Below, piece after piece: positions 1-20,000 of a DNA stretch of 20,000 nt. The stretch is taken from the IMG/VR virus record IMGVR_UViG_3300014676_000001, positions 57,432-77,431 of that record. The stretch is one strand, 5' to 3'. Position numbers and translations under genes: made by a program. A model generated the notes under the pieces. The model had not been told where the DNA came from and made no database searches. It saw only the letters and a list, made by a program, of their open reading frames with translations. This stretch comes from an uncultured virus (IMG/VR IMGVR_UViG_3300014676_000001) (taxonomy: Duplodnaviria; Heunggongvirae; Uroviricota; Caudoviricetes). Position 1 is the first letter of the stretch, and each line of letters begins with the position of its first letter.

Positions 1-14
1 TCGCACGCTTTTCC

Positions 15-132
15 GTTTTCATAGACATGGGCGTTGCTGCGGAACGGGTTCATTGGCCAATCTGCGTCGCGTATAGCGTAACGGGTTCATTGCCCAATCT
101 GCGTCGCGTATAGCGCTCATGTCTATGAGAGT
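15..132 (+). other. Long inverted-repeat hairpin (candidate structured leader or ncRNA) upstream of the J/H-like gene
   Basis: TCATAGACATGGGCG (19-33) is complementary to CGCTCATGTCTATGA (114-128) with one G-U pair. The stem extends with G-U pairs to about 15-36/111-132. Confidence 0.6.
43..115. repeat. Tandem direct duplication, period 37 bp
   Basis: AACGGGTTCATTG(G/C)CCAATCTGCGTCGCGTATAGCG at 43-78 and 80-115; 35/36 identical (g56 vs c93), separated by one base. Confidence 0.97.
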
Positions 133-160
133 TTCCTCAACACATCTAAAAGGATTCATC

Positions 161-952
161 ATGTCAGGACCTGTAAGCATCAGTCATGTAGCAACGATGT
201 CTAAACCGTTTGGTGTAAACGTCGAATGGAAATGGCCAAATGGCAGCAGCTGGTTTTCCAAGCTGGAACTGCAATGCCTCCGCGAAGACGGGCGGCTAGT
301 GAAAGAGTGCATATATTATCCGAATACTAGCCATCTTATTTCCGGTCTTAAAAGTGGTGAGCGCGTGCAGGTACGGGTGCGCATCGTCGCAGCGAACGGT
401 TCTATCCGAGACTGGCAGGTTAGTGACTGGATTCAAGGCGAATCATCTGTTGATGCTGGCGATATCGCCCAGTGGTTGGAAGACGAAATCCGGAACAGTG
501 AGACGTTTAAAGTATTTCGTGGCCAGTGCTTTATTAACGAAGCAAAGATAGGCAATGGCATCGTTTCTACGAACTATAACGTGAAGTTGAACGTCGTCGA
601 CAAAGGCAAACTGCACGAAGCTGGCATGACTCTCGGTGTTGAAGATGGCCAGAGCAACGTTGAGTTTATGGCTGATCGCTTTCATGTGCATGAAGCCGCT
701 CAATCAATTATCGGAAACGCCGTCGCAACAAAAACGAAGATAAATATCGCACTTGGCGATGAAACGAAGCAGGCCGTCATTGATGCCGTGCGTGAAAGCG
801 ATTTGTTCGCATCCCTCCAGGCAAAGATTGAAGCGCAAACAGCTTCAGTAGTTGGCTTGCAACAGGCGATGCACGAAGCTGTGAACGATGCTCTCCGCAA
901 CGCGCTCAAGCCAGGCGGTGCGGTATGGGCTCGGATGAAACATGGATTTTGA
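161..952 (+). CDS. Tail-tip-like accessory protein (gpJ-like FN3 and C-terminal segments, probably DUF1983-related, plus a tape-measure-like C-terminus), 263 aa
   Basis: ORF 119-952; ATG 161 preferred because AGGA lies at 151-154. Visible similarity to this window's gpJ (FGVNVEWKWP/FGIELNWGFP; AGMTLGVE..FMADRF/AGMGIGVE..FLADRF) and to the gpH C-terminus ([18 protein letters not shown]). Confidence 0.8.
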   Translation: MSGPVSISHVATMSKPFGVNVEWKWPNGSSWFSKLELQCLREDGRLVKECIYYPNTSHLISGLKSGERVQVRVRIVAANGSIRDWQVSDWIQGESSVDAGDIAQWLEDEIRNSETFKVFRGQCFINEAKIGNGIVSTNYNVKLNVVDKGKLHEAGMTLGVEDGQSNVEFMADRFHVHEAAQSIIGNAVATKTKINIALGDETKQAVIDAVRESDLFASLQAKIEAQTASVVGLQQAMHEAVNDALRNALKPGGAVWARMKHGF

Positions 953-981
953 TGCCTGTCCCAGCGCCCTCCGGGTTGCAT

Positions 982-988
982 GGGTCCT
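982..988 (+). other. cosQ: cosQ packaging termination subsite
   Basis: GGGTCCT, identical to lambda cosQ, followed by 23 bp (TTCCGGCAATCCGGCCTGTTACG) to the cohesive end, the same spacing as I recall for lambda. Confidence 0.9.
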
Positions 989-1011
989 TTCCGGCAATCC
1001 GGCCTGTTACG

Positions 1012-1023
1012 GGGCGGCGTCCG
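1012..1023 (+). other. cosN: cosN, predicted 12-nt 5' cohesive end GGGCGGCGTCCG
   Basis: GTTACG^GGGCGGCGTCCG directly upstream of terS. Lambda is GGGCGGCGACCT; this variant matches my recollection of the N15 end. It is followed by the lambda I2-like TCGCTATATATGAAAATTTT. Confidence 0.9.
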
Positions 1024-1059
1024 CGCAGATTCTCGCTATATATGAAAATTTTGGACATG

Positions 1060-1071
1060 AGGTTGTTGTTT
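1060..1071 (+). promoter_or_regulatory. Candidate cosB R3 (TerS binding site)
   Basis: AGGTTGTTGTTT lies about 50 bp right of the nick, where lambda R3 sits. An inverted 10/12 copy is at 1259-1270. Confidence 0.55.
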
Positions 1072-1099
1072 AATCATTGCTGAAAACAGGTGAGGAAAT

Positions 1100-1606
1100 A
1101 TGGCCGTGCTATTGAATAAATCTGATATGGCTTCCTCGCTGGGAATATCTGTCCAGGCCTTTGATAAATGGGGCGTCCAGCCTGTAGAGAAGAAAGGGAG
1201 AGAAGTCTTCTTTGACGTTCGCTCAGTCGTTGATAACCGCATCGAACACCAGAGCCGAAAACTACAACCATCGCCAGGCGAGGACGATGATAGCGTCAAT
1301 ATTGATTATGAACGTTGGCGTTTAACTCGTGCGAATGCGGATGCGGCGGAACTGGCAAATGAGAAAAAGCGTCGCGAGGTCGTAGAGACAGCGTTTTGTA
1401 CCTTCGTGTTATCCAGAATAGCCGCTGAAATATCCAGTATTCTGGATGGCATCCCACTCTCGATGCAGCGCCGTTTCCCTGAACTGGAAAATCGGCATAT
1501 CGAGTTCCTGAAAGGGGACGTAATAAAGGCGATGAATAAGGCTGCGGCGCTGGATGAACGGATTCCGGGGTTGTTGAATGATTATATCGACCAGTCAGGT
1601 AGCTAA
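1100..1606 (+). CDS. nu1: Terminase small subunit (Nu1 family)
   Basis: N-terminal HTH (LNKSDMASSLGISVQAFDKW); lambda Nu1-like IDYERWRLTRANADAAEL..EVVETAFCTFVLSRIA; GAGG RBS; follows cos. Confidence 0.96.
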   Translation: MAVLLNKSDMASSLGISVQAFDKWGVQPVEKKGREVFFDVRSVVDNRIEHQSRKLQPSPGEDDDSVNIDYERWRLTRANADAAELANEKKRREVVETAFCTFVLSRIAAEISSILDGIPLSMQRRFPELENRHIEFLKGDVIKAMNKAAALDERIPGLLNDYIDQSGS

Positions 1607-3500
1607 TCTGCGAACAGCGGTAAAAGCTGGTCTGAAATCACTATACCGCCCGGAACCCATGACAGCTGTCGAATGGGCCGATGCGCATTATTACCTTCCG
1701 AAGGAATCCGCTTATCAGGAAGGGCGCTGGGAAACACTGCCATTTCAGCGCGCGATCATGAATGCGATGGGCAGCGACTATATTCGCATTGTTAACGTAA
1801 TTAAGTCGGCGCGAGTGGGCTATTCGAAAATGCTCCTCGGCGTCATTGCTTATTTCATCGAGCATAAACAACGTAATGAGTTGCTGTGGCTGCCGACCGA
1901 CGGCGACGCAGATAATTTCATGAAGTCACACGTTGAACCGACGATTCGTGATGTTCCCTCATTGCTGTCGCTCGCCCCCTGGTACGGGAAAAAACACAGG
2001 GACAACACCCTGTCCATGAAGCGTTTTACGAACGGACGCGGTTTCTGGTGCCTGGGTGGTAAATCTGCAAAGAACTATCGCGAAAAATCTGTCGATGTTG
2101 TTGGTTACGATGAGCTGGCTGCGTTTGATGCAGACATTGAGAAAGAAGGGTCTCCGACCTTCCTGGGGGATAAGCGTATTGAGGGTTCTGTTTGGCCCAA
2201 ATCCATACGCGGCTCAACACCAAAATTGCGTGGAACGTGCCAGATAGAGCGAGCAGCAAAAGAGTCCGGGCATTTTATGCGTTTTCATGTTGCATGCCCG
2301 CATTGTGGTGAGGAGCAGTACCTCAAATTTGGCGATCGGGATACGCCTTTCGGCTTCAAATGGGAGCCAGAGCAGGCTGAGACGGTTTACTACCTCTGTG
2401 AACATAATGCCTGTGTCATTAAGCAGCATGAACTGGACTTTTCCAACGCTCGTTACATTTGCGAACTGACAGGAATATGGACTCGTGACGGACTTCGTTG
2501 GTTCTCATCTTCCAATGCAGAAATCGACCCACCTGAAAGCGTAACCTTCCACATCTGGACAGCTTATAGCCCGTTCACCACCTGGGTACAGATTGTGAAA
2601 GACTGGTTCAAAACGCAAGGTGATACGGGTAAACGTAAGACATTCGTTAACACCACCTTGGGTGAGACGTGGGAAGCGAAAATCGGTGATCGCCCCGATG
2701 CGGATGTTTTAGCTGAGCGCATAGAGCACTTTGATGCAGCCGTACCTGAGCGAGTGGCATATCTGACGGCGGGTATAGATTCCCAGCTCGACCGTTACGA
2801 AATGCGTGTATGGGGGTGGGGACCAGGCGAGGAAAGTTGGCTTATCGACAGGCAAATCATCATGGGACGTCACGATGATGAGTCAACTCTTGCGCGTGTG
2901 GATGAGGCGATTAACAAGACATATACACGCCGAAACGGTGTAGAAATGCCTATTTCCCGTATTTGCTGGGATATCGGTGGTATTGATCCCACTATCGTCT
3001 ACAACCGCTCAAAAAAACACGGTTTGTTTCGCGTGATCCCGATAAAGGGTGCTTCGGTTTATGGAAAACCAGTGGCGAACATGCCACGTAAGCGCAACAA
3101 AAACGGTGTTTATCTGACTGAAGTGGGTACTGATACCGCTAAAGAGCAGATTTATAACCGCTTCACGCTGATTGTTGAAGGTGACGAGCCTCTGGCCGGT
3201 GCCGTTCACTTCCCTAATAACCCCGATATTTACGATCTTTCAGAGGCGCAGCAGCTGACCGCTGAAGAACTGGTCGAGAAGTGGGTCGATGGTAAAAGAA
3301 AAATCATATGGGACAGCAAAAAAAGGCGAAATGAGGCTCTGGATTGCTTCGTTTACGCACTGGCGGCGCTTCGTATCAGCATATCACGCTGGCAGCTTAA
3401 CCTTGATTCGCTTCTGGCCAGCCTGCTGGAAGAAGAAGGCTCCCGTAACAATAACAAGACCCTGGCGGATTACGCGCGGGCTTTATCTGGAGAGGAATAA
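1578..3500 (+). CDS. A: Terminase large subunit (gpA), 640 aa
   Basis: Walker A KSARVGYS, Walker B VVGYDE, nuclease AGIDSQ, C-terminal [12 protein letters not shown]; overlaps terS as in lambda. Confidence 0.98.
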
Positions 3501-3706
3501 TGGCAACACAGACTGAACTGGATGCCGCGCGCGCAGCGTTACATGACCTGATGATGGGTAAACGGGTGGCAACGGTACAGAAAGATGGCCGAAGGGTGGA
3601 ATTTACAGCTACTTCAGTCAGCGATCTGAAAAAGTACATTGCCGACCTTGAATCTCAGGTAGGAAACACATCACGACGCCGGGGGCCAGCAAGGTTTTAC
3701 GTATGA
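3500..3706 (+). CDS. W: Head completion protein gpW
   Basis: 68 aa; [39 protein letters not shown] is lambda gpW-like; position between terL and portal. Confidence 0.96.
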
Positions 3707-5292
3707 CAATACCTTCTTTAGTTGGTCCGGACGGAAAAACGTCTCTGCGAGAATATGCTGGGTACCATGCCGGAGGCAGCGGTTTCGGTGGGCAATTGAA
3801 CGCCTGGAATCCTCAGAGTGAAAGTGCTGATGCTGCACTTCTGCCTAATTTCTCCCGTGGAAATGCCCGTGCTGACGATCTGGTTAGAAATAATGGCTAT
3901 GCGGCTAACGCCGTGCAGCTTCACCAGGATCACATCGTCGGTTCATTTTTCAGACTGAGTTACTGCCCTAGCTGGCGTTATCTCGGCATTAAAGAAGAGG
4001 AAAGCCGCGCGTTTGCCAGGGAGGTGGAGGCCGCCTGGTATGAATATGCGGAGGATGATTTTTGCGGAGTCGATGCCGAGCGCAAGCGGACGTTTACGAT
4101 GATGATCCGCGAAGGAGTTGCAACGCATGCATTTAACGGTGAGCTGTGCGTGCAGCCTACTTGGGATAGTGATTCAACGCGTCTTTTCCGCACGCAGTTT
4201 AAAATGGTCAGTCCGAAACGTATCAGTAATCCCAATAATACTGGTGATTCCAGGAACTGTCGGGCAGGTGTAAAAATTAATGATAGCGGCGCAGCGCTGG
4301 GATATTACGTCAGTGATGACGGTTATCCTGGCTGGATGGCGCAAAACTGGACCTATATCCCACGTGAATTGCCGGGAGGAAGGCCTTCATTTATCCATGT
4401 GTTCGAACCCCTGGAAGATGGGCAAACTCGCGGGGCTAATGCGTTTTACAGCGTGATGGAGCAGATGAAAATGCTCGACACCCTACAAAATACGCAGCTC
4501 CAGAGCGCGATAGTAAAGGCGATGTATGCAGCCACCATCGAAAGTGAGTTGGATACCGATACGGCAATGGACTTTATCCTCGGAGCCGATAGTAAGCAGC
4601 AAAATAAGCTGACTGGCTGGCTTGGCGAAATGGCATCTTATTACTCTGCTGCGCCGGTTCGCCTCGGTGGAGCGAGAGTTCCTCATCTCTTGCCGGGCGA
4701 TTCCCTGAACCTTCAGTCAGCACAGGATACCGATAACGGCTATTCAACGTTCGAACAATCCCTGCTGCGTTATATTGCAGCAGGGCTGGGTGTGTCGTAT
4801 GAGCAGCTTTCACGAAACTACTCCCAGATGAGCTACTCGACCGCACGCGCCAGCGCGAACGAGTCCTGGGCCTTCTTTATGGGGCGTCGTAAGTTCGTAG
4901 CGGCTCGTATGGCCTGTCAGATGTTCGTGTGCTGGCTGGAAGAAGCAATTGCCCGCAGGGTTGTTACGCTCCCTTCTAATGCGAGATTTAGCTTCCAGGA
5001 AGCGAGAACAGCCTGGGGTAACGCCAACTGGATTGGTTCGGGGCGCATGGCTATTGATGGGCTGAAGGAGGTGCAGGAGGCCGTCATGCTGATTGAAGCT
5101 GGTCTCAGCACTTATGAGAAGGAGTGTGCCAAACGCGGAGACGACTATCAGGAAATATTCTCTCAGCAGGTACGTGAGACTATGGAGCGCCGTCAAGCGG
5201 GGCTCAAACCTCCTGCATGGGCGGCAGCTGCATTTGATGCAGGGCTGAAAAAAACAAATGAGGAGGATAAAGATGACGCCCGAGCTGCGTAA
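3703..5292 (+). CDS. B: Portal protein gpB
   Basis: 529 aa; [49 protein letters not shown]; synteny. Confidence 0.97.
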
Positions 5293-6616
5293 TCTTCCAC
5301 ATATCGCCAGCATGGCCTTTAATGAGCCGTTGCTACTTGAACCCGCCTACGCGCGGGTTTTCTTTTGCGCGCTGGCAGGGCAGTTGGGAATTACCCGTCT
5401 GACCGATTCCGTTTCTGGTGTCACGCTGGGTGCTGAACAGATAGCAGAGCCCCTGGCGCTGTTTGGCGATGATGACGATATGGGACCCCGGCCATCACGT
5501 AGCTATCAGGTGGCAAATGGAATCGCGGTGTTGCCGGTTTCTGGCACGCTTGTCAGTAAAACCAGATCTCTTCAGCCCTATTCTGGCATGACGGGCTACA
5601 ACGGAATTATTGCTCGCCTGCAACAGGCTATCAGTGACCCCGGCGTTGACGGCATTCTGCTGGATATGGACACGCCTGGCGGAATGGTGTCGGGGGCTTT
5701 CGACTGTGCCGATATCATTGCCCGGATGCGCGATATTAAACCCATCTGGGCTCTGGCGAATGATATGAACTGTAGTGCTGGCCAGCTCATTGCCAGTGCT
5801 GCATCGCGCAGGATGGTCACACAGACAGCCAGAACGGGCTCCATCGGTGTAATGATGGCTCATAGCAACTATGGCGCAGCGCTCAAAACTAACGGCGTTG
5901 AGGTCACGTTGATTTACAGCGGTGATCACAAGGTCGACGGCAACCCTTACGGAAAATTACCTGAAGACGTTCGCGCTGATTTTCAGACGCGTATCGATGC
6001 CACTCGTCAGATGTTTGCCGAAAAAGTTTCCGCTTATACCGGTATGTCCGTGCAGGCCGTACTGGACACTGAAGCGGCAGTATTCTCCGGCCAGGAATCC
6101 GTAGATAACGGACTGGCCGATGAGCTTGTTAACAATACAGATGCGCTCGGCGTGATGCGTGAAGCACTCGACAGACGCAAAAAAATAACCACTGGAGGAA
6201 CTATGCCATCACCTTCTGCATCCGCAGCCACCAATAAGACAGCTGAACAGGTAACAACTCAGACTACTGCACCGGCTGAACAGGTCACCACCATTGACAC
6301 GACAACCGCTGCCGCAGCTACCCATGAAGATGTCAGTGCTCAGATTTCGGCAGCCGTGTCCGCAGAGAACGGTCGCATCATGGGAATCCTTAATTGCGAA
6401 GAGGCGAAAGGGCGAGAGTCTCAGGCTCGAGCGCTGGCCGAAACGCCGGGTATGACGGTTGAAAGTGCGCAGCGCATTCTGGCCGCCGCACCACAAAGCG
6501 CCCAGGCGCGCACCGACACGGCACTGGATCGTCTCATGGAAACAGCACCAGGCGCACTCTCAGCAGGCAGCGCATCTTCTGATGCTGCGGACGATTTGTT
6601 AAACACCCCCGTTTAA
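5273..6616 (+). CDS. C: Head maturation protease gpC (S49 peptidase)
   Basis: Start [19 protein letters not shown] at 5273 after AGGAGG (5261-5266); LDMDTPGG, DMNCSAG and TGSIGV motifs. Confidence 0.95.
   Translation: MTPELRNLPHIASMAFNEPLLLEPAYARVFFCALAGQLGITRLTDSVSGVTLGAEQIAEPLALFGDDDDMGPRPSRSYQVANGIAVLPVSGTLVSKTRSLQPYSGMTGYNGIIARLQQAISDPGVDGILLDMDTPGGMVSGAFDCADIIARMRDIKPIWALANDMNCSAGQLIASAASRRMVTQTARTGSIGVMMAHSNYGAALKTNGVEVTLIYSGDHKVDGNPYGKLPEDVRADFQTRIDATRQMFAEKVSAYTGMSVQAVLDTEAAVFSGQESVDNGLADELVNNTDALGVMREALDRRKKITTGGTMPSPSASAATNKTAEQVTTQTTAPAEQVTTIDTTTAAAATHEDVSAQISAAVSAENGRIMGILNCEEAKGRESQARALAETPGMTVESAQRILAAAPQSAQARTDTALDRLMETAPGALSAGSASSDAADDLLNTPV
6203..6616 (+). CDS. nu3: Scaffolding protein Nu3 (nested in-frame in C)
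   Basis: GGAGG at 6194-6198 precedes an in-frame ATG at 6203; Ala/Thr-rich segment then AENGRIMGILNCEEAKGRE; lambda C/Nu3 arrangement. Confidence 0.85.
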   Translation: MPSPSASAATNKTAEQVTTQTTAPAEQVTTIDTTTAAAATHEDVSAQISAAVSAENGRIMGILNCEEAKGRESQARALAETPGMTVESAQRILAAAPQSAQARTDTALDRLMETAPGALSAGSASSDAADDLLNTPV

Positions 6617-6625
6617 GAGGCTATT

Positions 6626-6958
6626 ATGGCAACTACCGAAGTTTTCACTCATTACCAGCCGCTCGGTAACAGTGACCCGGCGCATACCGCGTATGGTCCT
6701 GGTGAATTGACGGCATCCACGCCAGCAATGACACCCCTCATGCTGGATGCTACTTCTGGCAAGCTGACCGTCTGGGACGGCGCTCACGCTGGCGCGGCAA
6801 CGGGCATTCTGGCTGTAACAGCAGATCAGAACAGCACAGAGCTGACATATCACAAGTCCGGTTCTTTCCGTCTTGAAGATGTCCTCTGGCCATCCGCTGT
6901 CACCGACGAAAATATTAAGCGTAACGCGTTCGCCGGAACCGCCATCAGCATCATTTAA
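6626..6958 (+). CDS. D: Head decoration protein gpD
   Basis: 110 aa; [37 protein letters not shown] resembles lambda gpD. Confidence 0.96.
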
Positions 6959-6987
6959 TCCACGTTTTTACAATCATCATCATTCAT

Positions 6988-7012
6988 AAAAGCCGCTTAA
7001 GCGGCTTTTTTT
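6988..7012 (+). terminator. Intrinsic terminator-like hairpin between D and E
   Basis: Perfect palindrome AAAAGCCGC-TTAA-GCGGCTTTT, with a T7 run. Confidence 0.8.
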
Positions 7013-7025
7013 ACGGGAAAAATCT

Positions 7026-8051
7026 ATGTCCGTTTACACTACTGCCCAGCTGCTGGCGGTCAACGAGAAGAAATTCAAATTTGATCCGCTCTTCCTGCGC
7101 ATCTTTTTCCGCGAAACTTATCCCTTCAGTACAGAGAAGGTCTACCTGTCGCAAATTCCTGGTCTGGTCAATATGGCGCTGTACGTCTCGCCGATTGTCT
7201 CCGGCAAAGTGATCCGCTCCCGTGGTGGCAGCACATCTGAATTTACGCCGGGTTATGTGAAGCCAAAACACGAAGTTAACCCACTGATGACTCTTCGCCG
7301 CCTGCCGGATGAAGACCCGCAAAATCTCGCTGACCCCGTCTATCGCCGTCGCCGCATCATTCTCCAGAACATGAAGGATGAAGAGCTCGCGATTGCCCAG
7401 GTCGAAGAGAAACAGGCAGTAGCGGCGGTGCTCAGCGGAAAATACACCATGACCGGGGAAGCGTTTGATCCTGTTGAAGTGGATATGGGACGCAGCGCTG
7501 GTAACAACATTGTCCAGGCCGGTGCGGCTGCGTGGTCCTCCCGCGACAAAGAAACGTATGACCCGACCGATGACATTGAAACCTACGCGCTCAACGCCAG
7601 CGGTGTGGTCAACATCATTGTGTTCGATCCGAAGGGCTGGGCGCTGTTCCGTTCCTTCAAGGCAGTGAAGGAGAAGCTGGATACGCGTCGTGGCTCTAAT
7701 TCTGAGCTGGAAACCGCCGTGAAAGACCTTGGTACGGCTGTTTCATACAAGGGTATGTATGGCGATGTGGCCATCGTGGTGTACTCCGGCCAGTACGTCG
7801 AAAACGATGTCAAAAAGAACTATATGCCGGACCTGACGATGGTGCTGGGGAATACCCAAGCCCGCGGCCTGCGTACCTATGGTTGCATTCTTGATGCTGA
7901 TGCCCAGCGCGAAGGTATCAATGCCTCGGCACGCTACCCGAAAAACTGGGTGCAGTCGGGCGATCCGGCGCGTGAATTCACCATGATTCAGTCAGCCCCG
8001 CTGATGCTGCTGCCGGACCCTGACGCATTCGTGTCCGTCAAGCTGGCATAA
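7026..8051 (+). CDS. E: Major capsid protein gpE
   Basis: 341 aa; MSVYTTAQLLAVNEKKFKFDPLFLRIFFRE..SAPLMLLPDPDAFVSVKLA is very close to lambda gpE. Confidence 0.98.
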   Translation: MSVYTTAQLLAVNEKKFKFDPLFLRIFFRETYPFSTEKVYLSQIPGLVNMALYVSPIVSGKVIRSRGGSTSEFTPGYVKPKHEVNPLMTLRRLPDEDPQNLADPVYRRRRIILQNMKDEELAIAQVEEKQAVAAVLSGKYTMTGEAFDPVEVDMGRSAGNNIVQAGAAAWSSRDKETYDPTDDIETYALNASGVVNIIVFDPKGWALFRSFKAVKEKLDTRRGSNSELETAVKDLGTAVSYKGMYGDVAIVVYSGQYVENDVKKNYMPDLTMVLGNTQARGLRTYGCILDADAQREGINASARYPKNWVQSGDPAREFTMIQSAPLMLLPDPDAFVSVKLA

Positions 8052-8060
8052 ATTCCCCCA

Positions 8061-8078
8061 GTGGCCCTGTCGGGCCAC
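8061..8078 (+). other. GC-rich stem-loop between E and FI (mRNA stabiliser or weak terminator)
   Basis: GTGGCCC-TGTC-GGGCCAC followed by CTTTCT. Confidence 0.55.
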
Positions 8079-8096
8079 CTTTCTGGAGTATTTCCC

Positions 8097-8531
8097 ATGA
8101 CAGAGAAAGAAAAGCTGATCGCTCGGCTGAGTGAACTTGGTACTCAGCTTAACCGTGACGTAAGCACCAGCGGCACGATTCAGGAACTTACGATGCGTAT
8201 TGCTGAACTCGAAGAGGAGCTGGATGGCGACACTGATTCGGTTGACGGTGAAAACGGAGAACAAAATTCTTCCGACAGCGCCGACAGCGCCGACAGCGCC
8301 GACAGCGCCGACAACACCGGCAGTGATTTTGCTGATACGGAGAAAACAAAATCGGTAGTGACCACAACCGATGACCGGGTATCAGTTGAAACGTTGGCCA
8401 CACTGCATGTTGACGCGCTGCATGCCACGCGGAACGAAACGATATCCATCGTTGAGCCCGGTGTGATTATCCGCGTATCTGAACAGGATGCCGACGAGCT
8501 GATCGAGAAGGGGCTGGCTCGCGAAGTCTGA
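8097..8531 (+). CDS. FI: DNA packaging protein gpFI
   Basis: ATG 8097 after GGAG (8085-8088); KLIARLSELGTQLNRDVSTSGTIQELTMRIAELEEEL and LHVDALHATRNE are FI-like. Confidence 0.9.
   Translation: MTEKEKLIARLSELGTQLNRDVSTSGTIQELTMRIAELEEELDGDTDSVDGENGEQNSSDSADSADSADSADNTGSDFADTEKTKSVVTTTDDRVSVETLATLHVDALHATRNETISIVEPGVIIRVSEQDADELIEKGLAREV
8272..8325 (+). repeat. 9-bp in-frame tandem repeat (CCGACAGCG x4 plus 2 degenerate units)
   Basis: Perfect array 8272-8313; encodes DSADSADSADSAD in the FI linker. Confidence 0.97.
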
Positions 8532-8541
8532 AGGGGGGCGA

Positions 8542-8895
8542 ATGTCTGATTTCGATAACCTCTTTGATGAGGCCATGTCGCGTGCGGACGGCGCTATTCT
8601 CGGGGTGATGGGTACAGAGGCAAAGGTTATATCAGGTGCTTTATCAGGAACTACCCTGGTCGGCGTTTTCGATGATCCAGAAAACATTGGTTATGCCGGT
8701 GCGGGAGTACGTGTCGAAGGTACCAGCCCGACGCTGTTTGTGAATACGGCTGCGGTTAGCCAGTTGAAGCGTATGGACGCCCTGACAATTAACGGACGGT
8801 CATTCTGGGTTGATCGTATTGGTCCGGATGATTGCGGCTCCTGTCACATCTGGCTGGGTAATGGTTCACCGCCTGCTTCCTCGCGTCGCCGCTAA
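8542..8895 (+). CDS. FII: Head-tail joining protein gpFII
   Basis: 117 aa; MSDFDNLFDEAMSRAD..GVFDDPENI..FWVDRIGPDDCGSCHIWLG. Confidence 0.95.
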   Translation: MSDFDNLFDEAMSRADGAILGVMGTEAKVISGALSGTTLVGVFDDPENIGYAGAGVRVEGTSPTLFVNTAAVSQLKRMDALTINGRSFWVDRIGPDDCGSCHIWLGNGSPPASSRRR

Positions 8896-8904
8896 GGAGT
8901 GTTC

Positions 8905-9459
8905 ATGTCAATAAAAGGGCTTGAGCAGGCCATCGAAAACCTTAACAGCATCAGCCAAACGGCTGTCCCGCGTGCGTCGGCGCAGGCCGTTAACCGCGTA
9001 GCAAACCGGGCCGTCAGTCGCAGCGTGGCAGTCGTATCAAAAGACACCCGTGTACCGAGAAAACTGGTGAAGCAGCGCGCCAGGGTGAAGCGCGCGACGG
9101 TTAATAAACCACGTGCGCTTATCCGTGTAAACCGAGGCAATTTACCAGCCATAAAACTCGGTACCGCAAGTGTGCGCCTTTCACGCAGGAAACGGGACAA
9201 GAAGGGGGCAAACAGCGTTCTGCGTATCGGGCCTTTTCGTTTCCCTGGCGGTTTTATCCAGCAACTTAAAAACGGTCGCTGGCATGTCATGAGGCGAACG
9301 TCAAAACCCCGTTATCCCATTGAAGTGGTCAGTATCCCGCTGGCAGCTCCGTTAACCACAGCGTTTAAAGAAGAACTGCCGAAGCTCATGGAATCAGATA
9401 TGCCCAAAGAGCTCCGAGCCTCTCTCACCAACCAACTCAGGTTAATTCTGACACGATGA
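8905..9459 (+). CDS. Z: Tail completion protein gpZ
   Basis: ATG 8905 after AAGGAG; MSIKGLEQAIENL..VNRGNLPAIKLG..FIQQLKNGRWHVM; basic protein. Confidence 0.94.
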   Translation: MSIKGLEQAIENLNSISQTAVPRASAQAVNRVANRAVSRSVAVVSKDTRVPRKLVKQRARVKRATVNKPRALIRVNRGNLPAIKLGTASVRLSRRKRDKKGANSVLRIGPFRFPGGFIQQLKNGRWHVMRRTSKPRYPIEVVSIPLAAPLTTAFKEELPKLMESDMPKELRASLTNQLRLILTR

Positions 9460-9854
9460 AACACAGCGATATCCGCAAGGTAATAATTGACGCGCTTGAA
9501 GGCGCGATTGGTACTGGCGCTATTTATTTTGATGGTAGACCAGCAGTACTTGAAGAGGGGGATTTTCCGGCTATAGCCGTTTACCTGACAGACGCGGAAT
9601 ACACAGCGGAAGAGCTGGATGCCGATTGCTGGCAGGCCATTCTGCATATCGAAGTCTTTCTTGAGGCACAGGTGCCTGACTCTGAGCTGGATGACTGGAT
9701 GGAGACGCGAGTGTATCCGGTACTCGCAGAGGTTCCGGGGCTTGAATCCCTTATTACCACAATGGTTCAGCAGGGTTATGACTATCAGCGTGATGATGAT
9801 ATGGCGCTGTGGAGTTCTGCCGACCTGAAATATTCCATTACTTACGAAATGTGA
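9456..9854 (+). CDS. U: Tail terminator protein gpU
   Basis: [40 protein letters not shown]. Confidence 0.95.
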
Positions 9855-9861
9855 GGACCCT

Positions 9862-10599
9862 ATGGCCACACCAAATCCGCTGGCACCAACAAAAGGTGCT
9901 GGTACTACTCTCTGGGTTTACACCGGCACCGGAGACCCCTACGCCAATCCGCTTTCAGACGTTGGCTGGTTGCGGCTGGCAAAAATTAAAGACCTTCAGC
10001 CCGGAGAACTGACCGCAGAGTCAGAAGATGACACTTACATCGATGATGAGAATGCCGACTGGACATCAACGATGCAGGGGCAGAAATCAGCAGGTGAAAC
10101 CAACCTGACGCTCGCGTGGATGCCGGGAGATTCCGGCCAGCAAGACCTGGTGAACTGGTTTGATGAGGGCACCGTGAGGGGATATAAAATTAAATACCCA
10201 AATGGTGTTGTCGACGTCTTTAAGGGCTGGGTGAGCAGCCTCGGTAAAACCATTACTTCCAAAGAGGTCATGACCCGCACGGCCAAAATCACCAACAACG
10301 GCAAACCATCACTGGCAGAGGACAGTGGTACCGCGCCGATTGCTGTCACGGGGATCAGCCTGGATAAATCCACTGCGACTGTAGCGGTCGCGGCCACGAC
10401 GCAACTGGCGGTTTCTGTCCTTCCGGCCAGTGCGTCAGATAAATCCTTCCGTGTAGCCAGCTCAGATCCGACAAAAGCAACGGTCACCGTCAGCGGCAAT
10501 ACCCTGACCGTCACCGGCGTGGCGGCAGGCACCGTTGAAATCATCGTCATGAGCAATGACGGTAACTTTGTGGCGATCTGCAAAGTCACTGTTTCCTGA
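9862..10599 (+). CDS. V: Major tail tube protein gpV with C-terminal Ig-like domain
   Basis: [31 protein letters not shown]; Ig-like (Big_2-type) C-terminus [21 protein letters not shown]. Confidence 0.96.
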
Positions 10600-10603
10600 T
10601 AAC

Positions 10604-10619
10604 CGGGGCGTGAGCCCCG
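10604..10619 (+). other. Stem-loop with GNRA tetraloop between V and G
   Basis: CGGGGC-GTGA-GCCCCG, followed by only three T. Confidence 0.6.
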
Positions 10620-10635
10620 TTTCCCCGGAGTTATT

Positions 10636-11058
10636 ATGTTTCTAAAGAGCGAACTGCTGGAAAGTAACGGTAGCAGTGTCACATTGTTCCAGCTGTCGGC
10701 GTTGCAACGTATTGAACACCTCGAATACCTGAAACAACTGGAAGCGGTAGAAGAGGGCGATTTTCAGGCGGCCATTACCCTCACTGTGAAGAGTGGAGCG
10801 TACCTCGTCGCAATGTCACTCTGGCACGGTCACCCACTGAAAGGTTCACTGGGAGAAAACGCGGCGGCGGAAGTGGTCAAAATTCAGGATGAAGTCATGC
10901 AGTCATGGCCGACTGAACTCATCGCCGAAGCCGAATATAAAGTGAAAATCCTGTCCGGCATGATTGCGCCTGTAACTGATGAGCAGGAAGAGCCGGGAGA
11001 AGAGCGTAAAGAGCACACAGAACCTGTTACTGCGGAAAAGCCCTCGCCAGTGAGCTGA
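10636..11058 (+). CDS. G: Tail assembly chaperone gpG
   Basis: 140 aa; MFLKSE..SVTLFQLSALQRIEHL..AYLVAMSLWH. Confidence 0.95.
   Translation: MFLKSELLESNGSSVTLFQLSALQRIEHLEYLKQLEAVEEGDFQAAITLTVKSGAYLVAMSLWHGHPLKGSLGENAAAEVVKIQDEVMQSWPTELIAEAEYKVKILSGMIAPVTDEQEEPGEERKEHTEPVTAEKPSPVS
11034..11040 (+). other. Predicted -1 ribosomal frameshift site producing gpGT
   Basis: G GAA AAG near the end of G. The -1 frame reads [22 protein letters not shown] without a stop, matching the gpT N-terminal region. Confidence 0.8.
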
Positions 11059-11387
11059 AATTTGCCATGAAACTGGCGCGTGAGTTCGGTCGCCCGGACT
11101 GGCGTGCCATGCTTGCTGGCATGTCCTCAACGGAGTACGGCGACTGGAAAATCTTCTACCAGGACAATTATTTTCATGATGCGCAACTGGATGCTCATTT
11201 CTCCGGTTTGCTCTACACCATCTCAACCCTGTTTTTTGCCGATCCGGAATTATCCCCGGACAGTTTCAGTATCCTTTCCCCTGCATTGGAAGCCATCGAC
11301 ATCGATGATCCGGATGACGATACGCTGATGGCGAAGGCTGAAGGTATTTCAGGAGGCGTGCGCTATGGCCCAGACGTCAGTCGGTGA
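11040..11387 (+). CDS. T: gpT region (C-terminal part of the gpGT frameshift product)
   Basis: [40 protein letters not shown]; in the -1 frame relative to G (first ATG at 11067). Confidence 0.92.
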
Positions 11388-13881
11388 TCTGGTCGTTAAC
11401 CTTGACGTTAACTCGACGAAGTTCAGCGAACAGCTCAACTACGTCAAAAAAGAATTAAAACAGACAGGAAACACGGCGAACGACGAAGCGTTACGTATCC
11501 AGCAGTCCTTCAGCCGTCAGGAGATCGCCGCACGTAAGGCGGGTATTTCAGTCGGCCAGTATACCGCAGCGATGCGTATGCTTCCGGCGCAGTTTACCGA
11601 TGTGGCCACGCAGCTGGCAGGTGGGCAGAATCCCTGGCTGATTCTGCTTCAGCAGGGTGGTCAGGTTAAGGACTCCTTTGGCGGGATCATACCGACATTC
11701 CGTGCGCTACTGGGGACTATTTCCCCGGTGATGGTGGGTATCGGTGCTTTGTCTATTGCAACAGGGGCTCTGTTCTATACCTGGTACCAGGGTTCTTCCA
11801 CACTGTCTGATTTCAACAAAACGCTGGTACTGTCGGGTAACACAGCCGGACTGACTGCCGACCGCATGCTCGTGCTGTCGCGAAACGGTCAGGCTGCGGG
11901 GCTGACGTTCAACCAGACAAGTGAAGCTCTGACGGAGCTTATTAATGCTGGCGTACGTACCGGCTCGCGCTTTGATGAAATGAGCCAGGCTGTGGCGCGT
12001 TTTACTGATGCCTCCGGCGTGCCGGTGGATAAGGTTGCTGCCGCCTACGGTAAGCTCGTAACAGACCCTACATCGGGCCTGATCGCGATGGCCCAGCAGT
12101 TTCACAACGTTACCGCAGAACAGATTGCGCATGTGGCGCAGTTACAGCGTGCCGGTGATGAGGCTGGCGCACTGCAAGCGGCTAACGAGGCCGCGACTGC
12201 CGGATTCAACGATCAGACCAAAGCCATCCGTGACAATATGGGATTGATTGAATCTTCAGCGGACTCCCTGAAGCGCGCCTTCAAGTCGATGTGGGATGCA
12301 GCACTTGATATAGGCCGTCCTGACACTGCGCAGGAGATGGTGGCAAAAGCTGAAGCAGCTTTCAAAAAGGCCGATGAAATCTGGAACCTGCGGAAGGGTG
12401 ACCGTTATGTGAACGACGAGGCACGTGCCAGGTTCTGGAATGATCGCGAAACGGCAAGACTGGCGCTGGATATGGCGCAGCAGCAGGCGGGTATTGCTAA
12501 AGCGAACGAGGAGAATGCCTCTCGTGAAGCAGCTGCGGAATCAGACCGTCAGAAATATGCCGCGCAGGCGCAGGCAAACTATGCCAAAACTCAGACAGCC
12601 CTGGAAAAATACACGGCGCGTCAGAATGAGCTTAACAAGGCGCTGAAAGAGGGCAGGATTCTTCAGGCTGACTACAACATCAACATGGCTGTAGCGAAAA
12701 AAGAGTATGAAGATACCCTTAAAAAGCCGAAGAAAACTTCTGCTGTCAGAACCCCTTCCGGTACCCGCGCGACCGACAACGCCAGTGCTCAGACTATGGC
12801 GCTGGAAGCACAACTGCGCACCCTTCAGGAGCACAAGGGTATAAATGACACCATCAGTCAGCAGCGCCAGGAGCTCTGGCGTCAGCAGTCGCGTTTTGCC
12901 GTTCTGGAAGAGGCTGCCAAAACAAGGACTCTTTCAGCAGAAGAGAAATCCCTGCTGGCCAGCAAGAGTGAAGTGCTTTCCCGGGCAGAACTGAATGCGA
13001 AGCTCGGTGATCAGATTGTGGCGCAGGAGCGGCTTAACCGGCTACAGGACACATCACAGAAGTACGTGACCCAAATCGGGGAGAAAACTCGCGCCCTGGC
13101 GGAAAGTGCTGGCATGAGTAGTCGTGCAGCACAGCGACGCAATGAAGAGGCCCAGCTTCTTCAGGGATGGAAAAATGGTGGTGGATCTGAAAAAGATGCC
13201 GGTTATCAGAAAGAGCTACAGGCACTGCATGCGTATTACGCAGAGCAGGATAAGCAGCGAGACGACTGGCAGTCCGGGGCAAAATCCGCATGGGCAGATT
13301 ATGTTGATTCTGCTTCTGATGCTTATGGCCAGATGAAGTCGTTTGCCAGCAGTACGTTTGATGGCATCGGGCAGAATATGGCTGACATGCTGACACGCGG
13401 AAAGGCTGACTGGGCTGACTTTACCCGCTCCACACTCTCTATGCTGACGCAGATTCTGATGAAGCAGGCGATGGTCGGCCTGGTGGATTCAGCCACGACG
13501 GCACTGGGGTTTGCAGGTGGAGGTTATACCGGTTCAGGCGGGAAATATGAGCCAGCTGGCGTTGTTCACCGTGGGGAATTTGTTTTCACCAAAGAGGCAA
13601 CCAGCCGGATCGGTGTCGGCAATCTCTACAAAATGATGAAGGGTTATGCCAGTGGCGGCTATGTGGGTGGAGGTTCATCTGCTGGCGTCGGTGCGCCGTT
13701 CGGTGTCAGTGTTTATGCTCCGGTGACGGTCGAGAATGCCTCCGGTGACGCACAGCAGCAAAACGACGGTAACAGACTGGGTAAGGCATACCAGCAGGTG
13801 ATTAACAAATCTGTTAACGAGGGCATTGCTAAGGCTATCCAGCCCGGTGGGCTTATCTGGAATGCGAACAATCGCAGGTAA
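11365..13881 (+). CDS. H: Tape measure protein gpH, 838 aa
   Basis: [71 protein letters not shown]; helical and Ala-rich. Confidence 0.97.
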
Positions 13882-13886
13882 ACGTT

Positions 13887-14234
13887 ATGACGATAGAGAC
13901 TTTTTCCTGGAGCGTTAAGGTCTCCAGCCAGCCCACTGAGGGAAGTAAAGACACGATCAGAAAGGTCCAGTTCGGGGACGGGTACGCCCAGGTGAGCGGA
14001 TCAGGACTGAATGATGAGATTCGCACCTATGAGTATTCCTTTTCGGGAGATCCAAATACCGCGAATGAAATTCATGCCTTTCTTCGCCGACACAAGGTGA
14101 AGTCGTTTATTTTCACTCCGCCTTTCGGCGATATGGCGCTGTGGAGAGTTGAAGCCAATAGCCTCAAAAAGGTGGTTAAAAACGTAAAAGTGATAACCGT
14201 AACTGCAACGTTTGAACAGGCATTCGCACCATGA
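13887..14234 (+). CDS. M: Distal tail protein gpM
   Basis: IETFSW..RKVQFGDGYAQ..GLN..FLRRH..SFIFTPP..TATFEQ. Confidence 0.93.
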   Translation: MTIETFSWSVKVSSQPTEGSKDTIRKVQFGDGYAQVSGSGLNDEIRTYEYSFSGDPNTANEIHAFLRRHKVKSFIFTPPFGDMALWRVEANSLKKVVKNVKVITVTATFEQAFAP

Positions 14235-14986
14235 GTCTTAATGCTGATTATCAGAAACTTGAGCCGGGCAATGAAGTCCGGTTTTTTTCTGTCGATGGAA
14301 CGGCGTTTGGCATGCCAGATGTGCTCCGTTTCCACGCCCATACTCTCGCGCACACCCCGGAAGAAATTGAAGCCGCTGGCGGGGATGAGAATAAACTTCC
14401 GGCTAAGTCCATCTGGTGGCAGGGGGAGGAGTATAAAGCCTGGCCGTGTCAGGTTGAGGGTATTGAGGCGACCACGGACGGTACCAGCCCTCAGCCGAAA
14501 CTGACGGTGGCGAATCTGGACAGCTCCATCTCAGCGCTCTGTCTGGCGTATGACGATTTGCTACAGGCGAAAGTCAGTATCCATGACACTATGGCGCAGT
14601 ATCTGGATGCCCGAAACTTTCCGCAGGGCAATCCCACAGCTGACCCCTCACAGGAAAAGCTGAAGGTCTTTTATATCGATGCCAGAAGCACCGAGACGGA
14701 TGAGGAAGTGGAATTTATCCTTTCCAGCCCGATGGCCTTGCAGGGCCAGATGATACCGACACGGCAGTTGCATTCTTTATGCACCTGGTGCATCCGAAAC
14801 AAGTACCGAACCGGCGATGGCTGTGATTATGCCGGAACGCGCTATTTCGATAAGCACAATAATCCGGTTGACGATCCTTCGCTGGACGAATGCAACGGCA
14901 CGCTGACGGCCTGCGAGCTCCGGCACGGAGACGGCAACGAACTGCCGTTCGGTGGCTTCCCCGGTACATCCCTCATCAGGAGCTGA
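14231..14986 (+). CDS. L: Tail tip protein gpL (Fe-S binding C-terminus)
   Basis: IWWQGEEYKAWP, PKLTVAN, Cys cluster CTW..GCDY..DECNGTLTAC, FGGFP. Confidence 0.94.
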   Translation: MSLNADYQKLEPGNEVRFFSVDGTAFGMPDVLRFHAHTLAHTPEEIEAAGGDENKLPAKSIWWQGEEYKAWPCQVEGIEATTDGTSPQPKLTVANLDSSISALCLAYDDLLQAKVSIHDTMAQYLDARNFPQGNPTADPSQEKLKVFYIDARSTETDEEVEFILSSPMALQGQMIPTRQLHSLCTWCIRNKYRTGDGCDYAGTRYFDKHNNPVDDPSLDECNGTLTACELRHGDGNELPFGGFPGTSLIRS

Positions 14987-14987
14987 T

Positions 14988-15719
14988 ATGCGTCAGAAAA
15001 CTATAAACGCCATCATGGCGCACGCCGCAGCGGAATATCCGCGCGAGTGCTGCGGTGTAGTGGCGCAGAAAAGCCGGGTAGAGCGCTATTTCCCCTGCCG
15101 AAACCTCTCAGCAGAGCCGACTGAGCATTTTCACCTCTCACCTGAAGATTACGCCGCCGCAGAAGACTGGGGAACGGTGGTGGCCATTGTGCACAGCCAT
15201 CCTGATGCGACAACGCACGCCAGTGAGCTGGATAAGGCGCAGTGTGATGCAACGCTTCTGCCCTGGCATATCGTGAGCTGGCCAGAGGGGGATTTACGCA
15301 CTATTCAGCCGCGCGGGGAGTTGCCGTTGCTGGAGCGACCGTTTGTGCTGGGCCATTTCGATTGCTGGGGCCTGGTAATGAGCTACTTCCGGCAGACCCA
15401 CGGTATCGAGCTCCACGATTACCGCGTCGACTATCCCTGGTGGGAGAACGGCTACCCTGAAAACTTCTACCAGGACTGCTGGTACGAATGCGGATTCAGG
15501 GAGTTTGAAGGACCACCTCAGGAAGGTGATCTGGTCATCATGCAGGTACAGGCCGACAAGTGGAATCACGCGGGGATTTTACTGGAGGGTAATATGCTTC
15601 TGCACCATCTGTACGGTCATCTGAGCCAGCGTGTGCCGTATGGCGGATACTGGCAGGAGCGCACAATGAAAATAGTCCGTTATAAAGATGTCGGAGGCGG
15701 TGAAACATGCAGGAAGTAA
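14988..15719 (+). CDS. K: Tail tip assembly protein gpK (JAB/MPN plus NlpC/P60 domains)
   Basis: ATG 14988 after AGGAG; PRECCG, VHSHP, DCWGLV, NHAGI motifs. Confidence 0.93.
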   Translation: MRQKTINAIMAHAAAEYPRECCGVVAQKSRVERYFPCRNLSAEPTEHFHLSPEDYAAAEDWGTVVAIVHSHPDATTHASELDKAQCDATLLPWHIVSWPEGDLRTIQPRGELPLLERPFVLGHFDCWGLVMSYFRQTHGIELHDYRVDYPWWENGYPENFYQDCWYECGFREFEGPPQEGDLVIMQVQADKWNHAGILLEGNMLLHHLYGHLSQRVPYGGYWQERTMKIVRYKDVGGGETCRK

Positions 15720-16297
15720 TGAGCCGTATCGAGCTTGGTGCAGAGCTGGGAAAAACGTTTGGTAAAGTTCACTACCGCCTGATTTCTCGTGTGAGTGAGG
15801 CGGGAGTTGCACTGGCAAAGACCATACCGGGGTTTGAGCAGTTTATGATTTCCAGCCAGCGCCGTGGGCTCACTTATTCAGTGTTTAAAGGTAAAAAAAA
15901 TATCGGTGTGGATGACCTTGGCTTTCCGGTTACCGGCGATGTTATCCGCATTGTTCCGGTGATTATCGGGAGTAAAAAAGCCGGTGTATTACAGACCATT
16001 TTAGGTGCGGTTCTGGTTGCTGTAGGGGCAGTGCTTAATTTCACACCCTGGGCCGCTGCATCTCCATTCTTCTACAAATTTGGTGCTGCGGTCATGCTGG
16101 GCGGCGTTGTCCAGATGCTTTCCCCTCAACCAGGGGGCCTGGCCAGCAAACAAAGCTCAGATAACCGGGCCTCATACGCGTTCGGTGGCGTCACAAACAC
16201 CGCAGCGCAGGGCTACCCGGTACCGCTTCTTTACGGTCGCCGACGAATTGGCGGCGCGATTATTTCTGCCGGAATTTACGTCGAAGATCAGCAGTAA
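15707..16297 (+). CDS. I: Tail tip assembly protein gpI
   Basis: LGKTFG, IRIVPVIIGSKKAGVLQTILGAVLVAVG, NTAAQGYPVPLLYG. Confidence 0.94.
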   Translation: MQEVMSRIELGAELGKTFGKVHYRLISRVSEAGVALAKTIPGFEQFMISSQRRGLTYSVFKGKKNIGVDDLGFPVTGDVIRIVPVIIGSKKAGVLQTILGAVLVAVGAVLNFTPWAAASPFFYKFGAAVMLGGVVQMLSPQPGGLASKQSSDNRASYAFGGVTNTAAQGYPVPLLYGRRRIGGAIISAGIYVEDQQ

Positions 16298-16311
16298 ATG
16301 AAACTTCTTTC

Positions 16312-16336
16312 AGGCCACCTCAGGGTGGCTTTTTTT
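16312..16336 (+). terminator. Intrinsic terminator between I and J
   Basis: GCCACC-TCAG-GGTGGC followed by T7. Confidence 0.8.
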
Positions 16337-16347
16337 ATGGGCGCGAT

Positions 16348-19300
16348 ATGGCTATCTCAACTCCGATTAGAGGCCGCAAGGGCGGCAGTTCCAGTTCCCG
16401 GACCCCTACCGAACAGCCTGACGATCTCCAGTCCGTAGCAAAGGCCAAAATTCTTGTTGCGCTGGGCGAGGGCGAGTTTGCCGGGCAGCTAACAGCTAAA
16501 GATATCTACCTTGATGGCACGCCACTTGAGAACGCAGACGGATCGCAAAACTTCAGTGGCGTGGCCTGGGAGTTTCGTCCGGGGACTCAGGCGCAAAAAT
16601 ACATTCAGGGTATCCCCGGTACCGAAAATGAAATCAGCGTGGGTACCGAAGTTTCAAGTACCACCGCCTGGACACACACTTTTACCAACACTTTACTCTC
16701 AGCCGTTCGCCTGCGGCTCAAATGGCCGTCGCTTTTTAAACAGGAAGACGACGGCGATCTGGTCGGGAATTCAATCAACTACGCTGTTGATTTGCAGACG
16801 GATGGCGGCACCTGGCAGACGGTGCTTAATACCAGCGTAACCGGCAAGACTACCTCCGGCTATGAACGCAGCCATCGTATCGACTTACCGCAGGCCGGAA
16901 GCACCTGGACAGTGCGCCTGCGAAAGCTTACTCCAGATGCCAATAGCGCGAAAATTGGCGATACGATGACGCTGGAGAGCTATACAGAGGTTATTGACGC
17001 CAAATTGCGTTATCCAAATACAGCACTGCTGTATATCGAATTTGACTCCAGCCAGTTTAATGGTTCTATCCCGCAGATAGCCTGCGAACCGCGAGGGCGT
17101 GTTATCCGTGTACCGGATACGTATGACCCGGAAACCCGCACCTATAGCGGAACCTGGCTGGGAGCGTTTAAATGGGCGTGGACAGACAATCCGGCCTGGA
17201 TTTTTTATGATCTGGTGGTCAGTGACCGCTTTGGGCTTGGCAACCGGCTGTCTGCGGCAAATATTGATAAATGGACCCTTTACCAGGTTGCCCAGTATTG
17301 CGATCAGCCAGTACCGGACGGGAAAGGCGGTTCCGGAACCGAACCCCGCTATACGTGTAACGTTTATGTGCAGGAGAGAAATGACGCCTATACCGTTTTA
17401 CGTGATTTTGCGGCCATATTCCGTGGCATGACGTACTGGGGTGGCGATCAAATCGTTGCCCTGGCCGATATGCCCCGTGATGTGGACTACAGCTACACGC
17501 GCGCAAACGTTGTTGACGGGCGCCTTACCTATTCTGGTAGCACAACGAATAACCGCTATACCACAGCACTGGTTTCCTGGTCCGATCCGGGAAATGCCTA
17601 CGCAGACGCGATGGAGCCTGTATTTGAACAGGAGCTCGTGGCTCGCTTTGGAACAAACCAGCTCGAAATGACAGCCATCGGCTGCACCCGCCAGTCAGAG
17701 GCAAACCGCAAGGGGCGCTGGGGTATTCTGACCAATAACAAGGATCGTATCGTATCGTTCAGCGTTGGTCTGGATGGCAGGATTCCACAGCCTGGCCATA
17801 TCATAGCGGTTGCCGATGAGCTGTTATCCGGAAAGGTTATGGGAGGCCGCATCAGCGCCGTTAACGGTCGCGTTATCACTCTCGATCGTAATTCGGCAGC
17901 TGCTCCCGGCAGTCGCCTTATGGTTAACCTGCCGTCAGGTGCATCGCAGAGTAGAACGATACAGAGCGTTAACGGTCGGGCAGTCACCGTAACCACGGCA
18001 TACAGCGAAACCCCGGCAGTGGAATCGGTGTGGATAGTCGAATCCGATGAGCTGTATGCACAGCAATATCGTGTTATCAGCGTCACAGATAATAATGACG
18101 GAACGTTTTCGATTTCTGGCGCTATGCACGATCCGGATAAGTATGCACGTATTGATACCGGCGCCATTATCGACCAGCGGCCAATAAGTGTTATTCCTCC
18201 AGGTAACCAGTCCCCCCCATCTAACATCGTGATCAGCTCATTCTCTGTGGTTCAGCAGAATGTGAGTGTTCAGACCATGCGCGTCAGCTGGGACCAGGCC
18301 AAGAATGCCATCGCCTATGAAGCACAGTGGCGCCGGAACGACGGGAACTGGGTTAATGTGCCGCGCAGCTCCACCACATCATTCGACGTTCCGGGGATTT
18401 ACGCAGGACGATACCTGGTGCGCGTGCGTGCCATCAATGCTGCTGAAATATCATCCGGGTGGGGATATTCGGAGGAAAAAACACTTACGGGCAAAGATGG
18501 AAATCCACCTAAGCCGGTGGGCTTCACTGCTTCTGAAAACGTGGTATTCGGTATCGAACTGAACTGGGGATTCCCGGCGAACACCGACGACACTCTGAAG
18601 ACGGAAATTCAGTACAGTCTGACCGGCACCGAAGACGATGCGATATTGTTGGCTGATGTGCCTTACCCACAACGCAAGTATCAGCAGATGGGCCTTAAGG
18701 CTGGGCAGATTTTCTGGTACCGGGCGCAGCTGGTAGATCGAAGCGGAAACGAATCAGGGTATACAGACTTTGTTCGCGGACAGGCCAGCATCGATGTATC
18801 CGATACCACCGATGCAATCCTGGAGGACATGAAAGGCTCCGATACGTTCAAAGACCTGATCGAGAACGCGGTGGACAGCAATGAAAAAATTGCTGGCATG
18901 GCTGACGACATTAAACAGGCCAACGACGAACTGGCGCAACAGGCGCAGGAAATCGCCAAAAACGCCCAGGATATCTGGAAGGTTCAGACCAGCGTTACAA
19001 ACCTGTCGAGCACGGTCGGAGATGTGTCTTCTTCTCTGAGCAAGCTTGAGCAGACAGTGGCGACGGCTGATACCGCGCTGGGCCAGCGCATCGATAACAT
19101 CAGCGTGTCTGTGGACGGCATGGCGGGGGGAGTGAAGAACTCCGCTATCGCGATTATTCAGGGCAACCTGGCGCAGGTGGCCGCGCGCAAAACGCTGTCG
19201 GCATCGGTCGCCGGTAACAGTGCGCAGCTGGATCGCATTGATGAGGTGATCGTCAACGAGAAGGAGGCAACGGCGCGTTCGCTGCTGAGTGTGCAGACTG

Positions 19301-19899
19301 ACGTGAACGGAAACAAGGCATCCATCAACAGCCTGAACCAGACGTTCTCCGATTACCAGCAGGCCACGGCCACGCAGATAAACGGCATCACGGCGACCAT
19401 CAACGGGCACACGTCAGCGATCACCACCAACGCGCAGGCCATTGCGAACGTCAACGGCGACCTGAAGGCGATGTACAGCATCAAGGTCGGGTTATCCAGC
19501 AACGGCCAGTACTACGCCGCAGGGATGGGGATAGGCGTGGAGAATACGCCGTCCGGCATGCAGTCGCAGATTATCTTCCTGGCTGACCGCTTCGCCGTTA
19601 CTCACCAGGCCGGTGCCACGGTGACCTTACCTTTCGTTATCCAAAACGGGCAGGTGTTCATCAGAGACGCGTTGATAGGTGATGGCACCATCAACAACAA
19701 CAAGATCGGCAACTACATCCAGTCCAATAACTATGTCGCTGGCTCAGTCGGGTGGCGGCTGGATAAGGGCGGTACGTTTGAGAACTACGGTTCGACAGCT
19801 GGTGAGGGGTCCATGAAACAGACAAACCAGACAATCAGCGTGCGGGACTCCAGGAATGTGTTGAGGGTGCAGATCGGGAGAATCACGGGAACATGGTAA
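16348..19899 (+). CDS. J: Central tail fibre / tip attachment protein gpJ, 1183 aa
   Basis: KGGSSSSRTPTEQPDDLQS, YPNTAL, AWTDNPAWIFYD, GCTRQSEANRKGRW; FN3 region, coiled-coil region, FLADRFAV C-terminal region. Confidence 0.97.
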   Translation: MAISTPIRGRKGGSSSSRTPTEQPDDLQSVAKAKILVALGEGEFAGQLTAKDIYLDGTPLENADGSQNFSGVAWEFRPGTQAQKYIQGIPGTENEISVGTEVSSTTAWTHTFTNTLLSAVRLRLKWPSLFKQEDDGDLVGNSINYAVDLQTDGGTWQTVLNTSVTGKTTSGYERSHRIDLPQAGSTWTVRLRKLTPDANSAKIGDTMTLESYTEVIDAKLRYPNTALLYIEFDSSQFNGSIPQIACEPRGRVIRVPDTYDPETRTYSGTWLGAFKWAWTDNPAWIFYDLVVSDRFGLGNRLSAANIDKWTLYQVAQYCDQPVPDGKGGSGTEPRYTCNVYVQERNDAYTVLRDFAAIFRGMTYWGGDQIVALADMPRDVDYSYTRANVVDGRLTYSGSTTNNRYTTALVSWSDPGNAYADAMEPVFEQELVARFGTNQLEMTAIGCTRQSEANRKGRWGILTNNKDRIVSFSVGLDGRIPQPGHIIAVADELLSGKVMGGRISAVNGRVITLDRNSAAAPGSRLMVNLPSGASQSRTIQSVNGRAVTVTTAYSETPAVESVWIVESDELYAQQYRVISVTDNNDGTFSISGAMHDPDKYARIDTGAIIDQRPISVIPPGNQSPPSNIVISSFSVVQQNVSVQTMRVSWDQAKNAIAYEAQWRRNDGNWVNVPRSSTTSFDVPGIYAGRYLVRVRAINAAEISSGWGYSEEKTLTGKDGNPPKPVGFTASENVVFGIELNWGFPANTDDTLKTEIQYSLTGTEDDAILLADVPYPQRKYQQMGLKAGQIFWYRAQLVDRSGNESGYTDFVRGQASIDVSDTTDAILEDMKGSDTFKDLIENAVDSNEKIAGMADDIKQANDELAQQAQEIAKNAQDIWKVQTSVTNLSSTVGDVSSSLSKLEQTVATADTALGQRIDNISVSVDGMAGGVKNSAIAIIQGNLAQVAARKTLSASVAGNSAQLDRIDEVIVNEKEATARSLLSVQTDVNGNKASINSLNQTFSDYQQATATQINGITATINGHTSAITTNAQAIANVNGDLKAMYSIKVGLSSNGQYYAAGMGIGVENTPSGMQSQIIFLADRFAVTHQAGATVTLPFVIQNGQVFIRDALIGDGTINNNKIGNYIQSNNYVAGSVGWRLDKGGTFENYGSTAGEGSMKQTNQTISVRDSRNVLRVQIGRITGTW

Positions 19900-19902
19900 C
19901 GG

Positions 19903-19931
19903 GAGGCCTCTCACGGGGCCTCTTTTTTTTT
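19903..19931 (+). terminator. Intrinsic terminator after J
   Basis: GAGGCCTC-TCAC-GGGGCCTC followed by T9. Confidence 0.85.
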
Positions 19932-19943
19932 CAGGAGGACTGG

Positions 19944-20000
19944 ATGGCGGAATATGGTGTTCAGACATGGGACGCCTCAGGCAATGTAAATAACTATGGC
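19944..20000 (+). CDS. Partial CDS, probable small tail-tip protein downstream of J (runs off the window)
   Basis: AGGAGG at 19933-19938, ATG 19944, MAEYGVQTWDASGNVNNYG open to the window end. Confidence 0.75.
   Translation, partial: MAEYGVQTWDASGNVNNYG

Follow-up and report, generated by a model that had tools for sequence, protein, structure and literature searches.

A small gene directly before the cohesive end of an uncultured phage combines J-like segments with a tape-measure-like C-terminal end and is a possible mimic acting on tail-tip assembly

What is the role of a small phage gene that is located directly before the cohesive end, and the product of which resembles parts of two tail proteins, the central tail fibre J and the tape measure H? 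The gene (161..952) was found in a stretch of 20,000 nucleotides from an uncultured virus of the Caudoviricetes (positions 57,432 to 77,431 of IMG/VR record IMGVR_UViG_3300014676_000001), which is referred to here as the window. The original prediction, made by inspection of the sequence, considered this gene to be a miniature composite of the phage's own J with the end of H, which may serve as a decoy of the tail tip or as a modulator of tail assembly. The composite anatomy proved correct, but a special relation to the phage's own J did not.

The ORF is open and intact at 161..952 and codes for 263 amino acids. As with all features described below, it is on the plus strand, the two arms of an inverted repeat being given without a strand. 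The ORF listing stretches the frame up to an ATG at position 119, but the start at 161 is preferred, because the Shine-Dalgarno-like AAAAGGA (148..154) is located 7 nt upstream of it and because 25 of 27 aligned homologues start at the equivalent methionine. The motif is kept in all four N15-type leaders. It had been anticipated that the ORF is uninterrupted and has its own ribosome binding site, and both points hold.

The leader is of the N15 type, which is nearly invariant, and is near-identical to that of N15 itself with respect to terminator, inverted repeats and ribosome binding site. A rho-independent terminator closes the lysis and gp57-like genes; its 3′ half and T-run are at 1..14, and its stem starts 12 nt before the window (L006 11988-12007). 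This terminator is invariant in four N15-type upstream regions, and N15 has an annotated stem-loop at the equivalent place. The left arm of a 15-nt inverted repeat (19..33) corresponds in degenerate form to the N15 CTCATAGACATGAG site, while the right arm is found at 114..128, with a CTCATGTCTATGAG core at 116-129. A 37-bp tandem duplication with 2.1 copies (39..115; Tandem Repeats Finder, 95% matches) is an insertion relative to the leaders of N15 and of loci L013 and L071, the rest of the N15-type leader being conserved. Each 37-bp copy holds TTCATT and TATAGC at a spacing of 17 nt, which we read as a candidate weak promoter-like pair; it was not listed by a simple promoter scan of the leader. 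In N15-type leaders this pair is surrounded by the paired inverted repeats. A consensus sigma-70 site upstream of the gene was found neither in the window nor in L016 or L022. In L016, L022 and HK639, terminators occur on both sides of the gene.

On the downstream side, only 60 bp separate the stop of the gene from the cohesive end. A conserved cosQ-like block (982..1010) is common to the window, N15 and phi80, and phi80 has cosQ annotated there. It is followed by the 12-base cohesive end GGGCGGCGTCCG (1012..1023), which is identical to the sticky end of N15. The gene thus directly precedes cos, as had been claimed.

Similarity to J is restricted to defined regions. With the J of the window (16348-19899) as subject, BLASTP aligns ORF residues 4-117 to J residues 721-835 (25% identity, E 8e-11), which represent the last FN3 domain and the start of the fibre (18508..18852), and ORF residues 132-183 to J residues 1036-1092 (37% identity, E 9e-8). 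A short additional match connects ORF residues 116-138 with J residues 1096-1118 (E 0.004). ORF residues 116-183 as a whole have their counterpart at the start of the PF09327 domain of J (residues 1036-1118, 19453..19701), with two sub-blocks in swapped order. The J stretches that had been named in the original prediction were thereby recovered.

The domain structure of the small protein agrees with these alignments. Residues 10-95 (188..445) represent an FN3 domain, a relative of the final FN3 in central fibres of the J type. Profile matches link it to the solved chains 9l9p_S and 25vf_A, which are J-like; the Pfam fn3 model scores under its cut-off. In an AlphaFold2 monomer these residues adopt the FN3 fold with a pLDDT of 86-91 and are the sole confident part of a model that is unreliable past residue 115; the Foldseek matches of the model are FN3 domains. 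A neck and linker follow (residues 96-131, 446..553), consisting of a J-like 'SSVD...NSETFK' stretch and then an indel-rich region, which is the most variable one in the family. Residues 132-183 (554..709) resemble the lower central fibre of J (Y-x-V-K...AGM-x-x-GVE...ADRF-x-V; PF09327, E 2.4e-8), and Pfam places PF09327 (Phage_Tail_Tip) at residues 136-181 with 34.3 bits (cut-off 22). Residues 184-233 (710..859) are predicted to be helical from DSSP helices in a low-confidence model and are conserved across the family. The protein is completed by a tape-measure-like C-terminal helix and a KPGG-x-x-W end (residues 234-256, 860..928), which is the best-conserved part of the family.

In a comparison to a complete J of the lambda gpJ type (solved relatives are 9l9p_S, 25vf_A and 23gd_D), the common parts are the last FN3 domain, the short neck that follows and the beginning of PF09327, of which the small protein covers only profile positions 17-66 of 139 while the J of the window covers 1-134. 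The hub domains FNIII-A_GpJ (PF24801) and Phage-tail_3 (PF13550), which Pfam detects in the J of the window, are missing, as are the coiled coil of about 200 residues and the distal end of the fibre; the absence of hub and coiled coil had been foreseen. With 263 residues the protein is far shorter than J (1,183), and J has no tape-measure-like end. We rejected a derivation from the resident J: the ORF reaches 57.4 bits against the J of HK639 and 56.2 bits against that of AsXd-1, but only 49.7 bits against the J of its own phage, and so it is not a copy of the latter. The small ORFs that are found beside J in N15, HK639, FSL SP-016 and AsXd-1 have no similarity to the ORF at E < 0.01.

That the C-terminus matches that of H had also been suggested, and this was confirmed. 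In a pairwise comparison with the H of the window (11365-13881), ORF residues 234-256 match H residues 810-832 (13792..13860), a C-terminal helix of the tape measure, with 39% identity (E 4e-4). A profile was built from the last approximately 46 alignment columns of 44 distinct family sequences and was searched against the 4,820 ORFs of all collected loci. Outside the family, every match at E < 0.01 is a tape-measure ORF. These are 34 ORFs of at least 500 aa and one piece of 81 aa, which is the 3′ end of the interrupted tape-measure gene of L012; one further tape-measure ORF obtained only E 3.9. The H proteins of N15 (2.8e-8) and of the window (5.1e-8) are the top matches. In each matched tape-measure ORF, the best-scoring stretch stops 4-5 residues short of the C-terminus. 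The small protein and H-type ends thus both have an amphipathic helix, after which (K/Q)PGG-hydrophobic-hydrophobic-aromatic is found at an equal distance from the C-terminus. Family members have a C-terminal helix that closes with (K/R/Q)PGG, two hydrophobic residues and an aromatic one; in the ORF, this is KPGGAVW at residues 250-256. P251, G252 and G253 recur in at least 90% of the 27 members that were aligned. The best 150 listed include 107 small cluster representatives, of which 59 have a strict PGG motif within the last 20 residues, and some FN3-headed relatives among the representatives listed carry a different C-terminal class.

Apart from these last approximately 25 residues, nothing is shared with the tape measure: TMP_2 (PF06791) and Tape_meas_lam_C (PF09718) are present in the H of the window and missing from the ORF. 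Among 19 candidates, there is no longer protein that shares ORF residues 214-263, which is weak evidence since the search relies on shared words. In lambda, the C-terminal ~30 residues of H (818-842/849) are described in the available text of two structural papers as a three-helix coil that is seated on the gpI tripod in the lumen of the tip (PMC10721106, PMC12617516; PDB 8iyk, 8k35). Lambda H (PDB 8iyk_H) and the H of the window are homologues (E 2e-25). However, the end of lambda's own H is of another sequence type, and the last 51 residues of the ORF did not match any tape measure among PDB sequences, lambda H included. The link between the end of the small protein and the gpI tripod thus rests on position and on the overall homology of the H proteins.

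The ORF matches phrog_13555 nearly over its full length (residues 1-259 on profile positions 1-229 of 232, E 4.9e-104). It is a member of an old, widespread and modular family that includes N15 gp59, phi80 orf66 and HK639 gp13 (PHROG 13555), and for which we collected 665 homologues of similar length. A protein atlas search returned only DUF1983 or 'tail tip fiber' clusters, an NCBIfam search with the ORF returned no family, and PADLOC gave no match for the ORF or for the types of neighbouring genes. A scan at the genome level yielded a single locus. Members of the family are labelled 'phage tail tip fiber protein' or DUF1983 by NCBI PGAP, and the available literature on N15 gp59, phiKO2 and DUF1983 genes describes no function for them; ORF71 of the Stx2 phage Sp5, for example, carries DUF1983 with no function assigned in the text available. 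That such genes may already be annotated while lacking a described function was therefore a correct expectation.

The closest named relative is N15 gp59 (NP_046955), the last gene before cosR, which occupies the same slot and is 88% identical over residues 1-161. It has 207 aa, as an unrelated short stretch replaces the ADRF segment and the helical stalk past residue ~161. Even so, the tape-measure-like end is retained (RPGG-I-I-W, where the protein of the window has KPGG-A-V-W). The methylase gene 58, which is located between gp57 and gp59 in N15, is missing from this record. In HK639 gp13 and in Enterobacter and E. coli prophage genes (PHROG 13555 / 29765), identity is 62% over residues 118-258 and the end is KPGG-L-L-Y. 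HK639 gp13 has a different N-terminal module and is flanked by terminators. Instead of preceding cos, genes of this type are found between the major tail gene and G/GT/tape measure.

Another member is phi80 orf66 (PHI80_66, annotated as 'similar to N15 gp59'), which is the last gene before cosQ and is likewise encoded by the late strand. Its product contains a PF09327 piece and has an FPGG-V-I-W end. The N-terminal part is different and shows no FN3 match with the protein of the window. Similarity is E 2e-5 to the protein of the window, 1.4e-7 to N15 gp59 and 2e-11 to the AsXd-1 member. It is the sole family member with any experimental record. According to the accessible parts of PMC11364771, phi80 orf62, 64, 65 and 66 were deleted singly, with a lower titre reported for the orf64 deletion only, and an orf62-66 deletion mutant was plated in spot assays. 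The protein is probably dispensable, which is implied at one remove by this paper on a homologue.

We surveyed the position of the gene in 79 related loci. It is on the late-gene strand in all of them, yet it occupies different slots. In 24 loci the gene is upstream of terminase (with the terminase gene at most 4 genes downstream) and far from the tail genes, and in 40 loci it is located between the major tail gene (V) and G/tape measure; the V and G genes that flank it there are near-identical to one another across loci. With its place on the late strand just before cos, the gene of the window has an accessory position as seen in the family, ahead of cos/terminase or else between V and G. The gene also has features of a moron, being present or absent between conserved neighbours and being flanked by one or more terminators. 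Late strand, differing slots and flanking terminators together indicate an accessory character. In 11 of the 79 loci, as well as in FSL SP-016 and AsXd-1, the gene is followed, directly or after one small ORF, by a 485-aa ORF that is glycosyltransferase-like (phrog_1579), with a Pfam match that stays under the cut-off (20.5 versus 23.3 bits).

The gene evolves roughly tenfold faster than the tail genes next to it (dN/dS 0.49 versus 0.04). In a comparison of 351 pairs from 27 loci, its dN/dS is 0.49 at 79% amino acid identity, while the same comparison gives 0.044 and 98% for the flanking major tail gene and 0.045 and 95% for flanking G. When the gene is split into regions, dN/dS is 0.3-0.47 everywhere, well under 1. 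Disrupted copies were found in two of 80 IMG/VR loci (L028, L068), and another copy (L084) is cut by the contig end. Frameshifted or neutrally evolving homologues, which had been named as a sign of a decayed J fragment, are thus not what the family shows. At the DNA level, the gene is present in 13 of 5,426 complete E. coli genomes.

Phage-borne accessory genes that interfere with tail assembly are established, as described in the available sources for Tai (TaiEcA, which is phi80 orf63) and Tab (of JBD26). According to these sources, the target of Tai is J and that of Tab is the tape measure, and it is these two proteins that the ORF resembles. All three are accessory genes in the late region or in the pre-packaging hotspot of temperate phages. 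As a precedent, the comparison to Tai and Tab made in the original prediction is valid; as a relationship it fails. Homology to Tai was rejected (BLASTP E 66 against TaiEcA, the one Tai variant compared), and TaiEcA is transcribed against the late genes while the gene of the window runs with them. Tab has, by the accessible description, only about 83 residues, is located between terS and terL and has its own promoter (PMC10884400), which sets it apart from an ORF of 263 aa upstream of cos and terS. The text available does not describe Tai or Tab as mimicking a tail protein, and the accessible part of the Bil preprint names no J region that corresponds to the modules of the ORF.

The reading that we consider best, to which we assign a probability of roughly one in three, is that the protein is a trimeric mimic which competes with the tape measure at the docking step in the tail tip. 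The gene product would be a cytoplasmic accessory protein encoded on the late strand. Its trimer would carry three FN3 heads, followed by a short beta segment of the J type and by a helical stalk, and would end in a copy of the C-terminal docking helix of the tape measure. We infer that the trimer might present this H-type end to J-I-L tip complexes and, when tube assembly is to be initiated, might compete with the tape measure, upon which the bulky FN3 heads would block the addition of M and V. Its likeliest use would be to disturb the tail assembly of other lambda-type phages in the cell, which may be co-infecting phages, co-induced prophages or satellites.

Several observations support such a docking mimic. 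The C-terminal end is specific to tape measures and is the best-conserved part of the family, and the other modules are drawn from trimeric parts of J. The three-helix coil formed by the end of lambda H, to which the H of the window is homologous, the accessory character of the gene, a dN/dS far above that of the flanking tail genes, the phi80 orf66 deletion for which no lower titre is reported, and the precedent of Tai and Tab point in the same direction. There are also observations against it. These include the lack of a consensus promoter, the lack of a PADLOC match and the failure of the ORF's C-terminus, taken alone, to match lambda H among solved chains. Among 37 neighbouring tape-measure ORFs of IMG/VR loci that could be read to the C-terminus, 29 have the KPGG-type end, as have the H proteins of the window and of N15, and so a poison made with the late genes should hurt its own phage. 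An antidote gene was not identified. The idea that the end of the small protein tracks that of the neighbouring tape measure was rejected, as there is no co-variation among the loci compared, and this too argues against a docking mimic. On the other hand, some carriers need not be harmed by their own mimic, because their tape measure has a different end (FSL SP-016 and 8 of the 37 ORFs).

A related but unlikely explanation is counter-defence, with the protein as a decoy. Made late, it would offer spare surfaces of J and of the tape-measure end to Tai-like, Tab-like or other inhibitors and so spare the phage's own tails. The same 29 of 37 tape measures that speak against a poison are in favour of a decoy, and the targets reported for Tab and Tai match the two proteins that would be imitated. 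The late strand in all 79 loci and the lack of a consensus promoter also fit, and AtiEcA, two genes away in the late operon of phi80, is arranged alike according to the accessible text. Counter-defence is also consistent with the fast evolution and with the phi80 result, in which loss of orf66 is not reported to lower the titre in a laboratory host. However, Tai escape changes map, in the portions of the source available, to the extreme C-terminus of J (V1176, HK106 J), a region that has no counterpart in the small protein, and resistance of phi80 to its own Tai needed only orf64 and not orf66 (PMC11364771, accessible text). Furthermore, the mimicked end is missing from 8 of 37 neighbouring tape measures and from that of FSL SP-016, and the J-like parts, about 25-37% identical to the resident J, are no closer to it than to a foreign J.

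We likewise hold it to be unlikely that the protein is a non-essential accessory of the virion, such as a minor trimer on or in the tail tip with FN3 heads that aid adsorption and with the tape-measure-like end or the J-like segment as attachment module. All modules come from virion proteins, FN3 and Ig-like domains are common on phage surfaces, and the 40 loci with the gene inside the tail gene cluster, directly before G/TMP, would suit a tail component, as would the name given by PGAP. Such a role agrees poorly with a slot that varies and is far from the tail genes in 24 loci, with a dN/dS ten times that of the neighbouring tail genes and with the phi80 deletion for which no titre defect is reported. 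No virion proteome naming the protein was found in the literature on N15 gp59 and DUF1983. In addition, the lambda tape-measure end is located in the lumen of the tip by the published descriptions available, where three FN3 domains are, by our inference, unlikely to fit beside H.

Far less probable is that the protein belongs to a sugar-modifying cassette, as substrate, adaptor or targeting subunit of the glycosyltransferase-like gene. While this gene follows in 11 loci, FSL SP-016 and AsXd-1, it is missing in the other 68 loci, in the window, N15, phi80 and HK639, and its Pfam match is sub-threshold. That the protein serves as a placeholder for J, I or H or, as the original prediction had included, as a chaperone in the assembly of the tail tip is highly improbable. 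Resemblance to J and H and, in 40 loci, proximity to the G/GT chaperone genes would fit, but fast evolution, the varying slot, the orf66 deletion and the missing co-variation with the end of the tape measure do not, and the gene is absent from lambda-type phages with normal tail assembly as well as rare in complete E. coli genomes (13 of 5,426). Finally, a functionless decaying leftover of a J/H rearrangement, suggested by the patchwork make-up and the 25-39% identity to J and H, is refuted as far as sequence analysis reaches by the many homologues of similar length, the scarcity of disrupted copies, a dN/dS well under 1 in every region and the conservation of start, ribosome binding site and leader.

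We retain a mimic that acts on tail-tip assembly as the best reading, at the rough one-in-three probability given above. A more specific version of it, which is tentative and rather doubtful, considers the family to be a 'false tape-measure end': a swappable cassette whose trimer would plug the gpI tripod, so that rivals or satellites build dead-end tips.

The name 'phage tail tip fiber protein', which has been assigned automatically to hundreds of genes, is misleading because the hub and the distal fibre of J are missing. Annotation pipelines and predictors of receptor-binding proteins that use DUF1983/PF09327 will miscount this family as host-range determinants. If the protein is a dispensable decoration, the finding is ordinary. 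If it is a docking mimic, the family would represent an easily assayable class of phage-against-phage (or phage-against-defence) factors that act at the initial step of tail assembly in siphoviruses, and it would provide a natural probe of the way in which the tape-measure end engages the gpI/J hub. Should the more specific version hold, Tai and Tab would be joined by a third class of interference with tail assembly, and by the first in which a substrate of assembly is structurally mimicked. FN3-headed relatives whose C-terminal end belongs to a different class would in that case represent one and the same weapon, fitted with a new docking end.

The full length of ORF 161-952 (plus strand, 263 aa) is matched by PHROG phrog_13555, a family annotated as 'unknown function' (E 4.9e-104). 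Its closest named relative is N15 gp59, which occupies the same slot and is 88% identical over residues 1-161, but is unrelated beyond residue 161 up to the common C-terminal end. Further named members are HK639 gp13, an ORF of FSL SP-016 (with the depositors' note 'gp59 ... similar to N15'), an ORF of AsXd-1, and phi80 orf66; the last carries the annotation 'similar to N15 gp59', and BLASTP connects it with the family at E 2e-5, 1.4e-7 and 2e-11. A large protein collection yielded 665 homologues of 144-461 aa (E <=1e-3). Enterobacter prophages are their main source, and they bear the names 'phage tail tip fiber protein' or 'DUF1983 domain-containing protein'. Clustering at 50% gave 183 representatives. 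Among the best 150 of these, 107 are under 450 aa, and the 43 longer ones are matched mostly near residue 720-850, like J-type fibres.

By BLASTP, two stretches of the protein have counterparts in the tail fibre J of the window (16348-19899; 1,183 aa): J 721-835 corresponds to residues 4-117 (E 8e-11), and J 1036-1092 to residues 132-183 (E 9e-8). There is also a short third match, of residues 116-138 to J 1096-1118, which is in swapped order. Pfam assigns PF09327 to residues 136-181 with a score over the cut-off, and the family profile matches J-like chains from solved structures, namely 9l9p_S (E 5.4e-13), 25vf_A (1.3e-12) and 23gd_D (2.3e-7). In the AlphaFold2 model, confidence is restricted to residues 10-95, which adopt an FN3 fold (pLDDT 86-91), and the Foldseek matches of the model are FN3 domains; from residue 115 on, pLDDT is below 50 for most residues. 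With an identity to J of 25-37%, the relationship is old and does not reflect a recent internal duplication. The original prediction had regarded the gene as a miniature of the phage's own tail tip. This view had to be abandoned: the protein scores higher against J of HK639 (57.4 bits) and of AsXd-1 (56.2 bits) than against the resident J (49.7 bits), which rules out a copy of the latter. The members from N15, FSL SP-016 and AsXd-1 likewise have their top score against a foreign J, and HK639 gp13 is the sole compared member that scores highest against its own J, by a narrow margin.

The C-terminus resembles the end of the tape measure H (11365-13881). The pairwise resemblance is short but specific (residues 234-256 with H 810-832, E 4e-4). 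A profile made from 44 distinct family members, covering the final ~46 columns of their alignment, was run against the 4,820 ORFs of at least 60 aa from all fetched loci. Outside the family, matches with E below 0.01 are exclusively to tape-measure ORFs, 34 of them at least 500 aa long and one an 81-aa piece from the 3' end of an interrupted tape-measure gene (locus L012); a 35th tape-measure ORF reaches merely E 3.9. The top matches are H from N15 (2.8e-8) and H from the window (5.1e-8), and the best-scoring stretch of each ORF ends 4-5 residues before the C-terminus. Thus, the sequence resemblances that had been predicted all hold.

At least four end types (...KPGGMIY..., ...KPGTPLW..., ...RDDGAIGG... 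and ...SDGLLG...) are found in the tape measures neighbouring the gene, and the end of the small protein stays KPGG-L-L-Y/F/W whichever of them is present. By-eye reading of the 37 neighbouring tape-measure ORFs that could be read to the C-terminus showed that 29 share the end type of the small protein and 8 differ; that of FSL SP-016 is unrelated. The family has its signature in this conserved, position-specific tape-measure end. In the lambda tip, as described in PMC10721106 and PMC12617516, a gpI trimer (residues ~134-223) forms a tripod in the lumen; H residues 818-842 (with the model extending to 849 of 853) sit on it as a three-helix coiled coil, and gpI binds J via beta-sheet augmentation. 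The same arrangement of tape measure and tail assembly protein has been reported for F-pyocin (PMC13455828). Lambda H (8iyk_H) is a homologue of the window's H (E 2e-25), although the two differ in the sequence type of the extreme end. Because the C-terminal end of the ORF alone, compared with solved chains, gave no match to lambda H, we infer by position that the part of H which it copies would be the part that docks in the tip.

The family is modular, with the FN3 head alone common to some members and the C-terminal half alone to others. In an alignment of 27 sequences, the FN3 core and the C-terminal '...NALKPGG' end, with two hydrophobic residues and an aromatic one following, are most conserved, and residues ~108-135 are variable and indel-rich. 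A strict PGG motif occurs in the last 20 residues of 59 of the 107 small proteins among the best 150 of 183 representatives, with near-variants in about a dozen more (counted by eye). About 15 FN3-headed small members from the same set (e.g. P0130, P0147, P0155, P0159) carry a second, unrelated C-terminus. The latter has a match inside the 442-aa 'Gp59 [phiKO2]' of Klebsiella phage 48ST307 (L095 3245-4573), the gene for which lies in the same lysis-terminase slot, suggesting that the C-terminal module is swappable.

Only 2 of 80 copies are disrupted (L028 by a frameshifted end, L068 by truncation), with one more cut by a contig end. dN/dS is 0.38 overall and 0.30-0.47 in each of five regions (all usable pairs), which indicates that the gene is constrained and not decaying. 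Where the major tail, G and tail-terminator genes are present as well, in 27 loci giving 351 pairs (which are not independent), mean amino-acid identity and dN/dS are 79% and 0.49 for the gene, compared to 98% and 0.044 for the major tail gene, 95% and 0.045 for G, and 89% and 0.093 for the tail terminator.

The window, the final 20 kb of a 77.4-kb virus record, extends from the end of the lysis/accessory region across cos to the end of J. A ResT/TelK-type protelomerase ORF, a 638-aa open frame, occurs at about 38.0-38.6 kb of the record (G000:C1, L096), which makes the record an N15-like linear-plasmid prophage; its length greatly exceeds the 46.4 kb of N15. With N15 it has the cohesive end GGGCGGCGTCCG (1012-1023) in identical form, preceded by a cosQ-like block (982-1010) common to N15 and phi80. 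Thus, the gene is truly the last one before cos, as had been proposed. Beyond cos follow terS (1100-1606), terL, portal, head genes, V and G/GT, then H, the genes M, L and K, I (15707-16297) and J. Upstream, the record codes for a holin, a lysozyme, a spanin-like ORF and two small ORFs, followed by a terminator (T-run at 8-14). In N15, a cytosine methyltransferase gene (gene 58) separates gp57 from gp59 (L001 2335-3846); in the window's record (L006 11443-11957), a gp57-like ORF, the terminator and the gp59-like gene follow each other without it.

The N15-type leader is near-invariant in four phages and contains the terminator, followed by a pair of 14-15-nt inverted repeats. The arms in N15, CTCATAGACATGAG and CTCATGTTTATGAG, start 61 bp apart. 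In the window, a 37-bp tandem duplication (39-115), the unit of which is single in N15, L013 and L071, has widened the distance between the arms (15 nt; 19-33 and 114-128). It may thereby give two copies of a weak promoter-like pair, TTCATT-17-TATAGC, possibly a regulated promoter; a simple scan of the window, L016 and L022 found no consensus promoter at the gene. The gene has a terminator on either side in HK639 (as annotated in its record), L016 and L022, and an upstream one in the window.

The gene was callable in 79 of 80 fetched IMG/VR loci. In 40 it occupies the interval from the major tail gene to G/GT/tape measure, and in 2 more it has the major tail gene upstream; 24 have a terminase gene within four genes downstream, with six different terS clusters, and 4 are short or of other kind. 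Every named late-gene neighbour shares the gene's strand. The gene is rare in E. coli, with DNA-level matches in 13 of 5,426 complete genomes, all chromosomal; in the two contexts inspected (H41 and H52), it is bracketed by the tail tube gene and the tail assembly chaperone. A 111-aa ORF (phrog_17483), which is absent from the window and has no Pfam match, immediately precedes the gene in 18 of the 79 loci, in V-G and pre-terminase contexts (e.g. L044 5544-5879, L094 4155-4490), and may be a cassette partner. A 485-aa glycosyltransferase-like ORF (phrog_1579; Pfam GT2 score under its cut-off) follows in 11 (L019, L021, L031, L045, L046, L048, L051, L066, L067, L074, L083) and is also found in FSL SP-016 and AsXd-1 (L002 5784-7241; L004 5850-7307), either directly after the gene or past a ~75-aa ORF. 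Six loci have a phrog_854 'glucosyltransferase'-type ORF within four genes downstream.

The concept of a tail-assembly blocker, put forward in the original prediction, is established for Tai and Tab, but the gene belongs to neither family; a relationship to TaiEcA is ruled out (BLASTP E 66). Tab is an 83-residue protein encoded between terS and terL and acts on the tape measure (PMC10884400). Tai genes are mostly found upstream of the module for packaging; TaiEcA is phi80 orf63, transcribed opposite to the late genes, with orf64 as antidote AtiEcA (PMC11364771). The family member orf66 is encoded in the same hotspot, three genes from TaiEcA. The changes that allow escape from Tai are at the extreme C-terminus of J (V1176 in HK106; PMC11364771, supplement file 1), and the window's J has the same length as that of HK106 (modelled there for residues 876-1183). 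Among single deletions of phi80 orf62, 64, 65 and 66, the text of PMC11364771 reports a lower titre for orf64 alone and gives no explicit titres for orf66; a mutant lacking orf62-66 was used in plating by spot assay.

All three borrowed modules derive from trimeric tip parts. This origin and the conserved tape-measure end lead us to propose that the product would form a trimer, which would offer the gpI/J-I-L tip complex a false tape-measure end and so compete at tail initiation. Attack on other lambda-type phages is our leading, still tentative, reading (probability about 0.35). It is favoured by those carriers whose tape-measure end does not match, but against it stand the matching end of most carriers, the lack of a known antidote and the orientation of the gene along with the late genes. 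The other version is self-protection, with the protein serving as a decoy, which we rate as less probable; that the protein is a dispensable virion accessory is about as probable as the decoy. It is the accessory mobility of the gene, its fast evolution and the lack of a reported titre defect for the phi80 deletion that point to a function in conflict rather than to a structural or chaperone role.

Follow-up and report, generated by a model that had tools for sequence, protein, structure and literature searches.

A small J-like protein encoded before cos carries a C-terminal module in common with lambda-type tape measure proteins

The end of the protein encoded just before cos is a conserved, strictly C-terminal module that is common to the gp59-like proteins and to the ends of lambda-type tape measure proteins (TMPs), as confirmed by sequence profile comparisons. 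The gene is the last one before cos in this N15-like phage. It occupies positions 161..952 (+ strand) of the window, the whole stretch of 20,000 nucleotides analysed here, and its best explanation is a mobile accessory ("moron"-type) gene of the N15 gp59 / phi80 orf66 / HK639 gp13 family (PHROG 13555). As a whole, the explanation that we favour is a mobile chimera gene whose product would mimic the TMP end at the J-I tip, and we hold it tentatively, with a little less than even confidence. At title and abstract level, we found no printed description of a TMP-like end in this family.

The likeness of the two ends had been claimed in an earlier note on this DNA, and BLASTP reproduced the ungapped match with its coordinates, letters and Trp positions. 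Residues 248-270 of the gp59-like protein (nt 860-928) and residues 810-832 of the window's TMP (nt 13792-13860) have 9/23 identities and 18/23 positives, with E 4e-4 for this single comparison. The gp59-like protein carries PGGAVW, with W270 seven residues from its end, and W832 of the TMP lies six residues from its own. A single pair with just 9 of 23 identities could be a chance or compositional likeness of two amphipathic C-terminal helices with no common function, as short helical peptides are often alike, but the profile tests make this hardly credible. We built an HMM from 75 non-redundant gp59-like tails; in 6,848 six-frame ORFs (all loci and the whole record), its sole matches beyond the family itself were TMP C-ends, with the window's TMP at E 6.5e-7 and the best unrelated ORF at E 0.14. 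An HMM of 34 TMP tails, which had themselves been found with the joint tail profile, detected 119 of the 124 members of the family at E<=1e-3 (the window's gp59-like protein at E 2.2e-7) and none of the 124 once their last 40 residues had been shuffled. The independent tests are the gp59-only HMM and hhalign, for which the TMP tails came from loci found via PF09718; hhalign aligned 19 gp59-like with 11 TMP tails over 34 ungapped columns, with a probability of 98.3% and E 2.2e-14. The shuffling and hhalign results contradict the possibility that the match is no better than that of random amphipathic C-termini.

Against 1.84 billion proteins, the joint tail profile gave 151 matches at E<=1e-3, of which 150 were listed. 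Among the matches listed, 34 of the 37 long ones are PF09718 TMPs, and the 70 mid-size ones comprise 31 with PF09327, 7 TMP fragments and 32 without a Pfam family; beyond lambda-type TMPs and small J-fragment proteins, no further Pfam family appeared among them. The module is thus specific to two kinds of protein, and in nearly all of the matches listed it lies at the extreme C-end. This fixed position and the invariance of PGG also argue against a chance likeness. The motif proved conserved among homologues: of the 120 listed from the search for family members, 113 have PGGxx[W/Y/F] at a distance of 2-12 residues from the C-end, and PGG is invariant in 21 aligned members, N15 gp59 included. 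Recent gene conversion between the two tails was considered and rejected, as paired tails are ~50% identical at the nucleotide level and close to chance at third positions.

Judged from its sequence, the gp59-like protein is a chimera, made of a J-derived FNIII domain, the first shaft helix, a central-fibre fragment, a helix of ~35 residues and the TMP-like tail. The FNIII-like domain and the helix that follows it (176..508, +) were identified by BLASTP to the window's J, by PDB sequence matches and by AF2. Residues 10-131 match J 713-835 (nt 18484-18852) with E 9e-11, the Pfam fn3 match is below cut-off, and in the PDB this part matches, by sequence, J-like proteins and the F2-pyocin tail fibre 25vf_A (at 713-833). 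The fragment of the J central straight fibre domain (Phage_Tail_Tip, PF09327; 554..703, +) was detected by Pfam on residues 146-195 (E 3.1e-8), and residues 146-197 are 37% identical to J 1036-1092 (nt 19453-19623; BLASTP E 1e-7). The J-like parts are 25-37% identical to the phage's own J. The AF2 monomer has a mean pLDDT of 61 and is confident for the FNIII part only, about residues 20-130. A long alpha-helix with 3-4 hydrophobic spacing is predicted at residues 228-263 (800..907, +; DSSP on the AF2 model), at a low pLDDT of ~55, with conserved hydrophobic columns that are common to TMP tails, and is presumed to form a trimeric coiled coil. The TMP-like module (842..949, +), which takes in nt 860-928, consists of the helix end, the invariant PGG, two hydrophobics, W270 and a short basic tail. 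The lambda-type TMP tip segment has the same build, i.e. a C-terminal amphipathic helix, GG, two hydrophobics, an aromatic and a short basic tail, whereas its carrier here is a J-fragment protein without the TMP domains PF06791 and PF09718 (Pfam), and therefore not a whole tape measure protein.

The comparison with J bears out the earlier view that the gene is not a simple J duplicate, as J-like pieces and a TMP-like tail stand in one chimera (Pfam, BLASTP). The FNIII domain, shaft helix and PF09327 fragment are common to the gp59-like protein and lambda gpJ (domain names as in PMC11101478), but the order of the segments differs, the TMP-like tail is at the end, and the receptor-binding domain and most of the shaft are missing. 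The hub domains Phage-tail_3 and FNIII-A_GpJ are also absent, and Phage_Tail_Tip is incomplete, so that all that is left is one FNIII-like domain and a PF09327 fragment of 50 residues.

The end of the gene is separated by 60 nt from the cohesive-end position cos (1012..1023, +), which was placed by aligning the window with the start (base 1) of the N15 virion genome; N15 1-1989 and window 1012-3000 are 92.3% identical (megablast), and the N15 record gives the first 12 bases as the sticky end. The longest ORF spans 119-952, and its C-terminal end reads ...QQAMHEAVNDALRNALKPGGAVWARMKHGF. The likely start is the ATG at 161 (M15), 3' of an AAAGGA ribosome site at ~149-154 (family alignments): all 21 aligned family members either start at M15 or have an unrelated N-terminal extension, and the product is 263-277 amino acids long. 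Upstream, the 3' half and T-run of a rho-independent terminator (1..17, +) close the late/lysis block. Its stem begins 13 nt 5' of the window and has 8 pairs, 6 of them GC, followed by CTTTTCCGTT (terminator scan, L118); in N15 the same terminator is annotated upstream of gene 59 and aligns with the window's element.

A repeat search revealed an upstream cassette (19..128, +) with inverted arms of 15 nt at 19-33 and 114-128, the second of which holds CTCAT-N4-ATGAG, and, between the arms, two tandem 37-bp repeats (39-75 and 76-112), each with weak -35/-10-like hexamers. The same cassette is present in N15 and in one surveyed locus (L010), with a single copy of the 37-bp repeat. It is possibly a regulated promoter of the gp59-like gene itself, a role that we infer only, because a consensus promoter scan found no + strand sigma-70 promoter upstream of the gene. 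CTCAT-N4-ATGAG is not a repeated operator in the 77-kb record, with 1 exact copy, and 4 at <=1 mismatch against 2.2 expected. Three transcriptome runs with the same species labels had no reads on window 1-3000 and are uninformative on expression timing, and a run from wastewater, recorded as RNA-seq but flagged as probably DNA, gave contig pieces only.

The window also encodes the tail proteins with which the module can be compared. The TMP (11365..13881, +) is a gpH homologue (Pfam TMP_2, E 2.9e-69; Tape_meas_lam_C, E 3.3e-22), and its C-terminal region matches lambda gpH (PDB 8iyk_H) with E 8e-25. Its C-terminal tip module, residues 804-837 (13774..13875, +), is the counterpart of the gp59-like tail by BLASTP, HMM and hhalign, and is equivalent by position to residues 818-849 of lambda gpH, the 'gpHC' end, which are described as three helices in a coiled coil that sits on the gpI trimer (PMC10721106, PMC12617516), with residues 818-842 as a coiled coil on the gpI tripod. 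For the F-type pyocin, a coiled coil of three TMPs is described, which interacts with the gpI-like TAP (PMC13455828). The docking of the TMP C-terminus in the tail tip, which the earlier note had taken as established, is therefore supported by the lambda structure and by the description of the pyocin. By its chain sequence, the pyocin TMP (PyoF5, PDB 25vf chain 5) has a PGG-type tail, which the joint profile matches with E 2.7e-6. The tail of lambda gpH (..RDGGLFSGGGR) reaches 2 bits with the PGG-type profile, which is not significant, its DGGLF end being too diverged, so the transfer from lambda is made by position and through the pyocin case. The presumed seat of the TMP end in this phage is the gpI homologue, a tail assembly / plug protein (15707..16297, +), which was identified by its 6,241 homologues, with the source name 'tail assembly protein' and some with PF06805, and by phmmer to lambda gpI (L116); the role of gpI in lambda is described in PMC10721106 and PMC11101478. 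It is followed by J, the central tail fibre / tip protein (16348..19899, +; Pfam FNIII-A_GpJ, Phage-tail_3, Phage_Tail_Tip).

From these likenesses, the gp59-like protein probably acts at the tail tip. A docking-mimic role, with putative binding, is plausible because the family carries a TMP-like module and the solved TMP ends sit on the gpI plug. The protein would trimerise through the fibre fragment and the helix, its three TMP-like ends would dock on the J-I tip initiator at the site of the TMP C-end, and it would thereby compete with, or stand in for, the TMP end. In siphophage tail assembly, the first committed step is the recognition of the TMP C-end by the tip complex, and the recently found Tab blocker attacks at the same point. 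A small, natural, soluble protein that carries this end alone would be a ready-made probe for its binding partner and specificity residues. A complex prediction with three copies each of gpI 112-196 and gp59-like residues 225-277 had a score of 0.00 and, as it was run without controls, speaks neither for nor against docking.

The family is widespread, and its genes are found in different places. The window's protein matches phrog_13555 with E 6.9e-104 and has 660 homologues at E<=1e-5. N15 gp59 is 87% identical to it over residues 1-175, and phi80 orf66 matches over residues 120-274 with E 2e-5; the N-terminal and middle parts of orf66 are a different sequence, yet it ends in PGGVIW. In the phage collection, full-length members occur in N15, phi80, Fraca, HK639, AsXd-1, FSL SP-016 and MStein-2023a only. 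A scan of genome contigs for loci gave 1 locus, and viral contigs (IMG/VR) were used for the survey; 20 of the 30 IMG/VR records searched are flagged as provirus. In N15, phi80 and the window, the gene precedes cos; in FSL SP-016 it is placed between lysis and terminase genes, and in HK639 between V and G, with annotated terminators on both sides. Its orientation is that of the late operon in all contexts examined. Searches of PADLOC-DB 2.0 gave 0 families for each of five gp59-like members tested, and NCBIfam likewise gave none.

This setting also suggests a role in the phage's own tail, as an accessory part or assembly helper whose TMP-like end anchors a small J-like trimer at the own tip, e.g. 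by holding the place of the TMP until it arrives, or as a minor component that is part of the virion or is ejected. It would agree with a gene that is co-oriented with, and embedded in, late and structural genes, and with J-like domains that suggest life at the tip, but we consider it unlikely. Full-length members are confined to a handful of lambdoid or N15-like phages in the collection, and a trimer with three FNIII domains would be hard to fit into a lumen of 2-3 nm (PMC11101478). The gene is also dispensable in phi80, where a phage with orf62-66 deleted still plates and, among single deletions, a lower titre is reported for orf64 only; the relevant passages of that paper mention orf66 solely as a deletion (PMC11364771). 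A literature search on virion proteomics of FSL SP-016 yielded nothing useful.

The pairing of each gp59-like tail with the TMP end of the same phage also bears on an own-tail role. All 60 paired gp59-like tails keep PGGxx[WYFH], while the cognate TMP ends have xGG-hydrophobic-aromatic in 44 cases and lack it in 16 (4 PGTPLW, 4 PGSPLW, 3 DDGAIGGRF and 5 NGQARR(M/L)LGV); two loci with a broken TMP (L012, L047) and one with a frameshifted gp59-like gene (L026) were left out of this count. The proposal that the motif co-varies with the cognate gpH end thus fails as a rule, and strict co-variation of the two tails is rejected by the 16 deviating pairs, which also count against a role in the own tail. 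Of the pairs, 28 are of the PGGLL[YF]/PGGMIY type, most of which are not independent, because they form one linked lineage in which the cassette adjoins the TMP gene. Close pairs are found in the window, N15, L049 and the HK639-type; they are few and lineage-linked. The gp59-like tails of L049 (KPGGLIWNNLRGR) and N15 (RPGGIIWQATRRNR) are each close to the TMP end of the same phage, and in the HK639-type PGGLL[YF] stands alongside a TMP with PGGMIY. These close pairs favour an own-tail role, which is just as natural a reading for phages whose TMP end is a close match, as in L049 and N15. The TMP end of phi80 is AGGVLY. In contrast, L064 and L077 have an identical gp59-like ending (QPGGAIWTSLRRGI) and differing TMP types, and 3 of 20 records lack a detectable lambda-type gpI, all three being estimated at least 93% complete and having TMP ends without the motif.

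That the motif is kept in phages without detectable gpI would also fit a module that binds a partner other than gpI, i.e. an envelope or periplasmic host factor that the TMP end encounters on its way out of the tip, or the TMP processing/chaperone machinery, with the protein titrating that factor and thereby causing entry exclusion or regulation. The gpI C-terminal domains are nearly identical between phages with PGGMIY-type and DDGAIGGRF-type TMP ends, so that the TMP tail type is not tightly tied to gpI, and the TMP C-fragment is described as first positioned to leave the tail (PMC12617516); both observations point the same way. However, the translation, read by eye, has no evident signal peptide or membrane segment, and the protein would therefore be cytoplasmic; moreover, gpI/TAP in the hub is the only TMP-end partner described in the lambda and pyocin structures. 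A partner other than gpI is, overall, distinctly unlikely.

If the gp59-like protein is a TMP-end mimic at the J-I tip, it may act mainly in trans, as the gene is found in prophages and moves between phages whatever their own TMP end, and phi80 can do without it. It would then cap the tip complexes of other lambda-like phages and block tail growth, an effect that Tai and Tab achieve in other ways; this is the more speculative part of the mechanism and a doubtful one. In full, a widespread, horizontally mobile prophage cassette would encode a trimeric TMP-end mimic on a J-fibre scaffold that caps the J-I initiator of incoming lambda-like phages, a statement that we regard as rather doubtful. 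The capped phages would make heads and no tails, with the target range set by the residues around PGGxxW/Y/F. A mimicry-based mechanism would in this case join the tail-assembly defences, and this would account for a gene that is common, as 'hypothetical', in prophages of Enterobacter, E. coli, Salmonella and Citrobacter. As the gene is co-oriented with the late operon, its product and the tail proteins of the same phage are probably produced together. Unless counteracted, such a competitor would harm the phage that encodes it, and no 'anti' gene is evident as a partner. HK106, HK544 and HK578 are no longer blocked by a phi80 lysogen without taiEcA and with orf66 (PMC11364771), and a tblastn search with an SP-016-type TMP end did not reveal the TMP ends of these three phages.

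Two described systems attack the same stage of assembly. Tai (phi80 TaiEcA, orf63) and the gp59-like proteins are both encoded by prophage accessory genes in a hotspot just upstream of the packaging module, taiEcA and orf66 lying together within 2 kb in phi80; tail-tip assembly is the shown target of Tai and the proposed one here (PMC11364771). The taiEcA gene lies antisense to the late operon, and its anti-Tai partner has been mapped; orf66/gp59, by contrast, is co-oriented and has no known partner. Tai is not described as a tail-protein mimic in the relevant sections of that paper. Homology to TaiEcA was rejected (BLASTP E 72). Tab, of Pseudomonas prophages, blocks the tail assembly of incoming phages with a specificity tied to the TMP C-terminus (PMC10884400). 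Compared by description only, Tab acts in another host and phage group, and that description does not mention a TMP-like end.

These blockers suggest a further role for the gp59-like protein, as a protective decoy, a harmless look-alike of J-fibre and TMP end that soaks up the host or prophage factors targeting them, such as sensors or blockers of the Tai or Tab kind. The mutations that escape Tai map to the C-terminal fibre region of J (PMC11364771) and Tab specificity lies in the TMP C-terminus (PMC10884400), the two kinds of pieces that the gp59-like protein combines, and phi80 orf66 shares an accessory block with taiEcA and atiEcA. The phi80 counter-defence was, however, mapped to orf64 and not to orf66 (PMC11364771), and J-like parts that are just 25-37% identical to the own J would be poor at mimicking the phage's own proteins, so we regard a decoy as highly unlikely. 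With respect to its genomic setting, the gp59-like gene can also be compared with the HK97 gp15 moron. The HK97 protein is a membrane protein that acts in superinfection exclusion by blocking DNA entry, while the gp59-like sequence, read by eye, has no evident membrane segment. The gp15 gene is an independent cassette among tail genes, as the gp59-like gene is in the HK639-type loci.

The window forms the right-hand end of an IMG/VR virus record of 77,431 bases and carries an N15-like late region. Since bases 1-1989 of N15 align with window 1012-3000 (92.3% identity), cos is placed at about window 1012. Downstream of it lie Nu1/A-type terminase genes, followed by head and tail genes, which include a lambda-type tape measure protein (TMP; 11365-13881, Pfam TMP_2 and Tape_meas_lam_C), the genes presumed from their position only to be M, L and K, a homologue of the tip plug protein gpI (15707-16297), and then the tip protein J (16348-19899). 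The ORF just before cos (119-952) encodes a protein of the N15 gp59 family, with ATG 161 as its likely start, because the proteins of the family start at the position corresponding to M15 and this codon is preceded by an AAAGGA site.

The J-like parts described for this protein in the earlier note are recovered by BLASTP: residues 10-131 are similar to J 713-835 (E = 9e-11), where the final FNIII domain of J passes into its helical shaft, and residues 146-197 to J 1036-1092 (37% identity, E = 1e-7), with a Pfam fragment of PF09327 (Phage_Tail_Tip) at residues 146-195. The protein falls in PHROG 13555 (E = 6.9e-104), to which no function is assigned; family members are annotated as hypothetical or 'phage tail tip fiber protein', and neither PADLOC nor NCBIfam contains a model of the family. 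We found 660 homologues (clusters at 90% identity, E ≤ 1e-5), mainly from Enterobacter, E. coli, Citrobacter and Salmonella. The C-terminal motif is conserved among them: PGGxx[W/Y/F] stands 2-12 residues from the C-terminus in 113 of the 120 homologues listed, the other seven being truncated, frameshifted or changed in one letter, and PGG is invariant across 21 diverse aligned members. N15 gp59 has residues 1-175 in common with the window protein and a different C-terminal half, and still ends in RPGGIIWQATRRNR; phi80 orf66, whose N-terminal domain is unrelated, ends in FPGGVIWQQCRR, and HK639 gp13, with another N-terminus again, in KPGGLLYKR. Because the tail is kept where these parts were swapped, the family is modular, combining a head that varies with a fragment of the J central fibre, a long helix and a tail that does not change.

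The 23-residue match between this tail and the TMP end was reported correctly to the base (residues 248-270 against TMP 810-832; 9/23 identical, 18/23 positive, ungapped), and its BLASTP E-value of 4e-4 refers to one single comparison. We trained an HMM on 75 non-redundant gp59-like tails alone and ran it over 6,848 six-frame ORFs from all fetched loci and the whole record; outside the family it matches only TMP C-termini, of which 14 distinct ones reach E ≤ 1e-3. The window TMP scores E = 6.5e-7, compared with 0.14 for the best unrelated ORF. In the other direction, an HMM from 34 TMP tails matched 119 of 124 gp59-like members at E ≤ 1e-3 and none of the 124 when their last 40 residues were shuffled, a test that is not fully independent as these tails had been gathered with a joint profile. 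Alignment with hhalign of 19 gp59-like tails and 11 TMP tails, the latter from loci located via PF09718, gave a probability of 98.3% (E = 2.2e-14) over 34 ungapped columns. The likeness is thus better than that of random amphipathic C-termini, and chance can be set aside for practical purposes.

The joint profile (45 positions) had 151 matches at E ≤ 1e-3 among 1.84 billion representative proteins, 33 of them at E ≤ 1e-10. The 150 listed, in nearly all of which the match is at the extreme C-terminus, comprise 37 proteins longer than 450 aa, 72 of 140-450 aa and 41 short fragments. By Pfam, 34 of the 37 long proteins are Tape_meas_lam_C proteins, and the 70 mid-size proteins scanned consist of 31 with PF09327, 7 TMP fragments and 32 without a Pfam family. 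As no other family appeared among these matches, the tail module is, on profile evidence, confined to two kinds of protein, TMPs and small J-fragment proteins. Paired tails are about 50% identical in nucleotides, and identity at third codon positions is close to chance, which rules out recent gene conversion between them; the likeness is old and maintained at the protein level. A conserved, specific and strictly C-terminal module common to TMP ends is carried, on J-derived parts, by a mobile accessory gene.

Solved tails place the TMP end at the tip. In lambda virions (PMC10721106, PMC12617516, PMC11101478), gpH 818-842 forms a three-helix coiled coil, and residues 818-849 are modelled, seated on the gpI C-terminal trimer within the J/L hub. 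The lambda gpH tail (...DEIQTQMRDGGLFSGGGR) is not significantly matched by the PGG-type profile (2 bits), so the transfer from lambda rests on position. A true PGG-type tail is found in the F-type pyocin TMP (PDB 25vf chain 5, ending ...QELRPGGLVWRMVNG; E = 2.7e-6), and the pyocin paper describes three TMPs as a coiled coil contacting trimeric TAP, the gpI counterpart (PMC13455828). We tentatively propose that the gp59-like protein forms trimers whose TMP-like ends are offered to the tip initiator, the J-I hub, where they would compete with the TMP end or stand in for it. A different binding partner for the shared module seems unlikely, and a decoy role of the protein less likely still.

An accompanying expectation, that the tail would co-vary with its own phage's TMP end, fails as a rule. 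We compared 60 gp59-like/TMP tail pairs from the same record (34 within IMG/VR loci, 26 via a PF09718 search of 30 records). PGGxx[WYFH] is present in all 60 gp59-like tails, and an xGG-hydrophobic-aromatic end in 44 of the 60 TMPs; the other 16 end in PGTPLW (4), PGSPLW (4), DDGAIGGRF (3) or NGQARR(M/L)LGV (5). Some pairs are strikingly alike: the tail KPGGLIWNNLRGR and its own TMP end in phage locus L049, likewise N15, and HK639-type Y/F tails with the TMP end PGGMIY. But the 28 HK639-type pairs are not independent, since they represent one lineage with the cassette adjoining the TMP gene. Loci L064 and L077 share an identical tail ending (QPGGAIWTSLRRGI) with different TMP types. The window-type gpI was present in 17 of 20 records searched; the three lacking it, where a PF06805 search was also empty, coincide exactly with the records whose TMP ends are NGQARR-type, and have a different tip module that retains a J-like protein with PF09327. 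The gpI C-domains are nearly alike in phages with PGGMIY and DDGAIGGRF ends. For all these reasons co-variation is unsupported as a rule, and cassette and tail module move separately. Lambda-type TMPs (PF09718) fall into several discrete C-terminal end types (PGGxxW/Y, NGGLIY, AGGVLY, DGGLF/DDGAIGGRF, PG[ST]PLW and NGQARR(M/L)LGV; loci L015, L052, L055, L105, L112-L115 and L103-L109), with a nearly constant gpI C-domain over at least two of them.

The gene occupies an accessory position, in the orientation of the late genes, in every context examined. In the window, as in N15 and phi80, it comes before cos; in FSL SP-016 it separates the lysis genes from the terminase genes; and in HK639 it stands, with annotated terminators on either side, between the gene for the major tail protein and those for the chaperones. 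In the phage collection, full-length members were found only in N15, phi80, Fraca, HK639, AsXd-1, FSL SP-016 and MStein-2023a, and 20 of 30 IMG/VR records searched carry a provirus flag. Upstream of the window gene (window 1-160 plus the 13 nt before it), a terminator is followed by a cassette with 15-nt inverted arms at 19-33 and 114-128, the second an exact CTCAT-N4-ATGAG palindrome. Between the arms lie two 37-bp repeats in tandem (39-112), and weak -35/-10-like hexamers occur in each. The cassette, present with only one repeat copy in N15 and locus L010, may be a regulated private promoter of the gene. High nucleotide identity to the window gene is limited to its 3' part in the Aeromonas phage AsXd-1 (locus L004 20001-20591 against window 785-918, the last ~130 nt; 93%) and in HK639 (window 548-919; 90%, the remainder differing), which suggests that the C-terminal half alone was recently exchanged across host genera.

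In phi80, taiEcA (orf63) and atiEcA (orf64) both lie upstream of orf66, at distances of 372 and 161 nt. He et al. (PMC11364771) deleted orf62-66 together and one by one; phage without the whole block still plates, the orf64 deletion is the only one reported with a lower titre, and a lysogen without taiEcA is no longer protected against HK106, HK544 and HK578. Hence orf66 is dispensable, and alone does not exclude these three phages. TaiEcA is unrelated to the gp59-like protein, and homology was rejected. Action of the gp59-like protein in trans on other lambda-like phages would be interference with tail assembly, which Tai brings about by targeting J and Tab, another prophage blocker, with specificity at the TMP C-terminus. 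Such action, favoured because the gene moves across tail types, resides in prophages and is dispensable, is possible though doubtful. Co-orientation with the late operon and the lack of an evident antidote weigh against it and keep alive an accessory role in the phage's own tail, which we hold to be slightly less probable.

Literature listings and abstracts yielded no published description of the TMP-like end of this family. New here are the database-wide specificity test, the failed co-variation and the link to the pyocin structure, with the phi80 deletion data brought in.

Residues 1-81 of phi80 orf66 (locus L119 5353-5600) also exist as a small gene of their own towards the right end of mEp043, mEp213, mEp237 and phiKO2, and the N-terminal ~80 residues have more distant relatives in large Klebsiella, Salmonella and Erwinia phages; this N-terminus is an independent domain fused to a tail-tip-like module. 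The gene after the gp59-like gene in FSL SP-016 (locus L003 11737-13194; annotated glycosyltransferase-like) and AsXd-1 (L004 20850-22307) is 1,458 nt long in both (485 aa), and the two genes may be linked. Just upstream of the window in the whole record, the lysis genes are separated from the terminator preceding the gp59-like gene by a 103-aa ORF (G000:C1:57077-57388). Outside the window, G000:C1:1-33000 holds a second, different structural module with terminase, portal, TMP (781 aa, ending ...RPNGLLQGRRK) and J (1,255 aa, its last 25 residues nearly equal to those of the window J). This module precedes N15-like replication genes, and the record, which contains 41 N, could represent two phages or a chimeric assembly.
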